NCBI GenBank assembly: GCA_965197585.1
Contig: OZ240215.1
Coordinates: forward strand, 832,001 to 896,000
DNA from: Dehalococcoidia bacterium
GTDB lineage: Bacteria > Chloroflexota > Dehalococcoidia > Plut-88900
Direction of reading: 5' to 3'
DNA length: 64,000 nt
Shown here: positions 1 through 64,000 of the stretch, one piece after another
Position numbering within the stretch: position 1 is the first letter of the stretch
Layout: each line of letters starts with the position of its first letter
Notes under the pieces: model-generated
What the model was told of the DNA's origin: nothing
Database searches by the model: none
The model's input: only the letters and a program-made list of their open reading frames with translations
Translations under genes and position numbers: made by a program

Positions 1-306
1 GTCCTCGTGGGTAGCAGGGGTGCTGGAGATCCCGGCGTTGTTAACGAGCATGTCCACGCGGCCGAAGCGTTCGATGGTGGCCTGGACGGCCCTTTGCCAA
101 TCGTCGTCACGGGTGACGTCCATGTGGACGAAGAGTGCCTGACCGCCGGACTCGTTGATTCGGGCCTCGACCTGGGCGCCCTCCTTGTCGAGGATGTCGC
201 AGATGACTACTCGGGCACCTTCACGGGAGAAGAGTTCGGCGTCGACAGCGCCCATGCCATGGGCTGCGCCGGTGATGATGGCCACTTTTCCTTCCAGCCT
301 ACCCAT
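1..306 (-). CDS. SDR family oxidoreductase (5' part, runs off window)
   Basis: Minus-strand translation MGRLEGKVAIITGAAHGMG...VNNAG has the TGxxxGxG and NNAG motifs; GAGGAG RBS upstream. Confidence 0.9.
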   Translation of the reverse strand, partial: MGRLEGKVAIITGAAHGMGAVDAELFSREGARVVICDILDKEGAQVEARINESGGQALFVHMDVTRDDDWQRAVQATIERFGRVDMLVNNAGISSTPATHED

Positions 307-523
307 GACGTAATCTCCTCATCTTTAATATACGTGACCATCGAGGACTTGGGGGTAGTTTACACGAAGGGGTGAGCCCAACCCGGACAACCGCTCAATC
401 CCTCGAGGGGTGGATGTCCCGGTGGGGTTGTTTCGCAGTGTGTGGTTGAGTCTATAATCAGGGTATCGACAATCGGAGAGGCCTCTGCATCTAGAGGGCG
501 TTTAGCTATTGAGGAGAAAGAGC

Positions 524-1633
524 ATGGTAGGACTAAAGGCGATATCGGCGGACTCACACGTGCAGGAGGCTCCGGAGCTGTTCGAGACCCGGGTCCCGGA
601 GGAGTTCAGGCCCCGACTTCCGCACATGGAGGAAGGAGAGGACGGCGCGAAATATAGAGTGGTGGAGGGCAGGAAGAAGAGGCGTTTCGACATAGCCGCG
701 GAGAACATCAACGAGGACGACATGGAAAGAGAGTTCAGGCTGGACCCCTCTGGCGGTACGGACATTCCGTACAGGTTGAAGGACCAGGACCGGGATGGGG
801 TGACGGCGGAGGTGCTCTACCCGAACTCGCTGCTCGCACTGTTCGCATCGCCGGACCCGAAGTACCAGATAGCCGTGGCCCGGGCCTATAACGATTGGGC
901 CATAGAACTCTTCGGCGGGCATGCCGACAGGTTTGCGCCCGCAGGCCTGGTGCCCGTAATCGACGTTCCAACCGCGGTGGAAGAGGTGAAGCGGGTCGCG
1001 GGGCTGGGATACAAGCTAATAAGCGCCCCCATACACCTGAAGCACCAACCGTACAGCCTGCCGATATACGAGCCTCTGTGGAACGTGCTGGAGGAGACGG
1101 GATTGCCCATAAGCCTCCACTTCATATCGGGCAGTGAGGACCACCTACCGGAGGGCGCCGGGGAGGAGAGGCATGGAGGCTTCCTCACCTACATGGTGAC
1201 CGCGATGGCCGAGGGAATAGTCCCCGCCACCGTGTTCGTAAGCTCAGGGGTGCTGGCCCGGCACCCGAGCCTACACTCCGTAATAGTGGAGTGCGGCGCA
1301 GGCTGGCTGCCCTGGGTGCTGTACACGATGGACGACCAGTACGAGCGGAAGCACATGTGGATAGAGCCCAAGCTGGACATGAAGCCCAGCGAGTACTTCA
1401 AGCGGCAGGGTCACGCGACATTCAGTGACGACCTGGCTGCATTGCGGATGATCGACTTCATCGGGCCGGAGGCATTGCTGTGGGGAAGCGATTACCCCCA
1501 CGACGAAGGCACGTTCCCCCATTCCCAGGAAGTGATCGAGAGGACTTTCGCAGGGCTCTCGGATGAGGACAAGAGGAAGATAGTGTACGGGAACGCGGCG
1601 TCGCTGTACGGGATCGGGGGGAATGGGGCGTAG
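524..1633 (+). CDS. Amidohydrolase family protein (amidohydro_2-like), paralog 1
   Basis: ISADSHV, SLH, VECGAGWLP and WGSDYPH motifs; GAGGAG RBS before ATG 524. Confidence 0.9.
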   Translation: MVGLKAISADSHVQEAPELFETRVPEEFRPRLPHMEEGEDGAKYRVVEGRKKRRFDIAAENINEDDMEREFRLDPSGGTDIPYRLKDQDRDGVTAEVLYPNSLLALFASPDPKYQIAVARAYNDWAIELFGGHADRFAPAGLVPVIDVPTAVEEVKRVAGLGYKLISAPIHLKHQPYSLPIYEPLWNVLEETGLPISLHFISGSEDHLPEGAGEERHGGFLTYMVTAMAEGIVPATVFVSSGVLARHPSLHSVIVECGAGWLPWVLYTMDDQYERKHMWIEPKLDMKPSEYFKRQGHATFSDDLAALRMIDFIGPEALLWGSDYPHDEGTFPHSQEVIERTFAGLSDEDKRKIVYGNAASLYGIGGNGA

Positions 1634-1723
1634 GCGGGGAATTGGAGGCGTCTCATCCGATAATATCGATTGTAGAAGGACTGCTCCTGTAACAAAGGAA
1701 CGGAACGATTGGGGGGAAAGACA

Positions 1724-2833
1724 ATGGCTGGACTAAAGGCTATATCGGCGGACTCTCACGTGCAGGAGTCGCCCGAGCTGTTCGAGACACGGGTGCCGGA
1801 GGAATTCAGGGCGAGGCTGCCGCGGGTTATTGAAGAGGAAGACGGAGCGCAGTTCTTTGTGGCGGAGGGTCGGAACAAAAGGCGGTTCGACCTGGCGGAG
1901 GCCAACATCGATGAGGATGATTTGAACCGGGAGTTCAGGCAGGACCCCTCGGGCGGGACGGACATCCCGTACAGGGTGAAAGACCAGGACCGGGACGGAG
2001 TTGCGGCGGAGGTCCTGTATCCGAACTCGCTGCTGACGCTTTTCGGGTCACGGGACCCCGCATACCAAATAGGGGTTGCACGGGCATACAACGACTGGGC
2101 AATTGAGCTGTTTGGAGGTCATTCGGACAGGTTTGCCCCTGCGGCGATAGTGCCGGTGATCGACGTGGAGACGGCGGTGGAAGAGGTGCGTCGGGTGGCG
2201 GGGCTGGGCTACAAGCTGATCAGTGCGCCAATACACCTGAAGTACCAGCCGTACAGTTTGCCCATCTACGAACCACTCTGGAATGCGCTGGAGGAGACCG
2301 GACTGCCCATCAGCCTTCACTTCGTGACTGGGAGCGAAGACCATACTCCGAAAGATCTCGGAGATGAGAAAGAGGGTGGTTTCCTGACCTACATGGTAAC
2401 GGCGATGGCCGAGGGGATAGTGCCGGCTACGGTGTTCGTAAGCTCAGGTGTGCTGGCGCGTCACCCGAGCCTTCACACGGTGATTGTGGAGTGCGGCGCA
2501 GGTTGGCTGCCCTGGGTGTTGTACACGATGGACGACCAGTACGAGCGCAAGCACATGTGGATCGAGCCCAAGCTGGACATGAAGCCGAGTGAGTACTTCA
2601 AGCGGCAGGGCCACACGACTTTCAGCGACGATCTGGCCGCGCTGCGGATGCTGGACTTCATCGGGCCGGAGGCGCTGATGTGGGGGAGCGACTACCCCCA
2701 CGACGAGGGAACGTTCCCCCATTCCCAGGAAGTGATTGAGAGGACGTTTACGGAGCTTTCGGAGGAGGACAAGAGGAAGATAGTGTACGGGAATGCGGCG
2801 TCGTTATACGGGTTCGGTGGGAATGGGGGGTAA
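1724..2833 (+). CDS. Amidohydrolase family protein, paralog 2 (tandem duplicate)
   Basis: Same length and motifs as 524-1633. Confidence 0.9.
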   Translation: MAGLKAISADSHVQESPELFETRVPEEFRARLPRVIEEEDGAQFFVAEGRNKRRFDLAEANIDEDDLNREFRQDPSGGTDIPYRVKDQDRDGVAAEVLYPNSLLTLFGSRDPAYQIGVARAYNDWAIELFGGHSDRFAPAAIVPVIDVETAVEEVRRVAGLGYKLISAPIHLKYQPYSLPIYEPLWNALEETGLPISLHFVTGSEDHTPKDLGDEKEGGFLTYMVTAMAEGIVPATVFVSSGVLARHPSLHTVIVECGAGWLPWVLYTMDDQYERKHMWIEPKLDMKPSEYFKRQGHTTFSDDLAALRMLDFIGPEALMWGSDYPHDEGTFPHSQEVIERTFTELSEEDKRKIVYGNAASLYGFGGNGG

Positions 2834-2913
2834 CGGATTGAAATCTTGGTGTTTCCACTAACGACATCTCCACCTGTGTGAGGAATGTGGGAACACAAGG
2901 GGAAATAGCAGGA

Positions 2914-3279
2914 ATGCGGAAAAATGGGGTCATATGGGGGATCATGCTTCTATGGATCATAGGTCTGAGCGTTGCCCTCGGATATCTCTACTATGATCGA
3001 GAGGAGGTTGTCGTACCTACCAATCCTCCAGCCGCAGTTCCTGCAAAGTCTTTTGGCAATGAAGCTCTGATGGAGCAGGTTTGCGAGGCGTTAGACAAGG
3101 AAGTACCGCCTAACGCGCCTGAGCTTAGCGATCCTGGCAGTGTGCTTGCATGGCTTGATTTACAATTCCCAGAGGGCGACTTTTACAGAATGGGCTTAAC
3201 AAAAACATCTGAGAACGCCGGAGAACGACACAGACGTCATGCTAATTATTTGAATGGGATTCTCTTTCTATGCTCATAA
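2914..3279 (+). CDS. Hypothetical protein with N-terminal membrane anchor
   Basis: Hydrophobic N-terminus VIWGIMLLWIIGLSVALGYLYY; AT-richer than its neighbours; start uncertain. Confidence 0.6.
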   Translation: MRKNGVIWGIMLLWIIGLSVALGYLYYDREEVVVPTNPPAAVPAKSFGNEALMEQVCEALDKEVPPNAPELSDPGSVLAWLDLQFPEGDFYRMGLTKTSENAGERHRRHANYLNGILFLCS

Positions 3280-3328
3280 TAGTTATTCACTGCGAACGTA
3301 GAAAAACAAACTATTACGGAGTAGTAGA

Positions 3329-4390
3329 TTGAACTTCGGGGCGTTTTTGTTAATGCCATCTCCCTCGGCGCGGGCCCATGCGGAAATCTACGCCCGCGGG
3401 TTGGAGATAGCGCAGGCCGCCGAGGACATGGGCTACGACGGTGTGTGGCTGGCGGAGCACCACTTCTCCAACTACGGCTATCTCTCTCGTCCGCTGATCA
3501 TGGCGACACACCTGGCTGCTAATACGAAGCGCATACGCATTGGCACGGCTGTGGTTGTTTTGCCGCTCCACCACCCGCTGGTTGTGGCGGAGGAGGCTGC
3601 GACGATAGACCTGCTTAGCGAGGGTCGGTTCGACCTGGGCCTGGGGCGCGGGTACCAGCAGTACGAGTTTGGCCGCATGGGTCTGGACCTCAAAGACAGC
3701 CGGGCCCGATGGGAAGAGGCGATAGAGATACTGACGAGGGCTTTCACTGAGGAGTCGTTCAGCTTCGAGGGCGAGTACTTCAGCTTCCCCGAAACGACGG
3801 TCCTGCCCAAGCCTTACCAGAAGCCCCACCCCCCGATCTGGGTGGTCGGCCAGAGCCTGGAGTCGATAAACGGCGCGGTGCGGCGGGGGTTCAACGTGGT
3901 CACGGGTGGAGCGGCTTTTCCGGTTGGCAGAATCGAAGAGCGCAGGAACCAGTTCGATGACGCAGTGGAACGGCACGGGCGGGAAGGCCAATTGCAATTC
4001 GGGATACAGCAGAAGATTTACGTGACGGAATCGGAAGAGGAAGCGTTGAGGATGGCCGAGCACGGCCTATGGAACATGCGGGTCTCGCTGAGCCTGCGAT
4101 TGGGTCGGGAGCAGGTTGAGAGGGGTCGGGTGACGGATGTGCCAATAGAGGACGAGCCATCGATTGAAGAGCTGGTTGACCGACACTTCCTGTTCGGGAC
4201 GCCGGAGACGGTGTCGGCAAAGCTGACGAGGCTCAAGGAACAGCTTAAACTCGACCACCTGAACTGCGATTTCTGGTTAGGGGATATGCCACAGGACAAA
4301 GTTCTGCGTTCGATGGAGTTGTTTGCGAAGCACGTGATGCCGCAGTTTCAGGATGCGCCACGGGCGAAGGCTTTGAGTCCAACCGGGTGA
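3329..4390 (+). CDS. LLM-class flavin-dependent oxidoreductase
   Basis: WLAEHHF, HPLVVAEE, GRFDLGLGRG and PxQxPHPPIW motifs; TTG start with GGAG RBS. Confidence 0.92.
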   Translation: MNFGAFLLMPSPSARAHAEIYARGLEIAQAAEDMGYDGVWLAEHHFSNYGYLSRPLIMATHLAANTKRIRIGTAVVVLPLHHPLVVAEEAATIDLLSEGRFDLGLGRGYQQYEFGRMGLDLKDSRARWEEAIEILTRAFTEESFSFEGEYFSFPETTVLPKPYQKPHPPIWVVGQSLESINGAVRRGFNVVTGGAAFPVGRIEERRNQFDDAVERHGREGQLQFGIQQKIYVTESEEEALRMAEHGLWNMRVSLSLRLGREQVERGRVTDVPIEDEPSIEELVDRHFLFGTPETVSAKLTRLKEQLKLDHLNCDFWLGDMPQDKVLRSMELFAKHVMPQFQDAPRAKALSPTG

Positions 4391-4397
4391 GTGTGAC

Positions 4398-4538
4398 ATG
4401 GACACCAAGCAAGAGCGCCGCGAAGAGAAGCGTCGAAACCGGCGCAAGATGCGGGTGTCGGGGCGGGGGTTGAAGACGCTGCTGCAAGAGATTGGTCGGA
4501 AGGCCAAGGAGAAGACGCTTCCCAAGCAGCGGTCATAG
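4398..4538 (+). CDS. Small basic protein (46 aa), not in ORF track
   Basis: ATG 7 nt after the LLM stop; MDTKQERREEKRRNRRKMRVSGRGLKTLLQEIGRKAKEKTLPKQRS fills the gap. Confidence 0.55.
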   Translation: MDTKQERREEKRRNRRKMRVSGRGLKTLLQEIGRKAKEKTLPKQRS

Positions 4539-4549
4539 GGCCTAGGGTT

Positions 4550-5488
4550 CTACGACAGGGGCACGATTTCGTCTATTGCCTTCAGGTCGTCAGGTGAGAG
4601 GTCCCAATTGCCGGCCTCTACGTTTTGGACTACCTGTTCCGGATTGGAAGCTCCAGCGATTACGCTGCAAACTGCCGGGTTGGCCAAAAGCCAGGCGAGC
4701 GCCAGCTCTCCTACTGCGTGACCTCGCTCCTGTGCAAAACCGGACAACTTGTCCACTTTTTCAAAATTCTCGTCGGTCAGGGAGCGTTGGTAGAACTCCC
4801 CGGAGGCCATGCGGGTGCCTTCCGGTATAGGTTCATTTCGACGGTACTTGCCGGTGAGCAGGCCCGACTCCAACGGGAAGAAGGGGATGATGCTCAGGCC
4901 GTTGTCGTCGGCGTAAGGAACGACTTCTTTTTCGACGCCTCTCTTCAGGAGGTTGTAGTAGCACTGCTCTGATGCCAGGCTGTTCAGGTTGAAGTACCTG
5001 GAAGTCCACAGTGCTTCCGAGAGTTGGAGCCCGGAGAAGTTTGATGAGCCGAAATAGCGGACTTTGCCCTGCTTCACGAGGTCGGCCAGGGCACGGATGG
5101 TCTGCTCTATAGAGGTTTCGGGGTCGGGCCAGTGGACCTGGTAGAGGTCAATGTGGTCGGTGTTGAGGCGTCGGAGGCTGTCTTCCACGGCATTGAAGAT
5201 GTGGTAGCGGGAAGCGCCTCTGCTATTAGGGTAGTCGTCCATGGCCATAACGAACTTGGTGGCAATGACGACATGGTCTCTATGACTCTTGAGCCATTTC
5301 CCGATTACCAGCTCTGAATTGCCGAGGTTGTAGAAGTCGGCGGTGTCGATGAAGTTGACGCCAAGGTCGAGAGCCTGGTCGAGGACTCGGAAGGAGCTAG
5401 GCTCATCGTTCCGGCCGCCGAAATTGTTGGCCCCTAGGCCGATCACGGACACTTTCACTCCCGTATTCCCCAAGATGCGGTACTTCAT
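4550..5488 (-). CDS. Aldo/keto reductase
   Basis: IDTADFY, IATK, DLYQVHWPD and GKVRYFGSSN motifs. Confidence 0.93.
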   Translation of the reverse strand: MKYRILGNTGVKVSVIGLGANNFGGRNDEPSSFRVLDQALDLGVNFIDTADFYNLGNSELVIGKWLKSHRDHVVIATKFVMAMDDYPNSRGASRYHIFNAVEDSLRRLNTDHIDLYQVHWPDPETSIEQTIRALADLVKQGKVRYFGSSNFSGLQLSEALWTSRYFNLNSLASEQCYYNLLKRGVEKEVVPYADDNGLSIIPFFPLESGLLTGKYRRNEPIPEGTRMASGEFYQRSLTDENFEKVDKLSGFAQERGHAVGELALAWLLANPAVCSVIAGASNPEQVVQNVEAGNWDLSPDDLKAIDEIVPLS

Positions 5489-5584
5489 TTCTTCTCCCTG
5501 GTTGCAGCTCGATGTGATCGGACGATATCACAGAAGCCTCGATGGGTCGATAAAGGGGGTGGGGTGTGGGGTATTATGGGGAGA

Positions 5585-7093
5585 ATGGCCGCAGTGGACT
5601 CAACTCAGAAGACTACGCCCGTAGGCGCTTCCGGTCTCCGAAAATGGCCGGCATTCATCGCCATAGCCGTCGGGATATTCCTGACCGTCGCGGAGCAGAC
5701 GGCAGTCGCGATTGCCCTTCCCGAGATTGCTGATGAATTCAAGGTAAATATCCCCGCCGTCCAGTGGGTGACGCTGGGGTACGTGCTAAGCACCAGCGCG
5801 GCCTTCATGCCGGTAGGGAGACTTTCGGACATAGTGGGCCGGCCGAAGGTGTATACCATCGGTTTCGTGGGATTCATAGGGACGGCAGTGTTGGCGGGAC
5901 TTTCAACGGCATTTTGGGTCCTTGTTGTGGCGAAAGTGGCGCAGGGATTGGCCTCGGCGGGTATACAGGCCAACGCGATGGCTATAGTGACGGAGGCGTT
6001 TCCGAAAAGGGAGCGAGGCCGTGCCATCGGGTTGTACACGACTACGGTAGGCTCAGGGGCGGCGACAGGGCCATTTCTGGGTGGCCTGCTGGTCGGCGAG
6101 CTCGGGTGGCGGTGGTTGTTCTATGCAAGCGTACCCCTGGGAATTGTGGCGATCGGGGCGGCGGTGTGGGCACTGAGGGGGTGGCCATCGCATTCGGAGC
6201 CGGGGGAGGAGAGGGGACGGTTTGACTGGGTAGGGGCCGCAACATCGTCGAGTACATTAGTTATTCTTCTGCTGTCCCTTTCGAACTCGCACCGGTTTGG
6301 GTGGGGGTCGGGGCCTATCGTGGCAGGGTTGGCCGGAGCGGCGGGCCTGTTCTGTTTTTTCGTTTGGTGGGAGCTTCGAAACCCACACCCGATGATCGAT
6401 CTCAGGTATTTCGCCAGCCGTTATTTCTCCCTGGGAGTGGGGATACGGTTTCTGCTGTTCCTGGCCAGTGCCCCAAGGGTGATATTAATGCCCTTCTATC
6501 TGATCCAGGTATTGGGGTACGCGCCACACATGGCTGGTTTGATAACGGCATCGGCGTCGGTATCCATGGCCTTGTTTGGGGCGGTGAGCGGCATATTGTC
6601 GGAGCGGCTGGGCCCGAGATGGCTGATGTTGGCGGGGATAATGATCGCTGCGTCGGCGATGTTCACGTTCTCGACGCTGGACGTGGACTCATCACCTATT
6701 CATGCCGTGATAGCGTTGGCGTTGTCGGGGGCGGGGATGGGGACGTTCTATTCGCCCAACACGAGCGACATCCTCAATTCACGGTCGGGGCGTACGTATG
6801 GGATCACAGCCGCGTTGTTGAACCTGACAAGGACGACGGGAAACGTGACGGGTATCGCGGTATCAACGACGGTCATCGCAGTGTACATGGCAGCGGCTGG
6901 ATACGAGCCGAGCCTGTCGGCGGTGACGGGGTCAGGGGGAGAGGGAGTGAAAAGTGCGTTCGTATCGGGGCTGTCAACGGCGTTCCTGGTGTCAGGTTCG
7001 CTCCTGGGGCTCGCGTTCGTGCTGTCGATAGTGCAGGGTCGGGTGGGGAGAGGGGAGGTCGACACCGATGATAGAGCCCCGGCTACCGCATAG
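5585..7093 (+). CDS. MFS transporter, DHA2 (EmrB/QacA-like)
   Basis: About 14 hydrophobic segments; GRLSDIVGR motif A; ERGRAIG; GPFLGG motif C. Confidence 0.9.
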   Translation: MAAVDSTQKTTPVGASGLRKWPAFIAIAVGIFLTVAEQTAVAIALPEIADEFKVNIPAVQWVTLGYVLSTSAAFMPVGRLSDIVGRPKVYTIGFVGFIGTAVLAGLSTAFWVLVVAKVAQGLASAGIQANAMAIVTEAFPKRERGRAIGLYTTTVGSGAATGPFLGGLLVGELGWRWLFYASVPLGIVAIGAAVWALRGWPSHSEPGEERGRFDWVGAATSSSTLVILLLSLSNSHRFGWGSGPIVAGLAGAAGLFCFFVWWELRNPHPMIDLRYFASRYFSLGVGIRFLLFLASAPRVILMPFYLIQVLGYAPHMAGLITASASVSMALFGAVSGILSERLGPRWLMLAGIMIAASAMFTFSTLDVDSSPIHAVIALALSGAGMGTFYSPNTSDILNSRSGRTYGITAALLNLTRTTGNVTGIAVSTTVIAVYMAAAGYEPSLSAVTGSGGEGVKSAFVSGLSTAFLVSGSLLGLAFVLSIVQGRVGRGEVDTDDRAPATA

Positions 7094-7166
7094 CAAATCT
7101 GGCGTTCATTTTCCCTGCCATCTCACCTGTGCTCAACGGCTGTAAGTGACGGACGCATTGTTGACA

Positions 7167-7191
7167 AAATGTTCGCTTAACGCGAACATTT
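7167..7191. promoter_or_regulatory. Palindromic operator upstream of RelE/HTH TA pair
   Basis: AAATGTTCGC-ttaac-GCGAACATTT perfect 10-bp inverted repeat next to TTGACA (7161-7166). Confidence 0.65.
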
Positions 7192-7208
7192 ACAGTGTGA
7201 GCCACTGA

Positions 7209-7466
7209 ATGATAATCGAATGGAGTGCGAAAGCGATCAGAGATATGCGCCGTCTGGCCTCGCAGGACCGCGAACGCGTCATAGCCAAGGTCGAGCAATA
7301 CGCGGATGATCCGGAGTCATTAGCTAATCAGGTCATCATCCTTTCAGTGGGTAAGTACAGAAGGATGAGAGTTGGAAGTCAGCGCATAATCTTCGATGTC
7401 AAACGCGAAGAGGCTGAGACAATGCTAGTGCTAAGAGTCAGGCATAAGAGGGAAGCATATGACTAA
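7209..7466 (+). CDS. RelE/ParE family toxin
   Basis: 85 aa; IEWSAKAIRDMRRL, RRMRVGSQRIIF and VLRVRHKREAY pattern. Confidence 0.88.
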   Translation: MIIEWSAKAIRDMRRLASQDRERVIAKVEQYADDPESLANQVIILSVGKYRRMRVGSQRIIFDVKREEAETMLVLRVRHKREAYD

Positions 7467-7794
7467 CAAAGAAACCGTCACCCTGTCCCGAGCTGACTAC
7501 GATGCGTTAATGAATCGAAACAACGACCTAGAAGACAGGTTGGCTGCAGTCGAGGCAGACGATGGCAGTCGAATTCCTCATAAAGTTGCCGTAGCCATTA
7601 TTCGCGGCGAAAGTCCAATGTCCGCGTTCCGGGCCCACCTTGGAGTCACACTTCGCGATCTTGCCCAAAAGACGGGTATATCGGCGAGCCACCTTTCGGA
7701 GATCGAGAGGGGGCGCAAAGCGGGCTCCGTTACTACACTGGCCCGCATTGCAGGGGCATTCGACACGACTATCGACTCCCTTGTCATCGAATAG
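7459..7794 (+). CDS. XRE-family HTH antitoxin (HigA-like, toxin-first operon)
   Basis: C-terminal HTH TLRDLAQKTGISASHLSEIERG; overlaps toxin stop. Confidence 0.85.
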   Translation: MTNKETVTLSRADYDALMNRNNDLEDRLAAVEADDGSRIPHKVAVAIIRGESPMSAFRAHLGVTLRDLAQKTGISASHLSEIERGRKAGSVTTLARIAGAFDTTIDSLVIE

Positions 7795-7824
7795 AAGTCA
7801 GTCTGTGCCTTAGTGGGCTTCGAC

Positions 7825-9039
7825 TCAACCCCCGGTAATGGCGCCCGAGTCCTGGAGGCCGGTGATGTCGTCCCAGGAGTAGCCGAGCTCCAGGAGTACC
7901 TCTTCGGTGTGCTGGCCTAGCTCCGGGGCGGCGCTCTTGGGCCCGATGTCGGTGTCTTCCAGGTGCACGGGCGTATTCAGGATCTTGTAGGGCCCGTGTT
8001 CCGGGTGTTCGATGGTGCGGAGCATGTCGTTTAGCTCGACCTGGGGGTCGCTCAGGGCGTCGAGCATCTCGCGGACGGGAGCGTAGATCACGTCATAGTC
8101 GTCGAGAATGGGCCCCCATTCTGCCAAGGACTTTTCTCCGAAAATACCGTCGAGGATGGCTACGGCCTCCGGAGACCTGTTTTTCCTGTCTTCGAGGGTA
8201 ATGAACCGGGGGTCGGCGATAAGTTCCGGGCGCCCGATGGCATTGCATAGCTTGGCCCAGTTGGCATCGTTGTCGGGCATGACCAGGAGGAACCATTTGC
8301 CGTCGGAAGCGCTGTAGGTGTTTATGAGGGGGTCAACGGCATCAACTCGAGACCGGCGGTGAAGGGGTCGGTTCGAGGCCAAGGCTTCCTGTACGTCGGC
8401 GCCTATAACCCATAGTCCCATGTTCATGAGCGAAGTAGTGACCAGCCGACCTTTGCCCGTGCGCTGACGCTCCAGGATTGCGGCCAATACGCCTGCCAGG
8501 AGGGTCGGGGCGGTGGTGTGGTCGCCCATCCCATTGAGAATATCAATAGGCTCGGGCGCCAACTCACTGTACAGGGACATGAGGCCGGAACTGGCCCAAA
8601 AGGCGGTGTGGTCGAAGCCGAGCTTGTCCTTCTTGGGTCCCACGGGCCCGTAGCCGCTCAATGCAAGGTATATGAGTCGGGGATTGTCGGCGCTGAGTTG
8701 TTCGTAGGTGAGCCCAAATTTCTCCATCCGCCTGGGAAGAAGATTGGTGACGAAAACGTCGGCCTCGTTTGCTAACCGTTGGACAATTTTGGACGCCTCC
8801 GGTTTATTGAGGTCAACGGATATTCCACGTTTTCCCCTGTTGTCCATCTCGAAGGCATAGTTTATGGGGAACTCGACGCCATAGGTGCCGTCGGAGGACA
8901 ACCATCTGTATGGATCACCTGCAAGGGGCTCGACCTTGATGACCTCAGCGCCCATGTCGGCCATCAAGGCGGCGCAGCAGGGGACTGCAAGGAAATTGGC
9001 GACTTCTACAACCTTTGTTCCCGTAAGCGGGCCTGCCAT
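7825..9039 (-). CDS. CoA-transferase family III (CaiB/BaiF)
   Basis: GPLTGTKVVE, GAEVIKVEP, NRGKR and APELGQHT motifs. Confidence 0.92.
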   Translation of the reverse strand: MAGPLTGTKVVEVANFLAVPCCAALMADMGAEVIKVEPLAGDPYRWLSSDGTYGVEFPINYAFEMDNRGKRGISVDLNKPEASKIVQRLANEADVFVTNLLPRRMEKFGLTYEQLSADNPRLIYLALSGYGPVGPKKDKLGFDHTAFWASSGLMSLYSELAPEPIDILNGMGDHTTAPTLLAGVLAAILERQRTGKGRLVTTSLMNMGLWVIGADVQEALASNRPLHRRSRVDAVDPLINTYSASDGKWFLLVMPDNDANWAKLCNAIGRPELIADPRFITLEDRKNRSPEAVAILDGIFGEKSLAEWGPILDDYDVIYAPVREMLDALSDPQVELNDMLRTIEHPEHGPYKILNTPVHLEDTDIGPKSAAPELGQHTEEVLLELGYSWDDITGLQDSGAITGG

Positions 9040-9244
9040 TGTTTCTCCTCGATTGCTCTACGGAGCTAGCTCCCAGGATATTTGGCCATTCCGATGAATG
9101 GTGGATTTTCAAACTTAACCGACTCCAGCGCAAGTGGGGGATGCGGCTGGATTCTAGGACATCAGTCCGGCAAGTGATATAATTCACCAAAGAGAAAGTA
9201 CACTATTGCCAGAGAAACTGGCAAGGCAAAAGGCGCAATTACCC

Positions 9245-9967
9245 ATGCAAAATGCTGATGGAAATTCCGCTACTGAAGCAATCATAGACGCCGCTGGTGT
9301 AGTCAAGGTCTATGACACCGGACGCGTAAAAGTTAATGCATTGCACGGCGTGGACCTGAAGGTGGTGCGGGGAGAGATGGTGGCGATAATGGGCCCGAGC
9401 GGGTGTGGCAAAACTACACTCCTCAACTGCCTCTCGGGGTTGGACGCGATCAACGACGGTGTTATCAAGATAGCTGGTAACGACCTCGCGCGGATGTCGG
9501 ACAACGAAAAGACCCGCTATCGGGCGACCAAGATGGGCTATGTATTCCAGTCCTACAACCTTCTGCCCGTGCTAACCGCCCTGGAGAACGTGGAGATGCC
9601 GTTGCTGGTGTCAGGCGTGAAGTCCAGGGAGGCCCGAGACAAGGCCAGGGAGGCCCTGAAGCTGGTCAACCTGGAAGCCTGGGAAAGTCACTACCCCTCG
9701 GAGTTGTCGGGTGGGCAGCAGCAGCGGGTGACCATAGCCCGGGCGCTGGTGAATAGCCCTGAGATAGTATGGGCAGACGAGCCTACGGGCAACCTGGACT
9801 CGGAGAACTCCGAGGAAATCATGGACCTTCTGACCTCGCTTAACAGAGAAAACAACCAGACTTTTATTCTTGTCACCCACTCGCAGGCGGTAGCTGCATT
9901 GGCGCACCGGACCATCCGCATGAGGGACGGGCGAATCGAGGACGACGGCAACGGGGCTTCCGCATAG
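9245..9967 (+). CDS. ABC transporter ATP-binding protein (LolD/MacB-type)
   Basis: Walker A GPSGCGKT, LSGGQQQR signature, ADEPTGNLD. Confidence 0.93.
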   Translation: MQNADGNSATEAIIDAAGVVKVYDTGRVKVNALHGVDLKVVRGEMVAIMGPSGCGKTTLLNCLSGLDAINDGVIKIAGNDLARMSDNEKTRYRATKMGYVFQSYNLLPVLTALENVEMPLLVSGVKSREARDKAREALKLVNLEAWESHYPSELSGGQQQRVTIARALVNSPEIVWADEPTGNLDSENSEEIMDLLTSLNRENNQTFILVTHSQAVAALAHRTIRMRDGRIEDDGNGASA

Positions 9968-9986
9968 CTCCTATACCAACTAACTG

Positions 9987-12900
9987 ATGGACGAACTGTT
10001 TGGAGTCCCAATAGAGCGCTACGCCTTAGTGCTCGGCATAGTCTTCATAGTGTTCGCGGCGGTACTGCTGTTCATCCTTTTCCGTAATCCCATTCTGGTG
10101 AAGATGGCATTTCGGCAGGTGTTCAGACGCCCTGCCAGGGGCATTCTGGTGGTCGTGGGGCTGATGCTGGCTACGGCGATCATAATGAGTGCCTTTACCA
10201 CGGGGGATTCGATGACGTACAGCGTCAAGAGCAGCGTCATCCAGAACCTTCGAACTATGGATGAGCTGATACGGGTGGATGAGGACTCAGACCTGTGGCA
10301 GAGCCAGGCGGTGCCGGACGACTTCTCTGATGAGATTTTCACGGCCATAGCATCGGAGCTGGACCCTGACCAGGATGTGGACGGGCTACTGCCCGTAGTG
10401 GCTGAAACTGTGGCAGTTGTGAACCTTGAGTCGCAGCAGTTTGAGGCAAACGCCCTGATCACCGGCCTGGACCCGGCACGAGCCTCGACTTTCGACGAGG
10501 TGCTTGATATCGACGGTACACCTGTGGACATAGGCAGCCTGGGTGATGATGAGCTTTACCTGGACAGTGAGGGGGCGGAGGAGCTGGACGCGGAGGCCGG
10601 AGATGTTTTGCAGCTGTTCCTCGGGCCTCAGAGTTTCAGGGAGATGACCATTAAGGCGGTCATGGACGGGTGGTTCTTCAACAGCGGCCAATACCAGGTG
10701 GTGATGGCGGTGTCTCTTGAGCGCGCACAGGAGCTGCTGGACAAAGAAGGGCGGTTGTCCTACATCCTGGTCTCCAACACGGGGGACGATGAAGAGGGCG
10801 TGGAGTTGACGGAGTCAGTGGTGGGGAGACACGGTGATTTACCGCCCTTGGTGGACAACGGGCTTGAAATGCACGACGTGAAGCAGGAGGGCATAGATTT
10901 TGCCAATGAGTGGGGCAATCTGTTCCTGAGTTTCTTCACCGTATTTGGACTCTTTTCCATAGGCGTGGGGTTGCTGCTGATATTCCTGATCTTTTCGATG
11001 CTGGCCGCGGAGCGGAAGGCGGAATTGGGAATGTCCCGGGCCATAGGGATGAAGCGCGGGCATCTGATCAGGATGTTCATTGCGGAGGGGGCGATCTACG
11101 GGTTGGGGTCATCGGTGGTCGGGGTTTTAGTGGGTATCGTTCTGGGATACATTTTGGTGAAAGCCACGGCGGGCGCGATCGGCCAGGACGTTACATCCGA
11201 ATTCAGCCTCAGCACCCACGTTCAGCTGGTCAGTGTTTTGGTTGCGTTCTTCCTGGGTACAGTGGTGACACTGATCACTGTGGCGTTCGCGTCCTGGCGG
11301 ATAAGTCGGATCAACATAGTGAGAGCGATAAGGGATATACCGGAGCCTCGACATTCGCGGGCCACAAAGAAAGCCCTCGTAGGGGGGATCGTACTGATCC
11401 TCATCGGCCTATTGATAATGGTGTCAGGTTACAACACCGCAAACGCGGTATGGTTCTGGCTGGGTCCCTCCCTGGCCGTCTTGGGTGCAGCGATAGTCCT
11501 GCGATACTTTGGAGTGGCCCGCCGGTGGGCGTTGTCCGGAGCGGGCATTCTGCTCGTCATATGGTGGCTGCTCCCGCCATCGGCAGGGAGGGCTATCAGA
11601 GACGACTGGAGCAGCGATTTCACGGTGTTTTTCGTGACGGGTACGATGCTGGTGCTGGGAGCAGTGCTGGTTACGGTCAACAACACAGATTTCGTGCTTG
11701 GGCTAGTTTCTCGGACGGTAGGCCGGATAAAGGGATTCGCCCCGATCATCAAGTCGTCAATTGCTTACCCGCTCAGGTTCGGGTTCCGGACGGGGATATC
11801 AGTAGCGATGTTCGCGGTCGTGATCTATTCGGTTACGGTGATGAGTGTGGTGATCGAAGGGTTCAACGAACTCCTGGGAGATGAGGACAGACTGGGCGGC
11901 GGCTATCAAGTCATGGCCTTTTCGCTGAACGAGACCAATCCCGTCACCGACCTAACCGCGGCGATCGAGGCCAACCCGGACTTGGACTTCGTGAGTCGGG
12001 TGGATGGGAAGCCTTCGGTGGGGATACTGAGAAATATCTGGGAGGCAGAAGCCAGGCTGACGGACGGGACGGAGGACGGTTTTTCGGACACTATTCTTAC
12101 AGGGGTCGACGACGATTTCGCCGATTCGAACCTGTACCAGATCATGTTGTCAGCGCCTGAATACCTGGAGGATGGAGATGTAGACACCCGGAAGCTGTGG
12201 AGAGACGTCAAAGAGAAACCTGGGCTGGCGGTTGTCAATTCCTTCCTGGTGCCATCCAGAAGCGACTTCCAGTTCGACGTGGATGCGGAAAGGTTTACGC
12301 TGGCTGGAGTGGAGGGCCTGTTCCAGGAAAACGACTACATTGACCCCGTGCAGATAGAGGTCCGGGACCTGAGGAGCAATACCACGGTTGAGCTTACGGT
12401 TGTAGGTGTTTTCGACGACTTTGCGTCCCAGGGGCTGCTTCCGGTAGCGGTATACACATCGACGAGACTACTGGATGCCCAGTTGCCCAGGGACGTTGAT
12501 CCCAACCAGTTCTTCTTCAACGTGGAACCTGGAACGGAGGATGCTGCGCAGAAGATTGAGGCGGAGTTCTTCACCAACGGGATGGAGACCCTGGACATTA
12601 AAGAGGTGATCGATGGGCTTCAGGGTTCCAACCGCGCCTTTACAAACTTGTTGCTTGCTTTCATGTCCCTGGGTCTGGTAGTAGGAATTGCGGCGCTGGG
12701 TGTTGTCAGTGCGAGGGCAGTGGTAGAACGTCGGCACCAGATAGGAGTGCTGCGGGCTATTGGTTATTCGAGGGGGATGGTGCAGCTGTCATTCCTCCTG
12801 GAGTCATCGTTTATCGCATTGCTGGGGATCGGGCTTGGCCTGGTACTGGGGCTGCTGACTTCGATAAACGTGATCAGCTCTATCCGGTACGAGGAATCTG

Positions 12901-13037
12901 ACATCAGGCTGGTAGTGCCGTGGGCACAGGTGCTGCTGATAGTGGTAGTTGCCTACGTACTGTCCCTGCTCACGACGTTCCTTCCAGCGAGAAGTGCGGG
13001 CCGGATCGCGCCTGCGGAAGCCCTGCGATACGAATAG
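9987..13037 (+). CDS. FtsX-like ABC permease (two permease domains)
   Basis: Two ERxxE/QxGxxRAIG motifs; ends PARSAGRIAPAEALRYE; large extracytoplasmic loops. Confidence 0.9.
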   Translation: MDELFGVPIERYALVLGIVFIVFAAVLLFILFRNPILVKMAFRQVFRRPARGILVVVGLMLATAIIMSAFTTGDSMTYSVKSSVIQNLRTMDELIRVDEDSDLWQSQAVPDDFSDEIFTAIASELDPDQDVDGLLPVVAETVAVVNLESQQFEANALITGLDPARASTFDEVLDIDGTPVDIGSLGDDELYLDSEGAEELDAEAGDVLQLFLGPQSFREMTIKAVMDGWFFNSGQYQVVMAVSLERAQELLDKEGRLSYILVSNTGDDEEGVELTESVVGRHGDLPPLVDNGLEMHDVKQEGIDFANEWGNLFLSFFTVFGLFSIGVGLLLIFLIFSMLAAERKAELGMSRAIGMKRGHLIRMFIAEGAIYGLGSSVVGVLVGIVLGYILVKATAGAIGQDVTSEFSLSTHVQLVSVLVAFFLGTVVTLITVAFASWRISRINIVRAIRDIPEPRHSRATKKALVGGIVLILIGLLIMVSGYNTANAVWFWLGPSLAVLGAAIVLRYFGVARRWALSGAGILLVIWWLLPPSAGRAIRDDWSSDFTVFFVTGTMLVLGAVLVTVNNTDFVLGLVSRTVGRIKGFAPIIKSSIAYPLRFGFRTGISVAMFAVVIYSVTVMSVVIEGFNELLGDEDRLGGGYQVMAFSLNETNPVTDLTAAIEANPDLDFVSRVDGKPSVGILRNIWEAEARLTDGTEDGFSDTILTGVDDDFADSNLYQIMLSAPEYLEDGDVDTRKLWRDVKEKPGLAVVNSFLVPSRSDFQFDVDAERFTLAGVEGLFQENDYIDPVQIEVRDLRSNTTVELTVVGVFDDFASQGLLPVAVYTSTRLLDAQLPRDVDPNQFFFNVEPGTEDAAQKIEAEFFTNGMETLDIKEVIDGLQGSNRAFTNLLLAFMSLGLVVGIAALGVVSARAVVERRHQIGVLRAIGYSRGMVQLSFLLESSFIALLGIGLGLVLGLLTSINVISSIRYEESDIRLVVPWAQVLLIVVVAYVLSLLTTFLPARSAGRIAPAEALRYE

Positions 13038-13106
13038 TTTGGGGAACACTCCCAGACCGTCGCAATGGCGGCCTCGCCCCTCTTGATTCCCTAAGGGAAC
13101 AGCCTA

Positions 13107-14888
13107 CTAGACGCGCCCTAACTCCACACCCAGATCATAGGTCCAGTCTATGGGCCCCCGCTCTAAGCGGACCTCTTCTCTGAGAGACTCGGTTGCGGAG
13201 ATGTCTACGGACTTGGCCGAGGGGTTAATGACTACGCCGTAGTCGGCGCGGGCGGACTCTAGAGAAATGCGGCTGTCCAGATAGTCTCGGAGGACTTTCT
13301 CGGGGGGACGGTTCAAGGGGTCTCCGAATCCTGCGCCGCCGGCGGTGAAGGCGTGAAGCTGGTCTCCCGCGCTGAGTCTTAGGATTGCCTTGGGGGGCAC
13401 GATCTCCACCCGGCCGTCCTTGCGAATGATCATGGCGTTGGTCTTACTGCCGGGAAGGCCGCCGAACAGGCCCCAGGGCGGCAGGGTGTGCCGCTCTCCC
13501 CTGTAGGTGATAGTGGCCTCACCGCGTGCGACCTCAAAGACTTTTTCAAGGCCCAGGCCGCCCCGGAACTCGCCTGCGCCGCCGGAATCATTCCATAGGT
13601 TGGACTTGAGAATGCGGAGAGGGTGGTCCATTTCAAGGGCCTCGGCGGGAACGTTCATGCAGTTGGAGACATCAGTCTCGATTGCGTCTATGCCGTCGGC
13701 GTTGGGCCGGGCGCCCATTCCCCCAGCCCCGAGCTCGCTGGCGACATAGGGCTTGTTATTTGCCGGATCGATGCCGCCGAGGGCCAGGACGAGGAGCTGA
13801 CCGGAGGATGCGGCGGGCAGCCTGTCGGGGACGGCCTGCACCATAGCGCCGTTCAGCACGTCGGTGATGCGCTTGACGGTAGCGGTACGAGAGTTGACGG
13901 GCGCAGGGTGGTCGGGGTTGACGATGCTGGCCTTGGGAAGGACTACGTTGATAGGTCGGAAGCAGCCGGAGTTGCTCATGATGTCTGAGCCGGTGACTGC
14001 GCGGACGATGTAAAAGACGGTGGACATAGTGGAGGCGGTAGGGGAGTTGAAAGGCCCTTTCACCTGGGGGCTGGAGCCGGTGAAGTCGACGGTGATGTTC
14101 GAGCCCCGGATGGTAATTGTGGCTTTGATCAGCCGTCGAATATCCATCTCGATGCCATCGTTGTCGAGGTAATCCTCGAAGGAGTAGGTGCCGTCGGGGA
14201 TCTGTTCCAGGACTTTGCGGGTGGCCTTTTCGGAGTTGTCGAGTAAGGCGGCCATGGCCTCGACCAGGGTTTCTTCAGAATACTCGGTGAGGAGGGAGGC
14301 AATCTGGGTCTTGGCGACGTGGCAAGCTGCAAGCTGAGCCCGCATGTCTCCAATGACCATGTCGGGGATACGGATGTTGTTGCGGAGAATCTCGTGGAGG
14401 GTGTGGTTGGGTACACCGGCCTCGTAGAGCTTGAGGGGAGGTATTATCAGGCCTTCCTGGAATATCTCCGTGGCGTCGGGGGGGATGCTGCCGGGCGTCT
14501 TACCACCGAGGTCCTGGTGATGGGCGATGGTGCAGCCGAAGACGATTGGCTTTCCGTTGTGGAAGACTGGGGTGATGATAGTGACGTCGGGGAGGTGGGT
14601 ACCGCCTCGATAGGGGTTATTGAGGATGTAGGCGTCGCCCTCCTGCATGGTGCCGGGGGGATAGGTGGCGGTGATGGACTTGACGGCGGGTATAAGGCTC
14701 CCAAGGTGAATCGGGATAGAGTTGCCCTGGGCGATGGTGTCGCCGTTGATGTCGAATATAGCGGTGGAGGCGTCGAGGCCCTCTTTGATTACGCTGGAGT
14801 AAGAGCTTTTGAGGAGTGTCATCTCCATCTCGTCCGCGATGGACTGGAGACGATGACGGATGACTTCGAGAGTGATTGGGTCGATCAT
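13107..14888 (-). CDS. Hydantoinase B/oxoprolinase family protein
   Basis: MIDPITLEVI start; NNPYRGGTHLPD, HHQDLGG, EIFQEG and SGGAGEFRGG motifs; ATGA overlap with upstream LLM gene. Confidence 0.92.
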   Translation of the reverse strand: MIDPITLEVIRHRLQSIADEMEMTLLKSSYSSVIKEGLDASTAIFDINGDTIAQGNSIPIHLGSLIPAVKSITATYPPGTMQEGDAYILNNPYRGGTHLPDVTIITPVFHNGKPIVFGCTIAHHQDLGGKTPGSIPPDATEIFQEGLIIPPLKLYEAGVPNHTLHEILRNNIRIPDMVIGDMRAQLAACHVAKTQIASLLTEYSEETLVEAMAALLDNSEKATRKVLEQIPDGTYSFEDYLDNDGIEMDIRRLIKATITIRGSNITVDFTGSSPQVKGPFNSPTASTMSTVFYIVRAVTGSDIMSNSGCFRPINVVLPKASIVNPDHPAPVNSRTATVKRITDVLNGAMVQAVPDRLPAASSGQLLVLALGGIDPANNKPYVASELGAGGMGARPNADGIDAIETDVSNCMNVPAEALEMDHPLRILKSNLWNDSGGAGEFRGGLGLEKVFEVARGEATITYRGERHTLPPWGLFGGLPGSKTNAMIIRKDGRVEIVPPKAILRLSAGDQLHAFTAGGAGFGDPLNRPPEKVLRDYLDSRISLESARADYGVVINPSAKSVDISATESLREEVRLERGPIDWTYDLGVELGRV

Positions 14889-16081
14889 GAGGCCACCGTC
14901 CTTTCTGCTGGTTTCTCGGCCTGCTTGGTGAAGGCAGGCATGACTTCCTTGCCGAACCGTTCCAGCTGCTCCATCACGACCGCGTGAGGGGTGCCGATGG
15001 CGTTGCCGGCGTTGATGCGCTCTAGGCCAGGGTACATCTCCTGGACCTTCATAAGCTGCTCGATAATGAAATCGGGTGGGCCGCACAGCCAACCTCCTCG
15101 TGCAGCATCATCCTCGATCTTCGGCAGGTCGGCGAAGGGGGCCTTCGCGGGGTCGCCGAGGATCTCGATCTGCTCGGGGGTAATGCCCCGACGCATGTTG
15201 AGCGGGGCAAACATCTTCATGTCCTCGTAGTAGTAGTCACGGGCCTCCTGGATCGCCCTTTCGGGGGTTTCGGCGATGTGGAAGGAGAAACCCATGAGGA
15301 GGTCGCCTCCTAGCTCGGTCTCCCGGCCGTGGGCGGCCAGGGTTTCCTGCCAGGTCCTTACGACCTTGTTGGATGCGCCACCCTGGGCCACGCCGCCGCC
15401 GATCACGCCCTGTATGCCGTGCTTCGCCATGAAGTTGAGGCCCCTGGGGTTGCCGCTGACGATGGGCTGCCAGCACTCGACGGGAAGGTTGACGGGCCGA
15501 GGGACGAGAGTAAGCTCTTCCAGTTCATAGCCGCGGTAGGGGACCTTGGCGGGGATGTCGTAGTACTTTCCGTGGTGGGTGAAAGACTCGTTGTTGAAAG
15601 CTTTAAAGATGATGTCGAGCTGTTCTTCAAAGAGGTCTCGGTTGGCGTCCTGGTCAAGGAGAGGGGCGTCGAAGACTTCAACCTCCCGGGTGTGGTAACC
15701 CCTGCCGACGCCGAAGGTGACACGGCCTTTTGTGAGGACGTCGGCGGTGGCGTAGTCCTCGGCGAGGCGGAGAGGGTGCCACATGGTGGTGATGTTGAAC
15801 CCGGAGCCTATTTTGAGCTTCTTGGTGATGCTGGTCAGGTGCATGGCGAGCATCAGGATGTTGGGGATGCACTCGTAGCCTTCACGCTGGAAGTGGTGCT
15901 CGGCGAGCCATAGCGTGTGGTAGCCGAGGTCGTCCATGAGCTTCGCCATGTCCTCGGCCCGGTCAAAGGCGGTTATCAAGTGCTCGTTGGGATAGAGGCG
16001 GTCGTTGACGGCGGGCGCCGAGAGACCGACAGTCTCCATGTCCACGTGACCCGCGAATAGGGTGCCGAATTTGGTAATCAT
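14885..16081 (-). CDS. LLM-class flavin-dependent oxidoreductase
   Basis: WLAEHHFQ, WHPLRLAED and GRVTFGVGRG motifs. Confidence 0.92.
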   Translation of the reverse strand: MITKFGTLFAGHVDMETVGLSAPAVNDRLYPNEHLITAFDRAEDMAKLMDDLGYHTLWLAEHHFQREGYECIPNILMLAMHLTSITKKLKIGSGFNITTMWHPLRLAEDYATADVLTKGRVTFGVGRGYHTREVEVFDAPLLDQDANRDLFEEQLDIIFKAFNNESFTHHGKYYDIPAKVPYRGYELEELTLVPRPVNLPVECWQPIVSGNPRGLNFMAKHGIQGVIGGGVAQGGASNKVVRTWQETLAAHGRETELGGDLLMGFSFHIAETPERAIQEARDYYYEDMKMFAPLNMRRGITPEQIEILGDPAKAPFADLPKIEDDAARGGWLCGPPDFIIEQLMKVQEMYPGLERINAGNAIGTPHAVVMEQLERFGKEVMPAFTKQAEKPAERTVAS

Positions 16082-16250
16082 GGGTTTGCTCCTTCACTCT
16101 CGGGGCTAAGGACTTGGAAGGCTCGGCATTGGACTTTTTCGTTGTTCTGGACACATATTTCCACTATCGTTGCCGACCTCGAGAATATGTACCGGATATA
16201 CGTAGATATCGCCTGCCTGCGTCTGTTTCGTGTGCCTCGATGCTCATTAG

Positions 16251-16655
16251 CTAGAAACCCAGCAGGTCAAACAAGTCATCCTCTCTCATAGCACGCCGCT
16301 TCCTGGCAGCTTCCTTCGCAAGCTCTTTCGTTATCTTATTGAAGTGCCTCCGCCGAATGACGCGTGTAGGAGGCTCCTTAGCCTTACTTGCGGGAGATAA
16401 CTCGTACAGGTTGCGAAACTCCGCGTTTGTTAGGTTGGACTTACACTTGTTACAAGGGCCACAAATCAACTGGAAATTCCCCAATGTATCGCGCCCATCA
16501 CGTGAGAACGGAGTCTTGTGGTCGGCCTCGAAGTAATCGATTTCCAACTTGATGCCGCAGTACATACAGCGACCCTTTTGCTTCTCATAGAGATGTAGCT
16601 TAACGTCTTTGGGGAATTTAATGCGGCGTCGGGGTTGCCCCCACCAGTCGAGCAT
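16251..16655 (-). CDS. Stand-alone HNH endonuclease
   Basis: CMYC...ADHKTPFSRDG...NFQLICGPCNKCK; AAGGAG RBS before ATG 16655. Confidence 0.85.
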   Translation of the reverse strand: MLDWWGQPRRRIKFPKDVKLHLYEKQKGRCMYCGIKLEIDYFEADHKTPFSRDGRDTLGNFQLICGPCNKCKSNLTNAEFRNLYELSPASKAKEPPTRVIRRRHFNKITKELAKEAARKRRAMREDDLFDLLGF

Positions 16656-16794
16656 GTGGGTCTCCTTTACTTGTATCCGCCAAAGATTGCGTGGCCTGCG
16701 TACATCCAGAAACAATCTACTTTGCTGAAGCCCGCGTCGCGGGAGCCAGTTTAGCTGATTGGAGAGTGGCGATGGTTGATCATAGGACTCGGGT

Positions 16795-17391
16795 CTAGGG
16801 TCTGCCTTCTGGGGCGGCGGTGAGGTGTCCCGTGGGGATGTCCGTGAAGGTCCGGCGGAACCTGTAGAGGGTGACCTCCGGCTCGATGGGCATGACGGGG
16901 TATTCCTCGCCCTCATCGATCTTGGCGTTGATGAACCATGGTCCGTCTTCTGCCAGAGCGTGCACCAGGACGCCTTCCAGCGACTCCAGGTCTCGGACGG
17001 TGGCTGTTTTTTCGATACCGCAACCTGCCGCAACTTTTTCAAGATCGGTGGAGAAGGCAGTGTGAGTTTTCTGGTGCCCGGTCTGGCACCACTCTTCGTT
17101 GTCCCAGGCTATGACGACAAGGTTCTTGGGGTTTTCGCGGGCTATGGTTGCCAGCGTGCCCATGTTCATCAGGAGGGAGCCGTCTCCGTCGAGAGAGACG
17201 ATCTTCTCATCGGTGGAGAGGGCCATGCCGAGGGCCATGGACGAGCAGAGGCCCATGGATCCGTAGGTGTAGAAGTTGCGGTCCCGGTGGCCGGATATCC
17301 AGAGCTCATCGGTTGTCGGGCCTAGGTTTGAAATCACCACCTCGTCGTTGAGGTGAGACAGGATCATCTTGGTGGCGTCTAATCTAAGCAA
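16795..17391 (-). CDS. comE: Sulfopyruvate/phosphonopyruvate decarboxylase beta subunit-like (TPP-binding)
   Basis: GSMGLCSSMALG and DGDGSLLMNMG...DN TPP motif; TTG start overlaps alpha-subunit stop. Confidence 0.78.
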   Translation of the reverse strand: MLRLDATKMILSHLNDEVVISNLGPTTDELWISGHRDRNFYTYGSMGLCSSMALGMALSTDEKIVSLDGDGSLLMNMGTLATIARENPKNLVVIAWDNEEWCQTGHQKTHTAFSTDLEKVAAGCGIEKTATVRDLESLEGVLVHALAEDGPWFINAKIDEGEEYPVMPIEPEVTLYRFRRTFTDIPTGHLTAAPEGRP

Positions 17392-17893
17392 GCTTGCCTC
17401 CGTGGAGCAAGGGTGTAAGGCAAAAGGCGACGGGCTCGCGGCTGCTGTAGCATAGCTTGAGTCCCCCGCCGACGGTCTTGTCGAGGTTGCGGTCTGTGTC
17501 GAGGGTGTAGAAGGGAATGTTGAGGACGTCCAGGATGGGTCGGGTGGCCCTGCCCATGGGGACCTGGGCAATGTTGAACTCCCCGACCTCGCCGCGAAGG
17601 TTAATGAATATGGGGATGGGGAAGCGGCAGGGGATGCAGAGGCTGCAGATGGCGTTTACGGAGTTGCCGAACCCGCTGGACTGCATGAATACGGCGGCGT
17701 TCCGCCCCGCGGCGAAGGCCCCGGCGGCGATGCCGATGGCCTCTTCTTCCCTGGTGGCGGCGATGACATGGAAATAGCGATCACTTTCCAGCAGGGAGGT
17801 AACTCTGTCGATACTGATGTCGGGGACGAAGACTATCAGGGATACTTCTTTCTTCTTCAGCTCTTCAACTATGGTCTCGGCCCAGTTAGGCAT
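17384..17893 (-). CDS. comD: Sulfopyruvate decarboxylase alpha subunit-like
   Basis: VPD, TREEEAIGIAAGA, MQSSGFGN and QVPMG motifs. Confidence 0.8.
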   Translation of the reverse strand: MPNWAETIVEELKKKEVSLIVFVPDISIDRVTSLLESDRYFHVIAATREEEAIGIAAGAFAAGRNAAVFMQSSGFGNSVNAICSLCIPCRFPIPIFINLRGEVGEFNIAQVPMGRATRPILDVLNIPFYTLDTDRNLDKTVGGGLKLCYSSREPVAFCLTPLLHGGKLA

Positions 17894-17931
17894 AAAGGTG
17901 CAATCTCCGAATCTAAGGTTTTGGGTCGGGG

Positions 17932-19110
17932 CTAGGGGCCTGCGGCTACGTTTTTGACGTAGTCGGCCTTGGCCTTTTCCATGGCCTTGGTATTGAGGGC
18001 AACGAGCTCCGCACGTTTCTTGACTGACCATTCCCGGGACTCGTGGAGGCTGGTTACCGAGCCCTGGAAGCGGGGCATGACGTAGCGGGCAAGGAGCTCG
18101 TAGCTGTGGAGAACCTGCTCTCGGGTGCCCCACTCGGTGGCCTGAATGAGGAGTCTTCCAAACCCGCCCGACTCCTCTTCGAGGCGGAGGATGGTGTCTA
18201 CGAGATCGTCGGGGGTGCCGACGCACCAGTTGTTGGTGGCCACCATGTGGTCGATGATCTTGTCCTGTGGCCCGTCGAAGGCCTTGGGCAATCCGAGCGT
18301 ATCTTCGAAATACTCTTTCTGATAGCGGCCCGAGGCCTCTCGGGCCTGCTCCATGGCCTCCTTGCGGCTCTCGGCGAGGTGGACGTGGATGACGATGCCC
18401 CAGTCGTCCCGGCTGACGGTATTGCCGTACTTGTCGGCGGTCTCCTCGGCGATGTCCCAGAACTTGGCGAGGTCGGGGGCTGCAGCGCCGGGGACCGAGA
18501 TGGTGTTCAGGGAGAGGACGGCGAGGCCGTACTTACCGGCGCAGACCATTCCGGCGGGGGAGTAGGATGCCGCAACGGCGACCGGGATGTGGGGCAGAGT
18601 ATATGGACGAAGGTGAACGGTGGCCTCCTTGAGGGTAAACCAGTCGGCTTCATAGGTGATGGGGTCGGTCTCGGTCCAGAGGCGTAGGATGATGTTGAGG
18701 GCCTCATCCATGCGCTGGCGCTGGAGAGGAGGGTCGATGCCGAGCATGAAGGCATCGCCGACAAGGGCCCCGGGCCCGACCCCCATCATCACTCTGCCTC
18801 GGGTCATGTGGTCGAGTTGGATCATGCGGTTGGCGACCATGAGGGGATGATGGTAGGGAAGGCTGAGGACGCCCGTGCCCAGCTTGATGTGCTTGGTGCG
18901 CTGGGCGGCGGCCCCGATGAAGATCTCCGGGGAAGCGATGGTCTCCCAGCCGCCGCTGTGGTGCTCGCCGATCCAAGCCTCGTCGTAGCCCAGCTGGTCG
19001 AGCCACTCCAGCAATTCCATGTCGCGTTCGAAGGAGAGGGTAGGATTTTCGGCGGCCCAATGGAAGGGGGCCATGAAAATGCCGAACTTCATGCGTGCGG
19101 GCAGTGTCAT
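17932..19110 (-). CDS. LLM-class flavin-dependent monooxygenase
   Basis: FGIFMAPFH, WIGEHHSGGWE and HPLMVANR motifs. Confidence 0.92.
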   Translation of the reverse strand: MTLPARMKFGIFMAPFHWAAENPTLSFERDMELLEWLDQLGYDEAWIGEHHSGGWETIASPEIFIGAAAQRTKHIKLGTGVLSLPYHHPLMVANRMIQLDHMTRGRVMMGVGPGALVGDAFMLGIDPPLQRQRMDEALNIILRLWTETDPITYEADWFTLKEATVHLRPYTLPHIPVAVAASYSPAGMVCAGKYGLAVLSLNTISVPGAAAPDLAKFWDIAEETADKYGNTVSRDDWGIVIHVHLAESRKEAMEQAREASGRYQKEYFEDTLGLPKAFDGPQDKIIDHMVATNNWCVGTPDDLVDTILRLEEESGGFGRLLIQATEWGTREQVLHSYELLARYVMPRFQGSVTSLHESREWSVKKRAELVALNTKAMEKAKADYVKNVAAGP

Positions 19111-19160
19111 GAATCCCTCCTCTTTACCGGGGCACGTTGCGCTCGACGAAACACCTGGCG

Positions 19161-19189
19161 AGTATGCTTTTGGATGGGGCGGTTGTCAA
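19161..19189 (-). promoter_or_regulatory. Sigma70 promoter for the LLM-comDE genes
   Basis: TTGACA-17 nt-CATACT on the minus strand. Confidence 0.6.
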
Positions 19190-19494
19190 TTGGGTGTACT
19201 CGTCAGGTAGGTTAGTGACACACCGGGGTTTTCTTCAGTCCTCCTTAGGCGGATGTTCCATCTTCGATTGTGGGGTGGGGTGGGGTTTTGTCTGTTGGGA
19301 GGGTTGACGATGGAAGACGCTGGTTGGTCGGTTTTGCCCCGTTTTGCTGGCGGATGTTGGGCTGCTCCGAGGCGTGGAAGCCCTGCCACCCCTAATGCTC
19401 GATGATAAACACGGACTTTCCGGGGAGATAGTCCGGCTGTGACCCCGCCTCTGAATGCCCGCAGGCATGATGGGGGCCAGTGATCGGGCAGTAG

Positions 19495-19704
19495 CCCCCT
19501 CAGATATGGTATTTGCGTGGGCCACCCGAGGGTCCAAGCGGCCCAACGGCCCCTTGCTTGATATGGCGTAAGCTCGCAGGCGGGCCAACCTCCGAGAGGG
19601 AGTCTCGGCCGGGGATAGCCGGTCCGCCACCCCTTGCTTGATAAAGCGTAAGCTCGCTGCTAACCGACCACCGAGACGGGTTCTCGGCGGGGAATGGCCG
19701 GTCC
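19495..19704 (-). repeat. Tandem ~80-nt structured modules (two full, one degenerate)
   Basis: 19550-19625 and 19630-19704 share ccccttgcttgata..gcgtaagctcgc...ccgaga...tctcgg...gccggtcc; remnant at 19495-19535. Confidence 0.85.
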
Positions 19705-19923
19705 ACTATGACGCCGTCCAGGCATCTTCCATCGCCTGACTACCAGGGAAAGGGGCACGGGACCCGTGGGGATGAGGAGATGGCGACCTTCGCTTGTACC
19801 GCGGGCCTGCGCGAGGGCCGTTGGGATGGACTGAGGCGTTGAGTCCTCGGGTGGGGCCGGGTGGGCTTCCCTGGGTTTTTGGTTCCTCCTTGAGATAGTT
19901 AGGGTGGTGTTCGAACGGTGAGG

Positions 19924-19953
19924 ATAGTAGCACGGGTGTTCAAGTAGAGTCAA
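19924..19953 (-). promoter_or_regulatory. Sigma70 promoter of element copy A
   Basis: TTGACT-18 nt-TACTAT with TGn extension; equivalent promoter in copy B. Confidence 0.65.
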
Positions 19954-20016
19954 GGGGTTCGTGTCACACTTGGGGAGACACCCCCCAGCCCCACCGGGGA
20001 ACCCTCACCCCCTTTA

Positions 20017-20435
20017 TCCCCCTCTCCCTTAGGGCCATTAAGGGAGAGGGGGAGATAAGAACAGAGGCCCGCACGGGTGCACGGCACCCGTGCGGGCCTC
20101 TAGTTCAATACTGGGGAGAAGGGGATGGACTCCTGATCGGAGTTGGGGATGACGGGAGGGGGGTGGCACGGGCAACGAATTGGCTAAGGTGGGCCACCCC
20201 CCGCTCGACCCTTCGACTTAGCTCAGGATGAGCGGCCCCGCACCGGGGATGGATTCCCGTGTCGGGGTACGAGAATGACGAGAGAGGTGGGGGATGGATT
20301 CACGCCATAGACGCACGTTCCGCCCGATAGGGGTCGGGAATGATGGGAGGGGGTGGAAGGGGGGCAAGGATGGTCGGATAGGCGTCTGTGTTGTGCACGC
20401 AGGCGTTTGAGATCCCTCGCGGGGCCTCGGGATGG
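20017..20435. repeat. Cluster of REP-like palindromes
   Basis: Perfect 15-bp (20017-20053) and 18-bp (20063-20101) hairpins; three GGATGGAYT...ATGA units; CCTTCGAC..AGCTCAGG unit; ATCCCTCGCG..CTCGGGATG unit. Confidence 0.75.
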
Positions 20436-20584
20436 GATGTAAGGGGCCTCGGGATGGAAGGAAGGTGCGGAGTGATATCACACCTGTTTGTGGGCTAGAC
20501 CATCGGTTTAAGAAGGTGGGATATACTGTCGGGGCCAAGGGTATGTGCGTAGGTGGAATCCATACGCAGGGAGGGAATTGCCAG

Positions 20585-21535
20585 ATGGCCAGTGCAGCTT
20601 ACGACATCGTGAAAGAACGATTGGATGAGGGAGAGGTTGTGCTCCTCGACGGCGCGATCAGCACGGAGATAGAAAAGCGGGGGGTGCCGATGGACCAGCT
20701 GGTGTGGTCGGGGCTTGGGAGCAAGATCGGCAGCGAGACCCTGCTTGAAGTGCACAAGGATTACATTCGGGCGGGCGCCGACGTGATTACAACAAACACG
20801 TTCTCCTCGGCGAGACACAGCCTGTCTGCGGCGGGACAGGGTGATGCGACTCGGGAGATTAACGCAATGGCCGTGTCGCTGGCCAAGCAGGCAGTGGATG
20901 AGGCATCAGAGGGGAGGACAGTCCTTGTGGCGGGATCGATATCACCGTTCGGGGCTTACACAGAGATTCTGGGGCATGAGTCGCCGCCGATCGACCTCCT
21001 CAAAGATAGCTACCGGGAACAGGCGGAGATACTGGCGGAGGAGGGTGTCGACCTGCTCCTATTGGAAATGCTCAGGGACGTGGAACGGGCCAGCGTGATA
21101 ATGGAAGTGGCGCTGGCGGCTGGGATACCGGTGTGGGCGGGCTTCAGCAGCGAAGTCAAAGCCGGTAAGCCAGTAATGCCTTTGGGGGAATATGCTATAG
21201 CTGATGGGGCAACCTTCGAGGAAATGCTGGGCAACGTGATGGCGCTGGGCGGAGACATGGCAATAGTCATGCACTCGGAAGTTGAGTACATAGCGCCGAC
21301 GCTGGAAGTGATGAAAGAGAAGTGGGCCGGGCCGTTGGGAGCCTACGCTTACTCGGGTTACTGGGCCCGACCCAACTGGAATTTCGATGCAGTGATATCC
21401 CCTGAGGACTACCTGAACGCGGCGAGGGGTTGGGTGGAGGCCGGGGCCCGGCTCATAGGCGGGTGCTGCGGCATCGGCCCCGAGCATATCCGGCTGCTTA
21501 GTGAGAATCTAAAGCGGGTGCCAGCTTCAAACTAA
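20585..21535 (+). CDS. Homocysteine S-methyltransferase family protein
   Basis: LLDGAISTE, GADVITTNTF, VAGSISP and IGGCCGIGP motifs. Confidence 0.9.
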   Translation: MASAAYDIVKERLDEGEVVLLDGAISTEIEKRGVPMDQLVWSGLGSKIGSETLLEVHKDYIRAGADVITTNTFSSARHSLSAAGQGDATREINAMAVSLAKQAVDEASEGRTVLVAGSISPFGAYTEILGHESPPIDLLKDSYREQAEILAEEGVDLLLLEMLRDVERASVIMEVALAAGIPVWAGFSSEVKAGKPVMPLGEYAIADGATFEEMLGNVMALGGDMAIVMHSEVEYIAPTLEVMKEKWAGPLGAYAYSGYWARPNWNFDAVISPEDYLNAARGWVEAGARLIGGCCGIGPEHIRLLSENLKRVPASN

Positions 21536-21584
21536 ACGCGGCATTCGAGTCACCGGTCATAAATTTCGCCTTGTCATATAGACA

Positions 21585-22877
21585 TTGAACATCAAGAACG
21601 GCCTATCGCAAGCTTCATTCGACATGAGAGGGCTGGTCTCGGGTGTACGCTCGATCAGGCCTGACTACGGGTGGGTGGTTATCGGGGTGGTGTTTCTCGG
21701 GATGGCTGTCGGGATAGGCGGGACGCACTACTCATTCGGACTGTTCGTGGAACCCCTGGAGAAAGAGTTCGGGTGGAACCGGACGCAGTTGAACGCGTCC
21801 TTATCGTTCGCCGCCGTATCGTCGTTGGTAGCGCCGTTGATAGGGCGGGCCCTGGACAAGTTCGGCGCGAGACCGGTGATGGCAGCGTCAATACTTACCT
21901 TGGCACTTACCTTCGGGCTGCGCCCCCTCATGGGGAACGTATGGCACTGGTACCTGCTGAGCTTGGTGCATTTCGTGGCGTTTCCTGGGGCAACGATGCT
22001 TGCTGGGCCGAAGCTGGTGGGGAGCTGGTTTCCAAGGACTCGGGGGCGGATGATGGGGGTGTCGTCGATGGGGGCAAACTTCGGGGGAATCATATTGCCG
22101 TTTTCGATAGGCGCGCTGATCACGGCAACAAGCTGGAGGTGGGGGTTCACGGTGTTGGGGGCGCTATCGGGACTGGTTGGGGTGTTGGCGCTTTTGTTCG
22201 TGCGGGAGAGGAAAGCGGGAGCGGAGCCGAAAGATACCGCATCGGAGTCACGGGCTCCGCTGTTGGCCTCGGACAGGGGGGCCACGGTGAGGGAGGCATT
22301 CCGCAGCCCCCTAGTCTATGCGATGACCATCGGAACGGTGGCAGCCAGCTTCGCCTATTCGGCGATGCTGACCCAGATCATTCCTCACCTGGAGGCCGAG
22401 GGTCTGCCGAAGGAGCAGGCAGCGGCATTTCTCAGCCTGATGGCGGTATTCGGGATGGGGGGCAAGGTGTCGTTTGGGTACCTGACGGAACGGCTGGCGT
22501 CCAGGAAAGTGCTGAGCCTGAGCTTGTTCGTACAGGGCGTCTGTCTGGTGGCGCTCATCACATTGCCGGGATATTCGGCGCTGTGGTTGTTCGCGCCGAT
22601 ACTGGGGTTGGGTTTCGGGGGAATGGGGTCGGCGTTGCCGATCCTGGTGCAGGACACGGTGGGGATGCGGAACTTCGGCACGATATATGGATTCGTGACC
22701 ATGGCTACGGTATCCTCATCGTTGCTGGGGCCACTGCTTATGGGGTCGGTGTACGACCTGCGAGGCAGCTATGCCATCGGGTTCGTGGTAGTGATTGTGA
22801 TCTATGCAGTGGGGATATTGTCTTTGCAGGCGGCGAGGCCCATGCCCCAGGCCTCGCAGATGGAGAGTGGTCCCTAG
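21585..22877 (+). CDS. MFS transporter (OFA/MCT-like)
   Basis: About 12 TM segments; GRALDKFGAR motif A; WFPRTRGR. Confidence 0.88.
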   Translation: MNIKNGLSQASFDMRGLVSGVRSIRPDYGWVVIGVVFLGMAVGIGGTHYSFGLFVEPLEKEFGWNRTQLNASLSFAAVSSLVAPLIGRALDKFGARPVMAASILTLALTFGLRPLMGNVWHWYLLSLVHFVAFPGATMLAGPKLVGSWFPRTRGRMMGVSSMGANFGGIILPFSIGALITATSWRWGFTVLGALSGLVGVLALLFVRERKAGAEPKDTASESRAPLLASDRGATVREAFRSPLVYAMTIGTVAASFAYSAMLTQIIPHLEAEGLPKEQAAAFLSLMAVFGMGGKVSFGYLTERLASRKVLSLSLFVQGVCLVALITLPGYSALWLFAPILGLGFGGMGSALPILVQDTVGMRNFGTIYGFVTMATVSSSLLGPLLMGSVYDLRGSYAIGFVVVIVIYAVGILSLQAARPMPQASQMESGP

Positions 22878-22901
22878 GGAACTTTGAGAGGAAGGCAACC
22901 G

Positions 22902-23887
22902 ATGAAAGAAGCGACAAGGCTTTACATAGGGACTCACAACGGGGTCCGGGTGCTGGACGTCAACGGGAATGGCGGAGAAGTGAAAGAGGTAAGAGCGCTG
23001 ACGCTGGACCATGCTGCGGCCCGGGTATCAGTATCAGGGTCCGCGGCGGGACGCGTTTATTTGGCGGCGTATGAGTCGGGGCTGTGGCGGAGCGATGACG
23101 GCGGGGCCACGTGGCACGAGTTGAAGTCCTACCCCGAACCTTTCGCTCACAGCGTGGTCGTTGACCCCGAGGACGGGGACTTGTTGTACGCGGGCGCTGA
23201 GCCCGCGGCCCTCTACCGCTCCACCGACGGCGGCGAGTCTTGGGAGGAGTGTCGAGGCTTTGCCGGTATGCCCGAAGCAGCGCAGTGGGGGTTCCACGGG
23301 TCTCGGAAGTCCCATGTGCGGGAGCTGAGAATCCGGCCTGGAGACCGTTACTCGATGTATGCGGGGATAGAGGTGGGGGAATAGTGAGGAGCAGGGATGG
23401 GGGAGCAACGTGGGAGCAACTCGTGGGTACGGACCCGGACATCCACACGATCCACATCAGTGAGAGCCAACCCGAAACCATTTACACGGCGACTGCAAAC
23501 GGCCCCTACAGAAGCGACGACGCTGGCGACTCGTGGCGGTTGGTCAACTCAGGGTTGGCAAACCGGTACTCGGTGCCCGTTTCGGCGGCGCCTGAAGACC
23601 ATCGGAGGGTTATGGTGTCGGTATCGGACAACGCAGGCCGAAGGTCGGGGGCACGGGCCTATCTGTCGACGGACGCGGGGGAAAGCTGGTCACAGCTGAA
23701 AATTGGCGCAGATGACGACATGGTAATCGCGTATGGGTGGGACCCTCACGACCGTAACCGGGTCTATGCCGGTACCGACTCCGGAAAGCTCTACGTGAGC
23801 GGAGACGGTGGAGAAAATTGGGACCAGATCGACGCGGGGTTAGACTCGATAGCGGTGGGGGCACTGGTCACGGGTCCCGGTAACTGA
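22902..23887 (+). pseudogene. BNR/Asp-box beta-propeller protein, frameshifted near 23376-23381
   Basis: SxDGGxTW repeats continue across two frames; a G is missing in gtggggga (expected GIEVG-GIVRSRDGG). Confidence 0.8.
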
Positions 23888-23904
23888 GGAAAGAACATCA
23901 ACTT

Positions 23905-24273
23905 ATGCAGCTGATCAGCGGAGTCCTAATGGCATTGGCAGTGACCGTGCTGCTGTTGCTAATTCCAGTGGTGCACTTTGTAAGCGGGCCCATCGGACCG
24001 TTCGTGGGTGGTTTCATCGGGATTGGAAGGTGGGAGAAAAGGCCGGAATCGGCGTTTGCCGCGGGTTTGGCTTTCGGGTTTGTGCTATGGCTGCTGCTGG
24101 CTGCCATCACAGCGATAGTCATAGTAGTGCTGGCATCTGTGACTAGCGTGATTTCGGGAGGGACGGGAGCCCTGATTATCGGGGCGGCGGTGGGTGGGGT
24201 GTTCTACATAGCAATTCTAGCCACAGCAGGGGCGACGATAAGCGCGAGCCGGGTGAAGAAGGAAGAGGGTTGA
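23905..24273 (+). CDS. Small membrane protein
   Basis: 3-4 hydrophobic helices; GAGG RBS. Confidence 0.7.
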   Translation: MQLISGVLMALAVTVLLLLIPVVHFVSGPIGPFVGGFIGIGRWEKRPESAFAAGLAFGFVLWLLLAAITAIVIVVLASVTSVISGGTGALIIGAAVGGVFYIAILATAGATISASRVKKEEG

Positions 24274-24301
24274 GAAGCGGGGTCAGGAGCGGTGAGAAGA
24301 G

Positions 24302-25414
24302 CTAGTAGAGGCTTAGCTGACGCTCGGTAAGATGGTCGCCCATCTTCTCCTTGATCTGGTCGAAGGCCTCGAGGTTCCACTCGCTGACCAGGGTGACTGC
24401 GGTTCCGGGCCGACCCATGCGGCTGGTGCGGCCGATTCGGTGGACGTAGTCCTCGACATTGTCAGGCATGTCGAAGTTGATGACGCACTTGATAGAGGGG
24501 ACGTCCAGGCCGCGGGCGGCCACGTTGGTGGCGACGAGAAGCTTGGGCCGACCTTGGCGAAAGCCTCGCATTACCGAGTCCCGCTCGCCTTGTGGCAACC
24601 CGCCGTGGATGCCACGGCAATCGTAGCCGCGCCGGTTGAGCTCGTTGGCGAGGCGATCAACACGGGTCTGCATTCTACAGAAGATGATGGAGTGGTCCTG
24701 GGTGTCGGGGTCTCCGAGGACTTCCAGGAGGCCGGCCAGCTTGTCCCGCTCGGCGACCTCGCAGTAGAGCTGTTCGGTCTCGGGGACGGTCTCAATAGCC
24801 TCGCCGATGCGGACCCAGACGGGATCCTTTAGGTGATAGTAGATGAGGCGGCGGATAAAGGTGGGAACGGTGGCTGAGAATAGGGCAGTCTGTCGGGCCC
24901 TGGGCGTGCGTCGGAGGATCTTGATCATGTCCTGGGCGAAGCCGATGTCAAGCATCTCGTCGGCTTCGTCGAGGACGGCGAACCTGACCTGAGAGAGGTC
25001 GATAGTGCCGCGGGTGAGGTGGTCGATGACCCGGCCCGGGGTGCCGACAATGATATGGGCGCCTCTATCAAGGGCTCGGAACTGCCGTGCGATGGGTTCG
25101 CCGCCGTAGATGGGTACGACGTGAATACCGGCGTAGGCGGCAAGGCGGTTGACCTCTCCGGTGACCTGGAGGGCGAGCTCGCGGGTGGGAACCAGGACGA
25201 GGCCCTGTATACGGTTTAGGTCAGGGTCAACGGCCTCGATCATGGGCAGGCCGAAGGCGGTAGTCTTGCCGCTTCCGGTCTGTGCCTGCCCGACCAAGTC
25301 CTTCCGTTCGAAGAGAATCGGCGCTGTCTTTTCCTGGATGGGGGTGGGACTGGTGTATCCCATCTCGGATAGGGCGCGGAGGATGGGTGCGGAGACGGGA
25401 ATGTTGCCGAACAA
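24302..25414 (-). CDS. DEAD-box RNA helicase (start may lie upstream at ATC 25558)
   Basis: Q motif PTPIQ, GSGKT, PTRELA, DEAD, SAT, ARGLD and HRIGRT. Confidence 0.95.
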   Translation of the reverse strand: MFGNIPVSAPILRALSEMGYTSPTPIQEKTAPILFERKDLVGQAQTGSGKTTAFGLPMIEAVDPDLNRIQGLVLVPTRELALQVTGEVNRLAAYAGIHVVPIYGGEPIARQFRALDRGAHIIVGTPGRVIDHLTRGTIDLSQVRFAVLDEADEMLDIGFAQDMIKILRRTPRARQTALFSATVPTFIRRLIYYHLKDPVWVRIGEAIETVPETEQLYCEVAERDKLAGLLEVLGDPDTQDHSIIFCRMQTRVDRLANELNRRGYDCRGIHGGLPQGERDSVMRGFRQGRPKLLVATNVAARGLDVPSIKCVINFDMPDNVEDYVHRIGRTSRMGRPGTAVTLVSEWNLEAFDQIKEKMGDHLTERQLSLY

Positions 25415-25691
25415 TCCGGATGGACCCTCAATCCGAGGGGTGGGGGGTGGGGCTCCGTTTAACTCACGCCCGTTGGGCTGAGGGGAGTGGGGACGGGGGC
25501 GATTCCTGTCATATCGGGGACGACCGGAGGGGCCGGAACGCTTGCGGGTAGTGGTGATGGGTCGATGTCCTGGAGGTGATATATTTATTTCTACTAGACA
25601 TATGATACACGGGGATGTGGGTGGTGTCCAATTTTAGAATGACGACGACTAGGAAATGCATGAACATTGAACATGAGCTAGGAGTAAAACC

Positions 25692-26279
25692 TTGGACCCG
25701 ATAGATGAGATTGTTTCGGAGAGAGAGAAGGCACGGGAGAGGGGGGATTTGAATGCTAACGTTTGCTTTTTGGCTACGGTGTCGGAGGACGGGGGTGGGG
25801 CGGTGCGGGCGATATCCCTCCGGGACGTCGACCACCGAGGATTTGGGCTTCTGCTAAATGGCCTGAGCGTGAAATGGGCAGAACTGGAGTCGGGGCGGGG
25901 GTTCGAGTTGCTAATCTACTGGCCGACGGTGTCTCGTCAGTACCGCGTCAGGGGTCGGATGGAACCGATGGAAGAAGAGGAGACGCGTCGGTTCTGGAGC
26001 TACAAGAGCCACGGGTCCAAGTTGCTGGAGATGTACTACCCGACCTTCGAACCGCAGACCACCGTTGTGCCGTCTCGGGAGCACCTGGTTGCGGGAATCG
26101 AGGAGTTGGAAAAGCAGTATCCCGACAAGGATAACATTCCTCTGCCTGCGTCGCTGAAGGGGGTGTACGTGGTGCCGGATCAGATCGAGACCTGGCACTC
26201 GGGGGAGGGACGGCTTCACGACCGGCACCGCTACACCAAGACGGAGGATGGGTGGAAAGACGAGGTGTTGGTGCCTTAA
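25692..26279 (+). CDS. Pyridoxamine 5'-phosphate oxidase-like flavin-binding protein
   Basis: LATV, RQYRVRG and ETWHSGEGRLHDRHRY (PNPOx C-terminal motif). Confidence 0.78.
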   Translation: MDPIDEIVSEREKARERGDLNANVCFLATVSEDGGGAVRAISLRDVDHRGFGLLLNGLSVKWAELESGRGFELLIYWPTVSRQYRVRGRMEPMEEEETRRFWSYKSHGSKLLEMYYPTFEPQTTVVPSREHLVAGIEELEKQYPDKDNIPLPASLKGVYVVPDQIETWHSGEGRLHDRHRYTKTEDGWKDEVLVP

Positions 26280-27238
26280 CGGGCAATGGCGGACAGGTTG
26301 ACGCAGTTGATAGGCGGAAGCCCCGAGCGGATACGCTCGACGTTGCCTGCGAGGCCCTTTGCGATCTCGTCGTAAGAAGTGTCCGTAACACCGGCGACGT
26401 GGGGTGTGGCAATTACGTTGTAGTCAAAGATGGCGTCCGAGGGGTCGACAGGTTCCTGCCAGAAGACATCGAGGCCCGCGCCGGCTATGTGACCCGAGGC
26501 CAGGGCTTTGACCAGAGCGTCGTGGTCGATGACGGCGCCCCGCCCGACATTGACGATGTAGGAGCCGCTTTTCATCTGCTCAAATTCGTTCCTGCCGATG
26601 ATAGAGCGGGTCTCGGGGGTGAGGGGCAGGGCGAGGATTAGGAAGTCGGAACGGGAGAGGACGATGGGCAAGTCGGAGGGGCCGCCGAGGAAAGTCAGGG
26701 CTAGGTCCGGGTCGAGGCCGGTGGTGGGGTCGCGCTTGATGCCCAAGAGGGTGACCTCGAATGGTTTCAGGCGTCGGGCCAGGGCTTTGCCGATAGTCCC
26801 CATCCCCAGGATGCCGACTGTCTTGCCTCGCAGACTTATGCCTTGCGGTTGGCCCCAGACGCCGGCCTGAAGAGAAGCGCGTGCCTGGGGATATTTCCGG
26901 GCTAAGGCTAGCATTAGAAAGATGGCGAGTTCTGCCACCGAGATCGTGTTGCTCGTGGCCAGGGAGCCGGGCACGTTGGCGACGTAAATGCCCCGGTCGG
27001 TGGCTGCATCTATGTCCACGCCCTCCAGGCCGATCCCGAACTGGTTAATCAAGCGAGCCTGCGTGGCGTCCATGACCTCAGGGCCGACGCGGTGCATCGC
27101 CGGGATGATGACGTTGGCGTTCGGAAGATGGCGAGGCAGATCAGGGATGGCGGAGGGGATGATGTTGTCGGACGGGAGGTACTTTTGCAGGGCATTGACG
27201 ACTGCTGGGAAGCCGTCGCTGCAGATGAGGATATCCAT
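26276..27238 (-). CDS. D-isomer-specific 2-hydroxyacid dehydrogenase
   Basis: GILGMGTIG, NVGRG, LDVFWQEP and TPHVAG motifs. Confidence 0.92.
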   Translation of the reverse strand: MDILICSDGFPAVVNALQKYLPSDNIIPSAIPDLPRHLPNANVIIPAMHRVGPEVMDATQARLINQFGIGLEGVDIDAATDRGIYVANVPGSLATSNTISVAELAIFLMLALARKYPQARASLQAGVWGQPQGISLRGKTVGILGMGTIGKALARRLKPFEVTLLGIKRDPTTGLDPDLALTFLGGPSDLPIVLSRSDFLILALPLTPETRSIIGRNEFEQMKSGSYIVNVGRGAVIDHDALVKALASGHIAGAGLDVFWQEPVDPSDAIFDYNVIATPHVAGVTDTSYDEIAKGLAGNVERIRSGLPPINCVNLSAIAR

Positions 27239-27256
27239 GGATCGGTTAGTCCCGTG

Positions 27257-28393
27257 CTAGGACAGGCCGTATAGCTCGGCGGCATTATCGCCCAAGACAC
27301 GGGCCTGGGTATCCTCCGGCAGGGAGGCGATGTTTTCCTTCAATTCGTCCAGGGCCCCGGCCTCACCCTCGGTGTGGGGGTAGTCGGAGCCCCACATGAA
27401 TCGGTCGGCCCCGACGAAATTGATGGTATAAGCGGCGGTCCTTTCATCAGGGTCTACAACGATCCAGCATTGGCGCTTGAAATACTCGGAAGGGCGCATC
27501 TTGAGAGGCGTGGTGAAGCCTATCTTGTCGTAGAAGCCGTCCATCCTGTCAAGCCAGTAGGGCAGCCAGCCCGAGCCTGTCTCGACAACAGCGATTTTCA
27601 GCTCAGGGAATCTTTCAAATAGGCCGCCCTGGAAGAGGCTGGTGAAAGCGATTAGAACGTCACCCATGTCAGTGACCAGGAACCACCAGAAGGGAGCGGT
27701 GTATGCCCTGGGATAGAGGTCTCCCCCGACACCGTGAACGTTGCCGGTAACGTGGAGACTTATAGGTACGCCCAGGTCTTCGGCCGTGCCCCAGAAACGG
27801 TCATAGTGCGGTTCGCCGTAGGGAATGCCATTGAACGGTACGACGGGCGGGTATGCGCCCTTCATGCCCTTGGTCTCAGTCCTGACGAGCTCCTTTACGC
27901 CTTCCTCCACGTCCAACAGTGAAACGTGGGCGACCGGAAGTAGGCGGTCGGCATGGCCGGAACAGAAGTCGATCAGCCAGTTGTTGTAGGCCCTGGAATA
28001 AGCGGCAGACAGGATGGGGTCTCGGCAGTCCTGGGGCCAGTCAAGCCCAAGGGATGGGTACAGGAGAGTCTTGTCGGAGCCCTCCGAGTCCAGCCATTTG
28101 ACCCGCGCGTCGGGGTCGCCTGAGGCTGGGGCGTCGGCGCGTGCCTCTTCATATGGAACAGCGCCGGGGGTGAGGAAATGCTCCAGGTCGGTTCGTCCTG
28201 CTCCTGCTATGTTGGCGAGCATTCCCCCTCGAACCCCGGAGGCGGGTTTGCCGTCGACTTCCAGGTATTCCAGTCCCTGGGAGTCGGTCTTTATGCGCAT
28301 GGCGCGTTCCTGGAGCTCGGGTTCGAGATATTGGAGCCAAAGATCGGGAGGTTCGAGAATGTGACTGTCGGCGTCTATGATCTTGGTGGTCAT
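27257..28393 (-). CDS. Amidohydrolase family protein
   Basis: IDADSHILEP and WGSDYPH motifs. Confidence 0.9.
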   Translation of the reverse strand: MTTKIIDADSHILEPPDLWLQYLEPELQERAMRIKTDSQGLEYLEVDGKPASGVRGGMLANIAGAGRTDLEHFLTPGAVPYEEARADAPASGDPDARVKWLDSEGSDKTLLYPSLGLDWPQDCRDPILSAAYSRAYNNWLIDFCSGHADRLLPVAHVSLLDVEEGVKELVRTETKGMKGAYPPVVPFNGIPYGEPHYDRFWGTAEDLGVPISLHVTGNVHGVGGDLYPRAYTAPFWWFLVTDMGDVLIAFTSLFQGGLFERFPELKIAVVETGSGWLPYWLDRMDGFYDKIGFTTPLKMRPSEYFKRQCWIVVDPDERTAAYTINFVGADRFMWGSDYPHTEGEAGALDELKENIASLPEDTQARVLGDNAAELYGLS

Positions 28394-28626
28394 TAGCGGG
28401 ATCCTTAGTTTTGTGGGTATGCGAGTCGATTCTTAGAGTCGAGACAAACGTAATCGTAGGGAGGGGTGGGGGGATATGTCAACGGGAGCGTGGATATATA
28501 GTCAGGCATGTCTGATATGGCCGTTTGTTATTCGACGGGCCCAGGATTAACGGGTTGATTAGGTGCCGGGACATCGGTGTTACGATGTGGTTTGGGCGTG
28601 CTAAAATCTCTCACTAGCGAGCCACC

Positions 28627-29358
28627 ATGCCTGTCGACAAAGTATATTCAGACACCAAATCCGCAGTCTCCGACATTCCGGACGGCGTTACCGTGCTGAT
28701 TGGCGGATTCAGCAGTATAGGTGGACACCCGGGTCACCTGCTTGTGGCGCTGCGAGACCATGGCGCCAAGAATCTGACCATCGTGAGCAACAGCATGGGA
28801 GTGGGATCTCCTTCGCCGAAGGTGGACAGGCCGAGGGGCTTCGCCGACGTGTCGGTGTTGGTGAGTAACGGCCAGGTGGCGAAGGGGATATCGTCATTTC
28901 CGGTGTCGCCATCACCTTCAAGTCCCTCACCGTTCGAGACCCTGTTAAAGGAAGGGAAGGCCGAGGTGGAGGTGCTGCCGCAGGGTACGATGACCGAGAG
29001 GATGAGGATTGCGGCGGCGGGGCTGGGGGGATTCTACACGCGTGTCGGGGTTGGGACTGTGGTGGAGGAAGGCAAGGAGAAACGGCTGTTTGACGGCGAA
29101 GAGTACATCCTGGAGTCGCCATTACGTGGGGACTTTGCCTTTATACACGCTCATAAGGCAGACCGGATGGGAAACTTGGTGTACAAGGGCACCTCCCGTA
29201 ACTTCAACCCGATAATGGCCGCGGCCGCGCGCATCACAATCGTGGAGGCGGAGGAGGTGGTGGAGATCGGGGAGCTTGATCCTGAGGAGATAGTGACACC
29301 CGGGGTGTACGTGCAAAGAGTCGTACACGTGCCGGAGTCGAGGGTCAGGATTGGCTGA
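28627..29358 (+). CDS. 3-oxoacid CoA-transferase subunit A
   Basis: IGGF, PQGTMTER and GNLVY...RNFNP motifs. Confidence 0.92.
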   Translation: MPVDKVYSDTKSAVSDIPDGVTVLIGGFSSIGGHPGHLLVALRDHGAKNLTIVSNSMGVGSPSPKVDRPRGFADVSVLVSNGQVAKGISSFPVSPSPSSPSPFETLLKEGKAEVEVLPQGTMTERMRIAAAGLGGFYTRVGVGTVVEEGKEKRLFDGEEYILESPLRGDFAFIHAHKADRMGNLVYKGTSRNFNPIMAAAARITIVEAEEVVEIGELDPEEIVTPGVYVQRVVHVPESRVRIG

Positions 29359-30022
29359 GATGAAACAAAAGCTCGATAGGACGACCATTGCACTCCGCGT
29401 GGCGCGGGAGTTCAAGGACGGGGACGTCGTTAACCTTGGCGCGGGCATCCCGACTCTGTGCTCCAACTTTCTGCCGGAAGGCCGGAAGGTGTGGCTGCAT
29501 TCGGAGAACGGGGTGTTGGGATACGGTCCGCTGGCGGGGCCGGATGAGCGAGACCCTAACCTGATCAATGCCGGGACTCAGTTCATAACGGCTACGCCGG
29601 GTATCTCCTTCTTCAGTTCCGCAGACGCATTCAACATGATCAGGGGCGGGCACGTAGACATAACGGTGCTGGGCGCATTCCAGGTCTCGGAAAAGGGAGA
29701 CCTGGCGAATTGGATACTGCCGGATCGAGGCTCCGGGAACATAGGCGGCGCGATGGAGCTGGTGACGGGAGCCAAGAAGTTGATAGTGGCCATGGAGCAC
29801 ACAACCCGCGACGGTGAGCCTAAGCTGGTGGAAAAATGCGATTACCTCCTGACCGGTGTGGGTTGTGTAAACCTGGTGGTAACCGATCTGGCTGTGGTTG
29901 AAGTCACGGAGGAAGGATTCATGTTGCTGGAGACGGCTCCTGGCTACAGCGCCGAGGATATTCAATCGGTAACCGAGGCCCGACTGAATGTCAGCGAAAA
30001 GTTGAAAGAGGTCCAGATTTGA
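29351..30022 (+). CDS. 3-oxoacid CoA-transferase subunit B
   Basis: VNLGAGIP, catalytic SENG, GGAMEL. Confidence 0.92.
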   Translation: MAEMKQKLDRTTIALRVAREFKDGDVVNLGAGIPTLCSNFLPEGRKVWLHSENGVLGYGPLAGPDERDPNLINAGTQFITATPGISFFSSADAFNMIRGGHVDITVLGAFQVSEKGDLANWILPDRGSGNIGGAMELVTGAKKLIVAMEHTTRDGEPKLVEKCDYLLTGVGCVNLVVTDLAVVEVTEEGFMLLETAPGYSAEDIQSVTEARLNVSEKLKEVQI

Positions 30023-30771
30023 CCCTGGCCAAGCTCCGGGGCCGGCCCCGAACCGACAAGGTCTTCGTAACCTTCGCGGAGGCCGTTGCCGACATTCCCG
30101 ACGGCTCGATGGTGATTATCGGGCACTTTGGTGGACCTGGCGGGATGCCAATGCTCTTGCTGCGGGCACTTAGGGACCACGGAGCGCGAGACCTGACCAT
30201 TGTCGGGAACACGGCCGGGATAGGGGTGGTGTTCGGGGCTAAGCGGGAGGCGCTGCGGATAGACCCGGGCGTGCTAGTGGAAAACGGTCAGGTGTCGAAG
30301 GCTATAGTGTCGTACCCGATAGCGCCGGGTGCGCCGCAGCCGAACCCTCTGGAGGACGGGGTCAAAGCGGGAACTATAGAGATAGAGATGAACCCGCAGG
30401 GAATCTTGGCGGAGCGGATCCGCGCCGGAGGCGCTGGCATTGCGGCGTTCTGGTCGCCGGTGGGTGTTGGGACGGTGGTGTCCGAGGGTAAGGAGACGAG
30501 GACGATAGACGGGGTGCAATACATCCTGGAACACGCTATTAAGGCAGACTTCTCGCTGATTCGGGCGCACAAGGCGGACAAAGCAGGGAACCTGGTCTAC
30601 CGAGGCAACATGAGGCACTTCAACGTTTCCTCGGCGACTGCGGCCCGGGTCACGATTGCCGAGGTGGACGATATTGTAGAGATTGGCGAGCTTGACCCCG
30701 ACCGGATTGTGACCCCCGGGATCTACGTGGACAGGATAGTTCGCAGGCCCAGGGAATTCAGGGGAAAGTAG
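30019..30771 (+). CDS. 3-oxoacid CoA-transferase subunit A (second copy)
   Basis: PQGILAERIRAGG and GNLVY motifs. Confidence 0.9.
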   Translation: MTLAKLRGRPRTDKVFVTFAEAVADIPDGSMVIIGHFGGPGGMPMLLLRALRDHGARDLTIVGNTAGIGVVFGAKREALRIDPGVLVENGQVSKAIVSYPIAPGAPQPNPLEDGVKAGTIEIEMNPQGILAERIRAGGAGIAAFWSPVGVGTVVSEGKETRTIDGVQYILEHAIKADFSLIRAHKADKAGNLVYRGNMRHFNVSSATAARVTIAEVDDIVEIGELDPDRIVTPGIYVDRIVRRPREFRGK

Positions 30772-30775
30772 GCGA

Positions 30776-31435
30776 ATGTTCAGGCTGGACCGCGAGGCCA
30801 TAGCTCTCAGGGTCGCAAAGGAATTCCGCGACGGTGACATAGTGAACCTGGGTATCGGGATTCCGACGCTGGCGGCAAACTACATACCGGAAGGTCGGAC
30901 GGTGTGGTTCCACACGGAGAATGGGGCGGTCGGGTTCGGGGGTTCGCCGCCGGAGGGCGAGGAAGACATACACATGACCAACGCCGGTGGGGGCTTCGTG
31001 ACTGCACTGCCGGGGATGAGTGTATTCGACACCGTGGAAGCATTCACGATAGTCAGGGGCGGTTACCTGGACATCACGGTGCTTGGGGCAATGCAGGTGT
31101 CGGAAAAGGGTGACCTGGCGAACTGGCTGAGGCCCGGCCGGCTGATAGGCGGCATTGGCGGTGCAATGGACATCGTGGCGGGGGCAAAACGTGTGATAGC
31201 GGCCATGGAACACACGGACAAGAAGGGCACCCCGAAAATCGTGAGGGAGTGTACATCTCCGCTCACGGCAGTACGGTGCGTGAACATGATCATAACGGAC
31301 ATGGCTGTGATAGAAGTTGGAGAGGATGGGCTGATGTTGACGGAGCACGCTCCGGGCCTGAGTGTCGAGGATATTCAGTCGGTGACGGATGCCCCACTCA
31401 AAGTCTCGGCCGACTTGAGGGAGATGGAGCTATAA
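30776..31435 (+). CDS. 3-oxoacid CoA-transferase subunit B (second copy)
   Basis: VNLGIGIP, TENG and GGAMD motifs. Confidence 0.92.
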   Translation: MFRLDREAIALRVAKEFRDGDIVNLGIGIPTLAANYIPEGRTVWFHTENGAVGFGGSPPEGEEDIHMTNAGGGFVTALPGMSVFDTVEAFTIVRGGYLDITVLGAMQVSEKGDLANWLRPGRLIGGIGGAMDIVAGAKRVIAAMEHTDKKGTPKIVRECTSPLTAVRCVNMIITDMAVIEVGEDGLMLTEHAPGLSVEDIQSVTDAPLKVSADLREMEL

Positions 31436-31444
31436 GCGTCCGCG

Positions 31445-31473
31445 TTGACGCTTGTAATCGTCGCGCCTATAAT
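31445..31473 (+). promoter_or_regulatory. Sigma70 promoter
   Basis: TTGACG-17 nt-TATAAT. Confidence 0.75.
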
Positions 31474-31613
31474 TCAGCCGACCGTGGCGAGGGGCCAGAT
31501 TTCGAGCAACTGTCTTCACGGTAGCTTGCCGCGCTGGCCTCTCGGTTTCAACGTTAATGGCATCGGGTGTAAGGCGCCTCGGTGACCGGGCAGTATATTC
31601 CAGGGAGGAAACA

Positions 31614-33263
31614 ATGGCCGACATTACAGGCAACAGGCTTCTGGCGAAGTCACTAAGGCACGAAGGCGTAACTCACCTCTTCTTCCTTTCAGGCGGACCG
31701 ATGGATAACTTCTATCTGGACGCCGAGAAAGAGGGCATCAAGTTATATGACACGCGGCACGAGCAGGCCGCAGCGATGATGGCCCACGCATGGAGCAGGG
31801 CAACCGGGGAGACCGGTGTGTGCGCAGCTTGCTCGGGTCCGGGGGCCACTAACCTGGTGACCGGAGTGGTAACCGCATTCACGGATGCTTGCCCGATAGT
31901 GGCACTGGGCGGGTCCAGCAACTCCAGCCTGACCGGCTGGGAGGACTTCCAGGAAATCGACCAGGTGAGTGTTTTTCGACCCATCACCAAGTGGTCGGGA
32001 CAGGTGAACAAGGCGGAGAGAATGCCCGAGCTGGTTAGCGTGGCATTCCGCAAAGCTTGGGGCAACAGGCCGGGGCCCGTGTACCTGGACCTTCCCGGCG
32101 ACGTGCTCCACGAGCGGGTGGACGAGGCGAACGTACAGTTCCCGGTCAACTCCAGGACCGACGCTCGAATCCTTGGGGACCCGGATGAAGTTAAGAGGGC
32201 AATCGAGCTTTTGTCCAAGGCCGAGAAGCCCTTGGTCCTGTCGGGGACGGGTGTGATGTGGTCAAAGGCATCCAAGGAGATCCAGGAGTTTGTCGAAACC
32301 ACGGGTATTCCCTTCTACACGACACCCCAGTCCAGGGGCGTGATACCCGAAGACAACGAACTTTCCTTCCCGGCCGCCCGCTCAATGGCGTTCAGGGAAG
32401 CCGACGTAGCCCTGGTTGTGGGTACCAGGATCAACTGGATCTGGCAGTACCTGCAGGCCCCCCGGTTTAGGGCGGACCTGAAAACTATCCAGGTGAATAC
32501 GGACAGGGAAGAGATTGGCCACAACAAGGCGGCGGAAGTCGGCATAGTCGGGGACGCCAAGATGGTGCTGCGACAGCTGATGGAAGAGGCTAAAGAGCAG
32601 AAATTCGAGAACAAGAGCAAGAGTGCGTGGATCGATCAGTTGCGCGCCAAGGAGGCTACCAACAACGAGCGAAGCCAGCCCACCCTGAACTCCGACCAGA
32701 TCCCGATGCACCCGCTCCGCATGATGAAGGAAATCAGGGAATTCCTGCCCAGGGATGCCATGTTGGTCGTAGACGGCCACGAGACTTTGAACTTCGGTCG
32801 GCAGTCCATACAGACCTACTACCCTGGTCACAGGATCAACTCCGGTGCGTCGGGGTGCATGGGGGTCGGGCTTCCGTTCGGGCTGGCGTCGGCGCTGGCG
32901 AAGCCGGACAAGAAGACGCTGGTAATCCACGGTGACGGCTCCTTCGGGATCAACGCCATCAATATAGACACGGCGGTCAGGCACAACATCCCGCTGGTGT
33001 GTGTGGTGAACGTGAACGGCGGTTGGGCGTCGGGACGAAAGGGCGACGACGTTCTGAAGACGGGAATCGAGCTCGGATTCGAGCAGCGATACGACAAGCT
33101 GGGAGAGGCTCTCGGCGCGCATGGTGAATACGTCACGAAGCCGGAAGAGATGAAACCCGCCCTGCAGCGAGCCTTCGACTCCGGCAAGCCGGCTATCGTC
33201 AATGTGATCACCGACCGCTGGGCCGCTTCCACGACCCAGAACTTCCAGCCCTACGATCACTAG
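31614..33263 (+). CDS. TPP-dependent enzyme (2-hydroxyacyl-CoA lyase/oxalyl-CoA decarboxylase/AHAS superfamily)
   Basis: RHEQAAAMMA, GPGATN, FQEIDQ, GCMGVGLPF and HGDGSFG motifs; GGAGG RBS. Confidence 0.88.
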   Translation: MADITGNRLLAKSLRHEGVTHLFFLSGGPMDNFYLDAEKEGIKLYDTRHEQAAAMMAHAWSRATGETGVCAACSGPGATNLVTGVVTAFTDACPIVALGGSSNSSLTGWEDFQEIDQVSVFRPITKWSGQVNKAERMPELVSVAFRKAWGNRPGPVYLDLPGDVLHERVDEANVQFPVNSRTDARILGDPDEVKRAIELLSKAEKPLVLSGTGVMWSKASKEIQEFVETTGIPFYTTPQSRGVIPEDNELSFPAARSMAFREADVALVVGTRINWIWQYLQAPRFRADLKTIQVNTDREEIGHNKAAEVGIVGDAKMVLRQLMEEAKEQKFENKSKSAWIDQLRAKEATNNERSQPTLNSDQIPMHPLRMMKEIREFLPRDAMLVVDGHETLNFGRQSIQTYYPGHRINSGASGCMGVGLPFGLASALAKPDKKTLVIHGDGSFGINAINIDTAVRHNIPLVCVVNVNGGWASGRKGDDVLKTGIELGFEQRYDKLGEALGAHGEYVTKPEEMKPALQRAFDSGKPAIVNVITDRWAASTTQNFQPYDH

Positions 33264-33287
33264 ACCGAAAGCAAAATAGACTCAAAA

Positions 33288-33327
33288 AGGAGCGGCTCCG
33301 ACATTGTCGGGGCCGCTCCTCTTTGTT
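33288..33327. terminator. Intrinsic terminator, probably bidirectional
   Basis: AGGAGCGGCTCCGAC-att-GTCGGGGCCGCTCCT flanked by A and T runs between convergent genes. Confidence 0.8.
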
Positions 33328-33343
33328 ATCGAGTTGGGCTGGC

Positions 33344-33799
33344 CTATTGGCCGAGATGTACGATTTCTAGGTTGCCCCAGTGCCGGTTGAGGTACTCCGC
33401 GACAAGGCGGCGGTGGCACTGGTCGGGCTTGTCCTCGCTGCAGAGGAGGCAGGCGTCGGCTATGGTCCTTTTCGGGATCGTCTTCTCGATGCGGCGCTCT
33501 TGCATCAGCGCGAGGAACTCACGCTGGTAGCGGTTCCAGTCGTGGTGTTGGTTCCGGTAGCTGTCCAACATTTCCTTGGTCGGGGCCATGGAGGGGAGAT
33601 GGACGTAGTCCATGTCGCAGATGTTGTTCAGGAAATATTCCAAGTCATTCTTCTTGGCAAAACCGGCCAGCTGCGAGACGTTGTTTAGCCGAACATCAAC
33701 CAGACGTTTGGCCCCCGACTTCCGCAGGAGATTGAAGAACCCGGATGCGGCAATCTTGGTGAAACCTATGGTGTAAATCTTCAAAAGGTATGGTTCCAA
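33344..33799 (-). CDS. DUF488 family protein
   Basis: IYTIGFT, LVDVR and CLLCSE..CHRRLVAE motifs. Confidence 0.85.
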   Translation of the reverse strand: MEPYLLKIYTIGFTKIAASGFFNLLRKSGAKRLVDVRLNNVSQLAGFAKKNDLEYFLNNICDMDYVHLPSMAPTKEMLDSYRNQHHDWNRYQREFLALMQERRIEKTIPKRTIADACLLCSEDKPDQCHRRLVAEYLNRHWGNLEIVHLGQ

Positions 33800-33818
33800 T
33801 AATCCGTTCTGGAGGGAT

Positions 33819-34748
33819 TTACACTTTCACCGCAGGAACGACTTCCTTGGCGAGGCGGGTGAGGTGGGCGATGTCTAGGTCGGGGGGTGAGATGATGACT
33901 TCGTTGCAGCCGGCGTCTACCACGGTTTGGAGACGGGCGACGCACGTGTTCAAGTCTCCGAAGGTGGTGTAGGTGTCGGAGTCGAAGGCGGGGCCGTAGA
34001 CGGACGTGGCCAGTCCTCGGTTCCGCGCCCGAGCCTTATCCACGTCTTCATCAATGGTCATGTATTCGAGGCTGGCGTAGCCGAGGGAGTCCGGGTCCCG
34101 ACCCCTCTCCTTTGCAAAACCCTTTATCTTACTTATCTTCTCGGCGAGGATTTCGGGTGAGTTGCGGGCTCCGCCTATCCAGCCGTCGGCGAGCGCTGCG
34201 GTACGCTTCAGGACGCCGTCAGCCTCACCGCCAATCCAGATGGGCAGGTTCTCTTTCTGCACGGGGCGGGGCTCGATGTTCACGTTGCTGAAGTTCACAA
34301 ACCGTCCCTCGAAGGCGGCGTCGGGGCCCGACCAAATTGCCCGCATGGCTGCGAGATTCTCACGAAATCGGCGCACTCTCTCCTCGAGCTTCATGCCCAA
34401 TGAATGGAATTCTACTTCCCGACCTCCGAGGCCGATGCCCAGGTCCAAACGCCCGCCGGAGAGGTAGTCTATGGTAGAGACTTCCTTAGCCAGGAGGATG
34501 GAGTGTCTGTGCGGAAGTAGAAGAACTGCGGTGCCAAGCCTCACCCTTGTGGTGACGGCGCTAGCCCAGGCGAGCATGGTCATGGCGTCGGGGACCTTGG
34601 ACGGGCTGTAGATGCGGTCGAGGATCCAGACAGTGGAAAACCCCAGCTCTTCTACAGTCTGGAACCATTTGACAAAGTCGGCGGGAGCGGGGAGGTCACC
34701 GCGGTAGTGTGTGGGCACGAGGACGCTCATCTGGGTGGGTCGAGCCAT
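33819..34748 (-). CDS. LLM-class (possibly F420-dependent) oxidoreductase
   Basis: RVRLGTAVL, SGGRLDLGIGLG, PIWIGG and ADGW motifs. Confidence 0.88.
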   Translation of the reverse strand: MARPTQMSVLVPTHYRGDLPAPADFVKWFQTVEELGFSTVWILDRIYSPSKVPDAMTMLAWASAVTTRVRLGTAVLLLPHRHSILLAKEVSTIDYLSGGRLDLGIGLGGREVEFHSLGMKLEERVRRFRENLAAMRAIWSGPDAAFEGRFVNFSNVNIEPRPVQKENLPIWIGGEADGVLKRTAALADGWIGGARNSPEILAEKISKIKGFAKERGRDPDSLGYASLEYMTIDEDVDKARARNRGLATSVYGPAFDSDTYTTFGDLNTCVARLQTVVDAGCNEVIISPPDLDIAHLTRLAKEVVPAVKV

Positions 34749-34794
34749 AGGGGTCACCTCCTGCTATGTTTGCCCGGAGTCCGCGCTATTGCAC

Positions 34795-35202
34795 TTAAAG
34801 GTTGGCGGGCTCCAGGATACCGAACTGGTTCCCGTAAAGGTCTTCGAAGACTGCCTGGACTCCCCAGGGCGCGGTCTCGGGGGCCTGGTGGAACTTTACG
34901 CCCAGCCTCGAGAGCCTTTCATATTCCTTGGCGCAGTCGTCTGTGTGAAACATCCACATTGTGCCCTCCCCGACGCGGCTCAGGAGAATCTTTCGGTCCT
35001 CCTCAGCCTGGAAGGGGCCCGGAAGGAAGAGGACTATTTCGGGCTCTGTCTGGCCCCTGGGTGCGACGGTGAGCCACCGGAAACCGGGCACTACGGAGGA
35101 GTTGTCTTCACCTTTTTCGAGGCCCAGGACGTTGGTATACCAGTCAAGGGCTTCATCTAGGTCGGATACGAGGATGGAGACGTGGGCGAGCTTGGTAATC
35201 AT
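34795..35202 (-). CDS. VOC/glyoxalase family protein
   Basis: HVSILVSDLDEALDWY...FEDLYGN. Confidence 0.88.
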   Translation of the reverse strand: MITKLAHVSILVSDLDEALDWYTNVLGLEKGEDNSSVVPGFRWLTVAPRGQTEPEIVLFLPGPFQAEEDRKILLSRVGEGTMWMFHTDDCAKEYERLSRLGVKFHQAPETAPWGVQAVFEDLYGNQFGILEPANL

Positions 35203-35409
35203 GGCGGCAATGATAGCATGGGAGGTGAGGCCCGGGGTTGGAGGAGTTTTGCAGGTCGTCGGATTGGAGTGGCTGGGTCACCCTGTAACTAACTGGCTTG
35301 TATCAGGGCTCAATAGCTCACCCATATTCATCGACTAACTCATTAGCGTAGTAAGATGATCTGGCTATACGAACCAAGTGAGAGACGTACAAGCAATAAG
35401 GGGGAGAAC

Positions 35410-35696
35410 ATGGCAGCGTTTGTAATAACCGATGTAGAGATAACGGATGCCGACCTCTACGGACAGTTTTTGGTGAAAGTGACTGCCACCGTCGAGGGGC
35501 ACGGCGGTAAGTTTGTTGCCAGGGCGGCGCGCTTAGTGTGATCTCTGGCGACTGGTCGCCCAATCGCATAGCCATACTCCAGTTCGACAACCTCGATCAG
35601 ATCCACGCCTGGCTAAGCTCGCCGGAATACGCGGCCCTGAATGACATGCGCTCCAAGTCCTCCAACATCAACATAGTAGTCGTAGAGGGTTTATAG
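35410..35696 (+). pseudogene. DUF1330 family gene with -1 frameshift near 35522
   Basis: MAAFVITDVEITD...HGGKFVAR continues in another frame as GALSVISGDWSPNRIAILQF...WLSSPEY...IVVVEGL. Confidence 0.8.
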
Positions 35697-35797
35697 CCCC
35701 GAGGCCCGAAAGACCTTCATTCCGCTATTGTTGCCGGCCTGGGGCCAGAGGGCCTGTCGGCGAGAACTTACCCAGAACCGGATTGAGTAGGTGAATC

Positions 35798-37450
35798 ATG
35801 GTCAAAATGAGTGGGGGTGAAGCCCTTGCCAAGTCTCTGGTTAGGGAAGGCGTTGAGGTTGTATTCGGTATCCCGGGCATACAGATGTATGGGATTGTCG
35901 CCGGGCTGAGGGATGAGCCGGACATCCGGATGATCACCACTCGGCACGAGCAGGCAACGACGTATATGGCCGACGGCTATGCCCGCACGTCGGGAAAACC
36001 GGGAGTGGCAATGGTGGTGCCGGGGGTGGGACTCTATAACGCCGCATCCGGATTGACCAATGCGTATTCCCGCGCGGCGCTATAGGCAAAGGCCTCGGGG
36101 TCGTTCGTGAAATCTCAAACCAGCCCGACGCTGTGCGGCCCGTGACCAAATGACATCGGCAAGCGAGCAGGCCCCGGGAAGTGCCGGATGCCGTCTTCGA
36201 GGCATTCAGGCAGATGCGTACGGGTCGCCCCCGCCCCGTCTTGATCGAGATGCCGCCGGAAGCGGGCGTGGAACGGGAAGACATCAAGCTGCGCGACCCT
36301 GCTCGTATCTCTCGCATCGTGCCTAGCCCGGATGACCTGAAAGAGGCTGCAGGAGTCATAGCTCGCTCATCCATACCCATGATATTCGCCGGGGGGCGGG
36401 GTTGCTAGGTCGGATGCGGAGGAAGCTCTGATCAAGCTGGCGGAAGCGACAAACATACCGGTAGTAACTTCCAGCGGAGGCAAGGGGACGATCCCTGACA
36501 ACCATCCGCTGTCATATGGCTCGTGTTTCAGCCCCCGTGGCGAGAGGCAGGAGATGAATCAGCTGTTCGAGGTGATGCAGTCGGCGGACGTGGTTATAGG
36601 AATCGGAGCGCGCTTTTCGTTGGGGAATCCGGCGGGTGAGGCGTCGACATTGATAAACATCAATATCGACGACACGGAACTCACCAGAATCCAGGCCAAC
36701 ACGATACCTTTGCACGGCGACGCTCGGGCCACCATCGAGGCGCTGCTTCCCTACCTGATGGAGGCTGGCGCAGGTGAGCGAACATAGCCCGCGAAAGCGG
36801 TCAGAGCGGCGCGCAGCCTGATATCGTATTACGACATCGGGCTGAAGGAGCCGCAGTACCCGGTCCTGGAGGCGATGCAGAAAGGCGTTCCGGAAGACGC
36901 CTTCATAGTTTGGGACGTCACGCAGTTCGGGTACTACGCCCGCACCCATTGGAAGGTGAATCACCCGAAGACTTACATAGATTCCGGCTATTCGTTCAAC
37001 CTGGGCTACGCCTTCCCGACCGCGCTGGGAGTGAAGGTGGCCAACCCGGACCGGCCGGTGGTGTGCATAGCGGGTGACGGCGGGTTCATGTTCAACGCGT
37101 CCGAACTGTCAACGGCAGTCAAGTACGGGATCAACGTTGTAACCGTGATCTTCAGAAACGACTCATATGGCAACGTTGCCCGAGACCTGGAGGAGGGGTT
37201 CAACGGAGCCTATGGTACCGACTTACATAACCCCGATTTCGTCAAATTCGCGGAGTCGTTCGGAGCTGTCGGGTTGAGGGCGGAGGACCCGCTGGAGCTG
37301 GAGACACTGGTGCCCCAGGCGCTGGCACTCAAGGCGCCGGTGCTTATAGACGTGCCCTTCGGAGAAATGCCGATACCAAGGGCGCCACAGATTTCGTTCG
37401 TCTACAATCTGCCCTGGACGCAGCCCCAGGAGGGCCTTATCACGTCCTGA
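35798..37450 (+). pseudogene. TPP-dependent (acetolactate synthase-like) pseudogene
   Basis: RHEQ and GDGGFMF motifs present; apparent deletion/frameshift near 36070, TGA 36151, extra G near 36391, TAG 36785. Confidence 0.88.
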
Positions 37451-37465
37451 GCCCGAGAGGCGGTG

Positions 37466-38245
37466 TTACTGGAATTTCGGAGGTCGTTTCTCCTTGAAGG
37501 CTTGGCCCGCATTCACCATGTCACCGGTGGAAGCTGCGGCGATGCTGGAATCGCGCTCGTAGGTGAGGGCGGCGCCGAAGTTCGACTCTGCGCCTACGTT
37601 GAGCGCGGCCTTGGCCAGAGCAATGGCCATGGGTGACTTTTCGAGCACCTTGTGGGCAACGGCGGTGGCCTCTTCTACCAGCTTGTCGGCGGGAACGACG
37701 CGGTTGACCATGCCAAGTTGCTTGGCCTCGGCGGCAGGTACATGCTCTCCCAGGTAGATAAGCTCCTTGGCCCGAGCCAGACCGATACCCTGGGGTAGCA
37801 GATAAGTTCCCGCACCCGTCACTGTAGCGCCTACACCTGTTTCCGGGAACCCGAACTTGGCCTCCTCGGACGCAACGACGAGGTCACAGTCGAGGGCAAT
37901 CTCGCAGCCCGCGCCGAGAGCGTAGCCGTTTACCGCGGCAATGGCGACTTTGCGCATGTCTCTCAAGACCTGGGCCACGGTCTGCAGGTTATGGGTGCTA
38001 CGTTTCTCTTGTCCAGGAGGGATGCCTGCAGCAGCTTCCTTGAGGTCGGCGCCCGCACAGAATGCCCGACCCTCGCCGGTAAGGATTACAATCTTCACGT
38101 CGGGGTCAGCCTCGGCCTGCTCCACGGCCTCCCTGAGCTCCCTGGCGAAGACGCGGTTGACGGCATTGAGGGACCGGGGGCGGTTGAAACGGATCCAGAG
38201 GATTCCATCTTCCTTCAGGTCGTATATCAGCGTTTCCTGGCTCAT
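37466..38245 (-). CDS. Enoyl-CoA hydratase/isomerase family protein
   Basis: AFCAGADL, AVNGYALGAGCE and FGFPE motifs. Confidence 0.92.
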   Translation of the reverse strand: MSQETLIYDLKEDGILWIRFNRPRSLNAVNRVFARELREAVEQAEADPDVKIVILTGEGRAFCAGADLKEAAAGIPPGQEKRSTHNLQTVAQVLRDMRKVAIAAVNGYALGAGCEIALDCDLVVASEEAKFGFPETGVGATVTGAGTYLLPQGIGLARAKELIYLGEHVPAAEAKQLGMVNRVVPADKLVEEATAVAHKVLEKSPMAIALAKAALNVGAESNFGAALTYERDSSIAAASTGDMVNAGQAFKEKRPPKFQ

Positions 38246-38274
38246 TACTGCTCCTCCATTAAGGGCACTAGGTA

Positions 38275-39486
38275 TCAGGCTATAACGGAACGGTCTTTCA
38301 GTTCGACTATTTGCTCCCAGGACAAGTCGAGTTCACGAAGCACTTCCTCTGTGTGCTGGCCCCACTCGGGCGCGGGCCCCGAGGGATGAGTAGGCGTGTC
38401 CCGCAGCGCGAATGGGATGCCAATTTCCGGGTACACCCCGAGACCCGGATGCTCAACCTCGGTGAGGAAGTTGTTGGCCTTTACCTGGGGGTCGGCGACA
38501 ACCTCCGAAAGGCGGGCATCCTGCGCCCATACAAGCTGGTATTCGTCGAAACGTGGCGCCCATTCGACCAATGGTCTACGGGCGATGGCCTCGTCCAAAA
38601 GCTTGATGGCCTCCAGGTGGTTCTTCATCATCTTTCCGTGGGCGTTGAACCGTGAGTCTGAGGCGAGGCCGGGGACTTCCAGCGCCAGGCAGGTCGGGGC
38701 CCAGTAGCGGTCACCCTGGGGCATGGAAAACTGGACCCAGCGGCCATCGCCGCACTGGTAGGTATTATATAGGGGGCTGGGTGCGGAGGTACGGGTCTCC
38801 CGAAGCACGTCTTCGCCGGAGAACAGGGTGCGGTGAAGGTCGTAGCCTGCCACCCACATTCCACTGGACAGAAGGGATGATTCGACTATCTGGCCTTTGC
38901 CGGTGCGTTCCCTGGCAAACAGGGCAAGGGAGATGGCATTGGTCATGCAGACGGCTGTAGTCAGGTCTCCCATGGCGCCGTGCAGGTGAGTAGGGGGGCC
39001 GCCGGGTTCGCCCATGAAGGACAGGAACCCCCCTCGGGCCCAGAATCCTACCTCGTCGAAAGCGGGCTTGTTCTTGTCGGGGCCCTTGGGGCCGAATCCG
39101 GTGAGGAGACCGTAGATAAGTCTGGGGTTGAGGGCGGTGATGGTCTCGGGGGTCATCTCCAGGTGTTCGAGAGCCTGGGGCCGGACATTGGTGACGAAGA
39201 CGTCGGCGGTCTGGACGAGACGGTAGACTAGCTGTTGACCCTCGGGCTTGCGTAGGTCGATGCCTGCGCTGCGTTTGCCGCGGTTGACCATCTCGGCCAT
39301 GTAGTTGAAGGGTGGGGTCTTGGCTCCCCAACGTTCCTCCAGGTCGAGGCCGCGTATGGGGTCTCCGCCGTCGAGGGGCTCTATCTTGATGACGTCGGCG
39401 CCACACTCGGCGAGGAGCATACCGGCGGCAGGCCCTGCGAACCAGATGCCTAGCTCAACTACCTTGATGCCTTCCAGCGGTCTCAT
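38275..39486 (-). CDS. CoA-transferase family III
   Basis: RPLEGIKVVE, GADVIKIEP, NRGKRS and APEWGQHT motifs. Confidence 0.92.
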   Translation of the reverse strand: MRPLEGIKVVELGIWFAGPAAGMLLAECGADVIKIEPLDGGDPIRGLDLEERWGAKTPPFNYMAEMVNRGKRSAGIDLRKPEGQQLVYRLVQTADVFVTNVRPQALEHLEMTPETITALNPRLIYGLLTGFGPKGPDKNKPAFDEVGFWARGGFLSFMGEPGGPPTHLHGAMGDLTTAVCMTNAISLALFARERTGKGQIVESSLLSSGMWVAGYDLHRTLFSGEDVLRETRTSAPSPLYNTYQCGDGRWVQFSMPQGDRYWAPTCLALEVPGLASDSRFNAHGKMMKNHLEAIKLLDEAIARRPLVEWAPRFDEYQLVWAQDARLSEVVADPQVKANNFLTEVEHPGLGVYPEIGIPFALRDTPTHPSGPAPEWGQHTEEVLRELDLSWEQIVELKDRSVIA

Positions 39487-39627
39487 TGCGATCTCCTGTA
39501 CCGTAGAATCCGAACTCCGCGACATTCTATGGTCACAGGCGTTGGGAATTTCGGCCTGACAATATAATATGCAAGCGCGTGTCGGCAAGCGAAAACACCC
39601 CCTAAATTGCAACAGAGAGGAATTCCC

Positions 39628-40578
39628 ATGAGCGTTGACGAGATTAGAACGAGCAGTGAACTACCACCCCCTGAAGTTAAGGAGGTGGCTGATCGCATAT
39701 TCTGCTATCTGCAGGCCGACGGCAGCTGGGGACTGAATAACGCGGGTTTCGTGGTGGGGAGGAGGGGGGCGACGGTTATCGACACGTGCTTCACCGAGCG
39801 CAGGACTCGGGCCTTTATCGATTCGATACGGGAAGTAACCAAGCTGCCGCTTCAAACCCTGATCAATACACATCATCACGGCGACCACACTCACGGTAAC
39901 TATCTGTTTCCGGATTCGACCATTGTTGCGCACGAGCTATGCCGGGAGGCCATATTGGAAGCGGGACTCCCGCAGCCCGACAATCCCATAGGTATGCTGT
40001 TCCCCAATGTGGACTGGGGCAACCTGGAACTGGCCGCACCGACCCTGACGTACCAGGACAACATGACCCTGTACATCGAGGATTTAAGGCTGGAGCTTAT
40101 CTTCATGGGCCCCGCCCACACGACCAACGACACCGTGGTCTGGCTTCCAGACTTAAAGCTGCTGTTTTCGGGCGACTTGATTTTCAACGAAGGGACACCG
40201 TTTGTCGTCATGGGGTCGGTTGCCGGGTCTCTGGAGGCCGTCGAGAGGCTCAGAGCCCTCGGTCCCGAGACCATAGTCCCGGGCCACGGGCCTGTGTGCG
40301 GCCCAGAGCTTTTCGACCCCACCGAGGCATACCTCCGGTTCGTTCAGGACATCGCCAGGGTGGGGTTCGACGCAGGTGCGGGGCCGCTGGAGATAGCCCG
40401 AAGCGCGGACCTCGGCGAGTTCTCAGAATGGCATGACGCTGAACGGCTTGTGGGCAACATTCACCGTGCCTTTTCAGAGATCAAGGGACATAAGTGGGGC
40501 GAAAAATTGGAGATGAGGCCAATCATCGCGGAAATGGAAGCCTACAATGGAGGAAGCCCCCTCAGGTGTCTGGCGTAG
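39628..40578 (+). CDS. Metallo-beta-lactamase fold hydrolase (cyclase-like)
   Basis: NTHHHGDH, AHT, GDL and PGHG motifs. Confidence 0.88.
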   Translation: MSVDEIRTSSELPPPEVKEVADRIFCYLQADGSWGLNNAGFVVGRRGATVIDTCFTERRTRAFIDSIREVTKLPLQTLINTHHHGDHTHGNYLFPDSTIVAHELCREAILEAGLPQPDNPIGMLFPNVDWGNLELAAPTLTYQDNMTLYIEDLRLELIFMGPAHTTNDTVVWLPDLKLLFSGDLIFNEGTPFVVMGSVAGSLEAVERLRALGPETIVPGHGPVCGPELFDPTEAYLRFVQDIARVGFDAGAGPLEIARSADLGEFSEWHDAERLVGNIHRAFSEIKGHKWGEKLEMRPIIAEMEAYNGGSPLRCLA

Positions 40579-40700
40579 GATCATGCAAGGCGAATTGACA
40601 GTTTTGGCGTGGCAAAGGTATTGTTTGCCGAGCCTCGCGAATGTCCGCTAGCCGGATTCCGCAATTTCTAAACGGGTAACACCTGAAGGACAGATAGACC

Positions 40701-41807
40701 ATGATGACATTCGGCCTGTTCCTCTCCTTCATGCAGATCTACGAAGAGCAGCGCGGCCTGGACATGTACAAGAACATGCTGGAGCTCGCGATTCTCGCCG
40801 ATGACCTGGGGTTCGACAATGTCTGGGTGCCGGAGCATCACCTGATCCACTACATCCCTGCCCCGAACGCGCTGCTGGGCGCCACCCAGGTCGGGCAGCA
40901 CGTGAAGAATGCTACTGTCGGGACTGCGGTAGTTCTTCTGCCCTTCCACCACCCTCTGGCGATGGCCGGCGACATAGCCGCTACCGACAACATGTTGAAC
41001 GGCAAGTTTGAGCTGGGTGTGGCCCGAGGCGCATACAAGTACGAGTTTGACCGCTTCGGGCAGGAATTCGGGGACAGCCGGGCCCGCTTTGATGAGTCTC
41101 TCGGAATCCTGGAAAAAGTCTGGCACAGCAAGGATGAAGGAATAGCGCACAAGGGCAAGTTCTGGTCTTTCGACAACACGTATATCTGGCCCCGACCCGT
41201 GCAAGACCCCCATCCCCCGGTATGGGTTGGGTGCATGCACGAATCGACGGCTCTGCACTATGCCCGCAAGGGATACAACGTATTCAATGCACCCTTCCGG
41301 CGTCCCATGAGCCACATCCAGCGGATCTGCGACGCTTTTCATCAGGGGAGGGAAGAGTCTGGCCATGCCCGCGGGCAACAGAGAGTTGGTATGTCGAGGA
41401 TGTACTATGTCGCAGAGACCAAGGAAGAGGCTTTCGCCAAGACGCGGGACGTAATTGTTAACCACCGCATCGGAACACGGCTGCACGACTACACTCAGAA
41501 CTCCAACCCGAGGGCCTACGTGGCCCCCGAGTCGAACGACGATGATCCGTCCCAGCAGGAGGTCTACGACAATCTGCTGATGGGAACACCCGATGAGGTG
41601 TTAGAGAAGGTCTACGCTTTCGACAGGGCGGGTCTCGACCACCTTTCACTGTTTACCCACTTCGGCCCCGGACATGAGGACATGGTGCGCTCTCTCAAAC
41701 TCTTCGCCAAAGAGGTTATGACACCCTACAGGGCGCGGGAGTCGGCTGCGAATGGACGGGAGCCGGTCCTGGCGGGGAAGGGGGTGGCCTGTGGCGTCGG
41801 AAGATAG
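40701..41807 (+). CDS. LLM-class flavin-dependent oxidoreductase
   Basis: WVPEHH, HHPLAMA and PVQDPHPPVW motifs; upstream TTGACA-18 nt-TATTGT. Confidence 0.9.
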   Translation: MMTFGLFLSFMQIYEEQRGLDMYKNMLELAILADDLGFDNVWVPEHHLIHYIPAPNALLGATQVGQHVKNATVGTAVVLLPFHHPLAMAGDIAATDNMLNGKFELGVARGAYKYEFDRFGQEFGDSRARFDESLGILEKVWHSKDEGIAHKGKFWSFDNTYIWPRPVQDPHPPVWVGCMHESTALHYARKGYNVFNAPFRRPMSHIQRICDAFHQGREESGHARGQQRVGMSRMYYVAETKEEAFAKTRDVIVNHRIGTRLHDYTQNSNPRAYVAPESNDDDPSQQEVYDNLLMGTPDEVLEKVYAFDRAGLDHLSLFTHFGPGHEDMVRSLKLFAKEVMTPYRARESAANGREPVLAGKGVACGVGR

Positions 41808-43443
41808 AGGATTGCTGCTGAAATCTCGGCAGCTTATAACGATGGCCGGATCGCCGAGTCGGGACCAGGATGCCGTTGCGGTGAAAGGGGACACGATTGC
41901 CGGGGTAGGGCCCAGGGACGCAGTGTCGGGAACTCTCGGGCAAGACTTCACCACCTACGATTTCGGGAACCGGCCCATAATGCCGGGATTCGTCGACGTC
42001 CACGTACACCCGGAGATGGCCTCGTTGGCCTTGTATAACCGGGTCGACGTACACACTCCTCCCCGAGAGACGATAGACGACGTTATCGAAGCCTTTCGGG
42101 AGAGGATGGACATGGCGGAGGAGACGGGCTGGCTGTTTGGCCACGGGAGCCTGTTCCAAGACCAGAAGCTGAAGGATAAACGCCTCCCCGACCGCCACGA
42201 CCTGGACAAAGTGAGCACCGATATCCCTGTGGCGATGATGGCCGGCGGCCACAACCTGATACTGAACTCCAAGGCCCTGGAGATCGTGGGCATAGGCCCG
42301 GGTTTCCGAGTCCCGGCGGGCGCCACGGTGGAGCTCGATGACTCGGGGCACCCCAACGGAATCATCAAGGACCTCGAGCACCTGCTCCCCATCCCCCGCC
42401 CCGACTTGTCTACCAAGGAGAAGGCCCTTAAGGCGATATCCCGTGAGCATTTGACCGCCAACGGCGTGACGACAATTGGGGACATATCTCACAGCTCCGA
42501 GGGAATCGGGCTGGCAGATCGGCTGATCGGCAGCGGCGATATCAACATCCGCTTCAGGACGTACATTTGGGTGCCGCGCCTCATGTCGATAAACGATGCT
42601 TGCCGGTGGCAGGAACACCTGACCATCAACTCCGACGACAAGTACATGCGCATTCAAGGGGTCAAGATGTTCGCCGACGGCGGGTACTCCGCGGCGCTGG
42701 CAGCGGTGAAGCTGCCCTACGTCGGGCGGAATGGGTCGAGAGGGAAGCTGGCATTGAACCGTAGGCAAATCCTGAATGCGATGGTTGGGACCCGAGAGGC
42801 GGGTCTGCAGCTGATCATCCACTGCAACGGTGAGAGGGCCCAGGAATCGATGTGCAAGGTGGCTATCGAACTTGGTGACCCGCCCACGGGCCGCATGGTG
42901 AACCGCATGGAGCACGCCGGGAACTTCGTGTCGGACCCTGGGACCCGGGAACTCTGGCGCAGGGCAGGCATCATGCCGGCGCCCCAGGCCGTTTTCCTCT
43001 ACACCTTCGGAGACTACTTCCCGGTGTACATGGGCGACTATGCCAGCAAGGGCAGGTTCTCGTTCCGCACCATGTTGGACGATGGGTGGGAGCTGCCCTG
43101 CAGCTCAGACGGCTCGGGCTCCGAGGTCAGGCACCTGAACCCATTCTTCAGCATCTGGTGCGCCGTGAAACGTCAGACGTTCACCGGACAAATAATCGAC
43201 CCGGAGCAGAGGGTGTCGGTAGACGAAGCGCTGAAGATGCACACCATCTATCCGGCGGCTGCTCTCGGCGAGCAAGATTCAAAGGGAAGCCTGGAGGCGG
43301 GCAAGTTGGCCGACATCGTGGTCCTGAACCGGGACCCGATGGGCATGACGGGCGACGAACTGTTGGACGTGAAAGTGGACTACGTGTTTCTCGGGGGGCG
43401 GGAAGTCTACCGGAGGCCGGGGTCCGAGCCCTACACGACGTAG
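41791..43443 (+). CDS. Amidohydrolase 3 (YtcJ-like)
   Basis: PGFVDVHVH, KMFADG, HCNGE, RMEHA, SSD and GKLADIVVL motifs; start uncertain. Confidence 0.88.
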   Translation: MASEDRGLLLKSRQLITMAGSPSRDQDAVAVKGDTIAGVGPRDAVSGTLGQDFTTYDFGNRPIMPGFVDVHVHPEMASLALYNRVDVHTPPRETIDDVIEAFRERMDMAEETGWLFGHGSLFQDQKLKDKRLPDRHDLDKVSTDIPVAMMAGGHNLILNSKALEIVGIGPGFRVPAGATVELDDSGHPNGIIKDLEHLLPIPRPDLSTKEKALKAISREHLTANGVTTIGDISHSSEGIGLADRLIGSGDINIRFRTYIWVPRLMSINDACRWQEHLTINSDDKYMRIQGVKMFADGGYSAALAAVKLPYVGRNGSRGKLALNRRQILNAMVGTREAGLQLIIHCNGERAQESMCKVAIELGDPPTGRMVNRMEHAGNFVSDPGTRELWRRAGIMPAPQAVFLYTFGDYFPVYMGDYASKGRFSFRTMLDDGWELPCSSDGSGSEVRHLNPFFSIWCAVKRQTFTGQIIDPEQRVSVDEALKMHTIYPAAALGEQDSKGSLEAGKLADIVVLNRDPMGMTGDELLDVKVDYVFLGGREVYRRPGSEPYTT

Positions 43444-43468
43444 CCCCGCAGCCGAGAGCAGGCTCTCG

Positions 43469-44320
43469 TTAGGTCAGGAACTCCTGTTTCCATTGGTCGT
43501 AGGCGTCCTGGCCTAGGGCGATGTTCATCGTTTCCTCGGGGGCGAGGGTGCTTTTGAGGTCGTCGGCTCCCAGGCCCGACTTCTGCGCTTTGTAGGTATC
43601 GAAGAGCGCCTTTATCGCTGCCCGGATGGGCAGGTGGCCCTTCTGTGCGATTCTTACTCCAACGGATGCCAGGCGATCAAGGTCGTCAAGCTCTGGGGAA
43701 CTTGAGCCCGTGAGGAGAGGGATGGGTGCGGCCTTACGCACTTCTTCCAAGAGGGCGATGGTAGAGATACCGGTGAAGAAAAGCGCATCTACACCCAGCT
43801 TGGCATAGGCGCGGGCGCGCTCCACAACGGAGTCGGGGCCTGCGATGCTTCTACCGATAATTACGAGAGATTGGTCGCGCCGGGCCCTCAGGGCGGCGTT
43901 GAGCTTGCCGGTCATTTCTGCGATGGAGATCAGCTGCAAGTCGGGGCCCGAGGCGAAGGGGGCCGGAAGCACGGTGTCCTCGATTGTCAGGGCGGAAACT
44001 CCGGCGTTCTCCATCTCCTCGACGGTTCGCATGACGTTAAGGGCGTTTCCGTAGCCGTGGTCGGCGTCGACCATAAGGCTGATGTCGGATGCCCGGGTGA
44101 TGCGCCGGGCCTGGTCGGCGAACTCGGTGAGGGTGATTAGAGTCCAGTCGGGAGCGCCAATGGCCACGGCGGACGCTATAGACCCGGCGAGCATGCCGAT
44201 CTCGAAGCCTGCGGCCTCGGCGAGACGGGCGGACATGGCGTCGAACACGGAGGCAGGCCGGACGCAGCCGTCGCGGGCGAGGTAGTCTCTGAACCGCATC
44301 CGGCGTTCTGTTACAAGCAT
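43469..44320 (-). CDS. Isocitrate lyase/PEP mutase family (oxaloacetate decarboxylase-like)
   Basis: SVFDAMSAR, VDADHGYGNALNV and TIEDT motifs. Confidence 0.88.
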   Translation of the reverse strand: MLVTERRMRFRDYLARDGCVRPASVFDAMSARLAEAAGFEIGMLAGSIASAVAIGAPDWTLITLTEFADQARRITRASDISLMVDADHGYGNALNVMRTVEEMENAGVSALTIEDTVLPAPFASGPDLQLISIAEMTGKLNAALRARRDQSLVIIGRSIAGPDSVVERARAYAKLGVDALFFTGISTIALLEEVRKAAPIPLLTGSSSPELDDLDRLASVGVRIAQKGHLPIRAAIKALFDTYKAQKSGLGADDLKSTLAPEETMNIALGQDAYDQWKQEFLT

Positions 44321-44465
44321 GTAGTCGTCCTTTGGCAGGGGTGTCGGGGGACAGTATAGCGGGTGGGGGGAGTTCAGGAGCGCCCATTTAACGTCAGCGT
44401 TGACAGGATATGGCTGTTGACGGACAATTGTTTCCGTACATTTGAGCACGTACAGGGAGGAATAC

Positions 44466-44714
44466 ATGGCAAGGTTGGACGTGCGTCTTGATTCGGAGCA
44501 CCGCCGAAGGCTGGAAATACTGGTTGAAGAAAAGGGCGAGCCGATTTCCGAAGTTGTCAGGCGTTTGATAGACGACGCATACGAAGAAATAATGCTGGGG
44601 CGTCGCATACGGGCTGTCGAAAGGATAGGAAGCCTGGAAGTTGAAGACGTCCCCGACCCCGAGCAGCTGTCCCGAGAACTGGAGGCGGCTCATGAGCCCG
44701 GCGGCCTTTATTGA
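44466..44714 (+). CDS. Putative RHH antitoxin (VapB-like)
   Basis: RLDVRLD...ISEVVRRLI; overlaps PIN toxin gene; ACGGA-N8-TCCGT inverted repeat at 44420-44437. Confidence 0.75.
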   Translation: MARLDVRLDSEHRRRLEILVEEKGEPISEVVRRLIDDAYEEIMLGRRIRAVERIGSLEVEDVPDPEQLSRELEAAHEPGGLY

Positions 44715-45141
44715 CGCAAACATCCCGATCTATGCGGGTGGGAGAGAGCATCCTTACAAGGCGCCCTGCTTGCAAGTATTGAGGGTGGTTGCTCTACATC
44801 CGCGGTCATTCTTTACCGATAGCGAAGTGCTGCAAGAACTCTTGCACCGATACCGCTCTTCCGGTAGATGGGCATTGGGCCGAGATATCTTTCAGTCCTT
44901 CGCGGAGGCCATGCGCTACAGAGTGGAGCCTGTATTCCTCGAAGACGTCGAGTGGGCCGGCGATCTCGCGGACCGTTACCCGGAGGTGAGTTCTCGTGAC
45001 CTGGTTCATGCAGCAGTGATGAAACGGCTGGGCGTCGACCGCATCATTTCAGCGGACACGGACTTTGACAACTTGCCGGGCGTAATCCGACTGGCCCCTG
45101 CCGAAGTAGGGGAATGGGGCGGTTCCTTGCTGATAAGCTAA
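44692..45141 (+). CDS. vapC: VapC PIN-domain toxin
   Basis: FIDANI, EVLQE, RDLVHAA and SADTDFD acidic PIN residues. Confidence 0.88.
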   Translation: MSPAAFIDANIPIYAGGREHPYKAPCLQVLRVVALHPRSFFTDSEVLQELLHRYRSSGRWALGRDIFQSFAEAMRYRVEPVFLEDVEWAGDLADRYPEVSSRDLVHAAVMKRLGVDRIISADTDFDNLPGVIRLAPAEVGEWGGSLLIS

Positions 45142-45249
45142 GGTTGAATACTGGTAGTCGCCATGCAGCTTGGCGCACAGTGGTAGGTATAATGATGTAC
45201 GAGTGCATCCCACTCTCACTCAACTAGACTTTTCGTAGAGAGGCACGAT

Positions 45250-45810
45250 ATGGACGTTAGACAGATGGTGGAACAGAGTTTCGAAGAACTGGAAATGGAA
45301 TTGGCACACATGCTGGAGGACCTGACCCGGGAGGAATTGCTCTGGAGGCCCGACGAGGACTCCAACTCGATATGCTTTCTCGTTTGGCACATGAGTCGGG
45401 CCGAGGACATATTTATCAGCGACTATTCGTTAAGGCAGCCCCAGGTGTTTGAGAGAGGGGGCTGGTCCACTCGGTGGGGTATAGCGGCGGACGAAACGGG
45501 ATTCGGGTACGGACGGGAGCAGTTGGCGGCATTCCCTAACCCGCCTCTTGAGGAGCTTGTCCAGTATAGGCGTGAGGTGCGCACCGAAAGCAGGGCCTAC
45601 CATCGCTCCCTAAAGCCCTATGACTATGACCACATCCCGCCGAGCGATCACCCGAGGCGACGGGGCTACACGATAGGCAGGGTGTGGACCCATCTTATCT
45701 GTGAGATTGCACAGCACGTCGGGCAGATTTCGTATCTGAGGGGCCAGCAGAGGGGAATGAACAAGCGGGGCAGTGTAGGGGATTGGAGTTGGGTTACCCG
45801 GGAGGGATGA
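45250..45810 (+). CDS. DinB/bacillithiol-transferase-like superfamily protein
   Basis: NSICFLVWH and H...E..QHVGQISYLRG motifs. Confidence 0.82.
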   Translation: MDVRQMVEQSFEELEMELAHMLEDLTREELLWRPDEDSNSICFLVWHMSRAEDIFISDYSLRQPQVFERGGWSTRWGIAADETGFGYGREQLAAFPNPPLEELVQYRREVRTESRAYHRSLKPYDYDHIPPSDHPRRRGYTIGRVWTHLICEIAQHVGQISYLRGQQRGMNKRGSVGDWSWVTREG

Positions 45811-45860
45811 CCCCTCTAAGAGTCAAGTAAACATCGAAAATACAGAGCGTTCTTTGATAC

Positions 45861-46739
45861 TTACTTATCCGCTACAGGCAGATTGGACTCCGCCAGACGA
45901 GTGAAGCCTAAACTGCTGCAGAATTCCTGGAAGCCGGGGTTGGGGAGGCCGCTCCATTGCAGGTCCTCCAGTTCCTCCTCAAGGGGGACGTCTGTCCTTA
46001 GGGTCGCCAGCTTCTTGTAGAGAAGAGCTTCGGGATGCATGTTTTCCAGGTTTTGGGAGAGGGCCTTGGCGCCGCGCACCTTTACATTCCACTGGTCGGG
46101 GTCCGCCGGTATGCTCTCGACGTTCTGATAGGAACTGAGGATGGTTGCAGTGCTGGATGCGCCCCAGCGAGGGATGCCGGGAATTCCGTCTGCATTGTCC
46201 CCGACCAAGGCTAAGTAGTCGGGGATAGACGTAGGTGGTACGCCGAACTTCTCTATGACCGCATGTTCGTCGAGGACGATCTCCCGTCTTCTGTCCAGGC
46301 AGACCACCTTGTCGCCGGAGATGACTTGGCAAAGGTCCTTATCGGGAGAGCAGATGACTACCTGCTCAATTTCCTCGGCGTTCTGCCATCCAACGGCGGC
46401 GGTGGCGAGGGCGTCGTCGGCTTCAAATTCAACCATAGGCCAAACGACTATACCAAGCGCACGCACCGCGTCCTCGGCCAGTGAGAACTGTGCTGCAAGC
46501 TCCTCCGGAATGCCCGTCCCGTCCTTGTACCCCTTGAATAGGTCGTTGCGGAATGAGGTGATGACGTGGTCAAAGGCGCAGGCAACGTGGGTGACGTCGG
46601 GCTGGCGCAGTAGCAAGAGGAGGGTCTGCACCAAGCCCCTGACCGCTCCCACGGGCCGACCGTCGGGGGCGGAGAGGGGCGGCATCGCAAAATGGGCGCG
46701 GAACAACTCGTAGGTGCCGTCTATCAGGTGCAGCTTCAT
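45861..46739 (-). CDS. Stand-alone 5'-3' exonuclease/flap endonuclease
   Basis: LIDGTYE, FEADD, DKDLCQ and GDNADGIPG motifs. Confidence 0.9.
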   Translation of the reverse strand: MKLHLIDGTYELFRAHFAMPPLSAPDGRPVGAVRGLVQTLLLLLRQPDVTHVACAFDHVITSFRNDLFKGYKDGTGIPEELAAQFSLAEDAVRALGIVVWPMVEFEADDALATAAVGWQNAEEIEQVVICSPDKDLCQVISGDKVVCLDRRREIVLDEHAVIEKFGVPPTSIPDYLALVGDNADGIPGIPRWGASSTATILSSYQNVESIPADPDQWNVKVRGAKALSQNLENMHPEALLYKKLATLRTDVPLEEELEDLQWSGLPNPGFQEFCSSLGFTRLAESNLPVADK

Positions 46740-46836
46740 AATGACCTCGCGGTTGAGGATTATACATGGGTGGGGGACACACATAGTCTGGTATTCTCGT
46801 GGAAGCGAGAATCTGAGGAGAGGCAATCGCGAACAC

Positions 46837-47688
46837 ATGAAAGATAAGACGGTGTTAATCACCGGTGCGAACGCAGGTATTGGTCTGACTACGTCAGTTG
46901 GGCTTGCGAAGCTCGGGGCCCGGGTCCTGATGGTGAGCCGGGATGAGGGGCGAGGCCGGAAAGCGCATCAATTGGTCAAAGAGAAGTCAGGGAACAGTGA
47001 TGTGCATCTGCTCATTGCCGAGCTTTCAGATCAAGACTCGATAAGAAAGTTCGCACGAGAGGTGAAAGAAGGCTTCGGGGAACTTCACGTGCTGTTGAAC
47101 AACGCGGCGGTGATACCACGTCGGCGGGAGGTCACGGGTGACGGATTTGAGAGGCAGTTCGCCGTGAATCACCTTGCTTACTTTCTGCTGACGGGCCTGC
47201 TGCTTGATCTTCTGAAAGCTAACTCCCCGGCGCGCATAGTGAACGTTTCATCGCAAGTACATGCGGGTGCGGTGATCGATTTTGAGGACCTGCACTCCGA
47301 ACGAGGCTATACCCGAACCAAGGTATATGGTCGGACTAAGCTGGCTAACATCCTCTTCACATACGAGCTTTCCAGGCGGCTGAAAGGGACTGGGGTCACT
47401 GTCAACTGCCTTCATCCGGGGATAGTGGCTACCAACCTGCTGGCCGACGCCGGAGGATTGCCGCGCAAGCTAAAGGCCGTGACCAGGATAATTTCAGTCG
47501 ATGCGGAGGCCGGGGCCCGGACGTCGGTCTACCTCGCATCGTCGGAGGAAGTTGAGGGAGTGAGTGGGCGTTACTTCGTGCGGGAGCGTGTGGTCGAGTC
47601 GTCTCGTGAGTCTTACGACGAGACAGTAGCGAGGCTCTTGTGGGACGTAAGTTGTGAGATGACGGGACTGAACGTGGATTGGGCCTGA
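46837..47688 (+). CDS. SDR family oxidoreductase (retinol dehydrogenase-like)
   Basis: TGANAGIG, NHLAYF, YGRTK and HPG motifs. Confidence 0.9.
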   Translation: MKDKTVLITGANAGIGLTTSVGLAKLGARVLMVSRDEGRGRKAHQLVKEKSGNSDVHLLIAELSDQDSIRKFAREVKEGFGELHVLLNNAAVIPRRREVTGDGFERQFAVNHLAYFLLTGLLLDLLKANSPARIVNVSSQVHAGAVIDFEDLHSERGYTRTKVYGRTKLANILFTYELSRRLKGTGVTVNCLHPGIVATNLLADAGGLPRKLKAVTRIISVDAEAGARTSVYLASSEEVEGVSGRYFVRERVVESSRESYDETVARLLWDVSCEMTGLNVDWA

Positions 47689-47694
47689 TCTCGG

Positions 47695-48564
47695 CTAAGA
47701 ACTCAGGAAATTCAGGATAAGGCGCGCCGTTTCCTCGGGTTCTTCAAGGTGGACGAAGTGGCCCGTACCGGGGATGACTACCTTCGTCAATGGGCCTGAG
47801 AATAGGTGGTCCATCTGCTCGAAAGATTCGAGGCGCTTGGGACGGTCATGGGTGCCGTGAAGAGCGAGAGTGGGCACGGTGACGGGGCCGACAACCAGTT
47901 TGGGCTCGGTATCTTCGAGGCTGGGGTCTCGCAGAGACGCGTTGATGGCATGGCGGTAGTAATTGAGAGCGGCTTTCACTACTCCCGGTTGTCGGAAAGT
48001 CTTCTTCACCGACTCCAGCAACTCGGGCGGGATGTCCCAGTTGGGAGAAGCGTTCTTCCACCAGTCGACGATAAACTGAAAGTCGTCGTGAGGGAGGGTG
48101 TCCTCGGCGGAAGGAAGCTGGAAGTAGTAGGAATGCCAGGTGCCTCGCAGGTAGTCGAAGTCCCGATCAAGGGACGCTCCGGGGTGAGCGGAGCCTAGGG
48201 TGATCAGCTTTGTCACCTTTTCGGGATCGAGGGTCGCGGCAGAGTAGGTGGCTAGGGCGCCCCAGTCGTGACCGATGAGGATAGCAGAATCGGCCCCTAG
48301 AGCCTGGATCAGGTCCAAGGCGTCCCGGCCAAGCACGGCCGACTGATATCTTCCGTCAGCCGGGACAGGTGTGGGAGCATAACCCCGCATGAAGGGGGCA
48401 ACGGCTCGGTAGCCGACGTCGGCGAGTTTAGGGAGAAGATAGCGATAGGTGTAGGCGTTGTCGGGGAAGCCGTGGAAGCAGAGGACAAGAGGCCCGCTCC
48501 CCGCCTCGACATAGCTGAAGTCGACCGCATTTGCCGTTATGGTCCCAGTCTTGAAGTCCTGCAT
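47695..48564 (-). CDS. Alpha/beta hydrolase (epoxide hydrolase-like)
   Basis: HGFP, GHDWGA and GHFVHLE motifs. Confidence 0.9.
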   Translation of the reverse strand: MQDFKTGTITANAVDFSYVEAGSGPLVLCFHGFPDNAYTYRYLLPKLADVGYRAVAPFMRGYAPTPVPADGRYQSAVLGRDALDLIQALGADSAILIGHDWGALATYSAATLDPEKVTKLITLGSAHPGASLDRDFDYLRGTWHSYYFQLPSAEDTLPHDDFQFIVDWWKNASPNWDIPPELLESVKKTFRQPGVVKAALNYYRHAINASLRDPSLEDTEPKLVVGPVTVPTLALHGTHDRPKRLESFEQMDHLFSGPLTKVVIPGTGHFVHLEEPEETARLILNFLSS

Positions 48565-48698
48565 GACAGGTAGAGTATGGGGTTTAGGGTGTCGGGTGCA
48601 AGGGGGTAAGAGCGTTGACGGATTGGGTGGGCGGTCTCTAAACTTTTCGGCATTCAATGGCCCAGATTTCGACGGATAACAATGGAACGGAGAAGGCA

Positions 48699-49511
48699 AT
48701 GGGCGAGCTTGATGGAAAAGTAGCAATAGTCACAGGAGCAGGGAGATTGAGGGGGATCGGCAGGGCAGCGTGCGTCGCATTGGCACAGCTGGGAGCGGAC
48801 ATAGTACCGACCGGAACAGGTCGAAACCCGGCCAGCTTCCCGGATGACGAGAAAGCGATAGGCTGGAAGGACATCGAGAGTACGGCGGAACAGGTACGAG
48901 CCCTCGGGCGGAGGGCGTTGCCGTTGGTCGTGGACGTGTCCAACGCGGAGAACGTGGCTGAAATGGCCGCCCAAACGGTACGTGAGTTCGGGCGAATCGA
49001 CATCATGGTGAATAACGCTGCATACGCCCGGGGCGCCGACCGCGTCCCGACGGTGGTCCTGGATGACGCCATATTCAAGAAGGTGGTCGACATCAAGATA
49101 ATGGGAACGTACCTGTGCTCTAAGGCGGCGGCGCAGGTGATACTGGCTCGGGGGGAGGGTGGAAAGATAGTCAACGTGTCGTCGGGGGCGGGAAAGAAGG
49201 GCGATGCCGACACCCTTGCCTATTGCGCCGGATGTTTTGCACAAGTGGCAATGACACAGACGCTGGCCGAGGAGTTGGGCCCTTACGGGGTGAACGTTAA
49301 TTGTGTCTGCCCTGGGGCAGTCGACACCCATAGGATGGACGATCTGGTTTACTCGAACGCATGGGACCAGATGGCCCAGGAAACGCCAATAGGACGGAAC
49401 GGGACGGATGAGGAGGTGGGTGAGTTTATAGCCTACCTTTGCACTAAGGCGTCGTCGTGGATACACGGCCAGTCCATAAACATCGACGGCGGCCTGATAA
49501 TGGAACACTAG
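48699..49511 (+). CDS. SDR family oxidoreductase, paralog 1 (YCAGC active-site variant)
   Basis: TGAGRLRGIG, VNNA, NVSS, YCAGC and CPG motifs. Confidence 0.9.
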   Translation: MGELDGKVAIVTGAGRLRGIGRAACVALAQLGADIVPTGTGRNPASFPDDEKAIGWKDIESTAEQVRALGRRALPLVVDVSNAENVAEMAAQTVREFGRIDIMVNNAAYARGADRVPTVVLDDAIFKKVVDIKIMGTYLCSKAAAQVILARGEGGKIVNVSSGAGKKGDADTLAYCAGCFAQVAMTQTLAEELGPYGVNVNCVCPGAVDTHRMDDLVYSNAWDQMAQETPIGRNGTDEEVGEFIAYLCTKASSWIHGQSINIDGGLIMEH

Positions 49512-49615
49512 GGAGAAACGTAGACTGGAGCGCCAGAGCATTTTCTGGGCACGCTTAATACTCATGGGAGCTAGAGTGAACGTGTTTTCGGGATAAGAAT
49601 TGAGTGGAGAACACA

Positions 49616-50428
49616 ATGGGTGAGCTGGACGGAAAAGTAGCGATAGTCACTGGGGCGGGGAGATTGAGGGGCATCGGCAGGGCGGCGTGCGTGGCGCTGG
49701 CCAAGCTGGGCGCAGATATTGTCCCGACGGGAACGGGACGAAACCCGGCCAGCTTCCCGGATGACGAAAAAGCAATAAATTGGAAGGACATCGAGAGTAC
49801 GGCGGAGCAGGTGCGGGCTCTCGGGAGGAGGGCTTTGCCGCAAGTGGTGGATGTGTCAAACCCCGAGGACGTGACTGAGATGGCGGCAAACACGGTGCGC
49901 GAGTTCGGGCGGATCGACATTATAGTTAACAACGCTGCCTATGCCCGGGGGGCGGACCGAGTCCCGACAGTCGAGTTAGACGACTACTACTTCAAGAAAG
50001 TGGTGGATATCAAGGTCTGGGGCACATACCTCTGCTCCAAGGCGGCGGCGCAAGTGATGTTGGCCCGGGGCGAGGGTGGCAAGATAATCAACGTGTCGTC
50101 GGGGGCCGGTAAGCGGGGTACAGCCGACGCTCTTGCCTATTGCGCGGGGTGTTTCGCACAGGTGGCAATGACTCAGACTATGGCTGAGGAGCTCGGGCCG
50201 TATGGCGTGAACGTGAATTGCGTCTGCCCAGGTGCAGTCGACACTCACAGAATGGACGACCTGGTCTATTCGGATGCATGGGAGAAGATGGCCCAGACAA
50301 CGCCGATAGGGCGTAACGGAACAGATGACGAAGTTGGAGAGTTCATAGCCTACCTGTGCACCAACGCAGCCTCGTGGATCCACGGCCAGTCGATAAACAT
50401 CGACGGTGGTCTGATAATGGAGCACTAG
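49616..50428 (+). CDS. SDR family oxidoreductase, paralog 2
   Basis: Same length and motifs as 48699-49511. Confidence 0.9.
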   Translation: MGELDGKVAIVTGAGRLRGIGRAACVALAKLGADIVPTGTGRNPASFPDDEKAINWKDIESTAEQVRALGRRALPQVVDVSNPEDVTEMAANTVREFGRIDIIVNNAAYARGADRVPTVELDDYYFKKVVDIKVWGTYLCSKAAAQVMLARGEGGKIINVSSGAGKRGTADALAYCAGCFAQVAMTQTMAEELGPYGVNVNCVCPGAVDTHRMDDLVYSDAWEKMAQTTPIGRNGTDDEVGEFIAYLCTNAASWIHGQSINIDGGLIMEH

Positions 50429-50446
50429 GACAGCAAAGAGTGAAAA

Positions 50447-50484
50447 GGCGGAGGGGCTGGCATTGCCAGCCCCTCCGTTCTTTA
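50447..50484. terminator. Intrinsic terminator
   Basis: GGCGGAGGGGCTGGC...GCCAGCCCCTCCGTT followed by CTTT, between convergent genes. Confidence 0.8.
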
Positions 50485-50504
50485 TGAAGGTTTTAAGGAA
50501 AGGC

Positions 50505-50831
50505 TCAGCGGAGGGCCGCCTTTTCGACAGTATCGGCGATCCATGCGTTGAGGCTCTTGCCTTCAAGGGTGGCCGCGGATACGGCAGCTCGATGGACCTC
50601 CGGGGAAACACGGAGTGAGATTTTGCCAGAACGAGGTTTCTCGGGCTCCGAACCATGTTCCCTACAGAAAGCGATATAGTCATCGACCGAAAACTCGAAC
50701 TCCTTTTGAAGCTGCGCAGGAGTTTCTGCTTGAAAATGGATAGTGTCTCCGATATTAACTACAAGGCCGGACAGTATCCCTTCTTCCAAGTCGATGTCGA
50801 CTTTGGCTATGTACCCTTTATACGTCAACAT
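50505..50831 (-). CDS. hicB: HicB family antitoxin
   Basis: YKGY..., SVDDY...PEKP.SGKISLRV, and SLNAW motifs. Confidence 0.88.
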   Translation of the reverse strand: MLTYKGYIAKVDIDLEEGILSGLVVNIGDTIHFQAETPAQLQKEFEFSVDDYIAFCREHGSEPEKPRSGKISLRVSPEVHRAAVSAATLEGKSLNAWIADTVEKAALR

Positions 50832-51081
50832 TGGTGATTCCTGCCTCGCTCAACAAGTGTCTGACGGCCTCTAAAAGATCCTTGCTGGCCTCCGGTCGGG
50901 GGTGAGGACGGTGAAAGACTGCGAAATGTAACTCTAGCCGTACACCAATCCGGGACCCGGCCCGCTCTTCTAACTCAGCCCCCAGGGCCAGGAGGAGCGA
51001 TTCTATGTCATCCCATCGAATTCCTGAACGGGTCGGGGTCTCTAGTATCGCGGCGAGAGTCCTGCGGTGCTTCCGCCTCAC
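50818..51081 (-). CDS. hicA: HicA family toxin
   Basis: IRWDDIESLL...GSR...FHRPHP. Confidence 0.88.
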   Translation of the reverse strand: MRRKHRRTLAAILETPTRSGIRWDDIESLLLALGAELEERAGSRIGVRLELHFAVFHRPHPRPEASKDLLEAVRHLLSEAGITNVDV

Positions 51082-51911
51082 GATGAAATGATATCACTCT
51101 GTGCTATCATTGTCGATGATCGAGTGGAGGAGGCACGTGGTTTCGGGGAGCGTATTGCCAGGTGGTAAATGGCGAAAGCCAGACCAATGATGCCACCCCC
51201 GACTACCGCGTCCAGGAAGAAATGGTTGGCGGTTACGACTATGGCGGAGAAGGCCACAATTGGGAAAATGACGCCGAATAAGCGCAAGGCTCGACTCCCG
51301 GTTCTTAGGAGCATGATCGAGAAGAGCAGAGTCCACCCGAAGTGCATGCTGGGCATGGCGGAGTGCTGGTTATAGTAGGCGATGGACTGCTTGCTGTTAT
51401 AGAACGCGGGTCCCATGACCTCTATGGAATCTACGAAGCCCTCTTCGAACATCAGCCTGGGTGGGGTGACGGGAAGGGTTAACCACAGCACCCATGTAAT
51501 GACGTAGCTTATGAGGAACACCCTTCGGAAATATACGAATGAATCGTAGCGGAGGCAGAGGAGTGCCACGGCCCCGGGCACTATTACAGGTAGAAAACCC
51601 AGAGAATAGGCCCAGTTGAAGAAGGTCACGATCCACGAGGCCTCGGAGAGGAGGCGGGACTGGAGTGCAGGCTCCCAGTAGATGCCCAGGAATTTCTCGA
51701 TATCGATTACTTTGAGGGCGTTTGTCCGGCCGACTGCCTCAACCTCTTCGAGGAAGACGTGGCGCAGGGACATGTAAACGATGTACCCGAGGACCAGGAG
51801 CGAACCCTCCTTGACGAACCTGTTTTCGAAGAGGGCGCGGAGGGTGGAGATGGGACGCGTCGGGGCACTGGTAAGCAGGGGTGAGGTCGGGGAAAGGCCG
51901 GGGACACGCAA
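51078..51911 (-). CDS. PAP2-like (Aur1/IPC synthase-like) membrane protein
   Basis: PVTPPRL, AMPSMH and TANHFFLD motifs. Confidence 0.85.
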   Translation of the reverse strand: MRVPGLSPTSPLLTSAPTRPISTLRALFENRFVKEGSLLVLGYIVYMSLRHVFLEEVEAVGRTNALKVIDIEKFLGIYWEPALQSRLLSEASWIVTFFNWAYSLGFLPVIVPGAVALLCLRYDSFVYFRRVFLISYVITWVLWLTLPVTPPRLMFEEGFVDSIEVMGPAFYNSKQSIAYYNQHSAMPSMHFGWTLLFSIMLLRTGSRALRLFGVIFPIVAFSAIVVTANHFFLDAVVGGGIIGLAFAIYHLAIRSPKPRASSTRSSTMIAQSDIISS

Positions 51912-51912
51912 G

Positions 51913-52581
51913 CTAGGAGGAGGTCCTCTTGTCTACCAGGGCTTTGGCGTGGGCCAAGAGAGGCTCAAAGAACTCTTCGTAGAACTGGGAGTCGATGCCT
52001 ATGACAGTGTCGCCATAGATTACGATCCCGCTGAGCCCGTTGAAGACGCTGCTTTCGCAGATGCCCTTGTCTACGAAATCCAGGTTGTAGCTGTCTTGCC
52101 CTTCCTTACCGGCTCTGATGAGGGCGCAGGACCGAGGGTTTTGGTTAAGCCTATCGACTCCGGGGCGGGTGACAAGAATGAGGGACTCGAAGAGGCGTTG
52201 GGCGTCCTGTTCGGTGGGGAAAGACTGCACCCACCAAGTCGAGAAGAGTCCCGCCGTGTTCATGTCGCAGCGAAGGATGGTCGATTCGGCCTCGGACTGG
52301 TGGAACTTGAGGAATAGGCGCTCGACGTTGCGCTTGGGTTCGTTCTCGACATATGTGCGCGTGACCCTGGTTAGCTCCCCCAACTCGCCGTGGGGGCGGA
52401 ATATGCAGTCTTCATCCGACCATTCGATCAGGGAGGTCGGGGCTTGAGTGGGGGTCGCCGGGGGGGTAGTCGGGGATGGTGTGGGCGCGGGCAGAGTGGC
52501 CGTAGGCGCTGCTCCCGAGCTGCAGGCCGCGGCAAAGGCCAGGAGGGCCACGATTAGGGTCAAGGTGATTATGGATCGCAT
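51913..52581 (-). CDS. Putative lipoprotein
   Basis: Signal peptide with lipobox-like AAAC, followed by a Pro/Thr linker. Confidence 0.7.
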   Translation of the reverse strand: MRSIITLTLIVALLAFAAACSSGAAPTATLPAPTPSPTTPPATPTQAPTSLIEWSDEDCIFRPHGELGELTRVTRTYVENEPKRNVERLFLKFHQSEAESTILRCDMNTAGLFSTWWVQSFPTEQDAQRLFESLILVTRPGVDRLNQNPRSCALIRAGKEGQDSYNLDFVDKGICESSVFNGLSGIVIYGDTVIGIDSQFYEEFFEPLLAHAKALVDKRTSS

Positions 52582-52678
52582 TAGATAGTCGAAAAGGATC
52601 AGAAGACGTAGGTCAATTTTACACCAAGTGGAGAGGCGCCACTTTCATCCGGCGCTCCAATAAAGGACCGATATGTCG

Positions 52679-53575
52679 CTAAGAAGGCGTCTGTTCGCCG
52701 GTAAGCCGGTCCATGACCATTGTTATATGGGCTCGAACTTCGTCGGTTGGGGCCAGCGTTAGGGCGCGGGCAAGGGAGTCTAGAGCCTCTTTAGTGCGGC
52801 CCATCTTGGCCAGTGCCACGGCCTGGTTGTTAATGGCGAGGACGTTGTCCGGGTCGAGGCTAAGAGCGGCCTCGGAATCAGCGAGGGCATCGGGGGCACG
52901 GTCCTGGTCGAGGTAGGCTGCGGCCCGATTTACCAGGGCAATGACGAGATTGGGTTGCAGACTCAGGACGGTGGAGGCGTCCTTGACGGCTGCATCGAAA
53001 TCACCCTTGTGTCTGTAGGCCTCACCGCGATCGATGTAGGGTTGGGGCAGATGCGGGTCCAGGTCAATGGCGGCGGTGGTGTCCTGGATCGCTCTATCGA
53101 AAGCGCCTATTGTTAGGAAGGCACTGGCTCGGTGGCTGTAGGCGAGGGGATACCGGGGATCGAGGCTTACGGCCTTGTTGAAGTCACCGAGAGCCATGAC
53201 GACTTTACCCAAACCCCTGTAGGCAGCGCCCCGGTTGACGTGGGCGGCGGCGGTTGGATTCAGAGCGATGGCTTCATTGGAGTCTGCGAGGGCGCGCTCG
53301 AAATTGCCCATGTTGACATAGGCGGCGGCGCGGTCGACGTAAGCCCCGGCATTTTGGGCGTCGAGCATCAGGGCTTTGGTGGCGTCGGTGACGGCTTTGC
53401 CGGCCTGGCCCTTGAAGTTGTGGGCCTCGGAGCGGCGGAGGTAGGCGTCTACCAGGGTACCGTCGAGACGGATGGCGAGGTCGAATAGGCCGATTGCCTC
53501 GTCGATCTGGCCTTGGTCGAGGAGACGTACCCCTTCTTGGAGGTTTGTCAGCGCGTTTTGCGTTTGATCGGACAT
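52679..53575 (-). CDS. TPR repeat protein
   Basis: About eight 34-aa repeats (AY.NRG.AY...A..D...AI.LDP). Confidence 0.88.
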   Translation of the reverse strand: MSDQTQNALTNLQEGVRLLDQGQIDEAIGLFDLAIRLDGTLVDAYLRRSEAHNFKGQAGKAVTDATKALMLDAQNAGAYVDRAAAYVNMGNFERALADSNEAIALNPTAAAHVNRGAAYRGLGKVVMALGDFNKAVSLDPRYPLAYSHRASAFLTIGAFDRAIQDTTAAIDLDPHLPQPYIDRGEAYRHKGDFDAAVKDASTVLSLQPNLVIALVNRAAAYLDQDRAPDALADSEAALSLDPDNVLAINNQAVALAKMGRTKEALDSLARALTLAPTDEVRAHITMVMDRLTGEQTPS

Positions 53576-53591
53576 GTATGGGGGAGCCGGG

Positions 53592-55424
53592 TTAGAGGTG
53601 TTCTTTGACGATCTCGGCGAGCTTTTGGGTCATCCCGACCACGGCTGCGATCTCACTGGTGTCGGCCTCACGTATGGCGTTGACCGTACCGAACCTGCGG
53701 ATGAGGGCCTTCTTCCGCTTGGGCCCGATGCCCGGGACAGAGTCCATGGCCGACCTCACGCTGCTCTTCTTCCGCAGTTGCCTGTGGAAGGTAATGGCGA
53801 AGCGGTGGGCCTCGTCTCTGATGCGCTGGACAAGGTAGAGGGCCTGGGAGCTGCGAGGCAGGATAATCGGCTCCTTGCTGTCGGGGCGGAATACCTCCTC
53901 GTAGCGCTTTGCGATGCTGGCCAGGGGTATATGCGCGATGCCGAGTTCCAGGAAGAGCTGGTGTATGGCGCCCAGGTGGCCCTTGCCGCCGTCGATGAGG
54001 ACGAGGTCCGGGACGATGGTCCAGCTGTCGGTTTTGGCGTTGACGGAGTCCTTGAGCCGACGGAAGCGTCGGCGGAGCATCTCCTGCATCATGGAATAGT
54101 CGTCGATGCCCTGGACGGTCTTGATCTTGAACTTGCGGTAGTGGGCAGGCTTGGGTTTTCCGTTTTCGAAGACGACCATTGAGCCGACGGGGTTTGAGCC
54201 CTGAATGTTGGAAATGTCGTAGCATTCCATACGCTGGGGCAGTTCGGGGAGGTTGAGGTGCTCCTGAAGCTCAGACATGGCCCCGGTGATGGCGTCGGCG
54301 TCGGCCAGCCACTTGATGTGGCGCTGCGCGAGCCCCTGCTCCGCGTTGGCGGCGACCATATGCAGCAGGTTCTTGCGGTTGCCGCGGCGGGGGACCCTCA
54401 TATGTACTCTACGGCCTCGTTTACTCTCCAGCCAGGAGTTAATCAAGGTGGAGTCAACAGGTGCGTGCTGGAGGAGGAGGAGGGGCGGGACGTAGGATGC
54501 CGAGTCGTAAAACTGCTTGATGAATCCGGCCATAATCTCGGCGTCACCCTCGTCTTGGGTGCCTTCCATGATGAAGTGGTCTCGGCCGACGGTCTTGCCC
54601 GCCCGGACGAAGAATATCTCGATCCATGCCTCGTCCTGGCCGCGTGACAGGGCTATGTAGTCCTCGTCCTTGAGGTGTAGGGAGTGGACTTTCTGCGTCT
54701 GCGATACCCTGTCGATGGCGCGTACCTGGTCCCTGAGGGCTGCGGCGCGCTCGAACTCGAGACGCTCGGCGGCCTGGTGCATACTGGCGCTCAGGTCTTT
54801 GACTATGGTCTCGTGCTTCCCTTCGAGGAACAGGATGACCTGGTCGATAACCTGGCGGTACTCGTCCTTGGACGCCGCGCCGATGCACGGCCCGACGCAA
54901 CGGTGGATGTAGTAGTCGAGACAGGGGCGCGGGTCGGTGCCGGTGATGTTCTTGGTGCAGGACCGGTAGGGGAAGAGCTTCTTGATTAGGTCCAGGGTGC
55001 GTCGGACGGAACTGGCGGATGCAAAGGGGCCGAAGTATCGGGCGCCGCGCTCGTCGTCCCGTCTCCTGGTGAAGTAGACGCGGGGAAACTCCTCTTCAAG
55101 GTCTATCTTGATATATGGATATGTCTTGTCGTCCTTGAGGCGGACGTTGTACTTGGGCTTGTAGCGCTTGATGAGGGTGTTTTCGAGGATAAGGGCCTCG
55201 CCCTCGGAATCGGTGACGACGTATTCGTACTGGGCGATGCGCGCGGCGAGGTGCCGACCCTTGAGGGTGAGTGAAGAGGAGTCGGCGAAGTAGGAGCGGA
55301 CTCGGCTGCGCAGGCCCGCGGCCTTGCCGACGTAGATAACCTTGCCGGAGGCGTCCCGGAAGATGTAGACGCCGGGTTTAGTGGGGGTGGCCTTTACCTG
55401 GTCGGCGATGGAGAGCGTAGGCAT
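53592..55424 (-). CDS. uvrC: Excinuclease ABC subunit C
   Basis: GVY-YVG (GIY-YIG) domain, UVR coil, ECYDISN, IDGGKG, RDEAHRFA and HhH. Confidence 0.97.
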   Translation of the reverse strand: MPTLSIADQVKATPTKPGVYIFRDASGKVIYVGKAAGLRSRVRSYFADSSSLTLKGRHLAARIAQYEYVVTDSEGEALILENTLIKRYKPKYNVRLKDDKTYPYIKIDLEEEFPRVYFTRRRDDERGARYFGPFASASSVRRTLDLIKKLFPYRSCTKNITGTDPRPCLDYYIHRCVGPCIGAASKDEYRQVIDQVILFLEGKHETIVKDLSASMHQAAERLEFERAAALRDQVRAIDRVSQTQKVHSLHLKDEDYIALSRGQDEAWIEIFFVRAGKTVGRDHFIMEGTQDEGDAEIMAGFIKQFYDSASYVPPLLLLQHAPVDSTLINSWLESKRGRRVHMRVPRRGNRKNLLHMVAANAEQGLAQRHIKWLADADAITGAMSELQEHLNLPELPQRMECYDISNIQGSNPVGSMVVFENGKPKPAHYRKFKIKTVQGIDDYSMMQEMLRRRFRRLKDSVNAKTDSWTIVPDLVLIDGGKGHLGAIHQLFLELGIAHIPLASIAKRYEEVFRPDSKEPIILPRSSQALYLVQRIRDEAHRFAITFHRQLRKKSSVRSAMDSVPGIGPKRKKALIRRFGTVNAIREADTSEIAAVVGMTQKLAEIVKEHL

Positions 55425-55761
55425 TACCAGGTAATTTTAGCATGCGGCTTGAGCACAGTTGGCATATGACAAGCAAATGGAAAAAGCTTCGCGTATGATT
55501 GTCTTCCGGTAACAGGCACGATGTTTGATTGTTTGTTCTGCCGGGAGAAAATCTGAGTCAGAGGTTGTGGAAGAAGTGTCGGTGGCTTTTCTTGTTCCGT
55601 AGTCGGCAATTTATGGTGTGCGATGGGTGCATGTGGGGAGGGGAATATAGTACAACCGTGCGGGGCCAGTCAATGGGGCGGCGTCACAACCCCGCCAGGA
55701 AAGAGACCATTCCCCCACCCTTGCATCCCGGCCCCAGGCCGGAATGAATGGAGAGAGGGGG

Positions 55762-56130
55762 CTATCTGAGGAAGAAAGTAAGGACGCCGAGAAGAAGGGC
55801 TACGACCACAGTGATCAGGCCGATACGCCTGACATCGGTAAGGACGTAGCCGTAGCGCCAGGGCGCTCCGGCAGTTGCAGGGGCGACGACCTGCGTTCCG
55901 GGTTGCGCAGTTCGCTCCACGGCCTCGGAAGGAGAGCCTGATTCGAGAGCGTCGGTCGACTCAAGGACAGGGGCATCGGTATCCGCGGCGCCGGCCGCGG
56001 GGGGAGGGGTAGGAGTGGGGGCAGAGACTCCGGAAAGCTCGATCTGCCGTTGGGACAGACTCGGCTTGCCCTTCTTTCTCTTGGTGCTTGCAGATTGTCT
56101 GGCGGCGAACCGCTTTGACTTTTTCGCCAT
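55762..56130 (-). CDS. Hypothetical protein with basic N-terminus and C-terminal TM helix
   Basis: MAKKSKR...YVLTDVRRIGLITVVVALLLGVLTFFLR; AGGA RBS. Confidence 0.7.
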   Translation of the reverse strand: MAKKSKRFAARQSASTKRKKGKPSLSQRQIELSGVSAPTPTPPPAAGAADTDAPVLESTDALESGSPSEAVERTAQPGTQVVAPATAGAPWRYGYVLTDVRRIGLITVVVALLLGVLTFFLR

Positions 56131-56200
56131 GTTTAGTCCTGATTAAAAATCTATGGTCAGATTATAGTCGGCGGGAAACCGGGGCCGCAAACGCGGAACG

Positions 56201-57133
56201 TCACGCTCTTGGATGGGCCTTGTCGTATTGGTCCCGGACCTGGTCGCTGGCAAGGTGGGTGTAGACCTGGGTCGTGGAGATGTTGGCGTGGCCGAGCATC
56301 TCCTGGACGTGCCTGAGGGGTGCGCCACCTCTGAGCATGTGGGTGGCGAAGCTATGACGGAGGATGTGGGGAGTTATGGGGGTCTTGATCCCCGCCTCTT
56401 TTGCGTAACCCTTCAAGATGAGCCAGAAGCCTTGCCGCGTAAGACGGTCGCCCCGGCGGTTCAGGAACAGAGCCTGCTCCTCGAACTTCTTTCGGAGACG
56501 AGGCCTGGCCCGTTCGACGTACTCCCGCAGGGCCTCCGAGGCCTCCTGGTGGATGGGAACGATCCTCTCCTTGCCGCCCTTGCCCAGACAGCGGACATGG
56601 TTGTTGCGAATGTCGACGTCGGCGACGTTGAGGGAAACTAGCTCGGTGACTCGGAGTCCGCTGGCGTACAAGAGGTCCAACATGGCGCAGTCACGGAGGC
56701 TGTCGGGAGAGACGGGTTTGGGCCGGCCATCCGGGGTCTTGCGTTCCCTGGTCGCAGTTAAGAGCCTATTGATGTCCTCGACGGAGAGGGCTTTTGGCAG
56801 GGCTCGCCCGACCTTCGGCGAGTTCATATGCTCGGTGGGGGCGGTCTCGATGTCACCCTCGTCGACCAGGAAGGCGAAGAAGGACTTGATGGCGGCGATC
56901 TTTCGGGCGATGGTGGAGTCCTTGAAGGTGCGGTCCCGGAGGTCTAGGCCATACTTGGCGACCATGTCGCGATCTACGCCGCCCCAGTTGGAGACATGCT
57001 TCCTGGGCCCGAGGCCCGTTTCGATGAACTCCAGGAACTGGTAGAGGTCGTTGCGGTAGGCGTATAGGGTGTTGGCGGAAAGGCCGCGTTCCACGGTGAG
57101 ATGAGTTAAAAATGCATCGATTACTATTTTCAC
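56201..57133 (-). CDS. xerD: Site-specific tyrosine recombinase XerD
   Basis: ERGLSANT, SGLRVTEL, GKGGKER, TRQGFW, HILRHSFATH and LGHANISTTQVY motifs. Confidence 0.92.
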   Translation of the reverse strand: MKIVIDAFLTHLTVERGLSANTLYAYRNDLYQFLEFIETGLGPRKHVSNWGGVDRDMVAKYGLDLRDRTFKDSTIARKIAAIKSFFAFLVDEGDIETAPTEHMNSPKVGRALPKALSVEDINRLLTATRERKTPDGRPKPVSPDSLRDCAMLDLLYASGLRVTELVSLNVADVDIRNNHVRCLGKGGKERIVPIHQEASEALREYVERARPRLRKKFEEQALFLNRRGDRLTRQGFWLILKGYAKEAGIKTPITPHILRHSFATHMLRGGAPLRHVQEMLGHANISTTQVYTHLASDQVRDQYDKAHPRA

Positions 57134-57240
57134 CTTGCCACTCTCCTATAGATATGAGGATGAATACCGGACAAGTTTAACATAACGCGATAGTGGATGG
57201 TAAAGTCGAGCCTGGCGGGTGGTCCCGTTCACATAGAGGG

Positions 57241-58101
57241 GTGACATATCCCCCTTGACTTCATAAGACATGTGTTCTATTATTGGGCCAGTCTAGACCC
57301 GACACCCACCTTAAGGAGGTACAAAAAACTAGGGAAGCCCACCCGGCCCCCGAGGACTCAACGTCCAAGCCCATCCCAAAGGGCGGCCCACACGCCGCCC
57401 CACGGCACAAGCAAACGCCGCCATCTCCTCATCCCATCGGGTCCCGTGCCCCTTCCCTGACCACCCAGGCGATGGAAGAAGCCCTGGCTTTCTACTCCCA
57501 CCCCTCCCCCACCATCCCCCAGTCATTCCAGCCTCCAGGCCGGAATCCAGAGGCGGGGTGCGCAGGGAGATTACAACAAGGGTGAAAGGAGATGTACTCG
57601 CGGACCGTAAGACCCCCATAGAGAACCGTCTCGAAGTTCGGACCGCACCGCAAGAGTTAGCGCGCTACGGCGAGGGGGTGCCGGAGGATTTGCTCCGTAT
57701 CGCTCCGGCAAACTGAAAAATCATTAGTCAGGCTGTGGGGCCACAGCTGGATCCCTGGCCCTGACGTGCCCATAGCGGTATACAGCCCCGAAGGAGCCTC
57801 TCACGGACGTCCTGCCCTGGAAGTGTCCGTGAATATAATCGAGCAGAGGGCACGGCCGGCTGCAAGTCCCTCCCTCTCAGGCGGGGCCTGCTCTTAAGGC
57901 CCCCCGACAGCCGGAACACCCGCAAAGAGAGAATGCAAAGCCAGTTAGAGGGCAAGAGGGCGTCTTCCATCGCCGTCCCAAAACCCAACAGACAGAACGG
58001 AAACCCAAACCCCACAATCGAAGATGGAACATCCGCCTCTGGAGGACTGAATAAAAGGCTGGTGTGTCGCTAACCTGCCGAACAAGTACAGCGGATTGAC
58101 C
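57241..58101 (+). ncRNA. Candidate large structured ncRNA or non-coding element, copy B
   Basis: Homologous to 19184-19967 (reverse complement); identical 20-nt and 29-nt blocks; helix 57468-57485 with 57957-57974. Confidence 0.65.
57255..57283 (+). promoter_or_regulatory. Sigma70 promoter of element copy B
   Basis: TTGACT-17 nt-TATTAT. Confidence 0.7.
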
Positions 58102-58198
58102 GGCATTCGGCGGGGAGGCTACACTGGATGGGTGAAGTGAACGGATAGTGAAGCTGACCGGACTACTTATACGATAAGGACGGAGCCCGAGATCAAGG

Positions 58199-59035
58199 AT
58201 GCTTGAAATCAACATGGACCCCCTCCTGATTGGTGGGTTGTCCTGGCACGGGATTTTCACGGCCCTGGGGGTGGCATTTGCGGTATTCGGCACGACGAGG
58301 CTTGCGCGGGACAGGGGCATGGACCCCCAGGTCATCTATTCCTGCGCAGCGTGGGCGGTGCCGGGAGGGGTGGTGGGGGCTCGGCTGGTCCACGTATTTG
58401 ACAACTGGTCCTATTACATAAACGACCCGGTAAAGATATTCACCATCTGGAATGGCGGTGTGGGGCTGTGGGGCGCTTTGCTCGGTGGGACGATTACCGG
58501 CGTCACCTGGGCTATTTTGAACAAGCAGTCCGTGGGCAAAATCGCCGACATTACTGCTCCCATGATGCTGGTCGCTCAGACTATTGGCCGGGTGGGGGAC
58601 GTGATCAATGGAGAACACTTCAGCACCCGGACGAGCCTGCCGTGGGGCTGGGTCCACACCCACGCCAACTGGCCGGGCCTCAATACGGGCCGACCGGCGA
58701 TTCCCGTATCCGAGAGCGGAGCGGAGATAGCATATCACCCCTCCGTTGCCTACGAGATGGTGGGCGACGTACTGCTGTTCTTTGTCATCATGCGGCTCAT
58801 CGGTCGAGTCAAGCCCGACGGTATGGTGATGCTCATCTATCTCGGGACATATGCGGCTATAAGGTTCGCTGTGCAGTTCACTCGGGACGATCCGGGGAGA
58901 ATAGGGTCTTTGCATCAGGCGCATGTAATATCTCTGCTAACGATGGTAGCGGTCTTGGCAGTCGGGGCATTTCTGCTGGTGCGCCAGCGTTCTGAAGGGC
59001 CCCGTGCCCCGAGCCCGCCATTGAAGAGCGCATGA
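58199..59035 (+). CDS. lgt: Prolipoprotein diacylglyceryl transferase
   Basis: GARLVHV, IWNGG, GRVGDVINGE and HPSVAYE motifs. Confidence 0.85.
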   Translation: MLEINMDPLLIGGLSWHGIFTALGVAFAVFGTTRLARDRGMDPQVIYSCAAWAVPGGVVGARLVHVFDNWSYYINDPVKIFTIWNGGVGLWGALLGGTITGVTWAILNKQSVGKIADITAPMMLVAQTIGRVGDVINGEHFSTRTSLPWGWVHTHANWPGLNTGRPAIPVSESGAEIAYHPSVAYEMVGDVLLFFVIMRLIGRVKPDGMVMLIYLGTYAAIRFAVQFTRDDPGRIGSLHQAHVISLLTMVAVLAVGAFLLVRQRSEGPRAPSPPLKSA

Positions 59036-59158
59036 TGAGATGGGCAACTTTTGCTAGAGTAATTCGTTAAATGGTGTGAGGGACTTGTTGCCCGAATCGG
59101 TCTTTTGTTGACATACTATGAGTAACGGTTACAGGACAGGAGAGGAGCCGATAGCGCT

Positions 59159-59974
59159 ATGGTGAATCCCGGCACAGGAACGCAGCAGACCGCACCGAGT
59201 GGCCTGGCGAGAATCGGGTTCTCGCCGGCGCCGTTTATGCATGCAGTAGCGTTCGTGGCCGGATTCTCGCTGGTGTTCACGGGGCTTGGGGCGCTTTTGG
59301 GGTCCCTGGGGACGGGGAGTTGGCGGGACTGGCTGGAGATCGGGGCGGGAACGTTACTGATTATCCTGGGATTCCACCTGAGCGGGGTTGTGCGGTTCGG
59401 CCCGCTAACCAGCATTCTGTACCGGCAGAGAGGAATCGGGATCGGGGCGGGCGACAAGCCGAACCTCATGAGGTCTGCGGTGGTCGGGGCGGCGTTTGCC
59501 ATAGGATGGACGCCGTGCGTGGGCCCGATCCTGGCGGGGATACTGTCCCTGACACTTGAGGGTTCGATAGGTCAGGGTGCGGTGCTGATGTTCGCGTACT
59601 CCCTGGGCCTGGGACTGCCATTCCTGTTGGTAGGGGCCTTCATAGGCGTTGCCAAGCGATGGCTGAAGAAGGTTAATCCGTACCTCGAATTCATCGAGCT
59701 CATAAGCGGACTGTTGCTGGTGTTGATTGGAGCGCTCATTGTGACCGGCTCCCTGCAACAGCTGAATTCCTACTTCACGTTCATACCCGAAGTAACGGGC
59801 AGCAGCGAAGTCACGGGGATGGGTGGGGCGTCGATAGTCATAGCGTTTGCGGGCGGAATACTGTCGTTCCTGTCGCCGTGCATCCTGCCTCTGGTGCCGA
59901 TCTGGCTGGGATACATGGGAGGCTCGGTGCTGGACCGCCGGACCCCGAGCATCCAGCCCGCTCCGGCTGCCTAA
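59159..59974 (+). CDS. ccdA: Cytochrome c biogenesis protein CcdA, circularly permuted
   Basis: Both motifs (FAIGWTPCVGP and GILSFLSPCILPLVP) present but in reversed order. Confidence 0.85.
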   Translation: MVNPGTGTQQTAPSGLARIGFSPAPFMHAVAFVAGFSLVFTGLGALLGSLGTGSWRDWLEIGAGTLLIILGFHLSGVVRFGPLTSILYRQRGIGIGAGDKPNLMRSAVVGAAFAIGWTPCVGPILAGILSLTLEGSIGQGAVLMFAYSLGLGLPFLLVGAFIGVAKRWLKKVNPYLEFIELISGLLLVLIGALIVTGSLQQLNSYFTFIPEVTGSSEVTGMGGASIVIAFAGGILSFLSPCILPLVPIWLGYMGGSVLDRRTPSIQPAPAA

Positions 59975-59991
59975 AGCCCACCGACGGGTCC

Positions 59992-61710
59992 CTAGTACGG
60001 TCTTTGCCGACTGGATGCAGGTGTGCTCTGCCCGGCAGGCGCGAAATCGACCAGCTCAAGCTCTAGCCGCTCTCTACCTTTCCAACGGTTGGTCTTGATG
60101 TGATAGACCGCGTCGATCGGGCCGGTCAGTTCACCGAGTCGGTGGCCCATTTTGAAGGCGACTGCATTCCAGACCGACGCCCCATCCTGCAGGGACATCC
60201 TCAAGTGAGACGCGTCGGCGCCCATGGTGCGTACCCCGAGGGGCTTAAGCCTCTTGGAAAGGAACATGGGTCGGGGATTTCCCTGGCCCACGGGTTCCAG
60301 AAGCTGGATGAACTTGAGCAGCCGAGCCTCGATCTGGGTGAGAGGCATGACGACGTCGATCTTGATGGAGGGTTGAAGGTCGAGGTCGCCGAGCCTCTCG
60401 GCGGCGATCTCGGTAAGCCGACCCTTGAGCTCTTCGAGATTTTCGTTGGCGATGACGAAACCGGCGGCCTGGGAGTGACCGCCGTGGCGAATGAACAGGT
60501 CGGTACACTGCTGGAGGGCTGCGGTGATGTCGAACTCGGGGATGGAACGGCAGGAAGCGCGTGAGATCTCGGGCCCGGTGGACAGCACGACCGCCGGTTT
60601 GTAATGCTCTTCGCTGAGCTTACCGGCGACCAGCCCCACGACGCCTGGCTCGAAACCCGGGCCCCCGGCGATGATGATGGGACCAGAAACGGGTGAGTCG
60701 CCAACCTGAGTCTGGGCCTTCGCGAAGGCGTCCTCGGTGTGGCTGCGGCGCTGCCGGTTGCGGGTGTTCAGCTCCTCTGCCAGGGGCTGGGCCTCGGCGG
60801 AGGAGGTAGCCGTGAGAAGACGGTAGCTGGTGATGGCGTGGTCCACCCTGCCTGCAGCGTTGATCCTGGGGGCTAATGTGAAAGAGATGGACTCGGCGTC
60901 CAGGTTACCGGGGTCCACGCCCGCCCGGGACATTAGCTCCCTGAGGCCGGGGCGCTCGGCCCTGTTCAGGACTTCGAGACCGCGTTTTACGAGATTGCGG
61001 TTGTCATCGACCAGCGGCGCCATGTCGGCCACGGATCCTAAGGCGACGAGGTCCAGCAGGCTCTCGTCCTCATCGTGACCTAGATGGGCCCGGAGAGTTT
61101 GAATTATCCTGTAGGCCAAGCCGACGGCCGCCAACTCCCGGAATGGATATTCAGAGTCCTGGCGTTTGGCGTCGATTACTGCGAGGGCGGGGGGGAGGTC
61201 GGGTGGGGGGGTGTGGTGGTCGGTGACGACGACGTCGATGCCCATTTCGTTGGCGAGATTTATCTCATCGAGAGAGCTGACGCCGCAGTCGGCGGTAATG
61301 ATCAGGCCGACGCCCAGGCCGCCGAATTTTTCGAGTCCCTGAACGCTGAGCCCATGTCCTTCCTCCGTTCTATGAGGAATATAGGGAGTGGTGCGGGCTC
61401 CGAGGCCTGTCAAGCCGTTATTCAGCAGGGCCGTTGCGGTTACACCGTCGGCGTCGAAGTCGCCGTAGACTGCGATGAGCTCGCGCTTCTGGATGGCCGC
61501 GGCGATGCGCTCGATAGCCGTTGCGATGTCAGGGAGTAGGTTGGGGTCGGGGAGGGGACGCTGCTCGATGGAGAGGAACTTCTTGATTAGTGAGAGGTCG
61601 GTGAGGCCGCGATTGTATGAAATCTGGGCGGTGGAGAGGGGGATGCCTCTGAGCCGTGACAGCGCGTCCCGGGGCACGGGGGGCGAAATGGCCCAGCGGA
61701 ATTTCGTCAT
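59992..61710 (-). CDS. recJ: ssDNA-specific exonuclease RecJ
   Basis: YGDFDADG, DCG, TDHH, PRINAAGR and GGHSQAAG motifs. Confidence 0.96.
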   Translation of the reverse strand: MTKFRWAISPPVPRDALSRLRGIPLSTAQISYNRGLTDLSLIKKFLSIEQRPLPDPNLLPDIATAIERIAAAIQKRELIAVYGDFDADGVTATALLNNGLTGLGARTTPYIPHRTEEGHGLSVQGLEKFGGLGVGLIITADCGVSSLDEINLANEMGIDVVVTDHHTPPPDLPPALAVIDAKRQDSEYPFRELAAVGLAYRIIQTLRAHLGHDEDESLLDLVALGSVADMAPLVDDNRNLVKRGLEVLNRAERPGLRELMSRAGVDPGNLDAESISFTLAPRINAAGRVDHAITSYRLLTATSSAEAQPLAEELNTRNRQRRSHTEDAFAKAQTQVGDSPVSGPIIIAGGPGFEPGVVGLVAGKLSEEHYKPAVVLSTGPEISRASCRSIPEFDITAALQQCTDLFIRHGGHSQAAGFVIANENLEELKGRLTEIAAERLGDLDLQPSIKIDVVMPLTQIEARLLKFIQLLEPVGQGNPRPMFLSKRLKPLGVRTMGADASHLRMSLQDGASVWNAVAFKMGHRLGELTGPIDAVYHIKTNRWKGRERLELELVDFAPAGQSTPASSRQRPY

Positions 61711-61729
61711 TCCGGGCAGGAGGAAAGGA

Positions 61730-62419
61730 TCACCAGAGGGATAGTCCGCTGCGGTCCAGCTCTTCGTTGTAATCGTTGGCGAGGGTGAAGGCGCGGATAG
61801 TGAGGTATACCCAGGCGGTAATCCCGATGGTAACGAAGACGTATGTGTATTGCAGGTTGGACCAGACCATATACGTGGTTAGCGTAATGGCGATCCCGGG
61901 CAGGATGAATCTACGGCCGCGGAGGGGGTCTGACTCCCCGGTCGGGTAGGCAAGGAAGATGAGGGCGGCCCAGGCCGGTACACCTAGGGCGTAGAAGATC
62001 GGGCCTTCTCCGATGAAGGTCAAGAGCACAAAAATACCCCAGACGATGGAGCCCGCAATCATCAGTGATAGGCCGGTGATAACCTTTCCAACATAGATGT
62101 GCCCTACTCCCCAGATTCCGATCATGCTGCAGAGGGAGGCCAGCATGGCGGCGGTGTCGGGGTCCTTGCGGGGAAGAGGGGGAAGGTCTTCTTCACGGAG
62201 CTCGGCTTCGGGCGGGGGCCAGGTCAGCGGTCGGTAGCCATCCAGCCTGATGATGCCGTGGCCGTTTCTGATTACATCAGGGTCAACGCTGTGGAGGAGC
62301 GAGTCGGGAATCGGGCCCCAGGAGTGTCCGCCGCAGCCACGGCACTGGGTTTCCCTAATGGCGGCGATAACCGAGCAGTGCCGGCAGACCTTGGAGTCTA
62401 CAACCGGGTTATACGGCAT
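61730..62419 (-). CDS. Hypothetical membrane protein (N-terminal CxxC pair, TM2-like segment)
   Basis: CRHC...CRGC; KDPDTAAML...GVGHIYVG. Confidence 0.65.
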   Translation of the reverse strand: MPYNPVVDSKVCRHCSVIAAIRETQCRGCGGHSWGPIPDSLLHSVDPDVIRNGHGIIRLDGYRPLTWPPPEAELREEDLPPLPRKDPDTAAMLASLCSMIGIWGVGHIYVGKVITGLSLMIAGSIVWGIFVLLTFIGEGPIFYALGVPAWAALIFLAYPTGESDPLRGRRFILPGIAITLTTYMVWSNLQYTYVFVTIGITAWVYLTIRAFTLANDYNEELDRSGLSLW

Positions 62420-62603
62420 GGGGCTTGCCTTCCGAAAGATCCCGACCAAGGCAAAAGGCACTATAAGTCGGGAAGAACCGATGCACTAACTCCGAGGCCA
62501 CACGGGTCACGATTAAGACCCTCCCATCAACTACCTGGCCGAAATATACGCGAACGGTACGATCGGGTGGTGTCGGGGCCCACCCCGGGTTGCAGTGAAC
62601 CGG

Positions 62604-62963
62604 CTACTTGTCTTTGGTCATTATCGACGTGAGAAAATCGCCGATAAATAAGTATCGGAACTCCCTGCCCTGATTGCACCGGAACGCGCCGTACATGGCG
62701 TAAAGGACGGCCAGTAACAGGATCAGTAGGAACCCAGGACCACTCACCATCTGGATCATAAGGGCCAGAAACACCATTAGCGCTTGGAAGATGAAGGCCT
62801 GCAGGGCCTGAAAGCCTACGTAATTAGAAGACTTTCTCTTGAATACCCAGATGGCCATAGTAATGACAATGGGGGGGCCTGGATATAACAGGTTAATTAG
62901 TAATGCAGAGTGGGCAAGAGCGGCCCACATGCGTTCGGAGGAGCTGATTTCGCCGGGTTGCAA
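62604..62963 (-). CDS. DUF4870-like membrane protein
   Basis: ERMWAALAH...QALQA...GREFRY..IG. Confidence 0.78.
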   Translation of the reverse strand: MQPGEISSSERMWAALAHSALLINLLYPGPPIVITMAIWVFKRKSSNYVGFQALQAFIFQALMVFLALMIQMVSGPGFLLILLLAVLYAMYGAFRCNQGREFRYLFIGDFLTSIMTKDK

Positions 62964-63198
62964 AGCAACTCACCTCGTAAGTTATGGGTAGGTATGGCCC
63001 TGTCAGACAGCCTGATTATAGCATACGCCGGGGGTTGGCCTTTTGGGAGAAGTAGCACCACACATCCCCGTCAGAGGAACAAGAATTATGGGTCATCACA
63101 AATGGCCTGCATTTTTGTTGGCCATTGGCTAAAGGAGCATGTAGAGGGACAGGGTTGATGGGTATTGGCGTTTAGGCGGCTGGGGAGAGATATGCCTA

Positions 63199-63250
63199 AA
63201 ATTCCTCGCGGAGCCTCGGAATTACAGCAAAAAATATCGGAATGACACGT
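63199..63250. repeat. REP-like element related to 20409-20435
   Basis: ATTCCTCGCGGAGCCTCGGAAT versus ATCCCTCGCGGGGCCTCGGGAT; also a CGGAATGACA tail. Confidence 0.55.
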
Positions 63251-63285
63251 AAACGGATGCAAGTAGGGGGGAGGGAGTGGGTCGG

Positions 63286-64000
63286 TCAGGCGGGGGGTTG
63301 GCGGAAGACGAGCACCGAGTTGTGGCCGCCGAACCCGAGAGAGTTGGAGAGTGCGACCTTTACCTCGCCGCGGCGGGGGATGTGGGGGGTGTAGTCCAGG
63401 TCGCAGTCGGGGTCGGGGTCTTCGAGGTTTATGGTGGGTGGGATTTCGCCTCGGTCTATGGCTAGTACGGTGATGGCGGCCTCAAGAGCGGCTGCCGCTC
63501 CGATGAGGTGGCCGGTCATGGACTTGGTAGAAGAGATTGGGATGCGGTAGGCCTCTTCCTGGAAGACTTTCTTGATGGCAAGGGTCTCGAACTTGTCGTT
63601 GAGGGGGGTGGAGGTGCCGTGGGCGTTGATGTAGTCGATATCGTCGGGTTGGACCTGGGCGTCTCCCAATGCCATCTTTATGGCTCGAATGCTGCCTTCA
63701 CCGCCCTCGGCGGGCGCGGTGAGATGGAAGGCGTCTCCGGAGGTGCCGTATCCAATGAGCTCGGCAAGTATGGTAGCCCCGCGCCCGACGGCGTGATCCA
63801 TATCCTCGATCATCAGCATTGCGGCGCCTTCGCCCATGACGAAGCCATCCCGGCCCGCGTCGAAGGGACGGCAAGCCTTCTGGGGTTCGTCGTTTCTCGT
63901 GGACAGGGCCCTGGCGGCGTTGAACCCAGCAACGGCGATGGGGGTGATGCTGGCCTCTGCGCCGCCGGTAATCATGGCCTTGGCCTTGCCGGCCTGGATC
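63286..64000 (-). CDS. fabF: Beta-ketoacyl-ACP synthase II (3' part)
   Basis: [28 protein letters not shown] and NSLGFGGHN motifs. Confidence 0.95.

Follow-up and report, generated by a model that had tools for sequence, protein, structure and literature searches.

MITEs and the Correia elements of Neisseria have terminal inverted repeats (TIRs) and a short target duplication, contain no transposase gene and are scattered between genes in large numbers, often close to promoters; some promoter elements can be carried within them. MITEs usually stay below ~0.5-0.8 kb and often arise from IS elements through internal deletion. Other elements use structured RNAs in transposition, such as the bridge RNA of IS110 and the omega RNA of IS200/IS605, and in these elements, as in group II introns, the RNA lies beside or around a gene for a recombinase, a nuclease or a reverse transcriptase. 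To our knowledge, none of the three has TIRs and target-site duplications (TSDs) of the kind described here, and the large RNAs GOLLD, ROOL, OLE and HEARO are present in at most a few copies. A study of promoter reuse in prokaryotes (PMC3575422) names Correia elements as mobile promoters and notes RNA motifs and IS elements among mobile-promoter families. The STAB-SD (Agaisse & Lereclus 1996, cited in PMC7509114) is a strong SD close to the 5' end from which no protein is started. On the hbs mRNA of B. subtilis, initiating ribosomes block RNase J1 (PMC5737220).

We analysed a stretch of 64,000 nucleotides (the 64-kb window) from a genome of an uncultured Dehalococcoidia lineage (G000). A sequence-only reading had described two diverged copies of a large structured RNA in this window, copy B (57241-58101, + strand) and copy A (19184-19967, - strand). 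The two regions are colinear and the blocks named in that reading are present, including an identical 29-mer, CCCCACAATCGAAGATGGAACATCCGCCT; conservation is strong over the 5' ~250 nt and the 3' ~150 nt, with a divergent interior between them. The proposal of a discrete two-copy gene comparable to single-copy GOLLD, ROOL or OLE was not supported: the genome contains 57 copies, dispersed as a repeat restricted to one genus among the genomes searched, and the thermodynamic folding signal is weak (z-score -1.34). We consider it probable that copies A and B are members of a ~57-copy family of non-autonomous DNA transposons, limited to this genus as far as the genomes searched show, that carry a promoter and an untranslated structured RNA. 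Recognition of the repeat unit as a non-autonomous DNA transposon goes beyond the earlier description.

Like bacterial MITEs and Correia elements, the family has TIRs, a short duplication, no transposase and many dispersed intergenic copies. Unlike them, it is several times larger and contains, besides a full near-consensus promoter, an RNA of ~0.7 kb whose helices covary; its 5-bp duplication directly adjoins a -35 box, and the RNA is kept after the ends have decayed. With 871 bp including both TIRs, copy B reaches or exceeds the usual upper size of MITEs. The common view of MITE-like repeats is that of short, passive DNA; here the repeat holds a full, strongly conserved predicted transcription unit for a 0.7-kb folded RNA. 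As in the putative mobile promoters of PMC3575422, homologous promoter-bearing non-coding DNA stands upstream of non-homologous genes in one genome; here, in contrast, both the vehicle (TIR and TSD) and the cargo RNA are defined, and the element's own promoter lies upstream of the host promoter instead of replacing it. With GOLLD, ROOL, OLE and HEARO the elements share a size of 0.6-0.8 kb, a multi-domain fold and the absence of an ORF, and they differ in having no Rfam match, in being carried by a transposon, at ~57 copies per genome, and in being found in one genus among those searched. Finally, the family resembles the IS110 bridge RNA, the IS200/IS605 omega RNA and group II introns as a mobile element specifying a structured RNA, yet it has no protein gene, no Rfam intron or HEARO match and no site-specific guide.

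A 57-copy family with inverted ends and target duplications

The 57 copies (nhmmer, full-length 5' modules) are 0.6-0.9 kb each. Both arms of the long-range clamp helix were found in all of them, and paired 5' and 3' modules, spanning 583-800 nt, in 44 of the 57. The family was detected in 8/8 same-genus genomes searched and in 0/145 other genomes of the class; weak DNA matches in three families outside the genus (E 1e-5 to 4e-4) were not borne out by the covariance model. As a rough measure of copy number, candidate counts from a first look were alike across nine genomes. A pattern scan of metagenomes returned nine stretches, six with the 5' domain (five full-length and one cut by a contig end) and three without it, and blastn against plasmids and phages gave no match. 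The features of both copies are listed in Table 1.

Table 1. Coordinates of the features of copies B and A in the window
Feature	Position	Strand	Basis or remark
Copy B: left TSD GCGGG	57215..57219	+	4/5 positions equal to GCGGA at 58091-58095
Copy B: 5' TIR TGGTCCCGTTCACATAGAGGGGTGACA	57220..57246	+	
Copy B: element promoter TTGACT-17-TATTAT	57255..57283	+	promoter scan 10/12
Copy B: AAGGAGG without start codon	57313..57319	+	perfect complement of 16S 3' end
Copy B: 5' domain, helices P1-P5; invariant loops GAGGACUCAAC, CCCAUCCCAA, GCCAUCUCCUC	57320..57467	+	model R1 built on it
Copy B: clamp helix 5' arm GGCGATGGAAGA	57468..57479	+	both arms in 57/57 copies
Copy B: variable interior, sequence type I (12 own copies)	57480..57962	+	clustering
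Copy B: clamp helix 3' arm TCTTCCATCGCC	57963..57974	+	12/12 identical in G006 ortholog
Copy B: tail rich in C/A, poor in G/U	57975..58025	+	conserved in 3'-module alignment
Copy B: GGAACAUCCGCCUCUGGAGGAC hairpin motif	58026..58047	+	1-3 per element; also optional insert in 5' domain
Copy B: 3' TIR ...TGTCGCTAACCTGCCGAACAAGTACA	58065..58090	+	
Copy B: right TSD GCGGA	58091..58095	+	
Host lgt promoter TTGACC-18-TACACT, outside element	58096..58125	+	promoter scan; downstream ORF is Pfam LGT
19-bp terminator-like hairpin with T-rich tail, upstream of copy A	20062..20102	-	belongs to a repeat block of ~200 nt that precedes 'b'-subfamily copies
Copy A: GTGACAC motif and element promoter TTGACT-18-TACTAT	19924..19967	-	
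Copy A: AAGGAGG	19885..19891	-	
Copy A: 5' domain	19737..19884	-	R1 score 184.3 bits (locus L125)
Copy A: clamp arms (19736-19725 and 19317-19306) around type VII interior	19306..19736	-	clamp with one G-U
Copy A: 3' TIR TGTCACTAACCTACCTGACGAGTACA	19195..19220	-	
CCCAA (5 nt at the expected duplication place), then host promoter TTGACA-17-CATACT of luciferase-like monooxygenase gene	19161..19194	-	

Complete members are bounded by imperfect ~27-bp inverted ends, 5'-TGATCCCGTTCACATAGAGGGGTGACA ... TGTCACTAATCTACCGAACGAGTACA-3' (TG...CA), in which TGATCCCGTTCACATAGAGGGGTGACA pairs with the reverse complement of TGTCACTAATCTACCGAACGAGTACA. A 5' TIR was detected in 16 own copies, a 3' TIR in 24 and both in 15, and it is for this minority of 15/57 that the TIR/TSD architecture is proven, most copies having no recognisable inverted ends; no 5' TIR was found within 400 nt of copy A. 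The 5-mers flanking the 15 copies with both ends were identical in eight and matched at four of five positions in four. Identical flanking 5-mers were also seen at 7/13 sites of other species (many of them orthologs of own copies), as compared with 0.5% in a shuffled control. The ortholog of copy B in a related genome (G002, locus L012) has GCGGA on both flanks. The 3' end proposed in the sequence-only reading (58096-58101; 19189-19184) turned out to be the -35 box of the host gene and lies outside the element. In the 'a' subfamily, the sequence upstream of the 5' TIR is unrelated between copies.

Comparison between genomes revealed occupied and empty sites. At locus L029 the filled site reads ...TTTCG/TG...CA/TTTCG-TTGACAG, and G000 has the empty site TTTCG-TTGACAG; loci L024, L030 and L079, likewise compared with G000, and locus L013 are further examples of filled and empty sites. 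At 44 colinear loci from other genomes, a few of which are one place fetched twice, the element was present in G000 at 33 and absent at 11. Mobility of the family, with its inverted ends and 5-bp target duplications, is DNA-based, not RNA-based. The earlier suggestion of an RNA-based non-autonomous mobile element stands as to a non-autonomous mobile element and falls as to its RNA basis.

No transposase is encoded inside the element, the 10 ORFs of copies A and B being devoid of Pfam domains above threshold. We found no autonomous partner with matching ends in G000: a scan with the TIR motif returned nothing beyond the elements themselves, an interrupted copy and, at groES, a solo end, with no extra TIR pairs, and the genome has no Tn3-family transposase. 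A ~1.09-kb rve IS has ends (TGTAAGTGTTAGGTAA) that agree with the right end of the element at 11/16 positions by eye; it also makes a 5-bp duplication, but at different targets. A 423-aa rve IS inside copy c04 was considered as the autonomous partner and set aside as a separate invader with different ends of its own. We propose that a DDE transposase acting in trans may once have spread the element to promoter-proximal sites.

Promoter, coding potential and structure of the RNA

A conserved promoter precedes every copy, as the earlier reading had claimed for two. It is of the near-consensus sigma-70 type (-35/16-18/TAnnnT) in 57/57 own copies and 74/74 copies from other species. The AAGGAGG sequence is invariant in the same 131 copies; it lies 27-46 nt past the -10 box, after a predicted leader of ~30 nt, and is complementary to the 16S 3' end, the 16S tail being GGATCACCTCCTTTCT and ending in ...CACCTCCTTTCT. 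It has no start codon after it; in both copies of the window, as had been noted, no ATG, GTG or TTG occurs within the next ~15 nt. A motif upstream of the element promoter is also found at the groES promoter.

A promoter and a perfect SD at the 5' end resemble a gene start, and MITEs often derive from IS elements, so that the family could in principle be the remnant of a decayed protein-coding gene or IS transposase, its apparent structure being an artefact of relatedness. The ORF searches argue against this idea, since none of the 10 ORFs gave a Pfam match above threshold; a sub-threshold match to a viral glycoprotein (E 0.06) was taken as chance. Stops were found in all three sense frames of 51/57 copies, and 5'-domain lengths showed no periodicity of three (43/27/26 modulo 3), which agrees with the earlier observation that indels break the frame. 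Compensatory changes far above slid and shuffled controls, and an RNA body more conserved than synonymous sites (both described below), also speak against a remnant. We regard this explanation as very improbable and largely refuted.

Each RNA has a 5' domain of ~150 nt and a long-range clamp helix that closes a variable, modular interior, followed by a single-stranded C/A-rich tail and hairpins bearing GGAGGA. Both helices proposed from the two copies exist, namely P1 (AGGGAAG/CTTCCCT) and the clamp, formed in copy B by GGCGATGGAAGA and TCTTCCATCGCC. Covariation was examined on 98 distinct 5' domains: 92.5% of cells were paired versus 44-56% in slid-partner controls, 17/29 pairs changed on both sides, and 116 compensatory cells were counted versus 13-23 in controls, in an alignment made with the covariance model and biased towards the given structure. 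The observed values were reached by 0/500 shuffles. Helices P1, P2 and P4 covary, and so does the clamp extension (ACGC:GCGT, GTCC:GGAC, GCCC:GGGC). Cognate clamp arms gave -9.5 kcal/mol, compared with -6.8 for non-cognate arms.

Other structural tests were less clear-cut. The argument that imperfect pairs are G-U on the sense strand was borne out for the clamp (G-U 37 vs A-C 7 in 130 copies) and failed for the 5' domain, which has no sense-strand asymmetry (G-U 71 vs A-C 88). The MFE z-scores of -1.34 (sense) and -0.35 (antisense) indicated a stability no better than that of shuffles, significant on neither strand. RNAalifold on a plain MAFFT alignment yielded a weak consensus and recovered only part of the structure, because the variable hairpin P4 is misaligned. 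The interior falls into ~12 sequence types by clustering, contains optional hairpin modules (alignment A4) and has taken up REP-like hairpins. In agreement with the assignment of the RNA outside known families, Rfam gave no match in the 64-kb window at the gathering threshold and none in copy B at E<=10; the hairpin upstream of copy A produced sub-threshold miRNA-like matches only.

Contigs of three RNA-library runs from two studies map to the element body (57332-58087); being contigs, they may include DNA and carry no information on ends, strand or level. In the same runs the bins 57224-57331 (promoter and leader) and 58088-58500 (lgt) were uncovered, and a DNA run (X1) covers both; this gap proves nothing in view of contigs with loose ends, and the depths cannot rank expression. 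We infer that the RNA is transcribed from the element promoter, which would make it abundant. By analogy with the STAB-SD, a strong SD stands near the predicted 5' end without a start codon, and 30S subunits bound to AAGGAGG might shield the RNA from 5' exonuclease, a putative stabilisation. The setting is distinct from those of the hbs mRNA and the STAB-SD, as the lineage is an uncultured Dehalococcoidia and the element RNA is non-coding throughout. At the 3' ends of copies A and B we detected no intrinsic terminator in sense orientation; the untranslated C-rich tail may load Rho, which would stop the transcript before the host promoter.

Insertion next to host promoters

The right ends of the elements have a fixed position relative to host promoters. 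Among 24 copies, the bases following the duplication were T in 22, T in 20, G in 20, A in 16 and C in 16, with a -10-like box 17-18 nt further on. The host -35 box TTGAC directly abuts the duplication in most copies, and it is also present in empty sites. The literature searched returned no description of such a -35-box target rule. In 43/57 copies, element and downstream gene share the same strand, the gene usually being ~50-200 nt away, and 14/57 copies face away from the next gene. Forty downstream proteins were examined; their functions are mixed, with Amidohydro_2 occurring seven times (a raw count without genome background). The idea of a common regulon was dropped, since the 40 proteins gave no hint of one.

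The arrangement recalls a mobile cis-regulatory leader of the riboswitch or T-box type, whose promoter would read through into the gene when termination in the tail is relieved, placing dozens of genes under one signal. The same-strand genes at short distance, the lack of a detected sense-strand intrinsic terminator in copies A and B and the upstream motif common to the groES promoter fit such a leader. In conflict with it, a separate host promoter stands between the RNA and the downstream gene, in empty sites as well, 14/57 copies point away from the next gene and the downstream functions are mixed. We consider a leader quite unlikely.

A bolder proposal is that the transposon carried a large structured RNA unit to dozens of host promoters, always to one fixed place 5 bp before the -35 box, and that the host now keeps every copy. 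We put this forward as an unlikely scenario. If it were true, the family would act as a mobile cassette for RNA-based control or insulation, tying some 40 unrelated genes to one signal, and its integration machinery would read promoter architecture itself, via TTGAC or via bound RNA polymerase/sigma. It would then represent a bacterial counterpart of the promoter-directed integration known from eukaryotic retrotransposons. Even with an inert RNA, the family is a clean case of promoter-proximal transposon targeting.

Retention of the RNA and its possible roles

Inverted ends decay, whereas 57/57 copies retain an intact promoter, SD, 5' domain and clamp. Comparison of copy B with its ortholog in G006 showed 28/28 identical positions in leader and SD, 80% identity in the 5' domain and 78% in the interior, versus 49-55% at third codon positions of the flanking genes and 56-61% in the TIR regions, at a single orthologous locus where gene conversion among paralogs could mimic constraint. 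The RNA outlives the element's own ends, which suggests that selection acts on the RNA itself. All copies have stayed intact next to host promoters, and we therefore regard a local (cis) action on the adjoining promoter as the most likely pay-off, if a tentative one; a trans-acting RNA or RNP comes next, followed by a role in the element's own propagation.

If the structured RNA is host-domesticated and acts in trans, the transposon features are a past vehicle and the many copies a means to a high dose of one RNA. Such an RNA could be a scaffold or a component of an RNP, or a sponge that takes up a protein or 30S subunits. This view would account for the long invariant single-stranded motifs GAGGACUCAAC, CCCAUCCCAA and GCCAUCUCCUC between covarying helices, for the several anti-SD-complementary GGAGGA motifs in each RNA, for candidate counts (the rough copy-number proxy) that are alike in nine genomes, for an RNA body conserved above synonymous sites and for retention of the RNA while the ends decay. 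However, ~57 redundant copies should be under weak per-copy selection, yet none is broken, the interior exists in ~12 sequence types with REP-like hairpins, and a partner protein is not known. A purely trans role also leaves position and orientation relative to host promoters unexplained. We view a domesticated trans-acting RNA as possible but less likely than not.

Alternatively, the element could be purely selfish, its RNA serving as a cofactor or regulator of the transposase, in the choice of promoter-proximal targets or in limiting damage to the host. TIRs, TSDs and presence/absence polymorphism agree with this, as does the asymmetric, fixed target position set by TTGAC, which a symmetric transposase complex alone explains poorly; structured RNAs for transposition are encoded by other mobile elements. 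The selfish explanation is at odds with the RNA being kept in copies that have lost their ends, and a cognate transposase gene was not found in the genome. Copies with the same interior type occur at unrelated targets, so the idea of a guide RNA was rejected and the RNA is no site-specific guide. Overall, a purely selfish element seems rather unlikely to us.

The nine genomes hold >400 natural sequence variants that could help in solving the fold of a large RNA. The variants also provide material for studying the rewiring of promoters by repeats in an uncultured Dehalococcoidia lineage.

A second, unrelated IS of the same genus was found at the matching spot, immediately before the -35 TTGAC in the promoters of the elements themselves.

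Family size and distribution

Alignment of copies A (19184-19967, -) and B (57241-58101, +), the two intergenic regions first noted as a candidate structured RNA, was colinear: the 5' ~250 nt and the 3' ~150 nt were nearly identical, the interior was divergent, and all the common blocks listed in the sequence-only reading were present. That reading's "two diverged copies" were correct as to likeness but not as to number, since iterated nhmmer searches of the window's own genome (G000; 3.43 Mb, one contig, 59% G+C) detected 57 full-length 5' modules, each beginning at AAGGAGG, and 49 3' modules; a DNA search of G000 likewise returned dozens of matches. One further, degenerate copy (locus L191) combined a good 3' module with a 5' domain reduced to a 42-bit remnant, and a full element occupied its site in another genome (L066).

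The family was found in 8/8 other genomes of the genus and, by DNA search, in 0/3 genomes that belong to the same taxonomic family but to different genera. R1, a covariance model built on the 5' domain, matched 6/6 genus genomes tested, G000 among them, and 0/145 genomes sampled from elsewhere in the class (109 other genera). Pattern scanning of public genomes gave matches solely in records titled 'MAG: Dehalococcoidia bacterium', and a metagenome scan returned 9 stretches, with the 5' domain in 6 (5 full-length, 1 cut by a contig end). Searches against Rfam gave no match at the gathering threshold across the whole 64-kb window and none at E<=10 in copy B; near copy A, sub-threshold miRNA-like matches alone were seen, on a hairpin upstream of the copy. 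As proposed from the sequence, the element RNA belongs to no Rfam family.

Anatomy and RNA structure of the element

A promoter (-35 box with <=1 mismatch to TTGACN, 16-18 nt, TAnnnT) was present upstream of the element in 57/57 own (G000) copies and 74/74 copies from other genomes, preceded by a GTGACA motif in 54/57 and 67/74, respectively; the copy B promoter scored 10/12 in a promoter scan. The Shine-Dalgarno (SD) motif AAGGAGG, which is perfectly complementary to the 3' end of the 16S rRNA (...CACCTCCTTTCT), was invariant in 131/131 copies, 27-46 nt downstream of the -10 box, and no ATG, GTG or TTG followed it in the copies examined. It leads into a 5' domain of ~150 nt and a long-range clamp, both arms of which (GGCGATGGAAG...CTTCCATCGCC) were found in 57/57 own copies. 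The clamp encloses an interior of 151-531 nt (median 386) belonging to ~12 sequence types (I in copy B, VII in copy A). The C/A-rich tail precedes one to three hairpins of type GGAACAUCCGCC..GGAGGAC, a hairpin that some 5' domains also contain as an insert. The sense strand of the elements contains 37.5% C and 14.8% T. Some copies from other species carried a tandem duplication of the 5'-domain core (~model positions 43-120).

The element body is not coding, in agreement with the initial claim: none of 10 ORFs from copies A and B had a Pfam domain above threshold, stops occurred in all three sense frames in 51/57 own copies, and 5'-domain lengths modulo 3 (43/27/26) showed no periodicity of three.

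Helices P1-P5 of the 5' domain were read by hand from alignments and single-sequence folds. P1 (CAGGGAAG/CTTCCCTG) has the alternative GGGGGAA/TTCCCCC; P2 comprises two short helices flanking a CC/CC internal loop, in which CAC-CC-GACCC/GGGTC-CC-GTG alternates with AGCC-CC-GGCC/GGCC-CC-GGCT; P3 (GAGGA/UCCUC) is invariant, P4 is a hairpin of free sequence and P5 is GGC/GCC. The predicted covariation of the helices was borne out in A3, an R1-made alignment (102 matches, 98 distinct) that is fitted to the given structure: compared with slid-partner controls, 92.5% of cells were pairing (44-56%), 17/29 pairs changed on both sides (4-7) and 116 cells were compensatory (13-23), and 0/500 shuffles equalled the observed pair values. 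The clamp has an almost invariant 11-bp core, and its inner extension switches between ACGC:GCGT, GTCC:GGAC and GCCC:GGGC; cognate arms paired at -9.5 kcal/mol versus -6.8 for non-cognate arms. RNAalifold on a plain MAFFT alignment gave a weak result, and MFE z-scores were not significant. The earlier argument that G-U pairs favour the sense strand applied to the clamp (37 G-U versus 7 A-C) but not to the 5' domain (71 versus 88). In type I interiors, both-side changes affected just 5/79 predicted pairs and hairpin modules were gained or lost whole, some of them similar to the REP-like GTCATTCC...GGAATC hairpins of this genome.

Transposon ends and target sites

In subfamily 'a', similarity set in sharply at TGATCCCGTTCACATAGAGGGGTGACA, and complete copies terminated on the 3' side in ...TGTCACTAATCTACCGAACGAGTACA; together, these ends constitute an inverted repeat of ~27 bp, imperfectly matched and with TG...CA at its termini. 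Flanking 5-mers of the 15 own copies with both ends were identical in 8, matched at 4/5 in 4 and matched less in 3, and 7 of 13 two-ended copies in other genomes, many orthologous to own copies, had identical 5-mers (shuffled control, 0.5%). The copy B ortholog in G002, a genome of the same genus, had GCGGA at both flanks. The 5' inverted end of copy A was looked for and not found within 400 nt.

Features and coordinates of the element family and neighbouring sequences
Feature	Sequence	Position	Strand	Detail
Copy B element	window	57220-58090	+	flanks GCGGG and GCGGA
Copy A 3' end	window	19195	-	CCCAA beyond end
Other intergenic repeat families	window	19968-20250	-	
Terminator-like hairpin	window	20102-20062	-	19 bp, T-rich tail
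Degenerate copy	G000 C1 (L191)	3315331-3316291		
groES promoter	G000 C1 (L189)	3404960-3405110		
~1.09-kb IS, example	G000 C1	1679022-1680114		
423-aa rve IS	G000 C1 (L188)	659335-660660		
5'-domain core duplication	L015	2070-2277		
5'-domain core duplication	L101	1111-1296		
5'-domain core duplication	L038	3067-3262		

For 71 copies in other genomes, the flanking sequences were mapped on G000; both flanks were found for 57, and 44 of these loci were colinear within 7 kb, with the element present in G000 at 33 and absent at 11 (a few entries represent the same place retrieved twice). At L029, the filled site reads ...ATGC[TTTCG]|TGATCTCG...GAGTGCA|[TTTCG]TTGACAG and the empty G000 site GTGC[TTTCG]TTGACAG; L024, L030, L079 and L013 showed the same pattern. 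These clean empty sites fix the element ends. Other intergenic regions were mosaic, with exchange of whole repeat blocks. The unit is a transposon: the option of an RNA-based mobile element held as to mobility, but the inverted repeats and 5-bp target duplications mark a DNA transposon. The family falls within the definitions of MITE-like non-autonomous transposons and of 'putative mobile promoters' (PMC3575422), but is distinct from both in cargo and target rule.

The bases just after the right duplication were T, T, G, A and C (22, 20, 20, 16 and 16 of 24), with a -10-like box 17-18 nt beyond this TTGAC. Both TTGAC and box were also found in empty sites and are therefore part of the host promoter.

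No autonomous partner with the element's ends was found in G000; the nearest ends there were those of a ~1.09-kb rve IS (11/16 positions matched by eye), which also makes a 5-bp duplication. This IS encodes a 329-aa transposase between ends TGTAAGTGTTAGGTAA...TTACCTGACATCCACA and has 19 copies in G000, none in the window; identity to the reference copy is 96-100% for most of them and 90% for one. With two or three exceptions, the copies are inserted, in either orientation, in a REP-like GTCATTCC...GGAATC hairpin with ATTCC duplication, and several lie <1 kb from RNA elements.

Conservation, expression and genomic neighbourhood

The element is also present at the copy-B locus in G005, G002 and G006 (all of the same genus); the whole aligned region was 95% identical in G005 and 92% in G002, and the flanks were 73-77% identical in G006. 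Between G000 and G006, the leader and SD (28/28) and the 3' clamp arm (12/12) were identical, identity was 80% in the 5' domain and 78% in the interior, and it was 56-61% in the TIR-containing ends and 49-55% at third positions in the codons of the flanking lgt and xerD-like genes. Recognisable inverted ends remained in 16/57 (5') and 24/57 (3') own copies; promoter, SD, 5' domain and clamp were intact in 57/57. At this one orthologous locus, the pattern suggests that purifying selection has acted on the RNA unit and not on mobility; gene conversion might also have produced it.

Contigs covering the element body (57332-58087) came from three RNA-library runs of two studies labelled metatranscriptomic; because such contigs may include DNA and show no ends, strand or level, it is the conserved promoters that suggest the element is transcribed. 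The element would spread through a DDE transposase supplied in trans. A 30S subunit at the orphan SD may shield the RNA, with precedents in STAB-SD (cited in PMC7509114) and the hbs mRNA (PMC5737220), and the untranslated C-rich tail may serve as a Rho loading site, the transcript ending upstream of the host promoter. As for the possible pay-off, an effect exerted locally on the neighbouring promoter seems likeliest to us, ahead of an RNA or RNP acting in trans, with a function in the life of the element itself in third place.

By a crude ORF map, the downstream gene lay on the same strand in 43/57 own copies and the upstream gene was divergent in 36/57. The 40 downstream proteins examined (L207-L246) were functionally mixed, including Lgt, a luciferase-like monooxygenase, MFS transporters, amidohydrolases, UvrA, and LeuRS- and Glu/Gln-tRNA-synthetase-type proteins; Amidohydro_2 (PF04909) occurred in 7/40, a raw count. 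A ~1.3-kb IS that encodes a 423-aa rve transposase (PF00665) occupied one fixed spot in element-type promoters in 12/12 full copies examined, between GTGACACGAA-CCCC and CCCC-TTGACC, immediately upstream of the -35 box. G005 had 10 full copies (L193, L195-L203; proteins 99% identical to that of the G000 copy) and one broken, and G000 and G001 (L194) one each. At the groES promoter, a solo element 5' end (TGATCCCGTTCACATAGAGGGGTGACATCACCCCCTTG) lay upstream, its similarity ending within the -35 box, followed by a CIRCE-like inverted repeat, TTAGCACTC-N9-GAGTGCTAA. Other intergenic repeat families clustered beside elements, both in the window and upstream of many copies of subfamilies 'b' and 'c' in G000; they include the terminator-like hairpin, hairpins CCCCCTCTCCC...GGGAGAGGGGG and GTCATTCC...GGAATCC, and a long palindrome, GACATATCAGCCATGTTGC...GCAACATGGCTGATATGTC. 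GC skew in G000 was very strong and patchy (-0.2 to +0.2 in 25-kb windows; cumulative minimum near 2.6 Mb, maximum near 1.05 Mb), and the elements' C-rich sense strand tended to the locally C-rich strand (Fisher p = 0.0035).
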